Shown here: positions 1-64,000 of the stretch, piece after piece
Position numbering within the stretch: the stretch's first letter is position 1
How the letters are laid out: each line of letters begins with the position of its first letter
Origin: Truepera sp.
GTDB lineage: Bacteria > Deinococcota > Deinococci > Deinococcales > Trueperaceae
Reading direction: 5' to 3'
DNA length: 64,000 bases
Assembly: GCA_965218435.1 (NCBI GenBank)
Contig: CBDCKW010000005.1
Location: forward strand, 620,835 to 684,834
The notes under the pieces: generated by a model
Seen by the model: the letters and a program-made list of their open reading frames with translations, nothing else
Databases searched by the model: none
Told to the model about the DNA's origin: nothing
Translations under genes and position numbers: made by a program

Positions 1-1
1 C

Positions 2-1114
2 GTGCCCGACGACGTGGTGGGGGCGCTCAAAAAGCATAACGCCGCTTTCGAGCGGCCCAACACCTACGGCGCGGGCACCGGCGTCACCTACGACCCCCTC
101 ATCCTCAAGGTGGTCTGGGAGAGGCTCGCGCAAGAGGCCGGGGTGCGGCTCCTCTACCACTCCTTTTGCACCGACGTGCTGGTGGAGGACGGCGCGATAA
201 CGGGCGTGATCGTGGACGGCAAGCGCGGGCTGATGAAGCTCACGGCGAGGGTCGTCATCGACTGTACCGGCGACGCGGATGTGTGTGACCGGGCGGGAGC
301 GCCCTTCGAGCGCGCGGGCGATATTGACCCGGCACAAACGCTGAGCACGACCTTCAGGATGATTAACGTAGACATTGACGCGGCGCAAGCCTTTGGTAAA
401 AAGTCGATGTGGGCCAAGATGGAGGAGGCGATGATAAGCGGCAACTACCGGTTGCCGCGCAAAGAAGGAAGTTGGCACATCACCACGCAGGCCGGGGTGG
501 TCCACACCATCATGACGCGTGTGGCCGAGGTGGACGCCACCGACCCGGTTGAGCTGACGCGGGCCGAAATCACCGGGCGAGAACAGGCACTAGAGTATGC
601 GCGCTTCCTCAAGGACTACGTGCCGGGCTATGAAGACGCCGCGCTCTCCTGGCTCTCGGACCCCATCGGCGTGCGCGAGACGCGGCGGGTTTATGGGCGT
701 TACCGCCTGACGCGCGAGGACTGTTTGGAGGCGCGCAAGTTTGACGACGCCATCGGCGCGTGCGGCGCGCCCATCGAGGACCACCATTCCGGCTCGGATA
801 CGAACTGGCACTACCTACCCGACGGCTTGACCTACGACATCCCCTACCGGACGCTCCTTCCTAAAAAAGTCGAAGGGCTCTTGGTCGCGGGCCGCTGCTT
901 TAGCGCCACCCACGACGCCCACGCCTCGTGCCGCTCGATGGCGCAGACGATGACGATGGGGCAGGCCGCGGGCACGGCGGCGGCTTTGGCGGTCAAGAGT
1001 GACGTGAGGCCCGCTGAGGTGGACGTTCCCAAACTTCAGGAGCGGCTGCTCGAGATAGGTGCCAAGTTCGGCGAGATTGAGGTTGACGCGCCTCTGGTAC
1101 TGGAAGAGGCCTAA
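2..1114 (+). CDS. FAD-dependent oxidoreductase (FAD_oxidored/PF12831-like), 5'-truncated by the window edge
   Basis: Motifs VIDCTGDADV, GVRETRR, YDIPYRTLLP, LLVAGRC and MTMGQAAG; close paralog of 24823..26127. Confidence 0.9.
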   Translation: MPDDVVGALKKHNAAFERPNTYGAGTGVTYDPLILKVVWERLAQEAGVRLLYHSFCTDVLVEDGAITGVIVDGKRGLMKLTARVVIDCTGDADVCDRAGAPFERAGDIDPAQTLSTTFRMINVDIDAAQAFGKKSMWAKMEEAMISGNYRLPRKEGSWHITTQAGVVHTIMTRVAEVDATDPVELTRAEITGREQALEYARFLKDYVPGYEDAALSWLSDPIGVRETRRVYGRYRLTREDCLEARKFDDAIGACGAPIEDHHSGSDTNWHYLPDGLTYDIPYRTLLPKKVEGLLVAGRCFSATHDAHASCRSMAQTMTMGQAAGTAAALAVKSDVRPAEVDVPKLQERLLEIGAKFGEIEVDAPLVLEEA

Positions 1115-1116
1115 AG

Positions 1117-2115
1117 GTGCCTGTAGAGACGACGCTGGGGGCGCTCGAGCCCCACACTTTAGGTGTCATCAACGCGCACGAGCACCTCATCATCGACGGC
1201 GGCTACACCGTGCTCAAGGAGCCCGACTTTCGGCTCGACAGCGTGCCCAAGGCGGTAGAAGAACTCATCCGTTGGCGCGACGCGGGGGGCGGGGCGATTG
1301 TAGACACTATGCCCTTCGGGAGCGGGCGCAACGTTCGCAAGCTTATCCAGATAAGCCAGGCGACGGGCGTGCCCATCGTGGTGCCCACGGGCTTCCAGAA
1401 AAGTTCTTACTACCTGCCCGACCACTGGCAGCACCGCTACGACGAGGAGGCGATTGCCGAGCTTTTGATTGCCGAATGTCGAGACGGGGTAGACGAAAAC
1501 AACTATGACGGCCCGGTGGTGACGCGGAGCCCCGTCAAAACTGGCCTCATTAAAGTTGCGGGAGATTACCAGTTCGTCAGCGAGACCACCCGCAAACTCA
1601 TCCGCGCCGCCGGGCGCGCACACGGGGCGACGGGGGTACCCATCCTCGTCCATACCGAAATGGGCACGGCGGGGCATGAGCTTCTTGACTTACTTGAGGC
1701 CGCGGGCGTCCCCCCACAACGCGTCATGCTCTGCCACGTAGACCGCAACCCGGACCTTAAAGTTCACAAGGAACTGGCTGAACGAGGCGCGTTTTTGGAG
1801 TACGACACACCTGGCCGCATCAAATATCAACCTGAAACGGTTGTGATAAACCTTATGCGCGACATGTTCGAGGCGGGTTACGGCGGCAACCTGCTCCTTG
1901 GTGGCGATATGGCGCGGCGCTCCTACTGGACGGCCTACGGCGGAGGGCCGGGACTCGAGTACCTGCTTACCACCTTTACCCCCCGGCTGCGGGCGGAAGG
2001 GTTTTCAGAAGAAAAACTCACCCTTGTGTGGCGTGACAACCCGGCGCGCTGGCTTACCGGCTCCGCTGCCGGGAACGCGTCCGAAAGAAAGCTGCAAGAG
2101 AAAGCGGTGCGTTGA
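1117..2115 (+). CDS. Phosphotriesterase-like amidohydrolase (PTE/PHP, probable lactonase)
   Basis: HEH metal motif (NAHEHL), GLIKVA lysine, VHTE, CHVDR and LLLGGD. Confidence 0.9.
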   Translation: MPVETTLGALEPHTLGVINAHEHLIIDGGYTVLKEPDFRLDSVPKAVEELIRWRDAGGGAIVDTMPFGSGRNVRKLIQISQATGVPIVVPTGFQKSSYYLPDHWQHRYDEEAIAELLIAECRDGVDENNYDGPVVTRSPVKTGLIKVAGDYQFVSETTRKLIRAAGRAHGATGVPILVHTEMGTAGHELLDLLEAAGVPPQRVMLCHVDRNPDLKVHKELAERGAFLEYDTPGRIKYQPETVVINLMRDMFEAGYGGNLLLGGDMARRSYWTAYGGGPGLEYLLTTFTPRLRAEGFSEEKLTLVWRDNPARWLTGSAAGNASERKLQEKAVR

Positions 2116-2152
2116 GCGTGCTCGAGCCTCCCCAATCAGCAAAGGATTACCA

Positions 2153-2965
2153 ATGGACTTGACCTTCCCCCACCACCTCGACCGCATCAAAGAAGGCGTA
2201 CTTGCCCAAAAGGAAACGCTTCAAAAGGTCGCCGCCGCTTTTGCCGACGCTATTGAAGACGGCGGTTTAGTCCACGTCTACGCCAACGGCCACTCGCGCG
2301 TGGCGGTTGAGGAGTGGGTGGTACGGATGGGCGCGCTTACCGGCTTTCACCCTATCCTTACTTCGGGTCTTGTAACTTTTACTGATGTAGTGGGGCCCAA
2401 CGGCATACGTCTTAACCAAACGGTCGAGAAGGTTGAAGGTTTGGGGGCTAAGCTACTAGACGAGTTTGACGTAGGTCCCCGCGACGCCTTTGTGGCGGTG
2501 TCGGCCACGGGCACGACCGTGGCAGCGGTAGACGTCGCGTTAGAGTTCAACCGCCGCTACCCTGAGCATCCTCTTGTCGCCGTCACCTCAGAGATTCAGG
2601 CTAGGGACGCTCCACCCAAACACAGCTCCGGCAAAAATCTCTACCACGTCGTCCGCGAGGCCAAGCGCGGCTTCTTGCTCGATAACTGTATGCCGCTGGG
2701 CGACGTGTCGGTCACGGTTGAAGGTCAGGAGGCAACGTATCAGGTTTGCCCTTTATCTAACATCGGCGCGCTGACGCTCGTGCAGTCATTAAACGAACTC
2801 ACGCTACGCGAGCTTGACCGGCGCGGGGTAAAGCATCACGTGCTACAAAACATGCACCTGCACGATACCGAGGATACTTATGACACTTGGCTACGCGACC
2901 AGCGCAAGAGATACTCGAGGGCACTTCATTATCCTCAGCGGGTAATGCCAAAAGGTAAGGAGTAA
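2153..2965 (+). CDS. SIS-domain sugar isomerase-like protein
   Basis: VHVYANGHSR motif; ATG at 2153 follows AAAGGA; paralog of 23048..23830. Confidence 0.8.
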   Translation: MDLTFPHHLDRIKEGVLAQKETLQKVAAAFADAIEDGGLVHVYANGHSRVAVEEWVVRMGALTGFHPILTSGLVTFTDVVGPNGIRLNQTVEKVEGLGAKLLDEFDVGPRDAFVAVSATGTTVAAVDVALEFNRRYPEHPLVAVTSEIQARDAPPKHSSGKNLYHVVREAKRGFLLDNCMPLGDVSVTVEGQEATYQVCPLSNIGALTLVQSLNELTLRELDRRGVKHHVLQNMHLHDTEDTYDTWLRDQRKRYSRALHYPQRVMPKGKE

Positions 2966-2991
2966 CTGTCCGAGCTTGAGTTTTCGGCTTT

Positions 2992-3789
2992 TCAGCTCAC
3001 CACAAGCTCAACCTTTTTTAAGCTGAGTGCCTTGGCTAAATTTGGCATGGGAGGTTTGTCTGTCACAATAACATCAATGTCCTCGAGCCGCGCTAGATAA
3101 GCGAAACTCACCTTCTCAAACTTGCTGCTGTCTAAGACGATAATAACGACGCTCGAGTGTTCGATCATAAGTTCTAAGGTAACGGCGTTGAGCTGATTGT
3201 TGACAGTCAGCCCTTCCTTTTCTGAAAGGCCACTGACACCGATTACAGCAACGTCGAAAAAATAAGTCCGCAGCGCCCGTTCGGTAACAGGTCCGACCAG
3301 TGTAAAGTAATCTCCGTGAACATCCCCTCCAGTACAGGTCACCTGCATACGCGGCACTTGAGCAAGTTGCTGAGCGATATCGAGGGCGTTCGTTACAATG
3401 CTGTAGGAGCGGTTAAAGCTTTGTAACGCCTTGGCCACCTGAAAAGTTGTCGTGCCAGCACCGAGCACGACTTGTTTGTAAGGCTCAAGTAAGCGCGCAG
3501 CGGCCACACCTATCGCTTGCTTTGCTCGAAAGGTGTATTCGTCACTTTTTAGCTGCTCCGGCGGTAAAAAAAATTCTCTATTTGGCGAATCGCTTAGTCG
3601 TACCCCCCCATGGTAACGCTCAATCACCCCAGCCTCTTCCAGCATTTTTAGGTCACGGCGTACCGTCCACTCAGATATCCTGAGCAGCGTAACTAAGTCG
3701 GTTATTGACAGCTCGTGACGGCGGTGGAGCAGGCGCACAAGGGTTTCTTGACGACTTAAGCTACGCGAGTTCGGCACAGTTGGTCTCAC
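2992..3789 (-). CDS. DeoR/GlpR family transcriptional regulator
   Basis: HTH ISEWTVRRDL..LE, HGG, GAGTTT, VTNAL and DSSKF. Confidence 0.93.
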   Translation of the reverse strand: MRPTVPNSRSLSRQETLVRLLHRRHELSITDLVTLLRISEWTVRRDLKMLEEAGVIERYHGGVRLSDSPNREFFLPPEQLKSDEYTFRAKQAIGVAAARLLEPYKQVVLGAGTTTFQVAKALQSFNRSYSIVTNALDIAQQLAQVPRMQVTCTGGDVHGDYFTLVGPVTERALRTYFFDVAVIGVSGLSEKEGLTVNNQLNAVTLELMIEHSSVVIIVLDSSKFEKVSFAYLARLEDIDVIVTDKPPMPNLAKALSLKKVELVVS

Positions 3790-3942
3790 ATCCTGATAAA
3801 GGTAGTGTTATAACTCCTCCGGGGTGTAGCTAGTCAATGTCTTTAAGTGCAAAACTCTTTACCTTTGCTACCCTGTTCACTTAAAGATTTGTAGGTCATC
3901 ATAAGGCCCTGTAGAGGGAACCGTAAATTATTACGGACAAGC

Positions 3943-5001
3943 TTAAGGCTCGCCCCGCAACGTCGCTTGGACTTGTGCTCTTTCCGCTAGCGCCATACGC
4001 CACTGACCGATAGCCACAGCGACAATCAGCAGTAACCCCTTGGCAACCAGTTGATAAAAAGTGGGAATGCCGAGCAAGTTCATACCGTTACTCATCGTTG
4101 CTAACAGTAAAACAGCGAGCATACTGCCTGCTACCGTTCCCTTACCCCCTGCTAGCAGCGCACCACCAAGGAACACCGCCGTGATGGCCTCGAGCTCGAG
4201 CCCTTGCGTACCCGAGACAGGCTGACCCGAACTTGTTCGCGCAGTGACGATCACACCCGCAAGACCTGAGAGAGCCCCTGAAACAGAGTAGATATAGAGC
4301 TTCATTCGGTTTAAGTTGATGCCTACTAAACGGGCAGCTTCAGGATTGCCCCCCATCGAATAAAGTGACCGACCAAAAACCGTTGACTTCATAACAAAAT
4401 GCGCAACAAGGGCGACGACGACTAAAATCACAAAAGCGATAGGAATACCTGGAAAAGACCCGACTTGGAACAGCCGCCCTGACCCTAGCCGAGCAAAGGT
4501 CGGATCCAAGACGCCGATAGGCCGACCTCCTGGCGCTATCAAAAAAGCTAGACCTTGAAAGGCTGAAAGTGTCGCTAACGTGGCGACTACCGGATTGACG
4601 CGCAGATACGTGATGATAAGTGCGTTTATAACCCCGAGCACTGCCCCTGCTAGGATTCCCAACGCCACGCCGCCAAAGACGGTACCCACCACTGATACCA
4701 TAAGGGCCGAAACAACTGACGCCACACCTGCAATGGAACCCACTGAAATATCGAGTCCCGCTGACACGATAACCATCGTCATACCTACCGCGATAAGTCC
4801 CACGACGGCCATATTTTGACCAATATTTAAGAGGTTACGGGTACTAAAAAAAAAGGGCGTTTGACTGGCAATAAGAGTGACCAAGACAACTAAAGCGATA
4901 ATAAGTGAGAGGTTCTCCGCACCCAAAAAGTCACTTAGCCGTTTCAAAAAATTAGGTTTGCGTTTGGCTTGAGAGGTAACCTCAGCTGAACCAGTTGACA
5001 T
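3943..5001 (-). CDS. Monosaccharide ABC transporter permease
   Basis: GLDISVGS, GGNPEAARLVG and ELEAITAVFLGG motifs; hydrophobic. Confidence 0.93.
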   Translation of the reverse strand: MSTGSAEVTSQAKRKPNFLKRLSDFLGAENLSLIIALVVLVTLIASQTPFFFSTRNLLNIGQNMAVVGLIAVGMTMVIVSAGLDISVGSIAGVASVVSALMVSVVGTVFGGVALGILAGAVLGVINALIITYLRVNPVVATLATLSAFQGLAFLIAPGGRPIGVLDPTFARLGSGRLFQVGSFPGIPIAFVILVVVALVAHFVMKSTVFGRSLYSMGGNPEAARLVGINLNRMKLYIYSVSGALSGLAGVIVTARTSSGQPVSGTQGLELEAITAVFLGGALLAGGKGTVAGSMLAVLLLATMSNGMNLLGIPTFYQLVAKGLLLIVAVAIGQWRMALAERAQVQATLRGEP

Positions 5002-5044
5002 GGTAAGCGTCCTTTAAGAAATGAGCTGTAGCGTAGTCTTACGC

Positions 5045-6544
5045 TTAAGCTGCCTTTTGCTCGAGAGCGAGTGTAAGGATAAGTTCTTCGGTAGCAGCAG
5101 ATTTTTCAATAGGTTCGGTAATAGTACCGTTTCTCATAACGATGATGCGGTCGGCCATACTGAGCAGTTCCGGCATTTCGGAAGAAATGAGCATAATGGC
5201 GATGCCACTTTTTGCTAAGTCGTCAATCAATCGGTAGATTTCGGCCTTGGCACCGACGTCTACGGCGCGCGTCGGCTCATCTAAAATCAGGACTTTAGGC
5301 TTAGCCGCGAGCCACCGTGCCAATACCACTTTTTGCTGATTACCACCGGAAAGTTTGCCAACGTCTTGCTCGAGCGAGGGTGTTTTGATGTCGAGATAGC
5401 GAATATAGGGTGAGACCTCGTCGACCATCTTCTGGGTGCGAAGAACCCCCACACGGCTGAGAGCGGAATAAACGGCCATCGAAGCGTTCTCAATAACGCT
5501 TCGTACCAAAATGAGCCCCTCTCTTTTCCGGTCTTCGGGTGCAAACCCGAGGTTGACTGCGATCGCCTCGGCGGGGGACGTGACGGCCACGAGTCTCCCC
5601 TCAACCCTGACGTCCCCAGAGCGTTTCGGCAACGCGCCGAAAAGAACCTTGGCTAACTCGGTTCTGCCTGCACCAACGAGACCCGCGAAACCAAGAATTT
5701 CACCCTTACGGATTTTGAAGCTGACGTCGTGGTGCCAGCGGCTATTTAGGTGAGTGACCTCGAGCGCAATTTCGTCGCGAGAAACCTCAGCACGTTGAAC
5801 CCCCCCAGACAAATCACGCCCAACCATCATGTGGACAATCTCGCGGCTTTGGGTATCGCTCGTCGTTCGCACACCGACTAGCCGACCATCTCTTAAGATA
5901 CAAATCCGATCCGAAACTGCCATAATCTCGTGCAAGCGGTGTGACACATACACTACGCCAAGACCCTGTGAGCGCAAAAGTGCGATCAGGGTGAATAGCC
6001 TTTTCGTTTCGTCTGCTGTCAAAGATGAGGTAGGTTCATCAAAGGCGATGACCTTGACGCCGTCTTTTAAAGCGCGGACGATCTCGACAATATGTTTCTG
6101 AGCAGGAGACAACGACGAGCCCAAAGCGTCCGGGGCGACGAAGCCTGAAAATCCGTAAGTGGCAAGTATCGCAGCTGTCTTTTTACGCATCGTCTCAAAA
6201 TCTACTCGGTAGTTTTTGGTTGGATACTCGCCGACAAAAACATTTTCGGCTACAGATACGTGGGGCACGATTTCGGGTTCCTGACGCACGAGCCGAAAAC
6301 CCGCTTGGCGCGCCTCGAGCGGGCTGGCGCGGCTGATGTCGGTACCGTCTAGCATAATCGTGCCTTCATCGAGCCGGTAGTCGCCACTCAAAATCTTAAG
6401 GAGGGTCGATTTACCCGCACCATTTTCACCTACAAAAGCCATAACCTCACCGGCGCGCACCTCCATAGCGAGGTCAGAAAGAGCTCTGATATTTGGAAAA
6501 GATTTGCTGACCCCTTTTATAGACAACAGCGTTCGGTTTAACAC
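5045..6544 (-). CDS. Monosaccharide ABC transporter ATP-binding protein (two ABC domains)
   Basis: GENGAGKST, DEPTSSL, LSGGNQQK and ILDEPT. Confidence 0.95.
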   Translation of the reverse strand: MLNRTLLSIKGVSKSFPNIRALSDLAMEVRAGEVMAFVGENGAGKSTLLKILSGDYRLDEGTIMLDGTDISRASPLEARQAGFRLVRQEPEIVPHVSVAENVFVGEYPTKNYRVDFETMRKKTAAILATYGFSGFVAPDALGSSLSPAQKHIVEIVRALKDGVKVIAFDEPTSSLTADETKRLFTLIALLRSQGLGVVYVSHRLHEIMAVSDRICILRDGRLVGVRTTSDTQSREIVHMMVGRDLSGGVQRAEVSRDEIALEVTHLNSRWHHDVSFKIRKGEILGFAGLVGAGRTELAKVLFGALPKRSGDVRVEGRLVAVTSPAEAIAVNLGFAPEDRKREGLILVRSVIENASMAVYSALSRVGVLRTQKMVDEVSPYIRYLDIKTPSLEQDVGKLSGGNQQKVVLARWLAAKPKVLILDEPTRAVDVGAKAEIYRLIDDLAKSGIAIMLISSEMPELLSMADRIIVMRNGTITEPIEKSAATEELILTLALEQKAA

Positions 6545-6628
6545 AAGAACCTCGTTTTCAGTAACGCTCGTGGAGTGGGCAGGCTAACCGAATATACTTG
6601 CGGCTACCCACTCCTTTAAGGCTATTGT

Positions 6629-7612
6629 TTAGTCGCAGGTCATCACGTCAGCATAGTTTGAGGGATCCACGATTGTGGTATTGGCAACAGTACTAGGTGG
6701 TAACGGTTTACCCGTCTCAATAGCGTTGATAAGCGCCCGTGCCGCTGCGTCGCCCACGTCTGTACCGCTGATGTAAAGTGCGGCCTTGAACCCTGTGGCG
6801 ATGCCTGCTTTCCAGGGGCGGCACGCTTCGTAAGCGCCCAGTCCCACGGCAATAACGTCATCAGCTGTAAAACCTGCGTTGTTCAGCGCGTTTACTGTGC
6901 CTAAAACGCCTTCGTCGTTGCAACCAAAAACTACCCATTTGTTGACATCTGGATGGGCGGTAACAACAGGTCCAGCAGCTTCTAGAGCAGCGTTGGTCGT
7001 TCCGTCATACGCAACCGCGTAGATGTTGTCGGGACTAGCACCCGCCTTGATGACCTGTTGTTTCTCCGCCTCAGTTCGGTCGTTACAAACAGAAAGTGTT
7101 TGAACCTCAGCGCTTAGAACACCGTAATTTTCGTTCTCGACCCAACCAGCTTCTGTAAGTAGTTCACCGGCTTTGGTGCCTACTTTGGTGCCCATATCCG
7201 TCCCGTTAAAGCCAACGAAGGGAACCGGTTTGCCAGCACCGTCGACCAAAGGATCATCAGTGGCTACTAACAGCACACTTGCGTCGGCAGTCGCTTTCGC
7301 AGCTGCCGGGCCGATCGCTTGATCCGGCGCTGTGAGGCCGATGCCTTTCGCACCTGCAGCGATGGCGTCGCTGATGGCGCTGATAGCAAGGTTGGCATCG
7401 AGTTCTACGTTGATAATTTGAGAAGTGTAACCGAGTTCTTTTGCTGCGGCTTGGAAACCTTGAGCTTGATCGATAAAATACTGTTGCGTCCCGCTTTTAT
7501 AGATGGCAACGACCAGCTTTTCCTGAGCAAATGCCGCGCTAAACAAGTACAATGCGACGAGGCCGACAACGACCAACCCGGACATACGAACCGCTCGAGC
7601 TACCTTCTGCAC
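6629..7612 (-). CDS. Monosaccharide ABC substrate-binding protein (AraF-like)
   Basis: Signal peptide (AFAQE), periplasmic-binding pattern, VFGCNDEGVLG; first gene of the ABC trio. Confidence 0.85.
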   Translation of the reverse strand: MQKVARAVRMSGLVVVGLVALYLFSAAFAQEKLVVAIYKSGTQQYFIDQAQGFQAAAKELGYTSQIINVELDANLAISAISDAIAAGAKGIGLTAPDQAIGPAAAKATADASVLLVATDDPLVDGAGKPVPFVGFNGTDMGTKVGTKAGELLTEAGWVENENYGVLSAEVQTLSVCNDRTEAEKQQVIKAGASPDNIYAVAYDGTTNAALEAAGPVVTAHPDVNKWVVFGCNDEGVLGTVNALNNAGFTADDVIAVGLGAYEACRPWKAGIATGFKAALYISGTDVGDAAARALINAIETGKPLPPSTVANTTIVDPSNYADVMTCD

Positions 7613-7707
7613 AATCTCTACCTCCTGAATTTTTAACTTGCGGTCAGTTTAACAAAGGCAAACGTGCAGCACAAGGAGCTTCTTGCACGCCCTCAAGCAG
7701 CTGAGTT

Positions 7708-8847
7708 TTACCACTCTGCCAAGCTGCCGTCTGGGTGATACCAAACCGGGTTACGCCAGCGGTGCTTGTTCTTGCTCAGTTCGCGTACCAGGGCTTCATC
7801 GATGTCAAGCCCGAGTCCTGGACCAGTAGGAATCTCTAAAAAGCCCTCACGAGGCGTTAACACCTCTGGGTTAGTGAGGTAAGTCAGTAAGTCGTGGGTT
7901 TCGTTGTAGTGAATGCCTAAGGATATTTCCTGCAGTACGACGTTGGGGGTGCAAGCGGCCAGCTGCAAACACGAAGCCAACGCCAGCGGCCCTAAAGGAC
8001 AGTGAGGAGCCACGGCCACATCATAGGCTTCAGCCATCGCGCTAATCTTTTTGGTCTCCAAGATACCGCCTGCGTGGGACAGGTCGGGTTGAATCACGTC
8101 GATAAAACCGCTTGCCAGAAAGGGTTTGAAACCCCAGCGGCTGTAGACGCGCTCGCCCAAAGCAATCGGGATGCTACTAAGTTGCGACAACTCCTGCAAC
8201 GCCTCGAGATGGTCGCTCAACAAAGGTTCTTCGACAAACAAGGGCTGGAGGGGCTCGAGCCGCTTTAGTAGCTGCTTGGCCATCGGCTTATGAACCCGAC
8301 CGTGGAAATCGATACCTACGTCGAGCCCCTCTCCCTTCACCGCTTCGACGCGCGCCGTGACCTCCTCAAATGCACGTGGGCCTTCGAGATAACCCAGTTC
8401 GGCGGTCGCGTTCATCTTGACCGCCTTGAAGCCTTGAGCCTTACGGGCGCGGGTAGCCTCCGCTACCTCCTGGGGCCGGTCGCCGCCAATCCAGGCATAG
8501 GCCTGAACGCGTTCACGCACCCGGCCCCCCAGCATCTCCCAGACGGGCAGCCCCAGCGCCTTGCCCTTGAGGTCCCAGAGGGCCTGCTCAACGCCGGAAA
8601 GCGCGGACATGAGCACGGGGCCGCCCCGGTAGAAGCCGCCGCGGTAGCCGATTTGCCAGAGGGCTTCGATGCAGAACGGATCCTGACCAAGAAACCTGTC
8701 CTTGAGCGCCTCGAGCGCGCCGTCGACGGCCTCGGCGTAGCCCTCTAAACTTGCCTCGCCCCACCCCACCACGCCCTCATCACTTTCGACGCGCACAAAA
8801 AGCCAACGTGGTGGGGTGTAAAAGGTCTCAATTTGGGCAATCTTCAT
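7708..8847 (-). CDS. dgoD: Galactonate dehydratase
   Basis: PPRWLFVRVE, GFYRGGPVLMSA, DFHGRVH, APHCPLGP and C-terminal WRNP..DGSLAEW; start at MKIAQI after GGAGG. Confidence 0.92.
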   Translation of the reverse strand: MKIAQIETFYTPPRWLFVRVESDEGVVGWGEASLEGYAEAVDGALEALKDRFLGQDPFCIEALWQIGYRGGFYRGGPVLMSALSGVEQALWDLKGKALGLPVWEMLGGRVRERVQAYAWIGGDRPQEVAEATRARKAQGFKAVKMNATAELGYLEGPRAFEEVTARVEAVKGEGLDVGIDFHGRVHKPMAKQLLKRLEPLQPLFVEEPLLSDHLEALQELSQLSSIPIALGERVYSRWGFKPFLASGFIDVIQPDLSHAGGILETKKISAMAEAYDVAVAPHCPLGPLALASCLQLAACTPNVVLQEISLGIHYNETHDLLTYLTNPEVLTPREGFLEIPTGPGLGLDIDEALVRELSKNKHRWRNPVWYHPDGSLAEW

Positions 8848-9833
8848 CCTGGCCTCCTTGTGGTGAGTTGAGCCTCGAGCCACCAGCTACGCGCGCCGCC
8901 GGGAGGCAGCAGCGCATATTGGTTATGGGGTTCAACCGCCTCCTCGAGTGAGTCCTGAGCGCCGATGCAGGGTTCTAAAGCGAGGTTGTAGTAGGGCTCG
9001 CCGCCCGTGCCCGACCAAGCCCCCGCGTTTAGCCATAGGCCCAACTGGGGAATCAGCGCCGGGTCGAAGCCAAAACGAAATGCGCCGTCTTCTGCCTCTA
9101 AACTCGCCCAACCCTGAGCGAGCGGCTCGCTCCAGACCTTGAAGGCTACCTCGGCGGAGGCGTCCGGCAAGTGGGTCAAATCATAGCTTTTCTCACCATT
9201 TCTGACCGCTAGCGGCCAAGAAAGATGCGTATCCTTTTGAACGTTGGTCGGCGCTACCTCCAGATAAATGTGCAGTTTCGCGTCATCGGGTACGCACACC
9301 CTCATTCCGGGCTCAATTGCAAACAAGGGATGGGCGCTCCAGATAAAAGCGATGTCGTCATCTGCTTGGCTCGCAACCTGGTAGTCGAAACGAAGGGTAT
9401 CCGACGCCTCCTCTATCCGGATGGTGCGGCTGAAGGTGTAAGGTAGGGCAACCCCGTGACCTTTTGTACGCAGCTCGAGCCCGTTTCTGAATTCTTTAAG
9501 GGTCGTCACCCACGCCTGCGACCAGAGTTCGCCGTGGTCGGGCAGAGGTGTCCCCCGCCAGGGCTCGAGCGGGTAACGGCACGGGGCCACGGTCGGAAAG
9601 CACTCGTCCCAGCCACCGGTATCGGCTTTTCCAACGTAGGACGTCCCGTAACTGTGCTCTTGATAGGGAAGCTGTTCGTTCGCCCACAACCACTCGCGCC
9701 CACTCCGAAGGTCGCGGAGACTGCTGAGCTTGCCACCAAGCTCGGGGATGAGGGTCAAAGAAATAAGGTCGTTCGCCACCGTATACGCGCTAAAGCCCTG
9801 CACCGTTGCCTCGGCAAGCTCGAGCGAGGCCAT
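8844..9833 (-). CDS. Galactose mutarotase/aldose epimerase-like protein
   Basis: PELGGK, GGWDECFPT, PDHGELW, WSAHP and LALEP. Confidence 0.8.
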   Translation of the reverse strand: MASLELAEATVQGFSAYTVANDLISLTLIPELGGKLSSLRDLRSGREWLWANEQLPYQEHSYGTSYVGKADTGGWDECFPTVAPCRYPLEPWRGTPLPDHGELWSQAWVTTLKEFRNGLELRTKGHGVALPYTFSRTIRIEEASDTLRFDYQVASQADDDIAFIWSAHPLFAIEPGMRVCVPDDAKLHIYLEVAPTNVQKDTHLSWPLAVRNGEKSYDLTHLPDASAEVAFKVWSEPLAQGWASLEAEDGAFRFGFDPALIPQLGLWLNAGAWSGTGGEPYYNLALEPCIGAQDSLEEAVEPHNQYALLPPGGARSWWLEAQLTTRRPG

Positions 9834-9876
9834 TAACGACCGCCCAACGGGTTTGCGCAAACATGAGCAGCGTGCA

Positions 9877-10896
9877 TTAGCGCTCCTTCACCGGCAGTCG
9901 AACCTGCGGTTGACTGTCGCTCAACGTGTTCAGCTCATTGGCGTCGTAGGGGCTGCCATCCGGGTGCAAGACGTCGTGTTGCCACAGTTCGGGCGTGGGA
10001 TCACCTGGTTCGGAGCCCCAGAGCAGGTAGGTCTGCGTGCGTCCCGCAACGAGGCCCCAGTGGTACCAGCCGACCTGATAAGCGTCGAACAGGGGCAAAA
10101 TAGCCGCAAACGTATTGCCGCGTGGGCGGTGCAACCATTCGGTGCAGAGCAGCGGGCGTTCAAACGCGGCGCAACGCTCGAGCGTTTCTTTCACGCCTTC
10201 GGGACCTTCATAGCTGTGAAAGCTAACAACGTCAGACAAGGCGAACATGCGCTGACTCATCGAACTGTCGAAGTCCACCCAGGGTCCAACCGTCAAAGGT
10301 TGCGAAGGCCCGGCCTCTCGCGCCCACACAAAGGTCGCCTCGACCAGAGGAAGACTTTTCTCGCCCATGGTGGAGTTGCCGGGTTCGTTGTACAGGTCCC
10401 AGACGATGATGCGCTCGTCCTCAGCAAACGTACCGACGATATCCTTGACGTAGTGCTCGAGCCCAGGCCAAACCGAGCGATCGGTGACACGTTCCAATCC
10501 AGGGCTCGGGACCCAGCCGCTGTTGTGAACCCCCGGAACGGGCTCGTCTTGTCTGCCCAGGTACGGTTCCCTACTCGCAAAAGCGCAGTCGTCGAAGAGG
10601 ACGGGCATGGTGCTGAGGCCGTAGCGTGCTGCGGTCGCAAGAAAAGTTTGAAAACGCGCCTTGAAGCTCTCCAGGTCGTCGGCCCACACGAGGTACTGAA
10701 GAAAAACCCGAACGCTGGTGTAGCCAATGCTTTTAGCCCACCTCAGTTCCTCATCAATCGTGGTTAAATCGAACGAACCGGCCTGCCACATCTCCGTGTC
10801 GTTAACGGCGGTTCGGGGCAAATAGTTACAGCCTCGGATGGGGCCTGCAGCGTCGTACCACGCCCAAGCGCGTTGCGAAGTCCACATCTTCGTCAC
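9877..10896 (-). CDS. Glycoside hydrolase, GH5-like (clan GH-A)
   Basis: WDLYNEP acid/base and LCTEW nucleophile motifs, RGCNY and VSFHSY. Confidence 0.85.
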   Translation of the reverse strand: MTKMWTSQRAWAWYDAAGPIRGCNYLPRTAVNDTEMWQAGSFDLTTIDEELRWAKSIGYTSVRVFLQYLVWADDLESFKARFQTFLATAARYGLSTMPVLFDDCAFASREPYLGRQDEPVPGVHNSGWVPSPGLERVTDRSVWPGLEHYVKDIVGTFAEDERIIVWDLYNEPGNSTMGEKSLPLVEATFVWAREAGPSQPLTVGPWVDFDSSMSQRMFALSDVVSFHSYEGPEGVKETLERCAAFERPLLCTEWLHRPRGNTFAAILPLFDAYQVGWYHWGLVAGRTQTYLLWGSEPGDPTPELWQHDVLHPDGSPYDANELNTLSDSQPQVRLPVKER

Positions 10897-10981
10897 AACC
10901 CCCTCACCTTAGCGTTGCGTCTCTTAGACAGCTATCTTTCACCGATGTCTCCCTTACAAAGAGTTCGTTACGCACACAGGT

Positions 10982-11839
10982 CTAACCTTTCATACCTGAG
11001 GTCGCCACACCCCTTACAAAGTAGCGTTGAAGCAGGAGGAAGAAGATGACCGCGGGCAGGGTTGCAGCGACCGCCGACGCCATCACGACGCCTTGTTTCA
11101 TTGACATACCCGCCCCACCGACGAGGGTCGCCAGACCGACGGGCAGCGTCCGGGTGGCGTCCGTGTTGGTGACGATCAGGGGCCAAAAAAAGTTGTTCCA
11201 ACTCGAGACAAAGGTAAAAATGGCGACGGTGACAATGGCCGGACGGGAGAGCGGCAACAGGATGCGCCAAAAAAAGCCGAACTTGGTGCAGCCGTCAATG
11301 ACGGAGGCGTCCTCGAGTTCTTTGGGAACCGCCTGAAAAAACTGGCTAAACAAAAAGACCCCAAAGGCGTTGGCCGCGAGCGGCACCGACAAACTGAAAT
11401 AGCTGTCGGAGAGTCCCAAACGGCTTAAACCCAAAAAGAGTGGGACGAGCAGAATCTCGTAGGGAAGCAAAAAGGTCGCCAGAATCGTGAGGAGTACCAC
11501 GCGCCGCCCCCGAAACTGCATCCGCGCTAGCGGATACGCGGCTAGCGCGTCGATGACGAGCGTAAGCGAGGTCGTGATGACCGCGACGATCAAACTATTT
11601 TTGAACCAGGTGAGCATGGGGAAACGTTGAAACAGCGCCGTGTAATAGTTGAGGGTGGGGTGATCGGGCAGCCACTTGATCGGATACCGGAAAATCTCTG
11701 ACTCGGGTTTGAGCGAGGTGACTAGCATCCATAAAAAGGGCGCACCAAAGAGAATAGCGACAACGAGGAGCAGTAGGTAAGACGCTAGACGGCCCACCGA
11801 GATACCCTTTAGCTTGGGGCGAGCGCTTTGCATGTGCAC
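10982..11839 (-). CDS. Carbohydrate ABC transporter permease (MalG-like)
   Basis: EAA-like loop ELEDASVIDG; SWNNFFWPL. Confidence 0.93.
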   Translation of the reverse strand: MHMQSARPKLKGISVGRLASYLLLLVVAILFGAPFLWMLVTSLKPESEIFRYPIKWLPDHPTLNYYTALFQRFPMLTWFKNSLIVAVITTSLTLVIDALAAYPLARMQFRGRRVVLLTILATFLLPYEILLVPLFLGLSRLGLSDSYFSLSVPLAANAFGVFLFSQFFQAVPKELEDASVIDGCTKFGFFWRILLPLSRPAIVTVAIFTFVSSWNNFFWPLIVTNTDATRTLPVGLATLVGGAGMSMKQGVVMASAVAATLPAVIFFLLLQRYFVRGVATSGMKG

Positions 11840-11842
11840 CTC

Positions 11843-12766
11843 CTAAAGAACCCGCATGGCCCGGAGTTGAACGACGGTGAAGACGAGGGTGATAAGCAGC
11901 AAAATCACCGCAGCGGCGGACGCGGGTCCCATCTGAAAGTTTTGAAAAGCCGACAAGTAGATGTACTGGGCCATCACAAAGGTGCTCGCTCCGGGTCCTC
12001 CTTGCGTCATCACAAAAGCTTGACCAAAAACCCGCCACGACGAAACGATAGTTAAGGGGATGACAAACGCGTTCACAGGCAGCAGCAGAGGCAGGGTGAT
12101 AAAGCGAAAGCGCGCCCAAGCGTTGGCCCCGTCGAGTTTACCGGCGTCGAAAAGCTCCTCGGGGATATCCTGCAAGCCCGCCAAGTAGATAATCATGTTG
12201 ACGTTGACCGTCCACCAAAGGGTGGTGAGGGCGAGCGCAGGCATGGACCAATGCGCGTCGGTAAGCCAGCCGATGTGAGGAATCCCAAATAAGCTCAGGT
12301 AATAGTTGATGAGCCCCGTTGCTTTGTCGTAAAGCCACACCCACAAAATACCGACTGCCGACACCATAACGACGTAGGGCAGAAAAACGACCGTTCGGAC
12401 GAGGTTGGTCCCCTTGAGTTTTTGGTTGAGGAGGAGCGCGAGGGCGAGACCCACGACAACGAGTGGCACAGCCGTCAGCACCATAAAGTAAAACGTATTG
12501 AGAATCGACCTGAGAAAAAGCCGGTCGGTAAAAATTTGCTTGTAGTTGGCCCATCCGGCCCAACTGGGCGCGCCCAAGATGTCCCAGTGGGTAAAGCTGA
12601 TGGCGATACCCACCACGGCCGGCAGCAGCATGAACACGAAAAAAATAGCCAGGTAGGGGGTCATGAACAAGTAGGCCGACACACCGTCCCATACACGTCT
12701 GCGCGCCGCTCCTTTGCTCGGGGCGCGCGCGCGCGACGTCTGCTTACCATAGTCGTTAAGCGCCAT
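11843..12766 (-). CDS. Carbohydrate ABC transporter permease (MalF-like)
   Basis: LAGLQDIPEELFDAGKLDGA; MTQGGP. Confidence 0.93.
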   Translation of the reverse strand: MALNDYGKQTSRARAPSKGAARRRVWDGVSAYLFMTPYLAIFFVFMLLPAVVGIAISFTHWDILGAPSWAGWANYKQIFTDRLFLRSILNTFYFMVLTAVPLVVVGLALALLLNQKLKGTNLVRTVVFLPYVVMVSAVGILWVWLYDKATGLINYYLSLFGIPHIGWLTDAHWSMPALALTTLWWTVNVNMIIYLAGLQDIPEELFDAGKLDGANAWARFRFITLPLLLPVNAFVIPLTIVSSWRVFGQAFVMTQGGPGASTFVMAQYIYLSAFQNFQMGPASAAAVILLLITLVFTVVQLRAMRVL

Positions 12767-12819
12767 ACCAACCTTTCAAAACCGAGGTGACCTAAAAAAT
12801 CAGCTCGAGCCGCGCGGAT

Positions 12820-14169
12820 TCAGGGCTGGGCGAGCTGGTCGTCGATACCCGCTTTCATGTCTACCAGCGCCTGCTCAACCGTCTTTGAGCGACTGAGCGC
12901 GGCTTCTAGGTTGATCGACAGGGGCGTGGGTTTGGCAAACGAGAAGATTTGCGTGTATTGCGGGAGTGAGGGCTCGAACACGACGTACGGCAATTCTTTA
13001 ATAAACGCTTTGTAGTAGGCGTAGCGGGCGTCGTCGGTAAAGGTCGGGCTGCTTCGCGCGGCCGGGGACAGCGGAATAATCCCCACCGTCTTAGCGGGTA
13101 TGGCGTAGTTTTCGTAAAACCACGTGATGAACGCCATATTGTCTTGGTATTTATCGGTGTTGCGCTGCTTGGGAATAGACATGCAGTGCGCGTTGCCCCA
13201 AGTAGCGGGCTGTGAGCCGACTACAGGCAGGGGCGCTGTGGCGAAGTTCAGACCCTGACTCATGCGCAAGTTAACCTCCCACGGGCCGATGAAGCGAATG
13301 GCAACCTGCTTGGCAGCAAACGCGTCGTTGCCGCTTAAGCCTCCCGTACCTTGATTGGCTACTTTATGGTCATAAATGAGGTCGACGAGAAACTGGAGCG
13401 CCTGCTGCGACGCCTCGCTGTCGACCGCGGTTTTGCCCTGCTCGTCAAGAAAGCTGCCGCCAAACTGATGAAGCAAGCTGAACCACAGCCAGCGAGGAAT
13501 CGCGCCGGTCGTGGGTAAGTCGACGCCGTACTGCGTCACGCTGCCGCTCGCGTCGGTGATAGTCAGCTTCTGGGTCCAGTCGAGAAACGCGTCGCGCGTG
13601 GTGGGCGGCTGGTCCGGGTCGAGGCCCGCAGCGTTCACCATGTCCAGGTTGTAGTACATGCCCAGGGGGTGGACGTCCCCTGGTACCGCGTAGAGCTGGC
13701 CTTGCCACTGCGACGCCCCAAGCACCGCCGCAGGCACATCCGAAATGTCGAGGTTCGCCTCCCGCACAAGGTCGCCTATGGGTACGGTCATCCCGCGTTT
13801 GGCAAACTCAGGGATTTCGGACACATGGTGAAGAACGAGGTCTGGTGCCCCCCCCGACGCGGCCGAGATGACCCACTTGCTAAACAAGGTGTCCCACTCG
13901 AAAGCCGTGGGTTCGATGGTCAAGCCAAGACTGTTTTGCTTGTCAAAGAGGGTAAGGACGTCGTTGAGGGCGGTGGTATTGTCCGCCCCCGTCCAGCCGT
14001 GCCAGAGCGACAGCGTCGTTGCTGCACTTTGCGCTCGCACCGGAGATCCTAAAAATGTACCCGCGCCTACCGAAAACCCTAGGGCCAGCGCACCTACCAG
14101 AAAATCTCGACGAGAAATTTTCCCCTCGAGCCACGCCTGTAAAAGCGCCTGCTTGTCGTTCGTCGCCAT
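12820..14169 (-). CDS. Oligosaccharide ABC substrate-binding protein with Tat signal
   Basis: SRRDFL twin-arginine motif, GMYYNLD and family-1 SBP pattern. Confidence 0.9.
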   Translation of the reverse strand: MATNDKQALLQAWLEGKISRRDFLVGALALGFSVGAGTFLGSPVRAQSAATTLSLWHGWTGADNTTALNDVLTLFDKQNSLGLTIEPTAFEWDTLFSKWVISAASGGAPDLVLHHVSEIPEFAKRGMTVPIGDLVREANLDISDVPAAVLGASQWQGQLYAVPGDVHPLGMYYNLDMVNAAGLDPDQPPTTRDAFLDWTQKLTITDASGSVTQYGVDLPTTGAIPRWLWFSLLHQFGGSFLDEQGKTAVDSEASQQALQFLVDLIYDHKVANQGTGGLSGNDAFAAKQVAIRFIGPWEVNLRMSQGLNFATAPLPVVGSQPATWGNAHCMSIPKQRNTDKYQDNMAFITWFYENYAIPAKTVGIIPLSPAARSSPTFTDDARYAYYKAFIKELPYVVFEPSLPQYTQIFSFAKPTPLSINLEAALSRSKTVEQALVDMKAGIDDQLAQP

Positions 14170-14299
14170 AACCTTTCCTCCAAACTCCCTAACTCGAAGT
14201 GTTTTTTACCCGCCTATTTAGAAGACGGCGTCTCCTCTGAAATAGAGACGAGCTCAAGGTCTTTAGCTACCATTTAGTAACACTCGCTGATCGTAAAAT

Positions 14300-14342
14300 A
14301 GTATAGTGATATGATGAATATTTGTCAAGTGGTATGATGAAT
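14300..14342 (-). promoter_or_regulatory. Sigma70 promoter of the leftward sugar operon with two TATGATGAAT repeats (candidate FadR operator)
   Basis: Minus strand TTGACA(14328-14323)-17 nt-TATACT(14305-14300); TATGATGAAT at 14310-14319 and 14333-14342. Confidence 0.65.
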
Positions 14343-14418
14343 TGTAATACGATTAGGTAATTTAGCAGATAGTCAGTAGCTGCTCGAGATAAAACACTTT
14401 TAAGGAGGTCGTTAAAGG

Positions 14419-15159
14419 ATGAGGGCTGAGGCAAGGACATCCGAATTCGAACGCGTCGACAGCCAACCTTTATATCAGCGGGTCGTCCAGCAGGTGACCA
14501 GTCAGATTGTCGGCGGTATCTTAGCGCCCGGCTCTTCTCTTCCTGTCGAGACTGAGCTGTCGCAGCAATTTGGGGTGAGCCGAACCGTCATTCGTGAAGC
14601 GGTGCGGATACTTGCTTCCAAAGGACTCATTTCCGTGCGGCAGGGAAGCGGTATGCGGGTTCAGTCACCAGAGAGCTGGAACTATCTCGATCCTTTGGTG
14701 CTGTTTGAGCAGGTGCGGTGGGGTCATGGAGAGCTGCTCAATGAAGTGCTCGAGGTGCGCTACATCTTAGAAGTCGAGGTCGCGGCCTTAGCAGCCAAGC
14801 GGCGCACACCGGAAGATTTAGCCGCCATGCGAACATCCCTAGCGGGCATGGACAAGTATCTTGATGACCCTGACATCTTTACCGAGTTTGATGTTAAGTT
14901 CCATGAACACGTCCTTATCGCGGCCCGAAACCGCCTTTTGCGCGAAGCCATGAAGCCGGTTGCCGAGACGCTGCAAACAGGGCGTTCAATCACCAATCGG
15001 CTCTCCGGCGGGGCCGAGGCTTCGATGGTCGGTCACCGCGAAATTTATGACGCCATCGAAGCTCAAGACGCCGTGTCCGCCCGTGACGCGACGGGGCGTC
15101 ACGTCAAACAGTTTGAACATGACATTCGCGTCAGCCTTCGCGCTAACCTGTCTAAGTGA
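14419..15159 (+). CDS. FadR/GntR family regulator (DgoR-like)
   Basis: FGVSRTVIREA HTH; SWNYLDP and FDVKFHE (FCD domain). Confidence 0.92.
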   Translation: MRAEARTSEFERVDSQPLYQRVVQQVTSQIVGGILAPGSSLPVETELSQQFGVSRTVIREAVRILASKGLISVRQGSGMRVQSPESWNYLDPLVLFEQVRWGHGELLNEVLEVRYILEVEVAALAAKRRTPEDLAAMRTSLAGMDKYLDDPDIFTEFDVKFHEHVLIAARNRLLREAMKPVAETLQTGRSITNRLSGGAEASMVGHREIYDAIEAQDAVSARDATGRHVKQFEHDIRVSLRANLSK

Positions 15160-15935
15160 CCGAGATGAAGGGGGCTCTCCACAACAAACGCATCCTCATC
15201 ACGGGGGGAACAAGCGGTATCGGGCAGGCCGTTGCCGTCAGCGCAGCTCGAGCAGGTGCGGATGTCGCGTTTTGTGGTCTCACTGAAGAGGGCGCTGCTG
15301 AAACTGTCAAGGCTGTCGAGCAGGCTGGACGAAGGGCTTACTTCCAAGCCTTGGACTTGAGTGACCTAAACGCGGCGCGCCGTTTTACTCGAGCTGCCGT
15401 TGACCAGTTGGGCGGCGTGGACGGTCTCGTCAACAACGCGGGCACCAACTTCTTTCATGGTGTCTTGGAAGCCACCAAAGAGGACATCGAGCGCTGTTTC
15501 GCCGTAGACTTCTATCCCGCCTGGGCCATGAGTCAAGAAGTCTACCCTACGCTTAAGGCGGCAGGGGGTGGGGTCATCGTCAACGTCGCCTCCGTTCACG
15601 CCGAGCGAACCTCCCCCGGCGCGTTTCCCTATAACGCCGCCAAAGCCGCGCTCGTCGCTCTGACTAAGTCGCAGGCGCTCGAGTGGGGCGGGGACAACAT
15701 CCGGGCCGTGGTCCTAGCCCCCGCGTTTATCCTTACCCCGCTCGCGCAGGCTTATCTTGATGAGCAGGAACAACCTAAGGAGGCCCTGAGAGAGCTTGAG
15801 GAGGATCACCCCATTGGGCGCGTCGGTCAACCCGAGGACGTGGCCTCGCTGGTTGTCTACCTTTTGAGCGACGTAAACCGCTTCATTACCGGCAGTGCTA
15901 TCCTCGTTGACGGCGGCGTGAGCGCAAAACTCTAA
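15156..15935 (+). CDS. Short-chain dehydrogenase/reductase
   Basis: TGGTSGIG, NNAG, YNAAK and VDGG. Confidence 0.93.
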   Translation: MTEMKGALHNKRILITGGTSGIGQAVAVSAARAGADVAFCGLTEEGAAETVKAVEQAGRRAYFQALDLSDLNAARRFTRAAVDQLGGVDGLVNNAGTNFFHGVLEATKEDIERCFAVDFYPAWAMSQEVYPTLKAAGGGVIVNVASVHAERTSPGAFPYNAAKAALVALTKSQALEWGGDNIRAVVLAPAFILTPLAQAYLDEQEQPKEALRELEEDHPIGRVGQPEDVASLVVYLLSDVNRFITGSAILVDGGVSAKL

Positions 15936-15947
15936 AAGGAGGAAAAG

Positions 15948-16766
15948 GTGTTAACCGAAAAGCGCGTTGAAACGGGTGAAACGACGCTCAACTACGCCGA
16001 AGGCCCAGCGGTGGGCCCACCGCTGGTGTTGCTCCACGGGTTGACTGGGTGGTGGCGCAGTATGCATCCCCTAATGGCACGGCTGTCGCCCGCGTGGCAC
16101 ATCTACGCCTGTGATTTGCGCGGTCACGGCAAATCTGGCTGGGTTGCGGGCCGTTACCGGGTGACAGATTATGCGCAGGACATTTCCGCTTTTATCCAGG
16201 CCACCGTGCCCGAGCCGGTCGTCTTGCTCGGACACTCCTTGGGGGCCTTGACGGCGCTTGCTACTGCGTCTCGAGTCCCAGAGCATGTGCGCGCTCTGGT
16301 ACTGCTCGACCCGCCGCTTTTCAATCGCGATACCAGTATCGACACGACCCCCGAGTTCAGAGACTGGTTCAGCTGGGTTTACGAAACGGTGCGTTCAGAG
16401 CGCTCATATGAGGACGTGGTCGCCCGCTGCCAAGCTCTGATGCCGGAGGCGAACGAGGCCAGCGTCAAGGCACTGGCCGACCAAATCCGCAGAGTTGCGC
16501 CGGACACGGTGGACACTGCCCTTCACGATGGGCTATTTAGTGGCTTTAATCTCGAGGACGCTTTGCGACACGTAGCGTGTCCGACCCTGCTCCTTTACGG
16601 TGAGTGGGCTTGCGGTGCAGCAATGCGCGATGAGGATGCCGCCTTCGTACGAGCCAACCTTGCATCGGCCGTGATTGTCAAGCTGCCGAACGCCGGTCAC
16701 CAGCTTTACGAGCAGGAGACGGAAACCGTTCTGCGCCACCTGGAAGTTTTTCTCGCGTCAAGCTGA
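15948..16766 (+). CDS. Alpha/beta hydrolase
   Basis: LLHG, DLRGHG, GHSLG nucleophile and AGH. Confidence 0.9.
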   Translation: MLTEKRVETGETTLNYAEGPAVGPPLVLLHGLTGWWRSMHPLMARLSPAWHIYACDLRGHGKSGWVAGRYRVTDYAQDISAFIQATVPEPVVLLGHSLGALTALATASRVPEHVRALVLLDPPLFNRDTSIDTTPEFRDWFSWVYETVRSERSYEDVVARCQALMPEANEASVKALADQIRRVAPDTVDTALHDGLFSGFNLEDALRHVACPTLLLYGEWACGAAMRDEDAAFVRANLASAVIVKLPNAGHQLYEQETETVLRHLEVFLASS

Positions 16767-16855
16767 TCTAAGTCTGAGACCTTTGCCTGAGAACATCTTG
16801 GTAGTTCACTCGTCCGCTTGGCTAGAGATCGCTATTTTCTGAAGAAAGGGAACCT

Positions 16856-17560
16856 TTGTTCACACTTCTTTCTTATACTTTCGGTCCCGGCACACCGACT
16901 TTTGGCAACAATCCACCGATCGAGGTCAACGTCGTGTCTAGCATCGCGGAGGGCGGGGTCGCCAACTGGCTGGAATTTAAGACCATCAACCATAACGGTA
17001 CCCACATTGACGCGCCCTACCACTTCGACCCTATGGGCAAACGCCTCACCGATTTAGACGTCAACGAGCTTGTTTTCAAGGCCCCGGTAATCGTCGATAT
17101 TCCAAAAGAGGATGGAGAACTCGTTACGGCCGACGACCTGAGGCAGCATGACGAGGGAATAGCGGAGGCGGATTTGCTGCTCCTTCGCACGGGCTGGGGG
17201 GCTCAGCATCGGGCTACCGATCCCGTACGCTACGGTCGCCACGCGCCGGGCTTTGCCGCTTCAGCCGGGCTTTATCTTTTGGGAGAGCAACCAAGCTTAC
17301 GGGCCATCGCTATGGATTTGCCCTCAGCCGCTTCACCCGTCAGTGGACAGCCTAACGAGGAGGGGCTCGAGTTCCACCGGATCGTCCTAGGTACCTATAG
17401 AAGCCCGGAGGAACGCTACCTTTTGCTGATCGAGGATGTCCGTATCGAACTGGACTTAGACGTAACGCAGTTCCAGCGCATCATTGTCTCTCCCCTCTGG
17501 CTCGAGGGTGCTGACGCCGCACCTGTGACTATCTTAGCGGAATTCAGGCATGGCGGTTGA
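16856..17560 (+). CDS. Cyclase family (kynurenine formamidase-like) metal hydrolase
   Basis: HNGTHIDAPYH motif; LLLRTG. Confidence 0.88.
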   Translation: MFTLLSYTFGPGTPTFGNNPPIEVNVVSSIAEGGVANWLEFKTINHNGTHIDAPYHFDPMGKRLTDLDVNELVFKAPVIVDIPKEDGELVTADDLRQHDEGIAEADLLLLRTGWGAQHRATDPVRYGRHAPGFAASAGLYLLGEQPSLRAIAMDLPSAASPVSGQPNEEGLEFHRIVLGTYRSPEERYLLLIEDVRIELDLDVTQFQRIIVSPLWLEGADAAPVTILAEFRHGG

Positions 17561-17650
17561 ACAAGAGTCTCGCTTATCAATGAAACTTCATACTGCAAGC
17601 AGTTTCAAGCAGCCGTAAGAGATTTCTCGGTGGCTTCGCCGGCCCCCTTA

Positions 17651-18230
17651 TACGGATTCCGATAAAACCTCTAGTAAACACTTGGCCACCAGCGAAACAA
17701 GGCGTGGGCCTTAACACGTCCAGGTTGGCTAATAAGGAGTTCACACTGAACAATCAAGCGGCGCTCTAAGTCGTTAAGGTCAGCAGGACAGCGGTTGGCA
17801 ACGAGTTCGTCACTAAGCGACCAAAAATGTTCAGCCGGTTGCAGCTCAGAGGTGTATGGAGGTTGGTAGCTAACTTCGACACGCTCGGGCAGCACAAGCT
17901 TGGAACTGGTATGCCAAGCAGCATTGTCCAGCACTAGGAGAATGTGCTTTTGCGCTGAAACATCGAGGCTTGAGGCAAAGTTGTCGAGCACCACCTCAAA
18001 GGCAAGGGTACTTATCTCAAGCAGGATATACCACACCGTCCTTCCCATTTCGAGCTGGACAAAAGCATAAAGGTAAAGCCATTCGTATCTTGGGTAGGTG
18101 ACGATAAGGGGTCTTTGCCCTGTAGAAGCCCAGACTTTGCGAAAAACGGGTTTAAGGCCGATACGGTGTTCGTCTACACACCAAAGCTCAACGTGGTCAT
18201 GCAGTTTAGCTAGCTTAACGGCCTCAGGAT
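17651..18230 (-). mobile_element. IS630-family remnant (DDE half of the transposase plus one terminal repeat)
   Basis: The frame of ORF 17671..18048 extends upstream to WCVDEHRIGLKP; LDNAAWH and PPYTSELQPAE; end TA|TACGGATTCCGAT at ~17651; N-terminal HTH part missing. Confidence 0.8.
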
Positions 18231-18392
18231 GGGGCGACCGGCGAGGTCGTCGAAAGGCTTACAGAGCCGACCGAAATAGACGGGCACCACGTCGCCGCCT
18301 CAGGGGACGACCCCCGGTACCTGGTCGAGAGCGACAAGAGCGGCAAGCGGGCGGTGCATAAGCCCGACGCGCTTACGAAGGCAGGTGGGTAA
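18219..18392 (+). pseudogene. 5'-truncated DUF2945/Hva1-like small protein
   Basis: Hand translation GATGEVVERLTEPTEIDGHHVAASGDDPRYLVESDKSGKRAVHKPDAL; an in-frame stop lies just upstream and there is no start codon. Confidence 0.7.
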
Positions 18393-18557
18393 TAGCAGCA
18401 ACCGACAATGACACCATCTAGGAGTTCAAAGAGGCTGTCAACATGACGCCCAAGGGGCTGGCAACGCTGACATCCACCGAGTACTATGTACACAACCTAG
18501 CGTTACGACCAGCCACCGTAGAGTCTGACATTTTAAGCACGTCGGAGAGGATTTACG

Positions 18558-19394
18558 ATGAGTACGACTCTGGCCCAAACCCAAACGTTCGACACCGCGA
18601 CCCTTATGGGAGGTCTCTATGGGGACGGCATCATCGGCTACAAGGGGGCTTTTAGCCGCAGCTGGGTAGAAGCCTTGGGAGAAGATATAGCGGAGTTGTA
18701 CCAAGCTGCGCTCGAGCGTCCCGGCGGCGCGGTGGGACGCGGCCCCAAACGCCACTATGTAGAGATCCATCCCGAGGACATCCGCGGTTTTCTCGAGCTG
18801 GTGACACACCCTTGGGTCACTGCGGTGTGCGAGGCAGTACTGGGTCCAGCGTACAAGATTGTCGAGATCGGCTTCGACGTACCCAATCCCGGTGCCGTTG
18901 ACCAACCGTGGCACCGCGACTTTCCGGCACCAGAAGACACGCTCAAGGGCCGACGGCTCAACTCACTAGCGTTCAACGTGACTACCGTAGACGTTTTCGA
19001 GGACATGGGACCCTTTGTCGTTGCGCCCGGCACGCAGTGGGACCTACCCGAAGGCTTCGAGCATGAGATGTTCCCGCCGAAGTCGCTTTACGAGCGGTAC
19101 GAAAGACGGGCGCAGCGGAAGATGCCGCAGATGGGCGACATCTCGGTGCGTTCGGCGCTGACGATTCACCGCGGTACGGCCAACCGCTCGAACAAGTCCC
19201 GCCCGGTGCTCGTTCTCGGGGTTGACGCGCCCGGTGCGAACAACGCTGAGCGTCACGACCTGCAGCTTACGAGAGCGTATTTTGACACGCTGCCCGAGAG
19301 CGTACGCCAGCACCTCACCTATCGTCTGGTTGACGAACTCGAGTCTATCCAACAGGGTCACTCGATTGAAGGTCTGATGATGGGCGAAGCTTGA
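18558..19394 (+). CDS. Phytanoyl-CoA dioxygenase family (Fe/2OG) protein
   Basis: QPWHRD HxD motif, IHRGTAN and RPVL. Confidence 0.88.
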   Translation: MSTTLAQTQTFDTATLMGGLYGDGIIGYKGAFSRSWVEALGEDIAELYQAALERPGGAVGRGPKRHYVEIHPEDIRGFLELVTHPWVTAVCEAVLGPAYKIVEIGFDVPNPGAVDQPWHRDFPAPEDTLKGRRLNSLAFNVTTVDVFEDMGPFVVAPGTQWDLPEGFEHEMFPPKSLYERYERRAQRKMPQMGDISVRSALTIHRGTANRSNKSRPVLVLGVDAPGANNAERHDLQLTRAYFDTLPESVRQHLTYRLVDELESIQQGHSIEGLMMGEA

Positions 19395-19537
19395 CCTTAC
19401 GTAAGCCTTACAAGTAGTTCACACGGAAAAGGCGTGAAAACGTCGCTGGGAACTTGAGTTCGATCATGGCTATGGCCGCAGCTTTGTCTTCATAGCTAGA
19501 GGTCAACTTCTGCCTATCCCACACAGGCGGTATGGTC

Positions 19538-19926
19538 GGCTTCGACAAAGGCGCATTTCAAGTCGAGTGCCTCGCAAAATAAATGGCGGCCTTTTTTACA
19601 ATCGCTAACTCCATCTCGAGCCGCTTCACCTCACCTTGCAAACGCCTTAGCTCGGCGTCCTCGGCAGTTGGTTGTGCCCGCTTATGTCCTGGTAGCAAAC
19701 GTCCTTCACGGTACTGCTTACGCCACTTGGTGAGGTTCGCTTGCGGAATCCCCAGGCTATTAGCAGCTTCTGAAACGGTGTAGCCCTTCTCCTCGAGCAG
19801 TTTCACCGCATCGACCTTAAACGCCATCGGGTACTGCCTGACTACTCTTTTACCCTCTGACATAAGCTTCTCCTTGGCAGGATTCTAGACCCTGCTAGTT
19901 TTGTCCAAGGAGATGGACCAAGCCCA
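19538..19926 (-). mobile_element. Partial IS3-family copy (left end + orfA)
   Basis: Appears identical to 37067..37455; breaks off a few codons into orfB. Confidence 0.9.
19558..19863 (-). CDS. IS3 transposase OrfA
   Basis: HTH_Tnp_1 pattern FKVDAVKL..LGI..L.KW and coiled coil ELAIVKKA. Confidence 0.9.
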   Translation of the reverse strand: MSEGKRVVRQYPMAFKVDAVKLLEEKGYTVSEAANSLGIPQANLTKWRKQYREGRLLPGHKRAQPTAEDAELRRLQGEVKRLEMELAIVKKAAIYFARHST

Positions 19927-21147
19927 CTACCGTGCTGACCACTTATCTCGAACATCTTGAGAAACGATACGCTGAACAATGGTTCCGCTCGCTTTCTCTT
20001 TAAGAATGACTTTTGCCGTGCCATCTGGCATGTGTTCTTGTTTGATGAGCCAGTGAGCGTCGTCGTACTCTTTGAGCCCGTCGCCGCGGCTTTGATTACT
20101 CGAGCCGCGCCAATCCAGTTTGACCTCGGCCCACTGTTTTGTTCGAGCGGACTCGTAGGCCGCATCCATGATGGCGTTGACCACATAGCCGTCGTAAAAA
20201 TCTTCCCTCGGGCGGCGCTGTTCATCCAAGGCGTCGAGCATATCAGTGAACATCTCATCGTAGCCAAGCGCCGCGCCCTCGTCGCCGATCGGAAAAAGCC
20301 AACCCTTGTTGGTCTCGGCCTTTTCGGCGACGTAGTCGCCGCCAACGCCGGTGGTGAACATCTCGAAGCCTGTGCGTAGCCAGTGGTTGTTCCAGAGGGT
20401 GCCTTCGGTGCCCGAGACCTCGTCGCGGAGGTCCATGCCTCCCCTAAATGTCCAGCTAACCTCGAACTGGCCGACCGCGCCGTTAGCGTAGCGCACCAAG
20501 CCCACTGCGCTATCTTCGGCATCGATGGGGTGTACTTGAGTGTCAGCCCAACACATGACTTCTACCGGTTTGACATCTTTGCCGATGTAGTTGCGACTGA
20601 TCTCAATGCAGTGACACCCCAAATCGATGATAGCCCCGCCACCGGAAATCTGTTTGTCCCAAAACCAATCGCTGTGGGGGCCAGGATGCGTCTCGCGCGA
20701 GCGTGCCCAGAGCACTCTACCGAGTGCGCCGCCACGAACGGCTTGCAGCGCTTTGAGCGTTTTGGGGGGGTAGCAGAGGTCCTCGAGGTAGCCGTGAAGC
20801 ACGCCAGCCTTTTCAACGATATCGAGCATGGCTTTGGCTTCGGCGGCGGTGCGCCCAAGGGGTTTGGTGCACAACACGGCCTTGCCCGCGGTGGCAGCCA
20901 GTTCGACAGCTTCTAAGTGCAGGTTGTTGGGCAGCCCGATCACCACCACATCGGTGTCGGGATGGTTGATAGCTTCAGCCATGTCGGTTGTAACCTGCGG
21001 GATGTTCCAATCCTTTGCAAAGGCGTTCGCCCGCTCGGCAGTCCGTGAGTACACGACTTCGACGCGGTCGCGGCTGCGGCCTTTGTGTAAGGTCATAGTG
21101 TAGAACATACCGATAAGCCCCGTGCCCAACATCGTAATTTTATGCAT
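19927..21147 (-). CDS. Gfo/Idh/MocA oxidoreductase
   Basis: GTGLIG, LCTKPL and [10 protein letters not shown]; start at MHKITML. Confidence 0.92.
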
Positions 21148-22120
21148 TGACTTCTCCCTTACGTTGCGCCGCGTAGAGGGCGGCGCCCACAACGCCCGGC
21201 TGCTCAAGTTTGGCAACTTTGAGGTCGGGTAAACAGTCACCGGCGACCTTCAAGTGCTGTTGCCAGGTCTTTCTGATTACTGGAAACAGCAGGTCGCTCG
21301 CGCCGGACAGCCCGCCCCCAAAAACGGTACATTGGGGCGCCAGAAGCGTCACAATATTAGCAGTGACGATTCCGAGGTAGAAGCCGACGTGCGCAAACGC
21401 TTCTTGACACGATGGGTCGCCTGCTCGAGCGGCATGCGCAACGTTTTCTGCGCTGACTGCGTTTAAATCTCCACCCGTCAGTGCAAACAAGACGGGGCTA
21501 CGCCCGTGCAAATAAGGGCGCGTCACGCTGGCGACGAGCGCTGGCGCAGAGGCGACCGTCTCGAGACACCCGACGCTGCCGCAGCCGCACCGCGCACCGC
21601 GTGGCTCGACGATGTGATGCCCGATTTCACCAGCAAGCCCCCCCTTGCCGAAGTGTAGCCTGCCGCTCAACACCAGGCCACCGCCCACTCCAGTCCCCAC
21701 GACTATGCCGAACACGTCTTGGTAGCTCTGGCCCTCGCCAAACGTACTCTCGGCGAGGGCAAAGGCCCGGGCATCGTTGATGAGGCTTGTGCGCACACCT
21801 GTTTCTCGTTCCAAATATTCGCTCAGCGCAAAGCCGAACCAGCCACCTGCAAAGTTGGGCATCACGAGGGTGCAGCTTTTAGACTGATCGAGGGTAGCGG
21901 GAACGCCGACCCCTATGGAAGTAACGCCCAACTCGTCTCGCTCGGCCGCCGTACGCACTCTCGCCACTGCCTCGAGGACATCTTCAAGAACGTCCTCCCG
22001 TGGCCGGTGAGAGTGCGTGGGAAAGCTCGAGACGTGGTGCAAAGCATCGCCCACTAACAGGCCGATCTTGGTATTGGTGCCGCCCAAGTCGATACCGATG
22101 CTGGCTGTAGCTCTTTGCAA
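21140..22120 (-). CDS. ROK family sugar kinase
   Basis: GIDLGGT, INDA, GTGVGGG and GEIGH..CGCG..GCLE. Confidence 0.93.
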
Positions 22121-22167
22121 AACGTTTCCTCGGTCATTCTCTATATCTGTTCAGAAGCCCAGGTGTT

Positions 22168-22197
22168 ACTATAATGGTACGGACCACCTGATGTCCA
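22168..22197 (-). promoter_or_regulatory. Promoter with operator TGGTACGGACCA (copy 1, candidate GntR/HutC site)
   Basis: Minus strand TGGACA-18 nt-TATAGT with the imperfect palindrome at 22175-22186 in the spacer; repeated at 34616 and 45114. Confidence 0.75.
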
Positions 22198-22226
22198 GTG
22201 CTTTGAAGGAAAGTAGGTTAAAGGAT

Positions 22227-22994
22227 GTGACCGATTTGCCGCGACTAGACAGTGACACCGACATCCCCCTCTACCAACAGCTCAAAGATTGGATGCTTGA
22301 GCGTATCCACGCCGACAGCTTTGACCCTAGGACAGCTTTGCCTTCCGAGCGCGCCCTTGGTGCGGCGCTCAACGTGTCGCGCTCGACGGTGCGACAAGCC
22401 ATCGGCGACTTGGAACGCGAGGGTTGGGTAGTGCGGCAGCGTGGGCGCGGTACCTTTGTCAACGAAGCCAAAGTCGAGCAGCCAGCCGGCCAGGTCAGCA
22501 GCTTTTCTGAAAATATGCACCGTGCTGGCCTGACACCCTCTTCGGTGGTCGTTTCATTGTGCCTCTCCGATCCCGAGGAGCACTTGGCGCGTGTTATGCA
22601 GCTTGCACCAGGTCAGCCTGTGGCGGTGATAGAACGTATCCGCTACGCAGGTGGCGAACCGTTAATGCTCGAGAGAAGTCACTTGAACTACCACTTCGTG
22701 CCAGGGATTTTGAACCGTGACTTGTCGAAATCCCTGTACGTTCTGCTCAAAGAGCACTACGGGCTGTGCCTCAGTGAGGGCGAGGAAAGTTTGGAAGTGA
22801 CCGAGGCCGACCTGGCGTTGAGCCGCCAACTCGGTATCGCCCAGGGCACCGCAGTTCTTTATACCGAGCGTCTCGTCAGGGACGACACAGGCAATCCACT
22901 GGAGTTTGCGCAGCGTTACGCGCGTGCAGACAAGTGTAGGTTCCGTGTGGCGCTGACTGGTGAAAACGCCGACTTTGCGCTCAAAGCTTCGTGA
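22227..22994 (+). CDS. GntR family regulator, HutC/UTRA subfamily
   Basis: PLYQQL, LPSER, VSRSTVRQA, GRGTFV and a UTRA C-terminal domain. Confidence 0.93.
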   Translation: MTDLPRLDSDTDIPLYQQLKDWMLERIHADSFDPRTALPSERALGAALNVSRSTVRQAIGDLEREGWVVRQRGRGTFVNEAKVEQPAGQVSSFSENMHRAGLTPSSVVVSLCLSDPEEHLARVMQLAPGQPVAVIERIRYAGGEPLMLERSHLNYHFVPGILNRDLSKSLYVLLKEHYGLCLSEGEESLEVTEADLALSRQLGIAQGTAVLYTERLVRDDTGNPLEFAQRYARADKCRFRVALTGENADFALKAS

Positions 22995-23047
22995 GCTTGG
23001 CGGAGAGTGCGGCAGCCGAAACGCAGACGACTTGAAGAGGGGAAAGA

Positions 23048-23830
23048 ATGAATCAACAAGACTTAGCTACCGAGTACTTAGAGAAAGCGGCGCACATCGT
23101 TCAAAATATTCGCAAAACCCAACTCGGCGCTATTCGTGACGCCGCTAAGCTCTGTACGGACAGCATTGCCCGGGGGGGGCTCGTCCACCTTTTCGGCAAT
23201 GGGCATTCACGCATCGCGGTTGAAGAGATGTGGCCCCGCTACGGCAGTTTCCCGGGCTTCCATCCTATCGTCGAACTGTCCATGACCAATCATACGCAAG
23301 TCGTCGGTGCGAACGGGCAGCGGCAAGCCATGTGGATCGAGCGGCAAGAAGGTCTGGGCCACGTTATTTTACGCAACTTCGTGTTTCGCGCCTACGACAC
23401 CATGATGATCTTTTCGACCTCGGGCAACAACGGTGTGGTGGTCGACGTGGCCTTAGGCGCCAAAGAGCGCGGTCTGAAGGTGGTTTCAGTGGTGGGGCTC
23501 GAGTACGCTCGGGCCTTGGCGAGCGAGCACAGCAGCGGCGCACGCCTAATCGACGTCTCCGACATCGTGATCGACAACTGCGCCGTGCCCGGAGACGCGA
23601 TGGTCGACATACCCGGGGTCGATGTACCCGTCGGCCCGGGGTCGACTATCGGCAACGCAGCGGTCGTCAACGCCATGAAGTGCCTTATCGCGGCCGACCT
23701 CGCCGCCCGGGGCCAGCCGCCCATGGTCTTGGCTGGGGCCTGGAAAATGGGCGCGGAAGCGAGCGCGAAACGCTTTGACGACGCTTACGATGAGCACCGC
23801 GAACGTGTCAAGGTCGTCTATGGCGGCTGA
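23048..23830 (+). CDS. SIS-domain protein
   Basis: VHLFGNGHSR, FSTSGNN, VIDN and GPGST. Confidence 0.85.
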   Translation: MNQQDLATEYLEKAAHIVQNIRKTQLGAIRDAAKLCTDSIARGGLVHLFGNGHSRIAVEEMWPRYGSFPGFHPIVELSMTNHTQVVGANGQRQAMWIERQEGLGHVILRNFVFRAYDTMMIFSTSGNNGVVVDVALGAKERGLKVVSVVGLEYARALASEHSSGARLIDVSDIVIDNCAVPGDAMVDIPGVDVPVGPGSTIGNAAVVNAMKCLIAADLAARGQPPMVLAGAWKMGAEASAKRFDDAYDEHRERVKVVYGG

Positions 23831-24590
23831 CGGCCTGCTGGCGGGTAAGGCCGCCCTCATCACCGGTGCTTCGGGCATCGCCGCTGCCGCCGCCAAGCTG
23901 TTCGCTAGCGAGGGCTGCCGGCTTGCTGTCGTCGATATCTCGCGGGCTAACTTGCAAGCGCTGGAACTGGAAGTGCCTGGCATTACCCCTTTGAACGCCG
24001 ACCTTACCGAGCCAGGCGCCGCTTACGAGGTGACCCGGCAGGCATGGGCGCAGCTCGGCAGCGTCGACGTTTTGTTCAACGTGGTGGGTATCTCGGCGCG
24101 GCGTCACGGCGACGGCCCTGTTCATGAGGCCACCGATGAAGCGTGGGACAAAGTGCTCGACACGAACGCCAAGACCACCTTTAGCATGTGCCGTGAAACG
24201 GTCAAGATCATGCTCGAGCAAGGCGGCGGCAGCATCGTCAACACGACCTCGGTGCTGGCGTACGCGCCCAACGCCGAACACTTCGCCACGCACGCCTACG
24301 CGGCATCTAAAGGCGCAATCATCGCGCTCACCAAGTCCATGGCCTCATCGTACGCGGCGCAAAGCATTCGTGTGAACGCCGTCGCGCCGGGGCTTATCGA
24401 CACACCGATGAGTGCGAGAGCTCAGAACAACGAGAAGATCCTCGGATACATGAAAGTCAGGCAGCCCCTTACGGGCCGCTTAGGAACGGCAGGCGACGTC
24501 GCCAAAGCCGCGCTCTACCTCGCGTCCAACCTGGCGAATTTTGTCACCGGTGAAGTGATAGAGGTCGCCGGAGGTTGGAGCATAGCGTGA
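23820..24590 (+). CDS. Short-chain dehydrogenase/reductase
   Basis: ITGASGIA, YAASKG and VNAVAPG. Confidence 0.92.
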   Translation: MAADGLLAGKAALITGASGIAAAAAKLFASEGCRLAVVDISRANLQALELEVPGITPLNADLTEPGAAYEVTRQAWAQLGSVDVLFNVVGISARRHGDGPVHEATDEAWDKVLDTNAKTTFSMCRETVKIMLEQGGGSIVNTTSVLAYAPNAEHFATHAYAASKGAIIALTKSMASSYAAQSIRVNAVAPGLIDTPMSARAQNNEKILGYMKVRQPLTGRLGTAGDVAKAALYLASNLANFVTGEVIEVAGGWSIA

Positions 24591-24826
24591 ACGTCCTCAA
24601 GCTGCTCGTTGCTGCACGCGTGGTGCCTGTGCTGCGCGGCCCGCTTCCGCTGGTGGCGTTTATGCCGACAGGCGACGTCAACGTGAGCGCCCTAGCAAGC
24701 TGGGCGGCGGCTGGGGCGGTCGCCTTGGGTTTGGGCTCGAGCTTGGTAGCGGGTTACTTGGGCGACGTGCGGCTACACGCCTGGATACTGCGCGAACGTC
24801 TCGCCGAACTGCCGAGGCAACTATGA
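24587..24826 (+). pseudogene. KDPG/KHG (Eda/DgoA-type) aldolase with a large in-frame internal deletion
   Basis: N-terminal VVPVLR is joined directly to C-terminal GPLP..FMPTG..V..W..AGA.ALGLGSSL; about 80 aa versus about 210 aa for the family. Confidence 0.75.
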
Positions 24827-26127
24827 GCAGAGAGCTGAAGTCGGTCAACTACAGCGCTGTGATCCCAGTCCTAGCTGCTTGCAACGTCCTCGTGGTCGGC
24901 GGCGGTTCGGCGGGCTCGGCCGCCGCCGTAGCCGCAGCGCGGACCGGGGCGCAAACGCTGCTCGTCGAGCGCTACGGTTTTCTCGGTGGCACCGGCGCAG
25001 CGGTGCTGGACACCTTTTACGGGTTCTACACACCGGGCAAAACAGAAAAAAAGGTGGTGGGTGGGATTCCTGATGACGTGGTGGCGGGTCTGCAACGCCG
25101 GAACGTGCTCCTCAAACGGCCAAACACCTATGGGGCAGGTGCCGGTCTGACCTACGACCCCGAGACCCTCAAAGTCGTCTGGGATGAGCTAACGCTGGCA
25201 GCAGGCGTCAAGGTTTTGTTTCATAGCTATTTTGTCGATGCTCTCAAAGTAGGGGACAAAGTACGAGGCGCGATTGTAGGTACAAAGCAAGGTCTCCAGG
25301 CCATCTACGCTGACACCGTCGTGGACGCTTCGGGCGACGCCGACGTTGCCGCGCGGGCGGGTGCGCCATTTGAAGATGCGGGTGCGCTCGGCGTCGCCCA
25401 GTCGCTGACCACCACCTTCAAAGTCATCAACGTCGACGTTGCCAAAGCCACGGCGTTTCCAAAAAAAGAGCTGTGGGCGCTCATGGCGCAGGCTGCTCAG
25501 GAAGGGTACCGGTTACCGCGCAGAGAGGGAAGTTCGCACATCACTCCTTTGGAAGGAGTGATGGTGACCAACATGACGCGGGTGGCCGGGGTTAACGCAA
25601 CCGATCCCGAGGCGTTGTCGCGCGCTGAGGCGGAGGGCCGCCGTCAAGCGCTCGAGTATATGCGCTTTTTGCGCGACCGGGTGCCTGGGTACGAGCGGGC
25701 TGAACTCGGCGGTTTGGCCGTCAACATCGGCGTAAGAGAAACGCGGCGGATTCGCGGCGACTACTGGCTCACTAAAGACGACGTGTTGGCAGCCCGCAAA
25801 TTTCCCGACGCCATCGCCAAGTGCGGCGCCCCCATCGAGGACCATCATGCGGGTGGCGACACCAAGTGGGAGTATCTGCCCGACGGCGAAACCTACGATA
25901 TCCCATTCCGAAGCCTGTTGCCCCAACGGGTCGACGGGCTCGTCATCGCAGGCCGGTGCCTGTCCGCCTCCCACGACGCCCACGCCTCGGTACGCTCTAT
26001 CGGGCAATGTCTGGCGATGGGGCAAGCAGCAGGCTTGGCAGCCAGCCTTGCCACGAAGGGCGAGGTTCGCAATGTGAACGTCGGCACTTTGCGGGAGCGT
26101 CTGCTGGACGCAGGAGCGGTGCTGTGA
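24823..26127 (+). CDS. FAD-dependent oxidoreductase (PF12831-like)
   Basis: VVGGGSAG, ERYGFLGG, DASGDAD, GVRETRR and AGRC. Confidence 0.92.
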   Translation: MSRELKSVNYSAVIPVLAACNVLVVGGGSAGSAAAVAAARTGAQTLLVERYGFLGGTGAAVLDTFYGFYTPGKTEKKVVGGIPDDVVAGLQRRNVLLKRPNTYGAGAGLTYDPETLKVVWDELTLAAGVKVLFHSYFVDALKVGDKVRGAIVGTKQGLQAIYADTVVDASGDADVAARAGAPFEDAGALGVAQSLTTTFKVINVDVAKATAFPKKELWALMAQAAQEGYRLPRREGSSHITPLEGVMVTNMTRVAGVNATDPEALSRAEAEGRRQALEYMRFLRDRVPGYERAELGGLAVNIGVRETRRIRGDYWLTKDDVLAARKFPDAIAKCGAPIEDHHAGGDTKWEYLPDGETYDIPFRSLLPQRVDGLVIAGRCLSASHDAHASVRSIGQCLAMGQAAGLAASLATKGEVRNVNVGTLRERLLDAGAVL

Positions 26128-27059
26128 TTCGCACTGTTCTCGGCGACATCCACCCTGAAGCGTTAGGAGTGACTTTAAGCCACGAACATCTGTTCGGTCA
26201 GCCCCCTAGCGAGTATGCTGAGGCTGACCTGTGCCTCACGGACGAGTCTTTGGCGGCGGCCGAGCTGGGGCTGTTCAGAGCGGTAGGCGGCGGCGGCGTG
26301 GTCGAAATGAGTACCGTTGACTACGGTAGGAACGTCGGTGTGCTGCGGCGATTGTCAAAAGCGAGCGGGGTTCATATCACGGCTGCAACAGGCTTCAATA
26401 AAGCCAAGTTTGCTGACCGCTACACCGCCACTTTGAGCGAGGCCGACCTTACAGCTTGGATAGTGACGGAGGTAGAGCAGGGTATTAGCGAGCCGCCTTG
26501 GTTTGTTGCCGGGCAGGCCAAACCCGTACCTGCTCGAGCTGGGGTTATCAAAGCGTCAACGAGCTTAAACGGCCCCACCGAAGCCGAGGAAAAAGTGATG
26601 CGGGCGGTGGCCCAGGCGCACGTGCTTACGGGCGCACCGGTCGCCACCCACACCGAAAAAGGCACGTGGGCGCTCGAGCAGGCCACTTTCTTGATCGGCC
26701 AAGGCGTGCAACCCTCCAAGCTCCTTATTGGCCACCTGGATTTCCGACCCGACCCCGCTTACCTGTCGGAAATCGCCTCGCTCGGCGTTTATCTTGGACT
26801 CGACCAGTTTTCCAAAAGCAAGTACTTGTCAGACGACGCGCGGATCGACCTCGTCCTCGAGCTGAGCGCTCGCGGTTTTGAGCGGCAACTCCTACTCTCG
26901 GGCGATTTGGCGCGAAAGACTTATTGGTGCGCCCGCGGCGGCTCCGGCTTTGCCTACCTCGTGAGCACGATTTGGAGCCGCTTGAGCGAGGCGGGTATGA
27001 CGCAGCAGCACCTCGAAAGGCTTTTTTTCAACAATCCTAGCCAGTGGTTGACGTTTTAA
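26124..27059 (+). CDS. Phosphotriesterase-like amidohydrolase
   Basis: IRTVLGDI, LSHEHL, GVIK, THTE, GHLD and LLSGD; GTG start overlaps the upstream stop. Confidence 0.9.
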   Translation: MIRTVLGDIHPEALGVTLSHEHLFGQPPSEYAEADLCLTDESLAAAELGLFRAVGGGGVVEMSTVDYGRNVGVLRRLSKASGVHITAATGFNKAKFADRYTATLSEADLTAWIVTEVEQGISEPPWFVAGQAKPVPARAGVIKASTSLNGPTEAEEKVMRAVAQAHVLTGAPVATHTEKGTWALEQATFLIGQGVQPSKLLIGHLDFRPDPAYLSEIASLGVYLGLDQFSKSKYLSDDARIDLVLELSARGFERQLLLSGDLARKTYWCARGGSGFAYLVSTIWSRLSEAGMTQQHLERLFFNNPSQWLTF

Positions 27060-27067
27060 AAGTTGAC

Positions 27068-27093
27068 AGGTGGCGCAATCGATTGCGTCACCT
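27068..27093. promoter_or_regulatory. LacI-type operator CGCAATCGATTGCG (copy 1)
   Basis: Near-perfect 26-bp palindrome AGGTGGCGCAATCGATTGCGTCACCT directly before TATAAT and the ABC ATPase gene. Confidence 0.8.
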
Positions 27094-27146
27094 TGGTATA
27101 ATTGTTCTATGACCCAAAGGCTTTGAAAGGATACGCGTGAGACGAG

Positions 27147-28631
27147 ATGCTTTCCGCCCGTAACGTTGTCAAGCACTACGGCGCTGTGCACGCCTTGACC
27201 AACGGCAACCTAGCTGTAGAAGGGGGCGAAGTCGTCGCTTTGCTCGGCGCGAATGGCAGCGGCAAGAGCACGCTCGGCAAGATCGTGACAGGGGTCGTGG
27301 CGCCGACGAGCGGCGACGTTACGCTCGAGGGGCGGGCTGTAAGGTTCAACTCGCCCTACGCCGCGCGCAAGCAAGGTGTCACGGCTGTCTATCAAGAACT
27401 CAGCCTCGTTCCAGACATGACCATCGCCGAGAACATTTATCTCGGCCATGAGCCAAGCCGGGCAGGCTTTTGGCCTCGGCGCGCGCAGATGCGCGCCGAG
27501 GCCAAACGGTTGCTCGATCTATTTCAGGGTACGGTGCACGCTGCCCCAGATGATTTCGTCATGAACCTGTCACCGAGTAGCCGCCAGATTGTGGAAATTC
27601 TCAAGGCGCTGAGCCAAAAGCCGCGCCTGCTCATTCTCGACGAGGCTACCGCGAGCCTCGACTCCCAACAGGTCGACCGACTTTTTGAATTGATCAAAGA
27701 GTGGAAAGCGCAGGGTATGGCCGTGGTGTTTGTTTCGCACCGGATGGACGAACTGTTCCGCGTTGCGGACCGTGCGGTGGTCTTGCGCAACGGGGCAACG
27801 GTGGGAAGCACCGGTATGGCGGAGACGACCGAAGGGAACCTCGTGCGGATGATGATAGGGGAAGCGGTCAAACCACAGCGTTTCGCGGGCGGCGAGGCAT
27901 CAACCGCTAATCTACGGTTGAACGTCGACGGCCTAGAGACTCCAGTTTTAAAAAATATTCATTTTAAGCTCGAGGACGGTGAACTGCTAGGCTTGAGCGG
28001 TTTGCAAGGCCAAGGCCAAGAGGACTTATTGCTGGCGCTATTCGGCGCGATTCCCTTTGCGGGATCGCTGATGCTGAGCGGGCGTTCGGTACGGTTTGCA
28101 CATCCTCAAGAGGCCATGCGCGCGCGGGTCGCTTATGTTCCTGGCGACCGAAGCGGCGAAGGGCTGCTCATGATTCGCTCTATTTTGGAGAACTTGCAGC
28201 TTCCCTCTTGGGGCGACTACGGCGTGCCCATCCGGCAAGCGCAAGCTCGTGCCGACGCGCTGGCCATCAGCCATAGGTTGAGTCTAAAAATGGCCTCGCT
28301 CAACGCACCCGTAAGCAGTTTGAGTGGCGGCAACGCACAAAAGGTGGTCATCGGCAAATGGCTGCTGCGCAATCCGGCCCTACTCCTTTTGAACGACCCA
28401 ACCAAAGGGGTAGACGTCGGCTCCAAAGGAGAATTTTATGGGCTGCTCAACGACTTACGGCGCCAAGGCACCGCCATTCTTTTTTACAGCAGCGATGACG
28501 AGGAGCTTTTGGGCCTTTGCGACCGTGTGTTGGTTATGCAAGACGGCCGCATCACCGCCCGTTTGGCGGGCGCAGATCTAAACCGCTCGAGCCTTGTCGC
28601 CGCCAGTATGGGCTCAGGTCACGCGGCGTGA
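27147..28631 (+). CDS. Sugar ABC transporter ATP-binding protein
   Basis: GANGSGKST, LDEAT, LSGGNAQK and NDPTKG. Confidence 0.94.
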   Translation: MLSARNVVKHYGAVHALTNGNLAVEGGEVVALLGANGSGKSTLGKIVTGVVAPTSGDVTLEGRAVRFNSPYAARKQGVTAVYQELSLVPDMTIAENIYLGHEPSRAGFWPRRAQMRAEAKRLLDLFQGTVHAAPDDFVMNLSPSSRQIVEILKALSQKPRLLILDEATASLDSQQVDRLFELIKEWKAQGMAVVFVSHRMDELFRVADRAVVLRNGATVGSTGMAETTEGNLVRMMIGEAVKPQRFAGGEASTANLRLNVDGLETPVLKNIHFKLEDGELLGLSGLQGQGQEDLLLALFGAIPFAGSLMLSGRSVRFAHPQEAMRARVAYVPGDRSGEGLLMIRSILENLQLPSWGDYGVPIRQAQARADALAISHRLSLKMASLNAPVSSLSGGNAQKVVIGKWLLRNPALLLLNDPTKGVDVGSKGEFYGLLNDLRRQGTAILFYSSDDEELLGLCDRVLVMQDGRITARLAGADLNRSSLVAASMGSGHAA

Positions 28632-29581
28632 CCGGGCTGCGCTTTTTGACCCGAAGCTCGTACCTGTTCACGCTTGTGTTGTTGGCGATTCTGGTAGCGG
28701 TCAACGCTGGTTTACAGCCCAACTTTTTTTCGCCGCGCGCGCTTAATGGAAACTTCCGGGTATTCCTGCCGCTCATGATTTTAGCGGTTGGGCAAGCCGT
28801 AGTCATTATTGGGGGTGGAATCGATTTATCCCTCGGGACGGTGGTGTCGCTCGTCAACGCCGTACTGGTCACGCAGGTCATGCCGGACAGTACGGCCTCG
28901 GGCGTGGCGGTCGCTGCTTTGCTAGGGTGCGCGGTGGGGACGCTGGCAGGCGCTCTGAACGGTCTTTGCGTGGCCGTTTTGCGGTTGCAACCGATCGTCA
29001 CGACCTACGCGACAAGTTTTATCTTTTCGGGGGTGGCGCTTCTCGTTTTGCCGCGGCCCGGCGGGAGCCTACCACGAACCCTTACCACCTTCTACCGCTC
29101 CGCCCCGCTGGGGATTCCGCTGGCAGTCTATGTCATTGCGCTCTTGCTACTACTTTGGGCGCTGCTGCGCTCGAGCCGGTACGGACAGTACCTGTACGCG
29201 AGCGGGAGCCAAGCGGACGCAGCTTATACCAGCGGCGTTCCCGTTTCGGCCGTGAAGTTCAGCAGTTACGTCTTGGCCGGGCTGCTTAGCAGCTTCGCGG
29301 CGACCGCGCTCACCCTAGGCATCGGCAGTGGCAACGCACGCATCGGCGACAGCATGACCTTGGACTCTATCGTTACCGTGGTGCTGGGCGGCACCCGGCT
29401 GAGCGGTGGCCAGGGCGGGGTTGTCGGCGCGGTGTTGGGGGTCATGATTTTGGGTGTCATCCGCAACTTGATTTCGTTTGCCAATGTCCCCACCTGGTAT
29501 CAGACCTTGATTAACGCCATCATCATTGTGTTGGCTTTGGCCGGACCCGGTTTGTGGCGCCTGCTCAGGCGGCGGTCATGA
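28628..29581 (+). CDS. Sugar ABC transporter permease
   Basis: GIDLSLG and VVLGGT.L.GG.G. Confidence 0.92.
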   Translation: MTGLRFLTRSSYLFTLVLLAILVAVNAGLQPNFFSPRALNGNFRVFLPLMILAVGQAVVIIGGGIDLSLGTVVSLVNAVLVTQVMPDSTASGVAVAALLGCAVGTLAGALNGLCVAVLRLQPIVTTYATSFIFSGVALLVLPRPGGSLPRTLTTFYRSAPLGIPLAVYVIALLLLLWALLRSSRYGQYLYASGSQADAAYTSGVPVSAVKFSSYVLAGLLSSFAATALTLGIGSGNARIGDSMTLDSIVTVVLGGTRLSGGQGGVVGAVLGVMILGVIRNLISFANVPTWYQTLINAIIIVLALAGPGLWRLLRRRS

Positions 29582-30525
29582 GCCTGCGTGGGCGCTTTTC
29601 GCCGCCGCTGATCGCGCTTCTTTTGGCTGTTGCCCTGTTTCTGCTCGGCGGCGTCCTTCGCCCCGGCTTTGTCAACGCCAATCAGGTCGTCAACATCTTG
29701 CGCTTGGCCTCGCTGTTGGGCATCGTGGCGGCGGGCCAGACGCTTGTCATCATTAGTGGTGGGGAAGGCATCGACTTGTCGGTCGGCTCGGTAGTGACGC
29801 TCGGCGCCATCTTCACCTTCCGCTTTTCTAACGGCCAAGACGAGTTGCTGCTTTGGGGCCTCGTGACGGCTTTGTTAGCGGGCGCGGTGGTCGGGCTGAT
29901 CAACGGCTTGGGTATCGTATTTGTGCGGATTCCCCCGCTGGTGATGACCCTCGGCATGGCGGGCATGGTGCAGGGCCTCGTGTTGGTGGTGACGCAAGGC
30001 GCGCTGGCGGGGGGTACGCCGCCGCTGCTTGTCACTCTCATCTCGAGCAACCTCGTGGGCCTCCCAGGCAGCTTATACGTCTGGCTCACTTTGGCTGCGT
30101 TGATGTGGATTTTGTTAGAGCGCAGTCCGTACGGCAAGCATCTGTTCGCCGTCGGTGTGAACCGGAAAGCCGCGCGGCTTTCCGGCGTCAACGTACCGCG
30201 AGTGGTCGTCATCACCTACCTGCTGAGCGGGGTTCTAGCGGCGCTGGGCGGGTCTTGCCTATTGGGCTTTACACAGCGCGTCTTTTTGAGCCTCGGCACG
30301 CCCTATTTGTTTCCGTCGATCGCGGCCGTGGTGGTGGGGGGTACGGTGCTCGCGGGTGGCAAGGGTAGTTACTGGGGCACCATGGCAGGCGCGCTCGTGC
30401 TTACGCTCATCAACAGTTTGCTCACAGCCCTGCAGCTTTCAGAAGCGTATCAACTTATCGTGCTCGGCGCGACGCTCGTCGTGCTCATTTCGATTTACGG
30501 ACGCCAGCGGGCGATTCGTCAGTAG
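29578..30525 (+). CDS. Sugar ABC transporter permease
   Basis: GIDLSVGS, AARLSG and IAAVVVGGT. Confidence 0.92.
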   Translation: MSLRGRFSPPLIALLLAVALFLLGGVLRPGFVNANQVVNILRLASLLGIVAAGQTLVIISGGEGIDLSVGSVVTLGAIFTFRFSNGQDELLLWGLVTALLAGAVVGLINGLGIVFVRIPPLVMTLGMAGMVQGLVLVVTQGALAGGTPPLLVTLISSNLVGLPGSLYVWLTLAALMWILLERSPYGKHLFAVGVNRKAARLSGVNVPRVVVITYLLSGVLAALGGSCLLGFTQRVFLSLGTPYLFPSIAAVVVGGTVLAGGKGSYWGTMAGALVLTLINSLLTALQLSEAYQLIVLGATLVVLISIYGRQRAIRQ

Positions 30526-31631
30526 CTCAAGGGTGCCCTGGTCAGCCGTTCAGCACCTTCAGGGGTGATGAGAAAGCCGTCCTCGAGGCGTACGCTGAAT
30601 GCGCCCGGTAGGTAGATACCCGGCTCGAGCAAGATCACCATACCCGCTTCGAGCGGAGTTTCGTCATAGGGCGTAAGGCGCGGCGTTTCGTGTGTGTGCA
30701 CGCCGACGCTATGCCCAGAGTGGTGGGGATAAACGGGGTAGCCGCTGGCGCTGATAAAGGTTTTCAAGGCGCGGTCCAAGTCGTTGGCTTTGAGGCCCGG
30801 TTTTAAGAGCGACGCACCATACTCGAGCGCCTCACTCACCACTCGAAAGACGTGCTTTTGTTCGGCTGTAGGCTCGTTTGCAAAGTAGCTGCGGCAGCCG
30901 TCCGACCAGTAGCCGCCCCGAGACACGCTTAAGTCAACAATTAAGGAGCTGTTTTCGAGCAGTGGTGTAGCCTTGGGCCAGCCGCCCACATTGTTACGGC
31001 GTTCGCCCGCCACACAGTCGTTACCCAGCGCGACGCGCTCCCCAGCGGCGCGCTCAACGCCACCTTGCACCGCCGTCCACACATCAATCTCCCGCGCTCC
31101 AGCCCGGGTTTGCGCTTTGGCGACAGTAAAGCCCAAATCGGTAAGCTCAAAAGCTTCTCGCAGCGTCTCGAGCTCCTCGGTCGTCTTGAGTCGGCGCGCT
31201 GGCTCGAGCCAGCCGTCGATAGCGCGGAACGTGTCACTGTGTGCCTCGAGCACGTTGTAGAGGTGGTGAGGAAGCGCTTTTGTTTCGATACCGACAGCGC
31301 CGGGGCTGCGCTGCATAAGGGTTCGGAGGGCAGCTTGCTGGTGGTCGGCGACACGAATAGGCTCGTCGAGCGTGTAGCTCGAATACGGCAGAACGCTTAC
31401 GCTTGCTGAAACACTTGCCCCACCAACCTGACTGTCTTGAAGCAAAAGCGTGTAGTGACCGTCTTCAAACCAGACAAACGCGGCTTGACCTAAAAACGGT
31501 GAGGGTATAACCCCTAGTTTCGGCGTGAAGCCCGTCAGCCAGGTCACGCTCTGTGGGTCGCTGAACAGCGCTTTGCTGAGGTGACCAGCCTTGAGAAGGG
31601 CGCTAGCGCGTCGCCTTTGCTCGCTATGCAC
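30519..31631 (-). CDS. M24 family (Xaa-Pro/creatinase-like) metallopeptidase
   Basis: DL..GYWSD, HHSGHSVG..HE, EPGIY and RLED. Confidence 0.88.
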   Translation of the reverse strand: MHSEQRRRASALLKAGHLSKALFSDPQSVTWLTGFTPKLGVIPSPFLGQAAFVWFEDGHYTLLLQDSQVGGASVSASVSVLPYSSYTLDEPIRVADHQQAALRTLMQRSPGAVGIETKALPHHLYNVLEAHSDTFRAIDGWLEPARRLKTTEELETLREAFELTDLGFTVAKAQTRAGAREIDVWTAVQGGVERAAGERVALGNDCVAGERRNNVGGWPKATPLLENSSLIVDLSVSRGGYWSDGCRSYFANEPTAEQKHVFRVVSEALEYGASLLKPGLKANDLDRALKTFISASGYPVYPHHSGHSVGVHTHETPRLTPYDETPLEAGMVILLEPGIYLPGAFSVRLEDGFLITPEGAERLTRAPLSY

Positions 31632-31687
31632 AGGCGCCCCAGCCCAGCCAGGCTGAGGTGGAATGGATGACCGGCGACATGAGGGCT

Positions 31688-32470
31688 TTAGTTTGAGGAA
31701 TTTTCTGTCCAGGTCGGTGTCATTCCGGTGATGATGCGCTCGACCGCCTCGATGGACGAGGCGGTCGGACGGATATCATCGGCTACCACCTTGCCCCCTC
31801 GCAAAATGATGATGCGGTCGACGACTTGGAAAACGTGGTAAATGTTGTGGGCGATAAGGATGCAGGAGTGACCCGACTCTCGGGCGTTGCGAACAAAGCG
31901 CAACACGCCTTGCGTTTCCTCGACTCCGAGATTGTTGGTGGGTTCGTCAAGGATGATGAGGTCGCTGTCAAAGTGCATGGCCCGGGCGATAGCTACGGCT
32001 TGGCGCTCGCCGCCGGACAGCGCGCTAACCGGCGTGGTCGGCGGGATAGCTTTAGTTATCCCCACTCTTTTTAACAGGGTACGGGCAACCTCGTTCATCG
32101 CCTCTTGATCCATGCGGTTGAGAAAACGGGAGCCCGTGAGAGGTTCGCGCCCCAAAAAGAGGTTCCGGGCGATCGACAGCTGAGTGACTAAGGCCGAATC
32201 CTGATAAATTGTTTCGATCCCTCGGGCGATAGCGTCGCTCGTGCTCCGTAGCACTACCTTTTCGCCGTTCAGGTAAAGGCTGCCACTGCTAGCTTTTAGA
32301 GCACCCGAGAGGATCTTGATCAACGTCGACTTGCCCGCACCGTTATCCCCCAACAATCCCACAATCTCGTTTTTGTTGACTGTCAAAGACACGTTACTGA
32401 GCGCCTGAACGCGCCCAAAGAACTTGTCGATATTCTCCATGCGCACGAGCTCGGTGTCCACGATCTTCAC
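31688..32470 (-). CDS. Sugar ABC transporter ATP-binding protein (single domain)
   Basis: GDNGAGKST, LSGGERQ and LDEPT. Confidence 0.94.
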   Translation of the reverse strand: MKIVDTELVRMENIDKFFGRVQALSNVSLTVNKNEIVGLLGDNGAGKSTLIKILSGALKASSGSLYLNGEKVVLRSTSDAIARGIETIYQDSALVTQLSIARNLFLGREPLTGSRFLNRMDQEAMNEVARTLLKRVGITKAIPPTTPVSALSGGERQAVAIARAMHFDSDLIILDEPTNNLGVEETQGVLRFVRNARESGHSCILIAHNIYHVFQVVDRIIILRGGKVVADDIRPTASSIEAVERIITGMTPTWTENSSN

Positions 32471-33462
32471 TCGCCCGATTGGTGTCTGCGCTCGAGGGCA
32501 GAATGAAGCGCCATCATCGCTAAGATGATAGCGCCAATGAAGATGTTGTAAGCCAACGCTGGCACGTTGGTAAAGTTGATACCATTACGCATCAGGCGCA
32601 AAATGAACACTCCGAGAACCGTGCCTAAAATCGTGCCACGACCGCCCAACAGCGCCGTGCCGCCAATTACTACCATAGCGATGATCTCGAGCTCGTAACC
32701 GGTGCCGCTATTGGGGTTGGCGGCCGAAACCCTGATCGAACTCACGACCCCAGCGAACGCCGACATCGTGGCGGTCAAGATAAACAGCAAGACCTTGGTA
32801 CTGGCGACATTGACGCCCCGGGCTCTGGCGGCGGCGGCGTTACCACCAGACGCTTGGATCCAGTTGCCAAACCTGGTCCGCGAGAGGATATAACCGAAAA
32901 GAACTGCGAAGACAATAAACCATAGCAACGACGCGTAAACGTTCAATGAGCCGATATGAAAGTCACCAACGACGATAGTTACGAGGGGTGAGTCTGTCTG
33001 CCAGGTTCTCTGCGGAAAACCACTCGTTATGTAGAGTGCGCTGCCGCGCACGATGAGTAACATCCCAAGCGTCACCAAAAAGGATGGAATCTTGAGTCGC
33101 GTTACAAACCAGCCGTTGACGAAGCCGACAAACACTGCGCACAGCATTGCCAGCACAAACGCGACTTCCAGCGAGACGATGCCTTCGTTGTAAAGTGTCC
33201 ACATCAGCACGGGCGTAAATCCGAAAACCGAACCCACTGATAAATCGAACTCGCCAGCAATCATTAGCAAGGTCATGGCGAGCGCAATCATGCCAAGTTC
33301 CGGTACAAAGGCGAGTAGGTTACCGATGTTGAACACGCTCAAATAGTTCCCGGAGGATAGCGCCGTAAAAACGATGACCTCAGCCACAACGAGCATCAGG
33401 GGTCCAAATTCAGGTCGCAGCACGAATTGCTGAAGGCGTGACACCGAAGTTGGCTCATTCAT
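32467..33462 (-). CDS. Sugar ABC transporter permease
   Basis: GEFDLSVGS and YELEIIAMVVIGG; start position uncertain. Confidence 0.9.
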   Translation of the reverse strand: MNEPTSVSRLQQFVLRPEFGPLMLVVAEVIVFTALSSGNYLSVFNIGNLLAFVPELGMIALAMTLLMIAGEFDLSVGSVFGFTPVLMWTLYNEGIVSLEVAFVLAMLCAVFVGFVNGWFVTRLKIPSFLVTLGMLLIVRGSALYITSGFPQRTWQTDSPLVTIVVGDFHIGSLNVYASLLWFIVFAVLFGYILSRTRFGNWIQASGGNAAAARARGVNVASTKVLLFILTATMSAFAGVVSSIRVSAANPNSGTGYELEIIAMVVIGGTALLGGRGTILGTVLGVFILRLMRNGINFTNVPALAYNIFIGAIILAMMALHSALERRHQSGE

Positions 33463-33645
33463 AGAGATTTCTTTTTCGGCTCCAAGCACTGTTATTTCCT
33501 TTGACGTTGCGGTGAAAAGAGTGCACTCGCCAGCACTAGCGCTCTGAGCCGCCAAGGGTAAAGAGAAAGTAAGCCGCGCTCTCGGCACAAGTAATTCACG
33601 CTACCTACGTCCAAATCAGTTCGCGGCATCAAAAAGCCACTTCAC

Positions 33646-34581
33646 TTACTGTTGGCCTGACAGTACATCGTCGTAAGCCTGAGCCGTGTCAGCCTCGTAG
33701 AGCGCGCCCGTAGTGACGTTAAAGCCAACTGGAATGCCGCTCGCTTCCATCGCCGCAAGAGACAAAGCGACGTAGCTTGTTGCTTGCGGGTCTTGCCACT
33801 GCGCGGCATTCACGTAACCAGTAAGGACTTCTTGCGTGGTATCGAGCGAGTTGCCCCAGCCCACTACGGGGATGTCGCCTGGCGCAACACCGACCTGGTC
33901 AAACACGCGTTTGATGCTACCGGTGACAAGATCTCCCAAGCCGATAATCGCGTTGATCTTCTCTCGATTGGCTGTTAGATAGTCCGACATGCGCGTGATG
34001 ACCTCGGCTTGATCCAACGTCGCCTCCGTAACCTCCCAGGAAATACCGAGGGGTTTAAACACGCTGGCGATGCCTTCTTCTTCCTGAACACCGTAGGTCG
34101 CACCGGGGACTTCTACAGGCATCCAGACAAAGTTGCCCTTTTTAACCAAGCCTTTGTCTACCAAATACTGCGCCCAGGCGCGGCCAAAGGCAACGTTGTC
34201 TCCACCGACGTAAGCGTTGAAGTCAGCAGACGGGTCGGGGGTGTTGAAGTTGATGATAGGAACGCCCGCGGCTCTAGCTTCTGACACGACCTCGACCAAG
34301 CTGCCCGGGTCCGGGCTAGTCGTGACGATGCCAGCAGCCCCGGCAGCCAGTGCTACCCGGATTGCCTCTTGCTGAGAAGGAACGTCACCACTTTGAAACG
34401 ACGTACGAACGGTATTACCGGTGTCCTCGGCCCACTGATTAGCGCCGTCCAAAAAGTAAGTCCAGACGGGGTCGGCGGGGTCGCCATGTGAAATCCAGTA
34501 GTACACCTCGTCCTGAGCCAAACTTATTTGCCCCATGCACACGAGTCCAACGACAAAAGCGAGTAGCAGTTTCCGCAGCAT
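33646..34581 (-). CDS. Sugar ABC substrate-binding protein
   Basis: Signal peptide (SLAQD), ISHG..DP.W and AYVGGDN. Confidence 0.9.
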   Translation of the reverse strand: MLRKLLLAFVVGLVCMGQISLAQDEVYYWISHGDPADPVWTYFLDGANQWAEDTGNTVRTSFQSGDVPSQQEAIRVALAAGAAGIVTTSPDPGSLVEVVSEARAAGVPIINFNTPDPSADFNAYVGGDNVAFGRAWAQYLVDKGLVKKGNFVWMPVEVPGATYGVQEEEGIASVFKPLGISWEVTEATLDQAEVITRMSDYLTANREKINAIIGLGDLVTGSIKRVFDQVGVAPGDIPVVGWGNSLDTTQEVLTGYVNAAQWQDPQATSYVALSLAAMEASGIPVGFNVTTGALYEADTAQAYDDVLSGQQ

Positions 34582-34608
34582 TTACGTACCCCTTTCGTGA
34601 TTCGGCTC

Positions 34609-34638
34609 AGTATACTGGTACGGACCACTCGATGTCTA
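34609..34638 (-). promoter_or_regulatory. Promoter with operator TGGTACGGACCA (copy 2)
   Basis: Minus strand TAGACA-18 nt-TATACT; operator at 34616-34627. Confidence 0.75.
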
Positions 34639-35052
34639 GCACTTAGCCAAACCCTTGCAATTTGGGGAATGTCCTGGATTTCGTGTTTAACCGAATCAGT
34701 CAAAATAGGGTTGGTCTTGGTCTATAACTTTGGACAATTGAATCATACGCTAAGCCGCTAGCCCAGCGAAAGTACCTTCGCGCTGTTTGATAATTTCAAA
34801 ACGTTCCGGGGTTTCAAAACGTAGTGAGCTGTGCAACCGTTCGCGGTTGTAGTAAATCTCAATGAATTCGAAGATGGCAGCGCGAGCCTCGTCGCGGGTG
34901 GCAAAGCGCTCTCGGGGATAGACTAGCTCCCTTTTAAGCGTCGCCCAGAAGCTTTCGATCACCGCATTATCGAAGCAAGCCCCCTTGCCAGTAAAACTAG
35001 CGCAGATGGCTTGGCTGGCGAGTTCTTTTTGATAGCGGTAACTGGTGTACTG

Positions 35053-36496
35053 GGCGAATTCAACCGGTTGTTGCAACACGTTTCTGAAGTGATGATAGCT
35101 GAACGTCGAGTGCTTCTGCAGGAGTCTTCCAAGCAAGCGTTTTTCTAGGTCGGGTATTGAGCGTTTTAGCGACGGCTTCAAGGTCATCACGGCTATGCTT
35201 GCTGAGGTCTGTACCTTTGGGAAAGTACTGGCGCAGTAAGCCGTTGGTGTTCTCATTCGTGCCGCGCTGCCAAGGGCTGCTCGGGTTACAGAAGTATATT
35301 CCGGGGTTTGTATCAATGCGCAACTGTGCGTGCTGCGCCATCTCGGCACCTTGATCCCAGGCGAGAGATTTGCGGAGTTGCTCGGGAAGCTTGGTTATCG
35401 TAGCGGCAATGGCGTCTCGCACAGCTTCAGCGCCGTGCCCCGCTAACGCCGGGCCGTTCTTGGCTCTCGGAGCTATACCGTGACCGTCCATAGGTGGGAG
35501 GTGTAGCAGCAGGGTGAATCTGGTCGTGCGTTCAACTAGTGTACCGATAGCCGAACTATTGAGTCCGAGGATGAGGTCGCCTTCACAGTGTCCGGGAACA
35601 GCACGGTCATCGGCTTCGGGAGGACGCTGACTAATCATCACTTCGGGCGTGATGAACTGTTTGCCTCGCCCTCTTGTCCTAGCCCTGGGAACACGAAGCG
35701 CTCGACCCGTACGTAGGCAAGCGGTTAATTCACGCTTGAGTGCACCGCGACTCTGGATATAAAGCGCCTGGTAGATAGCCTCGTGCGAGATACGCATACT
35801 TTTATCATCAGGGAAGTCGACCTTGAGTCGGTGAGAAATTTGCTCAGGACTCCATGCTAATGCCCAGCGTCGGTTCTGCCGCCGTCCATGTCGCCGTCCC
35901 ATCCACGTCACCTGCGGGCCGGGAACCGAAGCACCGTCAGGTGTTTTTACTTCGCCAGCAAGTCTCTCTTGGACGTACTGGCGTAACTGGTGGTTCTCGA
36001 CCAGTTTGGCAAGCTTAGGCCGTCTTGCTGCGCGTTCCGCCTTCCACTGTGCCGTGGAAGCGCGATACTTCAGCTGCCCACTACGCGTTGCCGCGTTGCG
36101 GCGCAGCTCACGACTGATTGTGGCTGGGGAACGACCCAAACTGCGGGCTACTGCCCGTACCCCCAACCCTTGCACCCGCAGTAAAGCGATCTCTTCTCGT
36201 TCGGCAAACGATAGGTAACGTCCTGATAGCGGCGACAGCTGAAGGGGTGACATGCCCCCAGCCTGCCTGAACCAGCGCGCACCCACTGCGGGTGACGTCC
36301 CACACGCTACAGCCGCGTCTTCACTCGACTTCCCGACAGCAATACCCCTCCAGAACCCACGCTCGAGCTCACGACTTATTCCTGGATGTCCTGGCGACCG
36401 CATCATCGGCCTACCCGTTTGCGCTGCACCCCATCCTTTTGGTCGTCCCATATCTCCACCTCCATTGAGGTGTTGCATCGACCAGTTGAATTTACC
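35053..36496 (-). mobile_element. IS30-family element, 1444 bp
   Basis: IRs GGCGAATTCAACCGGTTGTTGCAACAC / GGTAAATTCAACTGGTCGATGCAACAC; 3-bp duplication CTG at 35050-52 and 36497-99. Confidence 0.92.
35060..36451 (-). CDS. IS30 transposase
   Basis: TISRELRRN, WSPEQIS, GHCEGDLI, WDQGAEM and PWQRGTNENTNGLLRQYFPKG. Confidence 0.92.
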   Translation of the reverse strand: MGRPKGWGAAQTGRPMMRSPGHPGISRELERGFWRGIAVGKSSEDAAVACGTSPAVGARWFRQAGGMSPLQLSPLSGRYLSFAEREEIALLRVQGLGVRAVARSLGRSPATISRELRRNAATRSGQLKYRASTAQWKAERAARRPKLAKLVENHQLRQYVQERLAGEVKTPDGASVPGPQVTWMGRRHGRRQNRRWALAWSPEQISHRLKVDFPDDKSMRISHEAIYQALYIQSRGALKRELTACLRTGRALRVPRARTRGRGKQFITPEVMISQRPPEADDRAVPGHCEGDLILGLNSSAIGTLVERTTRFTLLLHLPPMDGHGIAPRAKNGPALAGHGAEAVRDAIAATITKLPEQLRKSLAWDQGAEMAQHAQLRIDTNPGIYFCNPSSPWQRGTNENTNGLLRQYFPKGTDLSKHSRDDLEAVAKTLNTRPRKTLAWKTPAEALDVQLSSLQKRVATTG

Positions 36497-37086
36497 CTGG
36501 CTCCCTCGATCCGACTGCTGGATCAGTCCAGGCGCAGGCTTTCGCTTGGTGACAGCACTCCGCAGCGCTTGCACCACAAGCTCGGTCTTCATGTTGCCGT
36601 CCATGGCATAACCGACGATGCGCTTCGAGAAGCCGTCGATCACGCCCGCCAGGTAAAGCCAGCCTTCATCAGTCGGGATATACGTGATATCGACGTGCCA
36701 AAGCTGATTGATGGCGGTAATTTCGAGCTCTTCTGCTAAGAGGTTACGAGTCTCTGTGACCTCCAGGAGTTCGCGTTTAGGACGGTATTTAGGGGTACTA
36801 ACGGCATAGAGCCCCTCACGCCGCATCAGCCGTTTGACGCGGCCCAGCGAGCAGGGCACTTCTTGCTTGCTGAGTTCGGCGTGAACCCGAGGACTCCCGT
36901 AACGCCCCTTGTGCTTGGTGAACACCCCTTTGATCTGCCCGAGCAGCGCGAGGTTAGCCTTTTCGCGTTTACTTGGCACTTGCCGCCGCCGAAAAGCATG
37001 ATAGTAACTGCGCTTCGGCACCCCCAGTACGTGACAAAGGACGCCGACAGGAAACTCGTTTTTGTGGGCTTCGACAAAGGCGCATT

Positions 37087-37392
37087 TCAAGTCGAGTGCC
37101 TCGCAAAATAAATGGCGGCCTTTTTTACAATCGCTAACTCCATCTCGAGCCGCTTCACCTCACCTTGCAAACGCCTTAGCTCGGCGTCCTCGGCAGTTGG
37201 TTGTGCCCGCTTATGTCCTGGTAGCAAACGTCCTTCACGGTACTGCTTACGCCACTTGGTGAGGTTCGCTTGCGGAATCCCCAGGCTATTAGCAGCTTCT
37301 GAAACGGTGTAGCCCTTCTCCTCGAGCAGTTTCACCGCATCGACCTTAAACGCCATCGGGTACTGCCTGACTACTCTTTTACCCTCTGACAT
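37087..37392 (-). CDS. IS3 transposase OrfA
   Basis: Same protein as 19558..19863; its stop overlaps the orfB start (TTGA). Confidence 0.9.
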   Translation of the reverse strand: MSEGKRVVRQYPMAFKVDAVKLLEEKGYTVSEAANSLGIPQANLTKWRKQYREGRLLPGHKRAQPTAEDAELRRLQGEVKRLEMELAIVKKAAIYFARHST

Positions 37393-37681
37393 AAGCTTCT
37401 CCTTGGCAGGATTCTAGACCCTGCTAGTTTTGTCCAAGGAGATGGACCAAGCCCATTTTTCTCTTTGCCGCCTATGTAGGTCTCGTCAACCTCTACAGCG
37501 TCCTTAAGTGGCTCTTGAAAAGTTTCGGTTTGGGCAGCGTGGCGTAAACGGTGAAGCATGAACCACGCGGTCTTTTGCGTCACACCTAAGTCTTTAGCAA
37601 GCTGAACGCTCGAAATGCCCTTACTATGCTGCGTGATGAGGTAGATAGCGGTAAACCATTTGCGGAGAGCGATCTTAGAAT

Positions 37682-38574
37682 AGACCTCCGGCGAAAGTAG
37701 GTCAAAGATGACAGACTGTAAGAATGCGAGAGCAAACCGTGCGAAGTCTGGCATTACCGACTGAGAAGTTCAAGCGCAAACTTGGGGTCAAGCCGCCGAC
37801 GTTTGCGAAAATGTTAGAGATACTTAAAGCACGAGAGCTAAAGAAAAAGAAACGAGGGCGCACGCCCGCTTTAGGTTTAGAAGACCAACTTGTACTGACG
37901 CTTTCTTTTTGGCGAGAGTATCGGACGCACTTTCATCTTGCAGAGGACTGGCAGGTTGACGAAAGTACGGTGCGGCGGACGATAGAACGAGTGGAAGAAG
38001 CACTCATCAGCTTGGGCGATTTCACGCTACCGGGGCGTAAAGCACTGCGCGATGACCACAACTTAGAAGTCGTCGTGGTAGACATCGCCGAATCACCGAT
38101 TGAACGCCCCAAAAAAACAGCGGGCTTACTACTCGGGTAAGAAAAAACAGCATACGCAAAAGAGCCAGGTTTTTGTCAACCTAAAGACAAAGTGCATCCT
38201 TAGTACAGCTTATGGCAAAGGACGCCGACACGACTTCAAGCTACTCGAGCAGAGTCGCTGTGCCCAGCACTTGTATAAAGACACCCAACTCCTCTCAGAC
38301 AGCGGCTTTCAAGGCGTTGCTAAGTTCCACGCTAACAGCCGCACCCCGCATAAGCGCTGGCGTGGCAAGGTACTCACTTATGAACAAAAAGCTCATAACC
38401 GCACCTTGGCCAGAGAACGCATCGTAGCTGAACATGTCATTCGTAAGCTCAAAGTCTTCCGCGTTCTTAAAGAAACTTACCGTCATAGAAGACGCCGTTT
38501 CGGTCTCAGGCTCAACCTCATCGCTGCGCTCTATAATTATGACCTACAAGTTACGTGACTTTCGCCGGAGGTCT
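37682..38574 (+). mobile_element. IS5-family (ISL2/IS702-like) element, copy 1, 893 bp
   Basis: Perfect 17-bp IR AGACCTCCGGCGAAAGT; AAT target duplication at 37679-81 and 38575-77. Confidence 0.93.
37724..38558 (+). CDS. IS5-family transposase in two overlapping ORFs (likely -1 frameshift at CCCCAAAAAAAC)
   Basis: orfA HTH ending ..IERPKK; orfB YSGKKKQHT, DSGFQG and RIVAEH; the same split occurs in copy 2. Confidence 0.85.
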
Positions 38575-38858
38575 AATCTTTAAAGATGGTGCCGACGCGG
38601 ATAGAGAAACGCTTTTTGCACTCGGCACACTTAAAGGTGCGCCCATCAGAGAAGTGATAGACCTTTGTGCAGCCACAGTGCGGGCAGTATTCAGCGTCAC
38701 GCCAGCGGATAGCCCGAAGATGATCAATGCAAGCCTGTTCGGTGGGGAACGCTTCAAAAAGGTCGTACAGGCTTTTGAATTGCTTGATCATCGGGCTATC
38801 TCCTATACCCTTATAATACTCCTATATGCTGATATTGTCAACTTAATTCAGCAAAGGT

Positions 38859-39068
38859 CTAATTGATAGAAGATCGTGTTTTTTCGATGAGGGAGCGTAT
38901 GAACTCACTTCGTGTAGCATCACCGCGTATGCCGTCAAGCCATACGGCTTGCTCGTCTGACAGCCTGATATTAACTTTCGTATCGCCTACCTTTGGTCTA
39001 CCTGCACCTTCGCGTACGCCGCCTGAATTAGCACGTGCGCCGCCGCGTCTATCGCCTTTAATGTCCAT
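38859..39068 (-). CDS. Small ribbon-helix-helix-like DNA-binding passenger protein of IS1595
   Basis: Repeated GGAR/GGVREGAGRPK arm followed by VNIRLSDE..WLD..RSEFIRSLI; leaderless TAGCGT-6nt-ATG. Confidence 0.7.
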   Translation of the reverse strand: MDIKGDRRGGARANSGGVREGAGRPKVGDTKVNIRLSDEQAVWLDGIRGDATRSEFIRSLIEKTRSSIN

Positions 39069-39316
39069 AGCCTTACGCTAAAGCCTAATGCTGATATTGT
39101 CAACCAATTTCAGATGGCTTACGCTTTTAAGGCTAGGTCACACACGTATGTAGTTCCCAAATAATTTGTCCATTACCCGCACTCAATCATTGGCGTTGGA
39201 GCAGCAGCCGTCTTACAACCTTGCACGTCATTTTGATAAACTTTTCTTGCCCGAGAACTTCGACACCGTAGCAGGGCTTTCTGGCCGAACGAGGCTCGAG
39301 CCGGGTGGACGACGCA

Positions 39317-39332
39317 GCGCAATCGATTGCGC
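39317..39332. promoter_or_regulatory. LacI-type operator GCGCAATCGATTGCGC (copy 2)
   Basis: Perfect 16-bp palindrome 45 bp upstream of the Zn-dehydrogenase operon that contains the lacI-type gene. Confidence 0.8.
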
Positions 39333-39377
39333 CCACAACTGTTTTCTGGTAACAATAAAGCAAGAGAAGAGGCGCGC

Positions 39378-40412
39378 ATGAAAGCAGTTCTGAAACTCGC
39401 GCCCGGCCCAGGAAAAATTGGGGTTGGGGATGTTCCCGAACCTTCACCCGGGCCGGGTCAGGTGCTCATCGAAGTCGCGGCGGCAGGCATCTGCGGTACC
39501 GACTTGCATATTTACCACGATGAATTCAAAACTCGGCCACCAGTTGTTTTAGGGCATGAACTGGCAGGTGAAGTGGTCGCTTTGGGTACTGGGACCAAGG
39601 GTGTGGCGTTGGGCGCTCGAGTCACCACCGAAACTTATTTTTCGACCTGCGGTAAGTGTCGTTACTGCCGCACCGGCCATCCCAACTTATGTTTGGAGCG
39701 CCGCTCTATTGGCTCGGCGGTAAACGGCGGTTTTACCCGTTATGTGGTGGTGCCCGCCCATAACGTGCACGAGCTGCCGCCCCAGCTCAGTTTTGAGGCG
39801 GGCGCTCTCACCGAGCCGCTAGCCTGCGTGGTTCATGGCGTCTTATCGACGCCGACCGTGCGCCCCGGCGATCTAGCCGTGGTGGCCGGCCCCGGCGCCA
39901 TCGGTCTATTGACGCTGCAGGTCCTAAAAGCGGCGGGGGCAACGGTGCTCGTGTTGGGGACAGACGCCGACACCCGGCGCTTGGAGCTTGCGCGTACTCT
40001 AGGCGCCGATTACGTACTCAACGTTCACCAAGAAGACGTCGACACTCTTGTCCGCGAGGTGAGCTTTGAGGGTTTAGGCGCAGACGTGGTTTACGAATGT
40101 TCTGGTGCAGGGCTGGCAGCGCAGCAGCTGTTAAACCTTGTGCGCCGGGGAGGCCGCTACGCGCAGATTGGCCTTTTCGGCAAGCCAATTGGCTGGGACC
40201 TCGACCAGGTCTGCTATAAGGAATTACGGGTTACGGGCAGCAACGCCAGTGTGCCTGCAGCCTGGATCGGGGCACTGAAGTTGCTGGCCTCGGGCGCCGT
40301 CAAGACAGAAGCGCTTATTTCCGACAGCTTGCCCATCACCGAGTGGCGCGCGGCCTTTGAGCGCTTCGAACGCAAAGAGGATGTCAAACTCCTCTTGACG
40401 CCGATTACGTGA
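39378..40412 (+). CDS. Zinc-dependent alcohol/polyol dehydrogenase
   Basis: [23 protein letters not shown] and GPGAIG. Confidence 0.93.
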
Positions 40413-41185
40413 CGTTGAATGGCCAAGTCGCGCTGGTGACAGGCGCTTCCCAGCCCCGCAGCATCGGTTGGGGCATTGCCAAGGCGTTAGCCGAAGCTGG
40501 GGCGGAGGTCGTCGTGAACGACGCCTATCATCTGGACGATTTGCAGGCTCGAGCAGCCGAGCTGCAGGCGCTGGGCCAGCGCTCGCTGGCGCTAAAAGCT
40601 GACGTGACCGACGCTGCCCAGGTGACCAATATGGTGGCCCAAACGGTCGCCCAGCTGGGCCGGCTCGACGTTGTGGTCAGTAACGCAGGCATCATTCGTT
40701 GGGAGCGCTTTCCCAACATCATGCCCGAGAGCTTAAGAAGCATCTTGCGAGTCAACCTTCTAGGCAACGTCAACGTCTGCCGGGCGGCGGCGACAAGGAT
40801 GATCGAGCAAGGGGAAGGAGGACGGATCATTTTCGTTTCTTCGGTGCAGAGCGATGTGCAGTTTCCCAGCACCCCCATCTACGGGGCCAGTAAACACGCC
40901 ATGCACGCGCTTGTGGGCTCGGTCGCCCTTGAGCTTGCCCCGTACGCCATCACCGTCAACCATATAGGGCCCGGCTGGGTGCGCTCACCCCTCAACGACG
41001 CCGCACCCGACCAGCAGACAGCCGCCGACCTAGCGGCGCAGCGTGACGCCGTGCCTCTGCATCGGGACGGCTCGATCGAAGAGATTGGCGCGGCGGTAAG
41101 CTATCTCGCTTCACCCCAAGCCGCCTACACTACAGGCGCTTTTATCCGTATTGACGGGGGTCTCGGCATCAGCAAGTATAGTTAG
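40409..41185 (+). CDS. Short-chain dehydrogenase/reductase
   Basis: VTGAS..SIGWG, SNAG, YGASK and IDGG. Confidence 0.92.
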
Positions 41186-41191
41186 TGGACC

Positions 41192-41860
41192 ATGCTGCAA
41201 ACTCTCCTTTTTTTCGGCCCCGAAGACGCTGTGAGCCAATCTGTAACAGCTTGGTTCGCCACAAACGGTTTTGCCATCGACCACATCACGCCAGACTCCA
41301 ATGATTTCCTCAATTCTGGGCTCATCGGCCTCCTCCTCAAAAGCGTCACACCGTATGTCATTATGCTTTATCCAAAGCCTCTGAAACAGGGGGTTTTTTT
41401 GGAGACCACGACTGAGGACTGGGACGCAGCTCTCCAAACCATTGAAGCCGTCACCTATCTCTTGCAAGCGTCGGCCCAGCGCCTCAATGAACTCGGTCGT
41501 GGGCGCATTCTCGTTCTGAGTCACGTTGCGGCGCTGGCGCCGTTTCGCGGCCTTAGCCTAGTGGGAACGACCCTCACGGCGGTAACAGCGCTCATCAAAA
41601 TGGTGGCGTTAGAGCTAGCGCCGTGTGGCGTCACCGTGAACGCCGTGGCGGTGGGGCCGCTTCTTGAAGGTCTGCCCGAGGCTTCCAAAGCCCGCCTGGC
41701 CGCAGACACGCCGCTGGGCACGGACACAGGTCTCTCGCTGGCTAAACTGTGTTTATTTTTGGCTTCCGAGGCGGCCGACTACATTACCGGGCAAACCATG
41801 CCCGTCGACGGCGGATTTTTGCTTACACGCGGCTCGGGGCTATCTCCTTATGCAGGCTGA
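41192..41860 (+). CDS. Degenerate SDR-fold protein lacking the cofactor and catalytic motifs
   Basis: C-terminal ALELAP.GVTVNAVA.G and ADYITGQ..VDGG are present; there is no TGxxxGxG or YxxxK. Confidence 0.7.
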   Translation: MLQTLLFFGPEDAVSQSVTAWFATNGFAIDHITPDSNDFLNSGLIGLLLKSVTPYVIMLYPKPLKQGVFLETTTEDWDAALQTIEAVTYLLQASAQRLNELGRGRILVLSHVAALAPFRGLSLVGTTLTAVTALIKMVALELAPCGVTVNAVAVGPLLEGLPEASKARLAADTPLGTDTGLSLAKLCLFLASEAADYITGQTMPVDGGFLLTRGSGLSPYAG

Positions 41861-41863
41861 GTG

Positions 41864-42865
41864 ATGGCGCACATAAAGACGATGGCCGACCTGGCACGCT
41901 TGGCGGGGGTATCGCCTTCTACCGTATCTAGGGCGCTGAGCAAGCATCCTTCGATTCCTGAGAAAACCCGGGAGCGCATCTCCGCGTTGGCGGCCAGACA
42001 CGCCTATCACCCGAACATACCGGCGCGAAACTTGCGCTTGCAGCGGTCAAACACGGTCGCCGCCGTGTTTCCGCAAAGCCAGCGGAGTGGCCGACGAATG
42101 TCTGACCCATTTTACTTAGAAATCATGGGCGCCATTTCTGATGAGCTGAGCGTGCACGGGTATGACCTTCTGGTGTCGCTCACCCGGGGAGAAGAAACCT
42201 ACCAGCGGTATGTGCTCGACAAACGGGCCGACGGCTTGTTGATTCTCGAGCGGGACACCGAAGAGAAAGGGGTAAGGCAGGTGCAGGCGGCAGGGGTTCC
42301 GTTTGTCGTTTGGGGACCGAGTTTGCCGGGCCAGAGCTACGTTTCGGTCGGCGGCGACAGTTTTTCGGGCGCGCAACAAGCCGTGGCGCACCTGCTCCGC
42401 ACCGGCCACACCACCATCGGCTTTGTCGGGGGTGACCCGACCATGATCGAAACGCAGCAGCGCTACTTGGGGTTTGCCCAGGCTTTGCAGGCAGGGAATC
42501 AAAGGCTCGACGCACGCCTTGTCGCTTATACCGACTATACGCCACAAGAGGCCAAAGTCGCGGTGAGGCGAATGGTCCAAGACGTTCCGAGCCTAGACGC
42601 CGTCTTTTTCTGTAGTGATTTCATGGCGGTCGCTGCTTTTGAAACCTTGCGGCAGGCCGGGAAACGCATTCCTGAGGACGTTGCAGTGATCGGCTACGAT
42701 GACATTCCCTTAGCAGCGCATTGCCATCCAAAGTTGACAACTGTGCGGCAGGAGGTTTACGAAGGCGGCCGAGGGCTGGTAAAAAAACTGCTGCTGCTGC
42801 TGGCCGGGGAACAGCCCGATTCCGAGATGCTCGACGTTTCGCTACGACTAAGGGATTCGGGGTAG
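41864..42865 (+). CDS. LacI family transcriptional regulator
   Basis: TMADLARLAGVSPSTVSRAL, YHPN..AR.L, IPEDVAVIGYDD and LTTVRQ. Confidence 0.95.
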   Translation: MAHIKTMADLARLAGVSPSTVSRALSKHPSIPEKTRERISALAARHAYHPNIPARNLRLQRSNTVAAVFPQSQRSGRRMSDPFYLEIMGAISDELSVHGYDLLVSLTRGEETYQRYVLDKRADGLLILERDTEEKGVRQVQAAGVPFVVWGPSLPGQSYVSVGGDSFSGAQQAVAHLLRTGHTTIGFVGGDPTMIETQQRYLGFAQALQAGNQRLDARLVAYTDYTPQEAKVAVRRMVQDVPSLDAVFFCSDFMAVAAFETLRQAGKRIPEDVAVIGYDDIPLAAHCHPKLTTVRQEVYEGGRGLVKKLLLLLAGEQPDSEMLDVSLRLRDSG

Positions 42866-42923
42866 GCGAAACCCCGCAGAGGTCGCAGCGTTGCTTCGGC
42901 TGCGTTGCTTGTGATAAGGTTGA

Positions 42924-42937
42924 CGCAATCGATTGCG
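42924..42937. promoter_or_regulatory. LacI-type operator CGCAATCGATTGCG (copy 3)
   Basis: Perfect 14-bp palindrome just before the GGAGG RBS of the Gfo gene. Confidence 0.8.
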
Positions 42938-42953
42938 CCCGGAGGAAAACGTG

Positions 42954-44120
42954 ATGCCGACTGCGGCAGTGATAGGTACAGGTTTTATCGGCCCCGTTCA
43001 CGTCGAAGCTTTGAGACGTCTTGCCGTGCCGGTCAAGGGCGTTTTGGGCTCGAGTCCCGCCAAGAGCGGCCAGGCAGCTTCGGCCTTGGGTCTCAGCGTG
43101 GCTTACGCAACTTTGGACGAACTTCTCGCGGACGATGAGGTCGGGGTTGTTCATATCGCCTCGCCCAACGAGCATCACCTCGAGCAGGCCTTGAAAACTC
43201 TCAAGGCGGGCAAGCATGTGATATGCGAAAAACCATTAGCGCTGAACACGGACGAAACGAGCCGCCTCGTCGCTGCAGCCCGAAACTGTCCTGAGGTGGT
43301 AGCGGCGGTCAACTACAATGTTCGCTTTTATCCGCTGGCGCTGCAGGCGAGGGCGCTCATACAAGCAGGTGCGTTAGGGGAGCTGTACACGGCCACGGGC
43401 GGCTATACCCAAGATTGGCTGCTAAAACCTACCGATTGGAACTGGCGGCTCGAACCGGGCAAGGGCGGGCTGCTCAGAGCGGTCGGTGATATCGGTACGC
43501 ACTGGATGGACCTGATCAGCTTTATAACGGGTCAAAAAGTCGTCAGCTTGCTGGCAGACCTGGAAACCTTTGTCAAGCAGCGTTACAAGCCAAGGGGCAG
43601 CCCCGAAACGTTTGTAGGGGCGTCGTCTGCCGAGTATACCGTCGCTGAGACCACGTTGGTCGAGAGTGAGACCGAGGATTTTGGCGCAGTGTTGTTTCAC
43701 TACGAAAACGGGGCGCGGGGCGTGCTGAACGTCTCGCAAGTCAGTGCAGGGCGCAAGAATCATCTCAGCTTCGAACTTTCCGGTTCCCGTTCGGCGCTCG
43801 CCTGGGACAGCGAAATGCCCAACCGCCTATGGCTAGGTCACCGCGACCGGGCCAATGAAATCCTCGTCAAAGATCCCTCGCTGCTGGACGTTTCGGTCGC
43901 GCCTTACGCAAATTATCCGGGCGGCCACACCGAGGGTTTTCCCGATACCTTCAAGCAACTCTACCGCGCGGTCTACAGTTACTTGCGAGCTGGAGACTTT
44001 TTGGTACCCAAACCTTTTCCAACTTTTGAAGACGGCCACTATGAAGTTTTGCTCTGCGAAAAGATAGCGCAAAGTCACCGCGAACGCCGCTGGATCGACG
44101 TTGCAACAGGAGGATTATGA
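42954..44120 (+). CDS. Gfo/Idh/MocA oxidoreductase
   Basis: IGTGFIG, HVICEKPL and DIGTHWMD. Confidence 0.93.
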   Translation: MPTAAVIGTGFIGPVHVEALRRLAVPVKGVLGSSPAKSGQAASALGLSVAYATLDELLADDEVGVVHIASPNEHHLEQALKTLKAGKHVICEKPLALNTDETSRLVAAARNCPEVVAAVNYNVRFYPLALQARALIQAGALGELYTATGGYTQDWLLKPTDWNWRLEPGKGGLLRAVGDIGTHWMDLISFITGQKVVSLLADLETFVKQRYKPRGSPETFVGASSAEYTVAETTLVESETEDFGAVLFHYENGARGVLNVSQVSAGRKNHLSFELSGSRSALAWDSEMPNRLWLGHRDRANEILVKDPSLLDVSVAPYANYPGGHTEGFPDTFKQLYRAVYSYLRAGDFLVPKPFPTFEDGHYEVLLCEKIAQSHRERRWIDVATGGL

Positions 44121-45049
44121 ACCTGGGATTTGTAAGCGCTATCTTGCCCGACCTGAGCCTTGAAGAGGTGTTGGCTTACGCTGCCTACGAAGGCTTCGCG
44201 TGCGTTGAGGTCATGTGTTGGCCGAGTTCGTCGGCGGACAAACGTCGTTACGCCGGCGTGACGCATATTGACGTCGACAAGCTGGACCAGCCCGAGATTG
44301 AGCGGGTAGGCGGCTTGTGTCAAAAATATAAGGTTGCCATTTCGGGTCTCGGTTACTACCCGAACCCACTGACCGAAGACGTAGACGAGCGCGAGGTGTA
44401 CACCAGTCACATCAAAAAGGTCATCGCGGCGGCTGCGAAGTTAGGGGTCGGCGTTATGAACACGTTCATCGGCCGCGACCAAAAGAAATCCACCGAAGAG
44501 AATTGGCCTTTGTTCAAAGAAGTGTGGCCGCCTCTCATCGCTTACGCAGAAGACCAGCAGGTTCGCGTTGGCATCGAAAACTGTCCCATGCTCTTTAGCC
44601 TTGACGAATGGCCAGGGGGTAAAAACTTGGCTGTTTCGCCAGAAATCTGGCGGGCGATGTTTGATGTAATCCCCAGCCAATATTTTGGCCTAAATTTCGA
44701 CCCTAGCCACCTCCTATGGCAAGGTATCGACCCCCTGCGGGCCATGCGCGAGTTTCATGAGCGGTTTGTGCACGTGCATATCAAAGACGAAAAGATTTTG
44801 AAGACTTCTCTTTATGAGCTGGGCGTCCTCGGTCTAAAGTGGCACGTTCCCAAAATTCCGGGCCTCGGTGACATTGATTGGGCAGAGTTTTGTGAGACGC
44901 TCGAGGATCTTGATTACCGGGGGGCGGTATGTATCGAGGTTGAAGACCGGGCCTTTGGAGATAGCCTCGGGGGCCGGAAGCGAGCGATTCACGAGTCCAA
45001 ACGTCACATCGACTTAGTTACCGCGAAAGGCGAGCCTGGGGGGGCGTGA
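44117..45049 (+). CDS. Sugar phosphate isomerase/epimerase (xylose isomerase-like TIM barrel)
   Basis: IENCPM, FDPSH, HVHIKD, PGLGDIDW and IEVED. Confidence 0.9.
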   Translation: MNLGFVSAILPDLSLEEVLAYAAYEGFACVEVMCWPSSSADKRRYAGVTHIDVDKLDQPEIERVGGLCQKYKVAISGLGYYPNPLTEDVDEREVYTSHIKKVIAAAAKLGVGVMNTFIGRDQKKSTEENWPLFKEVWPPLIAYAEDQQVRVGIENCPMLFSLDEWPGGKNLAVSPEIWRAMFDVIPSQYFGLNFDPSHLLWQGIDPLRAMREFHERFVHVHIKDEKILKTSLYELGVLGLKWHVPKIPGLGDIDWAEFCETLEDLDYRGAVCIEVEDRAFGDSLGGRKRAIHESKRHIDLVTAKGEPGGA

Positions 45050-45102
45050 AAGGCAAACGGGTGAGTCGGTTTTCATCCGGTTTAATCAATCTACGCCTGT
45101 TA

Positions 45103-45132
45103 TGGACACAGAGTGGTCCGTACCAGTATAGT
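45103..45132 (+). promoter_or_regulatory. Promoter with operator TGGTCCGTACCA (copy 3, reverse complement)
   Basis: TGGACA-18 nt-TATAGT; operator at 45114-45125. Confidence 0.75.
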
Positions 45133-45159
45133 GGAAGCCAAACATCTTCAGGAGGAATT

Positions 45160-46194
45160 ATGCGCTTCAAACTCGTCGCGGTTCTGCTCAGTCTTCTCTC
45201 GTTAGGCGCGGTCGTCGCTCAGTCTTATACGATTGGGGTATCCAACGGTTTTATCGACAGTGAGTGGCGCACTCAGATGCTCACGGATATCGAAGACACC
45301 GTTGCCGACCTCAAAACTCAAGGCATCGACATCACGCTTGCGGTTGAGAGCGCGGACGTCGACGTCCAAGGTCAAATTCAGCAACTGCAAAACCTTATCA
45401 ACCGCGGCGTCGACGCCATCATCATCGACGCCAACGATCAAAACGCTCTCAACCTCACGCTTGAAGATGCGGTCGATGAGGGGATCGTGGTCATTGCGGT
45501 CGACCAGGAAGTGAGTGCGCAAGGCGTTTACAACGTTGCCATCAATCAAAAAGCGTGGGCCAAGGAAAGCGCTCAGTGGCTGGCTGAAACCTTAGATGGC
45601 AAAGGCAACATCATTTTGATAGAAGGCGTGGTCGGTCACCCCGCCAACGAAGCGCGCATGGCCGGGGTCGCCGAGGTGCTGGCTGAGTATCCGGATATCC
45701 AAGTGGTCGGACGCGAGTCGGGCAATTGGGACCAGGCTACCGCTCAACAAGTGACGTCTGACCTATTTGCCTCCGTACCCGACATCAACGCTGTTTGGAC
45801 GCAAGACGGCATGGCCCAAGGGGTCTGGACGGCGGTACGCACGGCCAACCCGAGCCCTTTCCCTATTGGTACTGGGGAAGGTCACGCGGGGTACATCAAA
45901 CTTTGGAAAGAAATTCTGGCTGAGCACCCCAACTTTCAATCCTACGCGGTCTGCAACCCGCCTGGACAGGGTGCCGACGGTTTGCGCGTCGCTGTAGAAC
46001 TGCTCATGGGCAAAGAAATAGATGACAGCAAGCTCGGGGGTGACTTTAGCAACACGCTGTATGTCCCGATTCCTTGCCGGGTCACGGCGGACAATCTAGA
46101 CGCAATGTACGAGATGTATAAAGACAGTCCCAACACATACGTTCTCGACGGGACGATTAGCCAAGAGGACGCTGCCAGCTTCATGAAGCAGTAG
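45160..46194 (+). CDS. Sugar ABC substrate-binding protein (orphan)
   Basis: Signal peptide MRFKLVAVLL..VVAQ, IGVSNGF..SEWR and GVDAIII; GGAGG RBS. Confidence 0.9.
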   Translation: MRFKLVAVLLSLLSLGAVVAQSYTIGVSNGFIDSEWRTQMLTDIEDTVADLKTQGIDITLAVESADVDVQGQIQQLQNLINRGVDAIIIDANDQNALNLTLEDAVDEGIVVIAVDQEVSAQGVYNVAINQKAWAKESAQWLAETLDGKGNIILIEGVVGHPANEARMAGVAEVLAEYPDIQVVGRESGNWDQATAQQVTSDLFASVPDINAVWTQDGMAQGVWTAVRTANPSPFPIGTGEGHAGYIKLWKEILAEHPNFQSYAVCNPPGQGADGLRVAVELLMGKEIDDSKLGGDFSNTLYVPIPCRVTADNLDAMYEMYKDSPNTYVLDGTISQEDAASFMKQ

Positions 46195-46229
46195 CGGTTT
46201 AGGGCAGACACACGTGAGGGGCTTGAAGG

Positions 46230-46261
46230 TGCCTAGCCGGGGAGCACTCCCCGGCTAGGCA
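46230..46261. other. Strong GC-rich hairpin downstream of the SBP gene (terminator or mRNA stabiliser)
   Basis: TGCCTAGCCGGGGAG-CA-CTCCCCGGCTAGGCA perfect inverted repeat; no downstream U-tract on +. Confidence 0.6.
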
Positions 46262-46410
46262 TAAAAAAGGGCTTGGCTACTGAAAACCTGACCCTACAGG
46301 CTTGTATCTAGCGCTTTCCCAGTGATCAAGGATCGGACAAGGGCTATGTCCTTATTTAGCTTAGGCTAGGTGGGTACGAGTTCTCTTCCTAGGGTTTATG
46401 AGGTATCGAA

Positions 46411-46569
46411 GTGGCTGAGCTTTTCGGACGGTGCTGGACTCGCCAAGAGCTGCGCGAACATGTTGGCGACATTTCAGCCGATACCTTTACGCTCACCCCT
46501 AAAGAGTTCTTTGGTGAAGGCTATACAGGTTATGTACAAATCTCAGAACTCGAGTTGTATGGCTACTAG
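46411..46569 (+). pseudogene. Chimeric remnant: DUF4432/aldose-epimerase-like N-terminus fused to an unrelated C-terminus
   Basis: Hand translation VAELFGRCWTRQELREHVGDIS|ADTFTLTPKEFFGEGYTGYVQISELELYGY*; GAGGT RBS. Confidence 0.5.
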
Positions 46570-46756
46570 GAGAGGTGTTCCAATTTCTTTACTACTCGAG
46601 TAAAGTCACGAACCCTGAGCAATATCAATACCACTGCACAATGATGGCTGAGAAGCAAGGCTGACTTAGTTGCAACACCATAGAGTATTCGTCGCGTGCC
46701 ATTCGTCTAATCCAACGCATGGCTTCCTGACTCAGTCAGCTTGGTATCCTCACTGA

Positions 46757-48214
46757 GTGGCCCGCACTCCCACTCTGAGCTTCGACCGTGGCACCCTGAT
46801 CTTGCACCCGCCGCCACGCGGCAAAGCGTGGGTCGACTTCGCCACCTGGGACGACCGGGTCGAGAAGTTTCGAATCCCGGCGCTGCATTACCGGTCTCTG
46901 GTTGAAGTGCTCAAAAACACAGGCACCGAGGTCACCGACAAAGCGAAAGCGTTTGGGATTCAGCCGTTCGAGAAAGCGGGGGCCAGGGAACCGCTCACGC
47001 ATCAAGCTGAAGGTCTCTCGGCTTGGCTGCAAGGGGGTCGACGCGGTACGGTCGAGTTACCGACCGGGTCGGGCAAGACGTATCTGGCGCAGCTGGCGAT
47101 GCGGGCTACCCCGAGAGACACGCTAATCGTGGTGCCCACCCTCGTTTTAATGCACCAGTGGTACGCCGAGCTCAAAGCGAACTTCGTCGGCGTCGACGTC
47201 GGCCTACTAGGGGGCGGCTCGAACGACCGGACGCCTATCTTGATTGCGACGTACGACAGCGCCGCCATTCACGCCGAAGCACTTGGCAACCGGTATGGCC
47301 TGCTGGTATTCGACGAATGTCATCATCTACCTTCAGGGTTTTATAAAAGCATCGCCGAGTACTCACTCGCTCCGTACCGTTTGGGACTGACAGCAACGCT
47401 CGAGCGTAGTGACGACAAACACCAAGAACTCGACGAGCTGATCGGGCCGCTGGTCTACCAAAAGAAACCTGAGCAGCTGGCCGGTGGGGCGTTAGCCGAC
47501 CACAAGATCGTGCAGCTCCGGGTTGAACTCTCGAACGACGAACGAGCACGTTACGACAAGCTTAGAAATGTTCGCGACGCCTTTTTAAGTTCAAACAATA
47601 TTTACCTGGGGACGCTCGAAGGTTGGCAGCGCTTTGTGATGGCAAGTGCAAGATCGAAAGAGGGACGCGCCGCCATGCTCGCCCACCGGGAAGCCCGGGC
47701 GTTGGCGTTCGGCACCGAGGCCAAGCTAAGGGTGTTGCGTGAACTGCTCGAGCGCCACGCTACCGATAGGCTGCTGATTTTTACCGACGACAACGCCACG
47801 GTCTACCGGGTCTCACAAGCACTTTTGATTCCTGCGATTACTCATCAGACCAAGGTCAAAGAGCGCGACGAGACCCTCACCCGGTTTCGCAGTGGCGTCT
47901 ATCAAAGGGTCATCACCTCGAAAGTCCTCAACGAAGGCATCGACGTACCCGAAGCCAACGTCGCCATCGTCTTATCGGGGACCGGTCAGGTGCGTGAGCA
48001 TGTCCAGCGGTTAGGTCGCATCTTACGCAAGGGCGAAGGCAAACTGGCGCTACTCTACGAAGTTGTCGCCGCCGACACCGCCGAAGAGGGCACCTCGAGA
48101 CGGCGGCGGGGCGAAGACCGTCCTGGTTCGGCTAGACGACCAGAGCCTGAGAGCAGACCCTTATTCGATACCACCGACAAGATCGACGAACCTTTAACGT
48201 TTGAGGACCTTTAA
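46757..48214 (+). CDS. XPB/Rad25-like SF2 DNA helicase
   Basis: PTGSGKT, FDECHHL, GLTAT, EGIDVP and QRLGRILR; leaderless TATCCT-6nt-GTG. Confidence 0.92.
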   Translation: MARTPTLSFDRGTLILHPPPRGKAWVDFATWDDRVEKFRIPALHYRSLVEVLKNTGTEVTDKAKAFGIQPFEKAGAREPLTHQAEGLSAWLQGGRRGTVELPTGSGKTYLAQLAMRATPRDTLIVVPTLVLMHQWYAELKANFVGVDVGLLGGGSNDRTPILIATYDSAAIHAEALGNRYGLLVFDECHHLPSGFYKSIAEYSLAPYRLGLTATLERSDDKHQELDELIGPLVYQKKPEQLAGGALADHKIVQLRVELSNDERARYDKLRNVRDAFLSSNNIYLGTLEGWQRFVMASARSKEGRAAMLAHREARALAFGTEAKLRVLRELLERHATDRLLIFTDDNATVYRVSQALLIPAITHQTKVKERDETLTRFRSGVYQRVITSKVLNEGIDVPEANVAIVLSGTGQVREHVQRLGRILRKGEGKLALLYEVVAADTAEEGTSRRRRGEDRPGSARRPEPESRPLFDTTDKIDEPLTFEDL

Positions 48215-49452
48215 TGCTGACGACCGACCTGCTCTTACACCGCTATAACGGCGAAGAGGTCACTCCGACCCGGTTGCCGCTCGACCGTAAGAACCTAGCT
48301 TTGGCTGATGAAGTAATGGCTGTCTTTTTTGAAAACAGGGGTAAGAAACGCCTCGAGCTCGATGAACAGCTTCTTGCACTCGAGGGAACCGAAACCGACT
48401 ACCGGGTCAAACGCGGTCTGGCACACCTCCTGACTACCGGCTTCTGCACTTTCGAGACGGTGAGTCCGTTGGAACCGGTGGCGTTACGTGAACGGGTCTT
48501 CAGCCTCTCGGCCACCCGAACCCCGGGCGACCAGATGACAGCTCTAACGCTGCAAGAGGTCGCTGACGCCTTGACGCAAGAACTAGGTCGAGAGGTAACC
48601 CCGGAAGGAGTCAGTGAAGGACTCTACGCCGACCTCGCTGAAAACCAGCTTCTAATTGGCTTTGAAGCTCCCGCGAACGAAGCCCTCTTGCACCGCTACA
48701 ACCTCGCCCAGGTGCAGGGCGTCTTGTACCGGGCGTCCGAACTCGTCATTACCGCCCACCGTAACGATCCAGGTGAATACAAGCTGTTGTTCCGTTACCT
48801 CAAACTGTTCGGGTTGATGACGACCATCGAAGGCGACGCCGATCACGGCTACACCATCACCATCGATGGCCCGACGAGTGTCTTTGGCTCGAGCACCCGT
48901 TACGGGGTCGACTTAGCCAAGTTCTTACCCGCCTTACTCCACGTCAGCCGCTGGGAGCTGACCGCTACGCTTGCTCCTCGCACACTACCGGACGGTCGGG
49001 AAACACCGAACCGCTTCACGCTCGAGTCGGGGTGTGGGCTCGTCTCGCACTATAAGAAGGGCAAGGTGTTCGACAGCATCATCGAGGAGTCATTCTCAGC
49101 AAGCTGGGCCAAGACCAAGACCGAGTGGCGTTTAGAACGAGAAGTCGAACTCGTACCCCTTCCTGGCAGCGTGATGGTACCCGACTTCCGGCTGGTTCAT
49201 CCGGATGGGCGTACCTTTGTGCTGGAGATCGTCGGCTACTGGCGTCCTGAGTATCTCAAGAAGAAGTTCTTCCAGGTCGCCCGTTCAGGTCGCGACGACA
49301 TCATCTTGCTGGTTTCGGAGCGGCTCAACCTCGAGAACGCTGGTGTTAAGGTACATGAGACACCGGCTAAGGTGGTGTGGTTCAAGGGCAAGGTCAATCC
49401 CAAAGATGTGCTGGCCGTACTCGAGGGTGCTGCAGCTGTGAGTAAAGCCTGA
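48214..49452 (+). CDS. DUF790 / Bax1-like endonuclease
   Basis: YNLAQVQGVLYRA, IDGP.S.F..TRYG, FDS.IE and PDF..LEIVGYW; coupled to the helicase (TAATG). Confidence 0.9.
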   Translation: MLTTDLLLHRYNGEEVTPTRLPLDRKNLALADEVMAVFFENRGKKRLELDEQLLALEGTETDYRVKRGLAHLLTTGFCTFETVSPLEPVALRERVFSLSATRTPGDQMTALTLQEVADALTQELGREVTPEGVSEGLYADLAENQLLIGFEAPANEALLHRYNLAQVQGVLYRASELVITAHRNDPGEYKLLFRYLKLFGLMTTIEGDADHGYTITIDGPTSVFGSSTRYGVDLAKFLPALLHVSRWELTATLAPRTLPDGRETPNRFTLESGCGLVSHYKKGKVFDSIIEESFSASWAKTKTEWRLEREVELVPLPGSVMVPDFRLVHPDGRTFVLEIVGYWRPEYLKKKFFQVARSGRDDIILLVSERLNLENAGVKVHETPAKVVWFKGKVNPKDVLAVLEGAAAVSKA

Positions 49453-49488
49453 CCTGAAGTGTCAATACGGGTCGGCTACACTAAGACC

Positions 49489-49749
49489 ATGACGTACACT
49501 ATCGACCGCTTTGAAGATAACAACCTGGCGGTCCTGGAAACCGACGACAGCACTACGGTAGACGTGCCTCGGACTCAAGTACCCCCTGAAGCCAAAGAAG
49601 GGGATGTGCTCATCGAGCTAGCCGAGAACGACTTCGACGGTGAGGTTCGTTACGCCGTGGACGTTGAGGCGAGCGAACAAAGGCGACGCAAGGTGAGTGA
49701 CCTGCGGACCTCTCTCCCTACGGTCGCTGAAGGCGATATAGAGCTGTGA
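49489..49749 (+). CDS. DUF3006 domain protein
   Basis: TIDRFE..AVLE..P..AKEGDVL; leaderless TACACT-6nt-ATG. Confidence 0.85.
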   Translation: MTYTIDRFEDNNLAVLETDDSTTVDVPRTQVPPEAKEGDVLIELAENDFDGEVRYAVDVEASEQRRRKVSDLRTSLPTVAEGDIEL

Positions 49750-50795
49750 AACGCTTTTATGTGCTCCTTGTCCTTCTCATTACCTGCACTGGCGTGACGC
49801 CACCTACGTCTGCTCAAGAGCTCGAGCTGCACTTTATCGACGTGGGTCAGGGTGACAGCGTGCTGATCCGGAGCCCTTCAGGTGAGAACGTCCTCTACGA
49901 CGGCGGCCGCGGCGACGACGCCGTCCTTGCATATTTGCAATCGGTCGGGGTTGAAAGCTTGGACCTGGTGATCGCCTCGCACCCCGACGCCGACCATATC
50001 GGCGGCTTGGAGGCGGTGGTGCATTACTACCAGCCCCGGTTCTTTTTAGACAACAAGATACCCTACACCACCCAAACCTACTTTGGACTGCTCGAGGCGG
50101 TTAAAGACGCCGGCAGTCAGCTGATTCCAGCCACCGATAGACGGATCGGTTTAGGCGACGCTTCGTTACAGGTGATCCCCCCACCTGGTGATGAAAGCTT
50201 GGGGAACAACGACAACTCAGTGGGGGTGATCGTTTCGTATGGGGACTTTGGCGCAGCCATGACGGGTGACGCCGAGCAACCTGAGTTTGCCTGGTGGCTT
50301 GCTAACGTACCCGACTTGCTCAGACCGGTCGAGGTCTATAAGTCGTCACACCACGGCTCTCCTAATGGGGACAGCCCCGATAGTGTCGAGACGTTCAGCC
50401 CGGAGACGGTCGTCGTCTCCGTCGGACTCGACAACTCGTATGGCCATCCCTCACCTGAAGCACTCGCCTTGTACGAGAGCATCGGGGCGAACGTCTACCG
50501 GACCGATCTGCAAGGCACCATCATCGTCACCGCTTCAGCTGATGGAACGTACCGGGTCAACGCCGACCCGAGTGAGCCCACGGTGTCTACACCAGCACCC
50601 AGCGTAGTGGAAGAAGAACCGGCAAGTGAGCTAAGCTCGAGCCTTGCGTACGACCCTTTCGGCCCGGATAAAGACTGTGGAGATTTCGCTTCACAAGCCG
50701 AAGCGCAAGCGTTCTATGAGGCAGCAGGTGGACCCGCGAGCGACCCGCACCGACTTGACGGGAACGATGACGGCGTGGCGTGTGAGTCGAACTAA
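49746..50795 (+). CDS. Secreted ComEC/Rec2-type metallo-beta-lactamase nuclease with C-terminal Excalibur-like domain
   Basis: FIDVGQGD, SHPDADHIGG, TGDAE, HHGS and YGHP; C-terminal DKDC.DF..LDGNDDGVACE. Confidence 0.9.
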   Translation: MKRFYVLLVLLITCTGVTPPTSAQELELHFIDVGQGDSVLIRSPSGENVLYDGGRGDDAVLAYLQSVGVESLDLVIASHPDADHIGGLEAVVHYYQPRFFLDNKIPYTTQTYFGLLEAVKDAGSQLIPATDRRIGLGDASLQVIPPPGDESLGNNDNSVGVIVSYGDFGAAMTGDAEQPEFAWWLANVPDLLRPVEVYKSSHHGSPNGDSPDSVETFSPETVVVSVGLDNSYGHPSPEALALYESIGANVYRTDLQGTIIVTASADGTYRVNADPSEPTVSTPAPSVVEEEPASELSSSLAYDPFGPDKDCGDFASQAEAQAFYEAAGGPASDPHRLDGNDDGVACESN

Positions 50796-50836
50796 GACCA
50801 ACCTGGACGAACGTCCCGTGATTAGGAAAGGACCTT

Positions 50837-51037
50837 ATGACAACGAAGCTAGGCTTGACCCAACCTCATACGCCTTTTGTCCCCCCGTCGGAGAATCCCA
50901 ATCCCGAGATGCCCGTCACCCCGCCGGCAGAACCGGGCACCGAACCCGAAGTGCCTGAAAAACCGCAGCCGGACAACCAGCCCGACTTACCCGACCGACC
51001 CGAGTCGGAACCTTCCGAGCCGCTCGAGCCTCGCTGA
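50837..51037 (+). CDS. Acidic proline-rich microprotein A (66 aa)
   Basis: AAAGGA RBS; P/E/D-rich low-complexity sequence. Confidence 0.65.
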   Translation: MTTKLGLTQPHTPFVPPSENPNPEMPVTPPAEPGTEPEVPEKPQPDNQPDLPDRPESEPSEPLEPR

Positions 51038-51067
51038 GCCGAACCTCACCCGTCATTAGCTAGGAGG

Positions 51068-51346
51068 TTGTCTATGATCCTGTTGACCTACGACACGCCA
51101 AGACCTAGACCTGGTACCTTTCCCGGCGTTCCGGACACCGTGGACAACCTACCCGATCTGCCCGAGCCGTTACCGGAAGAAGAACCAGGTGAGTGGGGCG
51201 ATCCAATCACGGTCAATATGCCTGAAGACCTGAACACGCCGGACGACGACCCGGAGGGCACGCCGCTAGAAGAGGACGGGCCGGAGGTGGCCATTGACGA
51301 AGACGAGGTACCACCTGCTAGAGGACCGGAGACAGAGCCGCCCTGA
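51068..51346 (+). CDS. Acidic proline-rich microprotein B (about 90 aa)
   Basis: AGGAGG RBS; motif PEDLNTPDDD; ends TEPP. Confidence 0.7.
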   Translation: MSMILLTYDTPRPRPGTFPGVPDTVDNLPDLPEPLPEEEPGEWGDPITVNMPEDLNTPDDDPEGTPLEEDGPEVAIDEDEVPPARGPETEPP

Positions 51347-51402
51347 ACTGTAACGCCTTACGCCCTGCACCAAACGCACTTTATGAAGGAGGCGAACTGG
51401 TT

Positions 51403-51603
51403 ATGGATCACCTTAAACTAACCAATCAGAAAGACCCGCGCAGGCCGAACTTACCTCAGCCTGTTACCGAAGACGAGCCGCCTGGCACGTTAGAGGAGGT
51501 GGCTCCGGAAGACCCCAAAGACCCGCTACCTAGCGACAAGGTGGTGGAAGCAGGAATACCGGCTAAAGACCCGTCGCCTGACACGACCGAGCCGCCGAGC
51601 TAA
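51403..51603 (+). CDS. Acidic proline-rich microprotein C (66 aa)
   Basis: AAGGAGG RBS; PEDPKDP; ends TEPPS. Confidence 0.65.
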   Translation: MDHLKLTNQKDPRRPNLPQPVTEDEPPGTLEEVAPEDPKDPLPSDKVVEAGIPAKDPSPDTTEPPS

Positions 51604-51614
51604 AAGGAACCCTT

Positions 51615-51857
51615 ATGCTTTCCTTCATCTTTCCGCCTACGCCAGACCCCGGTGCACCGCCCTCGCCCGACCCGATGCCGGACCCGACACCCGACCCTGA
51701 CGCGCCGACGCCTAAACCAGAGCCAGAACCGGCGTCGTTCGTGGTTCCCGAGGACCCGAATACGCCGGATGACGACCTCGACGAGCCGCCGATTGAGGAC
51801 CCGGACGATCCACAGGGGCCGCCGATTGAAGAACCACCGCCTGGATGGGGAGCTTGA
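51615..51857 (+). CDS. Acidic proline-rich microprotein D (80 aa)
   Basis: AAAGGA RBS; (PDP)n repeats, PEDPNTPDDD and PPIE twice. Confidence 0.7.
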   Translation: MLSFIFPPTPDPGAPPSPDPMPDPTPDPDAPTPKPEPEPASFVVPEDPNTPDDDLDEPPIEDPDDPQGPPIEEPPPGWGA

Positions 51858-52574
51858 GCCTGAGTGTCCCAAAGCACAGGCTTTTTATAGACGTCCATCT
51901 ACGGTGTCGCTAAGGTGAGATCAGGACACCAGTTTAATGCTGTTCGAGTTGCCAGCGTTTAAGTGGGTGATCTTACGCACGGCTTGTGCGATACTTCAAA
52001 TGGTGCACCGTTAGGCAGCGACGACGAGTTTAGGCCCGTTGTTTCGAGGACTATTCACAGCACGCGAGACCGGATGGGCACGCATTCAAGTACAGCGACG
52101 CCCTCGGAGCAAGTCACCTATACCTACCTGATTGGTCAATCCCGAGGCCTCGACCCGGAGATGACGCAACACCTGCACAATCTCATTGATCAACAATTAC
52201 GGGGAGACAGTATTATCACGTACGGTTTTGATTTATTGTCTGCATAGTTCAAAGCCGTTGTTGCCGTCGGGCTGGAACTTCTGCAACTTAAGGGCAGACG
52301 CCCAATAATGGAGTCACCTTCATCTCTACTCTTACTATTAAACCGTAATCCCGTTACCACACTCCCCCTCAAGCTCATTTCTCTCTCAAGGTTCCTACTC
52401 GGTTAGCCTTTTGGAAAACCCGAAGGAGAACCAACTGAAAAAGCCCGGGGAGGCGGGGCTCGAGGGTGAGGGTGTGGCGAGCTTTCCGTTTCAATGAAAC
52501 GGTGGATTGTCATGCTGGGTTTGTCTGAGGGTAGATTCTGTTAAGGTTTAAGCGACATACTTTAGGAGGTAGTC

Positions 52575-52856
52575 ATGACAAATATTTCAAAGTCCGATTT
52601 AGCTAAGGAACTCGCTGACGCCACGGGGATGAATCAAAAAGATACTAAAGCCTTGGTTGAGGGGTTTCTCGAGCAGCTCACCCAGCACCTCAAAGCTGGC
52701 GACAAGGTGCAGCTTACCGGCTTTGGTACTTTCGAGGTGCGTGAACGCAGCGCCCGCACCGGCGTCAACCCAGGAACGTCGGAGAAGATCGAAATTCCGG
52801 CCAGTAAGTACCCGGCCTTTAAGCCAGGGAAAAGCCTGAAAGATCAGGTTAATTAG
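52575..52856 (+). CDS. hup: HU family DNA-binding protein
   Basis: VQLTGFGTFEV, ARTGVNP.T and PAFKPGK.LK; AGGAGG RBS. Confidence 0.95.
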   Translation: MTNISKSDLAKELADATGMNQKDTKALVEGFLEQLTQHLKAGDKVQLTGFGTFEVRERSARTGVNPGTSEKIEIPASKYPAFKPGKSLKDQVN

Positions 52857-52878
52857 CTTAATCTTTTTCGAGTAGCTT

Positions 52879-53103
52879 TTACGTTTCGCTGCTCGTGTGC
52901 AAGGCGTGCTTACCTACTTCGACCGCGAACCGCTCAACACCTATACCTTCACTACTCAAGAAGTCGGGCGTCAAGCCGCCGAACCCAGTCTGCTGTTCAA
53001 GCGCGTTCTCGAGGGCAGCGCGGAAGGCTTCGATGTCACCTGCTGTCAACCTATAAACCTCCGGCAACGACAGCTCGAGCGTAACTTTGAAGCCGAGTTT
53101 CAT
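52879..53103 (-). CDS. Hypothetical protein (mobile-element gene run)
   Basis: Co-oriented, packed small ORF at the end of the operon-like run. Confidence 0.55.
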   Translation of the reverse strand: MKLGFKVTLELSLPEVYRLTAGDIEAFRAALENALEQQTGFGGLTPDFLSSEGIGVERFAVEVGKHALHTSSET

Positions 53104-53120
53104 ATGCTGCTCTTTCTAGG

Positions 53121-53303
53121 TCACTTCAGCAACGTTCTTTCTCGTTCGATCAGTGCGACAACTTTGAGCCGGACGAGCTTGAGGTCGTTTTGAAGCTCGC
53201 GGTAGCTGGTCGCAAGTTCTGGAACTGGTGCAAGGTTCTCTAAGTCTTCTGCGGCTCCTTCCAGCTTGCTGCCAGCACGCAGCAAATGTCTAAGCGTGGT
53301 CAT
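53121..53303 (-). CDS. Hypothetical protein
   Basis: ATGA overlap with the upstream ORF. Confidence 0.6.
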   Translation of the reverse strand: MTTLRHLLRAGSKLEGAAEDLENLAPVPELATSYRELQNDLKLVRLKVVALIERERTLLK

Positions 53304-53482
53304 AGCGTTTCAGGAAGAGGCTTTGCCTCTTTATTTCCGGTGGGTTGCGAGCCCAGATAAAGAGTGTGCCCTTTTTCGAGCAGATAGTCTTGGGCGATCT
53401 TGACGGCCGTACTCTCGGCTACCGTAGTGCTGTCGGCGCGTACCTTGACGTTGAGCGTGACCTCAATGAGAAAGTCAGGCAT
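53300..53482 (-). CDS. Hypothetical protein
   Basis: GAGG RBS; overlaps both neighbours. Confidence 0.6.
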   Translation of the reverse strand: MPDFLIEVTLNVKVRADSTTVAESTAVKIAQDYLLEKGHTLYLGSQPTGNKEAKPLPETL

Positions 53483-53897
53483 GTAGAACCTCTCTTACGT
53501 CTCCAAGCGAAAAGGTGTCGGTAAAGTACGAGATGGTGTTCCCCCAACTGTCTTCGGCGTCGAACTCGAGAAAAAAGCCTTCCTTGACGACGACCAGAAA
53601 AGAGATTTCAGGCTGCTCGAAGGTCAACCTGGGGCTGCCACAGTCTTTTAAGTATGGGGCTAGAGCGACAAGACCATCCGGCGTTAGCAGCATTTCGTCG
53701 TTGGTGTCGGGGAGTGAGACCTGGTTACAGTGGTATTCGTGACTGTAAAGCGCGTCGCCCAGCTTACGCGCCTGGTCGAAGGCGTAGCGGCGGTTCTCGA
53801 GTTCTTTAACAAATAACTCGCTGAGGTCGATGACGACTGCATTGTACTCGCGGTCGCTGTGCGTACTGTAACAGCCGACAACGGCGTTCACGGACAC
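53475..53897 (-). CDS. Hypothetical acidic protein
   Basis: Translationally coupled in the run. Confidence 0.65.
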   Translation of the reverse strand: MSVNAVVGCYSTHSDREYNAVVIDLSELFVKELENRRYAFDQARKLGDALYSHEYHCNQVSLPDTNDEMLLTPDGLVALAPYLKDCGSPRLTFEQPEISFLVVVKEGFFLEFDAEDSWGNTISYFTDTFSLGDVREVLHA

Positions 53898-54088
53898 CCC
53901 TTACGCAAAACCACGGTCGCTTTACGCAGAGCGTCACGACGGCCGAGACCGATAACAAGTACCTTATCGGTCTTTTTGTCACGCACCTGGACGAACTCAT
54001 CTTGGTTGACACCAAAGAGGTAGTAACCGCGTTGGTCAAGCTCTTCTTCGCTGTCGTACCCTGATTCTAAACGGTTAGCGTCGCTCAT
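53888..54088 (-). CDS. Hypothetical protein
   Basis: TGATG overlap with the upstream ORF. Confidence 0.6.
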   Translation of the reverse strand: MSDANRLESGYDSEEELDQRGYYLFGVNQDEFVQVRDKKTDKVLVIGLGRRDALRKATVVLRKGCP

Positions 54089-54390
54089 CAGGCTCTCCCA
54101 AGTTCCTTCTTGAGTTGCTCGAATCGCAGCAGGTCGAGGGCGTGGCGGATCATTTTGTCCGGCATGTCGCTCAGCGCCGCCGCACCTACCAAGATGAGCT
54201 GTGCGCGCAAATCGGGATCGACGGCCTCGCTTTTGGCGTAGGCAGCCAGAGCGACACTTAAGGCATTCGAGAGTTCAGCGAGTTCGTCCGCAGACACGTC
54301 ATGTTCACGTAAAAACTCGCCGTCAACGGGGTTCGTCAGGTTTTCAGCGCGTTTTGCTGCAGCAAGTAAGAGTTCCTGGTCACGCTCCAT
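54088..54390 (-). CDS. Hypothetical protein
   Basis: GGGAGG RBS; helical acidic sequence. Confidence 0.65.
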   Translation of the reverse strand: MERDQELLLAAAKRAENLTNPVDGEFLREHDVSADELAELSNALSVALAAYAKSEAVDPDLRAQLILVGAAALSDMPDKMIRHALDLLRFEQLKKELGRA

Positions 54391-54404
54391 AGCTTTTCCT
54401 CCCT

Positions 54405-55025
54405 TCAGGACGCTTCTTGCACCAGCAGGTGCGGTTTGTAAAGCTCGAGCCAGCTTCTAGCGGAGGCAGCATCGACAGAAACCTCGTAACCAACGGTTTC
54501 ATGGCCACTTTGGTTGATCTTCTCCAGATACCAGAACATCCGCCCCAGGTCGTTGGCTTCGTCGGCGAGTTCTTGTACGACCGCGTCGGCCCCGTAACCG
54601 CCTGCAAAGTCGTCTTCGAGAAGCTCACCGATAAGCTCGTCGGCTGCCGTTTCAAAAAACGGGGTGGCGTCGAACGCAATGACCAACATCCCGTCGTCGG
54701 TAGAGGCCGTGGCGGAAACGCGTTGCTTTAATTCGTCAACTGGCGGGGTATCGAAGAGCGTAGGGTGCAAGAACACCTCGAGCTTGCTGCGATACCCGAG
54801 TTCGGCAGCGACCGCCAGTAACGAAGTCGCGTCTTTGCAGTCGGTGATAGGTACAATCTCAAAGCTGGGCAACCGTCCGTAAACGGTAAAGAACTCGGCT
54901 TCATGGGCGAACACCAGCGCTTCGGTTTCACCGTTATGGTCTTTCGAGCCGGAGACCTCTAAACGGGTGTAGCGGCTCCATTCGGGTTCCTGGTTGTCCT
55001 CGCAGAGGTTGTAAAGGCGGTTCAT
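54405..55025 (-). CDS. Hypothetical acidic protein (phage/plasmid type)
   Basis: 206 aa; ATGA overlap; GGAGG RBS. Confidence 0.7.
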   Translation of the reverse strand: MNRLYNLCEDNQEPEWSRYTRLEVSGSKDHNGETEALVFAHEAEFFTVYGRLPSFEIVPITDCKDATSLLAVAAELGYRSKLEVFLHPTLFDTPPVDELKQRVSATASTDDGMLVIAFDATPFFETAADELIGELLEDDFAGGYGADAVVQELADEANDLGRMFWYLEKINQSGHETVGYEVSVDAASARSWLELYKPHLLVQEAS

Positions 55026-55642
55026 AAAGCCTCCTGGACGTAGGCGAGCGCCTGCTCAGCCATCGCGGTGGCGTAATCGTAGCCGTACATTCCGGAAAGC
55101 GAATCGACTATTTCACCGTCCTCGTCTTCGATGAGGTAGTCCCAAACGTCGCCTGTAAGGTACTGGTGATAGGTTTGAACTTCGGCTTCAAGTCGCTCAA
55201 AGGCAAGCGCCCGTACCCGTTTGGAAATACGTTTGACGCCGAAGAACTCACGCACATCCTTTTGTGTGGCGACGATAAAACCAACCTGACCCGAATCCCA
55301 ACGGTCGTAAAAAGGCTTGGTGCTGAGTGCCAAGCCTGAGTGGTTGTACAAGTAGACCGGCAGCCATAGAGCCAGAGGCTCACCGTCCCGTTTCTGCTGC
55401 TCGATCATCAGCGCCTCGTGATCATCCCAGCTTTTGGTAAACAACGCCTTGATGGTGGTGCAGCGGCACTCACGACTGTAGCGTTCGGCCTCGAGGTAGC
55501 CGTATTTGAGAAGTTGTTGCCACCACCAGGGGCACGCGTCGCCCAGGGTGTAACGCTGGTGTTCGCACCACATTTTGCCCAGGTTGCCCCAAGCTCGTGG
55601 AGACTCCGGCGCTTCGTCGGGGCTGAGGGTGACTTTAAGCAT
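55022..55642 (-). CDS. Conserved phage/plasmid-type hypothetical protein
   Basis: PESPRAWGNLG, LPVYLYNHSGL, WDSGQVG and YL.GDVW.Y; likely start at MLKVTL. Confidence 0.7.
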   Translation of the reverse strand: MLKVTLSPDEAPESPRAWGNLGKMWCEHQRYTLGDACPWWWQQLLKYGYLEAERYSRECRCTTIKALFTKSWDDHEALMIEQQKRDGEPLALWLPVYLYNHSGLALSTKPFYDRWDSGQVGFIVATQKDVREFFGVKRISKRVRALAFERLEAEVQTYHQYLTGDVWDYLIEDEDGEIVDSLSGMYGYDYATAMAEQALAYVQEAL

Positions 55643-55779
55643 CGCCTTGGATCTCTCCAGCTTGAACGACGAAGCACGCCACTCCTTCACGGGCGAGCTT
55701 GAGTATTGGGGCAGCGGCTTCGGCAGCTTCCGGTGGTTCGACGTAGCAGGTGACACTCATAACCAGCTCGACGTCGTGG

Positions 55780-56229
55780 CTAGGCATGTACCTGACCTCC
55801 AAGCGGGTCTGGCGCGGCGTGCCACGTTCCGGGATGCGCAGGGGCATCCCGAAGTACCGTTTCAAACGCGGCAATCAAACAGCGGATAAAACGGCTCTTT
55901 CTGCCACGACCTTCCCAGCGGCTGCCCCTGACGCCGACCAGGTGGTCGCAGCGTTCTAGAAAGGCGACGCCACCACGCGCCGTAATCTCCTCGACCAGCG
56001 CGGGGTGTTGTTTTAACTTGAGCGCGATGATCCGCACCATGACCCGCTCGTCGCGAGGTGTGTCGCCGGTCTTAAAGGCTTTATAGGCCGCTTCCGCGTC
56101 GCGCCAGACCCGTCCGTTCTTGTCGACGAGCGGGTAGGCGCGGGGCACGTTTCCTTTACGCCGAGCTAGTTCGGTCGGATTGGTGAGTGCGGCAAGTAAG
56201 GGGTCAGGACTGCGGCTGCTGATATTCAT
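55780..56229 (-). CDS. Putative NADAR-like protein
   Basis: DAEAAYK, M.RII.LKLKQHP.L and D...SRW.G.G..SRF resemble the NADAR pattern; GGAGG RBS. Confidence 0.5.
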   Translation of the reverse strand: MNISSRSPDPLLAALTNPTELARRKGNVPRAYPLVDKNGRVWRDAEAAYKAFKTGDTPRDERVMVRIIALKLKQHPALVEEITARGGVAFLERCDHLVGVRGSRWEGRGRKSRFIRCLIAAFETVLRDAPAHPGTWHAAPDPLGGQVHA

Positions 56230-56322
56230 CTTCGCCTCCTAAAATGCCCCTGCGTCCCGCGGGACGCGCACTTTAAGGTAGTGTTCCAGAAACCTTTGAG
56301 TTACCCACGAGGTTGGAGGTGC

Positions 56323-57048
56323 TTAGCTGTCTGCCCCCTGCTCACCTACTGGTGCGGGAACCCGCCGCCCCCGCCGCCTGGTGAGTGCCTGCGCCCCCCG
56401 GTATAGCCACGGCTCGAGCGGCAGGCCGTCAAGCGCCTCTTCGACCGTCGGGACAAAGCCCAGGTCGGCCCCTATATGGGCTTCGGCGATAAGCCTCGTC
56501 GGGACACCCTCTAGCTCGAGCCCAAACACTTCCTCGACCGTCTGGACACCCAGCGTAGTGTGCAGTAGTACCCGGTGTCTCTCATCGGGTAGGTGAAATC
56601 GTGAGCTTTCTAAAAAGGTATGAAGGGCCAGATACGTTTGGGCGTCGCCGCCAAAGCACTCTGCGCTCCGCTGGGCGTGGCAAGTTGGTGTGTCGTTTTG
56701 ATAGTTCGCCTCGAGCCAACCTTCGAGTGATAATCCTTTGAAACACTGCTGCACGCTGGGAATAAACGAAAAGTCCTCTTGTACATGCTGCTCGGCGACC
56801 GCACGGGTGGGGATAAGGTTGCCGCTCGAGTTCGTCAGCGTCACGCCGAAAATCTGTTCGGCGATAAAGATACCGAAACTATGGTGCCGCAAGACCCGGT
56901 GCCTTGCGTCGGCAATATGCGCTTTGGTCACGTCAAACCAACTGTGCAGCGCCAGATAGTCACCAGATTGGCCGCCAAAGCGTTTGGCACTCGAGACGGC
57001 GTGATGGTAAGGATGGGCCACGCTATACCCCTCCCCATTCACGGACAA
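56323..57048 (-). CDS. Tandem DUF6915-like domain protein
   Basis: HPYHHAVSSAKRFGG..Y.ALHSWFD..RHR.LRHH..AEQHV.ED, repeated a second time in the C-terminal half. Confidence 0.75.
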   Translation of the reverse strand: MSVNGEGYSVAHPYHHAVSSAKRFGGQSGDYLALHSWFDVTKAHIADARHRVLRHHSFGIFIAEQIFGVTLTNSSGNLIPTRAVAEQHVQEDFSFIPSVQQCFKGLSLEGWLEANYQNDTPTCHAQRSAECFGGDAQTYLALHTFLESSRFHLPDERHRVLLHTTLGVQTVEEVFGLELEGVPTRLIAEAHIGADLGFVPTVEEALDGLPLEPWLYRGAQALTRRRGRRVPAPVGEQGADS

Positions 57049-57423
57049 AATCGAGGTAGCTCATACTCACCAGGTCGAGCATGAGTCCAATCAGGTGTTG
57101 CTGCTCGTCGGTCAGCTTGAACCCCGTAAAGTCGAGGTCGAGCAGCTCATCCGGGCTCAGGGGTTGACCTAACAAGGCGCTCACCCCCCGGCCAGCGCCG
57201 CGTCGTCCAGCCCACTCGACGACAGGCTGCGAAGCGGCGTCTCTTGATAGTAGTCGGCGAGTGGCGTACAGCTCGGCCACTCCTCTTCTCGCCGCCGCTC
57301 GAGTTCTGCCAATGCCTCGTCGTGCTGGTCGTCACGGAAGACGAGTTCGGGATACCCGCCGTTTTGCTCAGTGTGATGATTGTCGTCGTAGTCGTAACAC
57401 CTACTCATCAGCAGGTAAGGCAT
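57023..57423 (-). pseudogene. Hypothetical protein split by a frameshift in a G6 run (~57184-57189)
   Basis: MPYLLMSRCYDYDD..LAGG continues in another frame as VSALLGQPLSPDELL.. Confidence 0.5.
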
Positions 57424-57593
57424 CGCCGCCCTCCTTGACGTAGACCTTTTTGGGTTTTGGGGGAGGTGTGGTGAGATCAATCTCGAGGTCGTAACCCTGG
57501 CTTAGCCCACAAAGTCCCAAGTCGTTCGCTTCGTCGTAAAACTGCTCCTGGAGCCACTCGGTAGGCTCGTCTGGTTTTTCTTCGGCAAGGTCC
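57162..57593. repeat. 432-bp direct repeat, copy 1
   Basis: Appears identical to 57964..58395 (offset 802). Confidence 0.9.
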
Positions 57594-57963
57594 GCCTTGA
57601 GCCCAGGCGACGCCGCGAGTAAGAGAAGCAGTTCTACGTCATCACTGGGTAGACTCAGCTCTGTTTCGCCCTCGAAGGCTTGCAAGTTACCCGCGTCAAA
57701 GGCCCGCGCCTTTCCCCCCTCAGAACCGGACGTGCGAGTCTCCCCGCATCCGGCTCAAGCGAATAGCGACATTGTCGTCGTACTCTTGGATGATGCTCGA
57801 CGCACATCTGTTTTGTCAAGAAGTAGGTGGTGGCGCTGGAGTTCTTCTCCGTTTTGGAGCGAGGTGCACACCGGGCACAGAAAATCTTGACGTGCAGCTA
57901 ACCTGTAACGTTGTAAAGGCAGTTTGACAGCTTTTGCCCGTCTCTCTGCCCAGTACGTTTTCA

Positions 57964-58395
57964 GGTTGACCTAACAAGGCGCTCACCCCCCGGCCAGCGC
58001 CGCGTCGTCCAGCCCACTCGACGACAGGCTGCGAAGCGGCGTCTCTTGATAGTAGTCGGCGAGTGGCGTACAGCTCGGCCACTCCTCTTCTCGCCGCCGC
58101 TCGAGTTCTGCCAATGCCTCGTCGTGCTGGTCGTCACGGAAGACGAGTTCGGGATACCCGCCGTTTTGCTCAGTGTGATGATTGTCGTCGTAGTCGTAAC
58201 ACCTACTCATCAGCAGGTAAGGCATCGCCGCCCTCCTTGACGTAGACCTTTTTGGGTTTTGGGGGAGGTGTGGTGAGATCAATCTCGAGGTCGTAACCCT
58301 GGCTTAGCCCACAAAGTCCCAAGTCGTTCGCTTCGTCGTAAAACTGCTCCTGGAGCCACTCGGTAGGCTCGTCTGGTTTTTCTTCGGCAAGGTCC
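57964..58395. repeat. 432-bp direct repeat, copy 2
   Basis: Appears identical to 57162..57593. Confidence 0.9.
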
Positions 58396-58779
58396 TCCCT
58401 GGTTTTAGCTCCGCTTGCGGCCCTAAGCGGTTATCCGGTATCCCTTGAGCCCAGGCGACTCCGCGTGTTCCGCCTTCGTAAGATGCAGCTGCCTAAAGCA
58501 GTCTGTACGTCATCACCTAGACGGTAGACTATAACCCAAAGCCGTCGTATCAGCTCGAACGGGTTTAACGAAGCCTCATCGGTCGAGCCCTGATTTGGGC
58601 TTGCAAGTCGCATCACCCGGCGTCAAAGGCGGGATAATAGACATTGTCGTCGTACTCTTGGATGATGCTCACGACGACCCGGGTGGCAGTTGGGTAGTAA
58701 CGTGCGCACAGACCCTGAAGGACGGTGTAGTTGTGCTGGGTTTCGTGATCGCTGACAATCTTCTCAAGGTCGAACCAAC

Positions 58780-59484
58780 CTAGCTCTCGCTCCACGACTT
58801 ACGCTCCTCTGCCGCTGCACGCACCCGTACATCGGCGTCTCCCAAATGCCCTGCCAAGGGCTGTTGTTCGTTTAAGGCGAGTGCAACTCTCGCAAGTACC
58901 GGTAGGTCGCAAACGGTTTCGTACGGGGGGCACGTCAGGTAGTAGAAAAAGTCGCCGAGCAGAAGAAACTGCGAAAACGGGTCTATGTGGCGGGGCAAGG
59001 TTGCCGCTTTGAGCTTGGGATGGTAGAACCCTTTGGTTGGCAGCCCTAAGCACTTGCCCAGGGTGGCTTTTGCCTCAGCAGTGCGGAGAGAGGGATAAAG
59101 TGCCTGCCAGCAGATCGGGGCCAGCTGCACGGCAAGCAACATCTCCTGGGCGGGGCTAAGGTTGGCCCCTTCCCATTCGGGGACGATCCGGCTCAAGATC
59201 GAAGCCAATGTGGGCGGCAGTCCAGTGTAGACCGCGACATGATGCTCGAAGCGCTCGAGCCTTTTGGCGTCGGAACCTACGGCTGCCCGAAGCAACTCAC
59301 GCGGCGCTTCGGGGTGCGAGAAAAGCTGCGCCATGACCGTAACGTCGTGCCGCCGCCGTGCCGCCTCGGTAAACACCCAGAGCGGCGGTACCGGCTCGGT
59401 GAATAGTTCGCCGAGCTCGACTGCCGTCAAGCCCCTTACCGCGTTCGGGTCGGCAGCAATCCTCAAATACAGTTCAGCGAGCAA
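58780..59484 (-). CDS. Hypothetical protein
   Basis: 234-aa ORF overlapping both neighbours. Confidence 0.65.
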   Translation of the reverse strand: MLAELYLRIAADPNAVRGLTAVELGELFTEPVPPLWVFTEAARRRHDVTVMAQLFSHPEAPRELLRAAVGSDAKRLERFEHHVAVYTGLPPTLASILSRIVPEWEGANLSPAQEMLLAVQLAPICWQALYPSLRTAEAKATLGKCLGLPTKGFYHPKLKAATLPRHIDPFSQFLLLGDFFYYLTCPPYETVCDLPVLARVALALNEQQPLAGHLGDADVRVRAAAEERKSWSES

Positions 59485-60149
59485 GGCGGGTCACCTCTCC
59501 AAAGGGAAAGGCGTCGTCCGGCAACCCGCCTTCACTCACCACCCACAAGCACGGGTGGTCGCAATCATCGGGAAAGGTGCCGTAGCCGTCGGTAAAGACG
59601 ATCAAGGGTGTATTGGGCTCGAGTTTTTCAGCTCGCCCAAAAAACGGCACGAAACTCGTACCCCCACCTCCCGTTGGTGGGGGGATAGTCGTGTCTTGGG
59701 TCAGTTCAAAAGGGCCGTACAGGTCGGCGTCGCCGTAGGTCAGCGTCACCATGACGTTGGGGTAGGCGTTCAAGATGCCTTTGAGTTCGCCTAGAAATTG
59801 CCCTTGCGACCTCGCGTCGGCCAAGCTGCCGCTGGTATCGATATGCACGGCGACGTGAACCCCGGTGCTTTCCAGCGTCTCGACGTAAAGGCCGTAGTAA
59901 ATCAGCCGGGTGTCGAACGCGCCGTAGTCATCTTGGGTCGGTGTCAGGTAACGGCGCAAGACGCCCTGCCAGTTGACCTGCTGCTTACCTAGCATCAGCG
60001 CAAGCTCTTGACCCTCCGGCAGCGTTCCCGCCTGGGTCATCCGCGCTAACGTTGCAGCCCGCTGCAAGACGTTCTGCCAGTAGCCCCTTGTACTTTCGCT
60101 TTCCTTATTTTTCCCCTCGAGCAGGTCTCCCCCACTCGAGTAATTTAGT
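59474..60149 (-). pseudogene. vWA-like domain protein (DUF2201-type C-terminus), 5'-truncated at IS5
   Basis: VNWQ.VLRRY, HIDTSGS MIDAS, GGGGTSF.P and VFTDGYG; the N-terminal metallopeptidase part is absent. Confidence 0.8.
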
Positions 60150-61042
60150 AGACCTCCGGCGAAAGTCACGTAACTTGTAGGTCATAATTATAGAGCGCAG
60201 CGATGAGGTTGAGCCTGAGACCGAAACGGCGTCTTCTATGACGGTAAGTTTCTTTAAGAACGCGGAAGACTTTGAGCTTACGAATGACATGTTCAGCTAC
60301 GATGCGTTCTCTGGCCAAGGTGCGGTTATGAGCTTTTTGTTCATAAGTGAGTACCTTGCCACGCCAGCGCTTATGCGGGGTGCGGCTGTTAGCGTGGAAC
60401 TTAGCAACGCCTTGAAAGCCGCTGTCTGAGAGGAGTTGGGTGTCTTTATACAAGTGCTGGGCACAGCGACTCTGCTCGAGTAGCTTGAAGTCGTGTCGGC
60501 GTCCTTTGCCATAAGCTGTACTAAGGATGCACTTTGTCTTTAGGTTGACAAAAACCTGGCTCTTTTGCGTATGCTGTTTTTTCTTACCCGAGTAGTAAGC
60601 CCGCTGTTTTTTTGGGGCGTTCAATCGGTGATTCGGCGATGTCTACCACGACGACTTCTAAGTTGTGGTCATCGCGCAGTGCTTTACGCCCCGGTAGCGT
60701 GAAATCGCCCAAGCTGATGAGTGCTTCTTCCACTCGTTCTATCGTCCGCCGCACCGTACTTTCGTCAACCTGCCAGTCCTCTGCAAGATGAAAGTGCGTC
60801 CGATACTCTCGCCAAAAAGAAAGCGTCAGTACAAGTTGGTCTTCTAAACCTAAAGCGGGCGTGCGCCCTCGTTTCTTTTTCTTTAGCTCTCGTGCTTTAA
60901 GTATCTCTAACATTTTCGCAAACGTCGGCGGCTTGACCCCAAGTTTGCGCTTGAACTTCTCAGTCGGTAATGCCAGACTTCGCACGGTTTGCTCTCGCAT
61001 TCTTACAGTCTGTCATCTTTGACCTACTTTCGCCGGAGGTCT
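60150..61042 (-). mobile_element. IS5-family element, copy 2 (same as 37682..38574, inverted)
   Basis: Same IRs and ORFs (61000..60584, 60624..60166); AGT on both flanks. Confidence 0.93.
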
Positions 61043-61992
61043 AGTGGGTTCAGAACCTTCAAGATATTTGGAACACTGGTGTAGTGCATCCCTAGCTCGC
61101 CGCGTTCGTCATCGTCCGCGACTGCCTGAATCATCGAGCCAAAGATATCGGGGTTGATACGCTTCCAGTCGAGTTTTCCTACATGTAGCAGATAAGACCT
61201 GGCAATTTTGCTGAAACGGGGAACTTGCAGATCCCCCGAAAACAAGCCGCCGTTGACGTAGGGGAATTTTCTAGCCCAGCCCTTGATCTGTGACGCTTCA
61301 TGGTTTGTGGGTTTTGTATTCATGGCGCGAAACATTTCGCCAATGACCTCATGGGTGTCCGAGGCGTCACTGGCGGTCATTTGCTCGAGCTTGTCGGTGA
61401 AAAGATCCGCACCATCAAAAATACCGGTATCTTCAGCAAAAAAACAGAAGATAAGCCGCGCCATGAAATGATTCATGTCGTGACGCCGGTCTGCATGGCT
61501 CCAGTCGGGATTGTGCTGTAACAGTTCTACGTATAACTTGTTCAAGCGGCTCGTGGCCCTGATATCAAACGAGCTTTCACGTATCTGTTTGACGGTCGTG
61601 ATACCAGCAAGCGGCAAGAAAAAACCGAAGTGGTCAGGAAATCTCTGGTACTCGCAAGCAACGGTTTCCCCCGTGGTTAAATCCTCGGCTTGGAACTCTT
61701 CACCATCAGTTGCAAGGATGAACCGCGCTTTCTGACTTTTTGTTGCGGGACTTTCCCGCAGCGCCCCTAAGATCTGCGTGACCGACCCGTGGTTGGCTAC
61801 CGCCATATGGATATTGCTGCGTTGTAGCACGCCACCGGCAACGTCCGACTTGTTGTTATTCCCTGTCTTTAGGCGTTTGATGGTTGTTGCTTTGTTTCCA
61901 AACGCTTCTAAAAAGGCATAAGGGAACTCTGCTGAATCGAAAGCTTCGGCAGCTAAATTGGATATTGCCTCTTCGATCTCAACTGCGTTCAA
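61043..61992 (-). pseudogene. MmeI/YeeA-like type IIL restriction-modification enzyme, 3'-truncated at IS5
   Basis: NAVEIEEA.., RLIFCFFAEDTG, FPYVNGGLF, INPDIFGSMIQ and GMHYTS; ends before the SAM-binding and NPPF motifs. Confidence 0.85.
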
Positions 61993-62331
61993 TGCTTTAC
62001 CCCATTTGTCCTGATATTCAGTTAAGCGCTGTAGCAATCATATCAAGAGGAAGTATGACCACTGGGCAAATTGAGCGCAGAGCCAAACCCCTTACAGAAA
62101 AGAGAAACGCTCTTTGCTACAGGCGGCCTTACGTCAAGAAACGCGCCAGTAAATTTTATAACTTGAACTGCCAATTCCGGAACGGTTTTTCTTCAAATCT
62201 TTCGGAAATAGTTGTCAGGTTTGCTGCTCACAAGTCTTTTCTGTTAAACCTCTTATTAGAGACACGTCTTGGATGTGTAGACGCCTCGAGTCTGCTATCT
62301 ATTTAGCTCAGAGTGAGACGGTGTAAGTTGT

Positions 62332-63471
62332 TTAGACCCACCCTGCTTTTGCAATAGGTTCGGTGACTGACTTAATAAATTTGTCAAGCTCAGAGCGCAA
62401 GTATTGTTCTGAAAACTTTATGTTGGCGCGTACCAGAACCTGTTTCTCCAAATCTAGTCGTTGAACCCGCACTACCTTATCTGCCTCTAGCTGAAACATC
62501 GCACCCCCGGAAATTGCCGTTCTGATAGGATCGGAAGTGATGATTGAACCCGTGCAATTTATGCGTACTAATTGTTTCAGAGCTATCAATCCGTTTTTTA
62601 GGCTGACCCCAACTAACAACACATGCACTGCTCTATCCACGGCGTATAGAAGCCTCAGAACTTCGGCTAGCCGTTGTGCAAATGCCCGTGTCGGCTTGCT
62701 TCTTGAAAAATCAACGCTTACGGTTGTAATGCCGTTGTCTACGATCCACTGAACCCATTCAGCCAGGTCGCTGTCATTGCGAAAATAGAGGTTTGGAATC
62801 GCTATAAGGCCTGATTCCTGAATTTCTTGTAAAACGCGGTGGTGTCGCCTTTGCATGAACACGTTGTGGGAGGCGGTAAATCCGCTTTCCTCATCTGTTA
62901 CGGAAAAGGTAGGTCCGGTAACTGCAGCAAACCCTTGCTCAGCAAGAAGGCCGAAGAACTTGCCTCTTCCCTCTTCACCCATAGCCCAAAACCGCTCAAG
63001 GCGGCCGTCTACAGAATTGAGGATTGCAATTAGATCAGTCGATGAGCGAACGCGAAGATGGTGCCGAATGCCAAGCTGATCAAGAAGTCGTTGTCTCGGT
63101 GAAGCAGCCCGGTGCTTTGGATTTGTCAGTAAACCTTTCGTGTCAGCTGCCCCACAGGACACATCGGCAGGAAAGGTAAGTTCGTCTGTGGCAAGTGGAA
63201 TGAGAAGCGGAAAATTAATCAGTCTTGTTTGAGTTACTGTTATTGACGTTAAAGCAGAGCCCTCAGATAGCTGTTTCTCTAAGCTATAGCCTTCCGTCCG
63301 GCGCGCTGTACACCAAATTAGACACTGATCGCAGTCGAACTGACGTTCGTCGGTATAAACACACCCACAAGGAGCTGCGACTGAACCTCCACACAAATGA
63401 TAGAGATCACATTTTTCGGCGCATAGGCGACCGAAAAGCCCGCTCTGAGAGGCCATAGGCAAGAGTCCCAT
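62332..63471 (-). CDS. Hypothetical protein: 8-Cys N-terminal domain plus DUF4417-like alpha/beta domain
   Basis: C..KC..LC..PCGC..CDQC..WC; GPTFSV..HN..R..Q.SG..AIPN.YF resembles DUF4417. Confidence 0.65.
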   Translation of the reverse strand: MGLLPMASQSGLFGRLCAEKCDLYHLCGGSVAAPCGCVYTDERQFDCDQCLIWCTARRTEGYSLEKQLSEGSALTSITVTQTRLINFPLLIPLATDELTFPADVSCGAADTKGLLTNPKHRAASPRQRLLDQLGIRHHLRVRSSTDLIAILNSVDGRLERFWAMGEEGRGKFFGLLAEQGFAAVTGPTFSVTDEESGFTASHNVFMQRRHHRVLQEIQESGLIAIPNLYFRNDSDLAEWVQWIVDNGITTVSVDFSRSKPTRAFAQRLAEVLRLLYAVDRAVHVLLVGVSLKNGLIALKQLVRINCTGSIITSDPIRTAISGGAMFQLEADKVVRVQRLDLEKQVLVRANIKFSEQYLRSELDKFIKSVTEPIAKAGWV

Positions 63472-63480
63472 ATAATATGT

Positions 63481-63828
63481 CTAAAGCCTGATCCGAACGC
63501 CAGGTGGATCCTGACGCAAGTTTTTAATAGTCCCTTTTACACGTTGACCGAGAACAATAGATGCGTTGTGTTCAGTTGGAACATCACCCAGATGGCCTTT
63601 ATTAGTTATGACTCTAAATGGTGAAGTCTGAATGTCAACGCTCACAGCGTCACCTTCTCTTACTCTGGAAAGTACATTTAGGTTCAGATGATATAAACTG
63701 AACTCGAGGTTGTCTTTTTCTAGCACAGCCTCTACCGCGACGCCTCCTCCAGAAAATCCTGACATCATGACATTCAAAAACGCCTTGGATGCTTTTTCAG
63801 TTTTGATCAATTTCGTTTGGCGACCCAC
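63481..63828 (-). CDS. Hypothetical protein, possibly a HIRAN-like beta domain
   Basis: GDAVSV..GHLGDVP pattern; 9-bp gap to the downstream gene; AAGGGAG RBS. Confidence 0.55.
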   Translation of the reverse strand: MGRQTKLIKTEKASKAFLNVMMSGFSGGGVAVEAVLEKDNLEFSLYHLNLNVLSRVREGDAVSVDIQTSPFRVITNKGHLGDVPTEHNASIVLGQRVKGTIKNLRQDPPGVRIRL

Positions 63829-63900
63829 CTGCTCTCCCTTCCGCTACTGCTCAAAATCTAAAATAGCACATTAAGTGTGCCAATGTGTTAAATTGGGTTC

Positions 63901-64000
63901 ATGTATCTCTCTTTCGCTAAAGAAGAACTTGAAACGCTTTACGTGGAGGGTAAGTGTAACTATGAATTATCAGCTTCAGTTATTGGAGCATTCTTCTATC
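63901..64000 (+). CDS. Start of a probable HigB/RelE-type toxin (runs off the window)
   Basis: Hand translation MYLSFAKEELETLYVEGKCNYELSASVIGAFF.. resembles HigB N-termini. Confidence 0.45.
   Translation, partial: MYLSFAKEELETLYVEGKCNYELSASVIGAFFY

Follow-up and report, generated by a model that had tools for sequence, protein, structure and literature searches.

Why would a Truepera genome carry four short, acidic, proline-rich open reading frames in tandem, and what might their products do? The window, a 64,000-nucleotide stretch of DNA to which all bare coordinates below refer, makes up the end of the 685-kb contig C5 in genome G000. All 45 tRNA genes lie on the 3.94-Mb contig C9 and none on C5, which makes C5 a probable megaplasmid or secondary replicon. 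An earlier note, made from the sequence alone, had described four consecutive plus-strand ORFs, each with its own Shine-Dalgarno (SD) sequence, and this was borne out by our ORF map and SD sites. We call the genes A to D; the features that matter here are the following.

49746..50795, + strand: ComEC/Rec2-type metallo-beta-lactamase-fold (MBL) protein with an Excalibur domain and a signal-like N-terminus, upstream of A
50837..51037, + strand: gene A, 66 aa, 30% Pro, 20% Asp+Glu; orthologue in locus L023, distant relative first in the array of genome G002; dN/dS 0.16 (95% interval 0.06-0.35)
51074..51346, + strand: gene B, 90 aa, net charge -23; dN/dS 0.34 (95% interval 0.19-0.63)
51347..51402, + strand: B-C spacer, 40 of 56 bases the same as in the paralogue; may pair with the ribosome-binding site of C
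51403..51603, + strand: gene C, 66 aa; dN/dS 0.31 (95% interval 0.13-0.65)
51615..51857, + strand: gene D, 80 aa, 36% Pro; extra N-terminal module before a genus-wide core; dN/dS 0.12 and 0.07
51856..51890, + strand: terminator-like hairpin, 7-bp stem and U run, closing the unit; weak (z -0.75)
52575..52856, + strand: HU gene, context only; lies 717 nt downstream, and the genome has four HU genes in all

The gaps are 41 nt (MBL-A), 36 nt (A-B), 56 nt (B-C) and 11 nt (C-D), and the SD of each array ORF is an AAAGGA/AGGAGG site. The lengths first reported, 66 to 92 aa, hold for A, C and D; B has 90 residues, not 92, beginning at an ATG behind AGGAGG, and its relatives also begin at ATG. We rejected the TTG start that would give 92 aa, which lacks a spaced SD and is not the start that relatives use. 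The leaders of A and D are alike, as had been claimed, except that D's, AAAGGAACCCTTATG, is two bases longer than A's. No compensatory changes were found in the possible pairing of the B-C spacer with the ribosome-binding site of C. The hairpin after D is resembled by a stem following D in L023 and is absent from the list produced by a terminator scan. A sigma-70 promoter scan of 50400-53000 returned no sites.

Are these frames genes? The four ORFs are real, selected genes, because dN/dS against a paralogue or relative lies below 1 in each. In the sense frame it ranged from 0.07 to 0.34 across A-D, and the bootstrap interval lay below 1 in all ten pairs tested. When the array was pooled and compared with a second cluster on C5, B'-C'-D' (234 codons), dN/dS was 0.24 (95% interval 0.16-0.36), with 41, 35 and 91 differences at the three codon positions; the value for A was measured against L023. 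Proline was retained at 77 of the 85 aligned positions, Asp or Glu at 56 of 74, with nine further swaps between the two acids. Four of the five other frames gave dN/dS of 1.5-6.3 (above 1.4). The antisense frame that shares third positions was also low (0.14-0.34), which we rejected as a sign of coding: it is the usual shadow, and the control neighbour gene shows the same (0.20; the sense frame of the neighbouring enzyme gave 0.10). We likewise discarded the Gly/Ser-rich ORFs antisense to B and D, as stops interrupt the antisense frames in one or both copies, pooled over B-D. The dN/dS comparison that the earlier note had proposed finds purifying selection in all four genes, and its view of maintained proteins, rather than a simple repeat or a single decayed gene, is upheld by these ratios, by the kept starts, stops and order, and by the lack of any library match. 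Selection on the sense frames suggests that A-D are translated.

Do the four genes form one family? The motifs cited for this do not bind them together. In shuffle tests B and D were related (z 5.5) and A and B borderline (z 3.2); A-C, A-D, B-C and C-D scored z 1.0-1.7, the level of composition, and the likeness of A-C, A-D and C-D is no more than that. Of the shuffles, 4-14% contain PEDP, put forward as common to C and D, and 4-8% have EPP among the final nine residues, proposed as a shared C-terminus; in relatives, C often ends in ESPS or ESPD. PED(L/P)NTPDDD is indeed present in B and D here, but it fails as a family motif: among B copies only this one has it, and it is missing from B' and from L023 B. 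Over its 30 nt in B, 24-25 bases match D and D' and 16 match B', and therefore it looks like a patch from a D-type gene.

Each lineage has conserved parts of its own. B starts with a module MxLFTYDTPRPRP...LPEEEPGEWGDP and ends with a conserved module PPARGPE(S/T)EPP, its middle patch resembling D. The conserved core of C reads PPGTLEEVAPxDPKDPLPxD...GIPxKDPSPDTT. The genus-wide core of D, (F/A)V(I/V)PEDP...EEPPPGWGA, varies in length from 48 to 91 aa, and most D cores end with EPPP followed by W or Y. By sequence comparison, A-D are four lineages rather than copies of one repeat, and these lineages exchange modules by recombination. Fusions of B and C occur in P0011, P0013 and P0042, hybrids with a D start and a B end at L034:11749 and in P0052, and cores with an extra N-terminal module ahead, like D, in P0025 and P0049. 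D itself is a longer paralogue of the solitary core gene.

The D core is present throughout the genus. The second cluster, B'-C'-D' (C5:84951-85767), has 77% nucleotide identity and the same order, and ahead of it lies a remnant of A's final codons. The A-B-C-D order recurs in this cluster (as B-C-D), in a metagenome contig, and in another species, there without B. A DNA search with the array matched 2 of 41 genomes. With a profile of C, matches came from 2 of 128 family genomes, from 19 of 29 candidate proteins, from 2 of 170 metagenome stretches and from 2 of 125 genome stretches; of this last pair one is doubtful and one does not count as an independent locus. The search with A matched 3 of 26 candidates, and an A match heads an A-like/C-like/D-like array in G002 (z 9.8). 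A profile of D built from G000 and G002 matched 4 of 128 genomes, with a solitary core in G001, G004 and G005; it missed G002's own copy, and its sensitivity is therefore limited. A wider D-core profile found the core in all six genomes of the genus (five partly by construction), in none of 122 other family genomes, in one doubtful case among 235 genomes of four other families and in 9 of 1.84 billion cluster representatives. For one core protein, P0027, the source names Truepera radiovictrix. The search for relatives and synteny that had been suggested thus gave a genus-wide D core and a recurring order, and nothing in the 122 other family genomes.

On C9 of G000 and in G004 and G005, the solitary core adjoins the same ADH-NmrA genes and shares an element, AAAAACCT(T/A)TATACTT, about 70-100 nt upstream, which is likely a -10 box. 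Two further matches were treated as chance: L026 (E 2e-4, a Burkholderiaceae record) and G165 (E 4e-4), which falls in a 243-codon frame and had no P/D/E-rich frame among those listed. Relatives covering most of the array stretch came from four sequencing runs in three studies, one a lichen metagenome with a 1,044-nt relative at 22 differences. None of the 12 sequencing runs listed was RNA, and they have no bearing on expression; Supplementary Data 3 of the metatranscriptome study PMC11519504 is described as covering genes of the metabolisms discussed there. A further acidic, Pro-rich family (C9:580788) was found in five of the six genus genomes and weakly in 2 others of 363 searched; its member in G000 (C9:580788-581039, L010:6789-7040) has 83 aa, and the family stands beside a DUF4385 gene in at least three genomes.

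Several relatives have lost parts of the array. In L023, which has the same MBL gene and the same order, a stop replaces a Trp codon in B and an insertion sequence splits C from its SD, with A and D intact; the low dN/dS that the broken copies retain marks the loss as recent. L024 has a B-C fusion and, after it and next to an integrase, a truncated D. D is frameshifted in P0022 and by a 1-nt deletion at 51806 in run X3, and P0033 together with a loose end at 51592 points to deletion of D. Since B, C and D are each broken in some relative and A is left as a remnant, the array is accessory. Between D and HU lies a 94-aa ORF (51963-52247) without a clear SD or Pfam match; the deletion in P0033 joins the end of C to it.

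Does the array travel with a partner? We compared 12 other loci of about 3-19 kb each, 11 with relatives of A-D and one with the further family. HU, XPB and Bax1 genes are missing from all 12, and the link that the earlier note had drawn from the array to HU or to the XPB-Bax1 block is not supported. The MBL gene occurs in 1 of the 12 and precedes the array here and in L023 only. As an obligate partner it was rejected: array-type ORFs lie downstream of it in none of the six informative orthologous loci, a seventh stopping at a contig edge and being uninformative. A scan of 27 neighbours turned up no family present at every locus, and no known stress gene is a constant neighbour; in keeping with the note's remark that no modifying enzyme is visible nearby, the loci have none in common. 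RDRM (short for radiation/desiccation response motif) is a 17-bp palindrome upstream of the radiation/desiccation response (DdrO) genes of Deinococcus. The best candidate in the B-C spacer has two mismatches to the consensus, and with 3,591 such sites genome-wide it was rejected. The 13 perfect RDRM sites in the genome were not seen before repair genes, and no stress regulon motif at the array exceeded chance.

Other features of these neighbourhoods deserve a record. In about five of the 11 loci, a co-oriented gene comes directly before the microgene or array and encodes a product that begins like a signal peptide, as judged by eye and post hoc from loci that are not independent (49746-50795 in the window, L023:3268, L024:4957, L007:6429 and 7539, L034:11297, L035:188). 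A SRAP gene converges on a DUF3006-MBL gene in G002 and on B'C'D' in G000 (L045:765-2810, L006:9825-10478), which suggests an ancestral plasmid block, DUF3006-MBL-(array)-SRAP, and either a loss of the array from this block or its insertion there. The pair of an XPB-like helicase and DUF790 (Bax1) at 46757-49452 has a second copy at C9:3646514-3649278 with 67-69% identity, and C5 has two further DUF790 fragments. A 99-aa ORF occurs twice, in identical 300-nt copies (57162-57461 and 57964-58263) that are 802 nt apart, through recent duplication or as an assembly artefact. In G000, CTCGAG is frequent genome-wide (1.6-2.1 per kb), and so not special near array-type copies; GGCGCC, GGGCCC and TTTAAA are nearly missing (1-4% of expected on C9). 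The excess and the scarcity point to restriction avoidance together with an iterated palindrome.

What kind of proteins are these? Pro makes up 23-36% and Asp+Glu 20-29% of A-D, where 1,690 long ORFs of the genome have 5.2% and 11.3%, so the dominance of P, E and D noticed at first is genuine. Their net charges run from -8 to -23, a strong negative charge of the kind that defines DNA mimics, and their GRAVY values from -0.98 to -1.36 (about -1.0 to -1.4); none has a cysteine or a hydrophobic stretch of signal length. A census of the 4.8-Mb genome for ORFs of 35-160 aa with at least 18% Pro and at least 17% Asp+Glu found 16 distinct ORFs, seven of them in the array and the paralogue cluster. 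C, the only one of the four for which a fold was computed, gave an AlphaFold model (13 sequences) with pTM 0.16 and no helix or strand listed. A-D are probably disordered.

We tentatively favour the reading, at somewhat under an even chance, that A-D are redundant cytoplasmic disordered polyanions that protect against stress or desiccation. They are built from a short hydrophobic start, a Pro/carboxylate chain, probably stiff and of polyproline type, and a conserved short terminus; none has an export signal. Acting in bulk and redundantly as stress protectants, they would hold client proteins in solution and bind divalent cations when the cell dries or starves, and the mobile plasmid array would add dosage atop the solitary core copies. 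A bulk, redundant role fits because the 11 other loci share no neighbour family, fusions and hybrids occur, core length varies and single genes are lost. It is also consistent with the selection, the kept Pro, Asp and Glu, the lack of a fold (C), of a library match and of an export signal, the presence in the genus of a separate family of the same composition, and the relative from a lichen metagenome; the available text of PMC1978522 calls T. radiovictrix extremely radiation resistant. Against it count the missing stress regulon motif and the missing constant stress-gene neighbour. The D profile has no match in the 122 other family genomes and a single doubtful one among 125 of a sister family, so this cannot be a general resistance factor of the order. 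Moreover, the strict ends of the D core and a dN/dS of 0.07 exceed what a purely compositional role needs, which indicates specific binding.

Such binding is the heart of the main rival, that A-D are motif-bearing adaptors or inhibitors whose conserved ends dock on a particular host protein, for instance a protease, a chaperone, RNA polymerase or the ribosome; we regard this as a lesser but serious possibility. The P/E/D middle would be a spacer and module shuffling would tune avidity or partner, the docking ends being a hydrophobic-PEDP start and the termini EEPPPGWGA, DPSPDTT and PPARGPESEP. It would account for ends that are kept across the genus over a middle of varying length, for fusions that always retain one N-module and one C-module, for the N-module ahead of the core in P0025 and P0049 as in D, and for the low dN/dS of D (0.07-0.12). 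It sits less well with the fact that no partner gene travels along and that one unit holds four lineages with different ends, and the middle, with its kept prolines, is conserved too.

Runs of PPP, PPG and EPP are EF-P-dependent pause motifs, and translation of the ORFs could itself serve as a sensor, or as a sink for ribosomes, with control over adjacent genes. D packs six PP pairs into 80 aa, where long ORFs have 0.26 per 100 aa, and this and the EPPP-W/Y ends of most D cores speak for pausing, but A, B and C have only two PP pairs each, not above expectation from their Pro content. The gene after the solitary core is convergent on C9 of G000 and in G004, G005 and G001 (and likewise in L006) and D is last in its unit, so there is nothing to attenuate, and we consider pausing unlikely. 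The proposal of the earlier note that the proteins are polyanionic decoys for HU or other basic DNA-binding proteins draws on their charge, on the HU gene downstream and on the four HU genes of the genome. HU, however, is absent even from L023, which has the same upstream gene and the array, and a weak hairpin with a U run comes after D; characterised DNA mimics are mostly folded proteins, whereas C gave no fold. Decoys are thus quite improbable.

Precursors of ribosomally synthesised peptides (RiPPs), or other substrates of a dedicated enzyme, are called to mind by tandem short ORFs with repeated motifs, by an ATP-grasp gene 1.6-3 kb from the chromosomal copies and by an M3 peptidase gene after the G002 array; the ATP-grasp gene, though, encodes a plain D-Ala-D-Ala ligase with both Pfam domains, no enzyme family is common to the 27 neighbours, and A-D lack cysteine and a leader-plus-core layout, which makes this reading very unlikely. 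That A-D are non-functional ORFs, or what is left of one decayed gene, might be argued from the broken, truncated, frameshifted and deleted copies and the remnant of A; it is scarcely credible and largely refuted by the selection test, since dN/dS intervals exclude 1 in every pair, starts, stops and SD are kept, and the core is in all six genus genomes. The remaining probability we leave to roles outside this set.

Taken broadly, the locus may belong to a genus-specific, recombining toolkit of disordered microproteins in which a conserved core is joined by plasmid arrays that shuffle docking ends of both termini over polyproline/carboxylate spacers, a new class of desiccation/oxidative-stress protectant or adaptor; as a whole this is doubtful. 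If true, part of the resistance of Truepera would have a basis that the search of related genera did not detect. Protection against drying or oxidation, if the proteins give it, would make them a small protectant of a new kind; otherwise they are a well-supported ordinary family. The cultured species T. radiovictrix (P0027) has one solitary core copy, so a simple knockout or expression test is at hand.

How do A-D compare with known systems? No Pfam family, LEA families included, matched any of the four at E<=0.1, all seven small proteins were blank in NCBIfam, and PDB sequences gave no match. A plasmid collection queried with B (low-complexity filter on) gave none; in the ESM Atlas D reached three unnamed clusters at 0.82, a lead only, and B none. 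No description was found in the literature searched, most subscription journals being outside its scope, and the families are apparently undescribed. Membership of the RDR regulon, of RiPP precursors and of leader peptides was rejected, each failing at least one defining test.

LEA proteins and hydrophilins are small, hydrophilic and unfolded, LEA proteins being Gly/Ala/Lys-rich with typical amphipathic helices. A-D are likewise small, hydrophilic and redundant, in a stress-tolerant lineage, with no fold for C. Being Pro-rich rather than Gly/Ala/Lys-rich, they cannot form LEA-type amphipathic helices. We rejected LEA membership, as no LEA Pfam match or motif is present and Pro, Asp and Glu dominate, not Gly; they may still work like a hydrophilin. 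At the start of B, Y-x-x-PRPRP (51074-51115) comes near the ribosome-binding motif Y(L/I)PRPRP of the proline-rich antimicrobials Onc112 and Api137, as given in the available text of 10.64898/2025.12.20.695498. It is a resemblance only: those peptides are short and cationic, B is a strongly acidic protein of 90 aa, and the motif is changed in 2 of 7 B-type starts (L023, P0042).

Closer in layout is E. coli YnaL (b4743, 57 aa, annotated only 'protein YnaL'), which has a short hydrophobic start and then a Pro/Asp/Glu tract, as the array proteins have. It differs in its basic C-terminal tail and in being solitary. When B, D and the D core were compared with it in shuffle tests they scored z 4-5, and A and C 1.1-1.4, values that may reflect shared layout or periodicity; profile searches had no protein named YnaL among the matches listed, and a literature search on it returned nothing. 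In Pseudomonas stutzeri, the available text of PMC10433244 describes SEP4 and SEP7, of 45-53 aa, pI 4.05 and 25-27% Pro, predicted to be cytoplasmic, lineage-restricted and detected by digest-free mass spectrometry only; by eye, unaligned, they have no motif in common with the array proteins. The same text describes SEP1, SEP5 and SEP2, an operon of three tandem Pro-rich microproteins, which differ from the array in being basic (pI 10-11), DUF6338-linked and confined to one genome (PMC10433244); it gives no function for the SEP proteins. A 47-aa, Pro-rich, Lys-tailed ORF with an SD on C9 of G000 (1011575-1011718) looks by eye like this basic trio. Acidic, Pro-rich microproteins therefore occur in unrelated bacteria (YnaL, SEP4/SEP7), with no function found in the literature searched, and such proteins are easily missed by trypsin proteomics, as stated in the available part of PMC10433244. 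To this scattered record the present locus adds evolutionary evidence: purifying selection, a genus-wide core, an array on a probable secondary replicon and module exchange.
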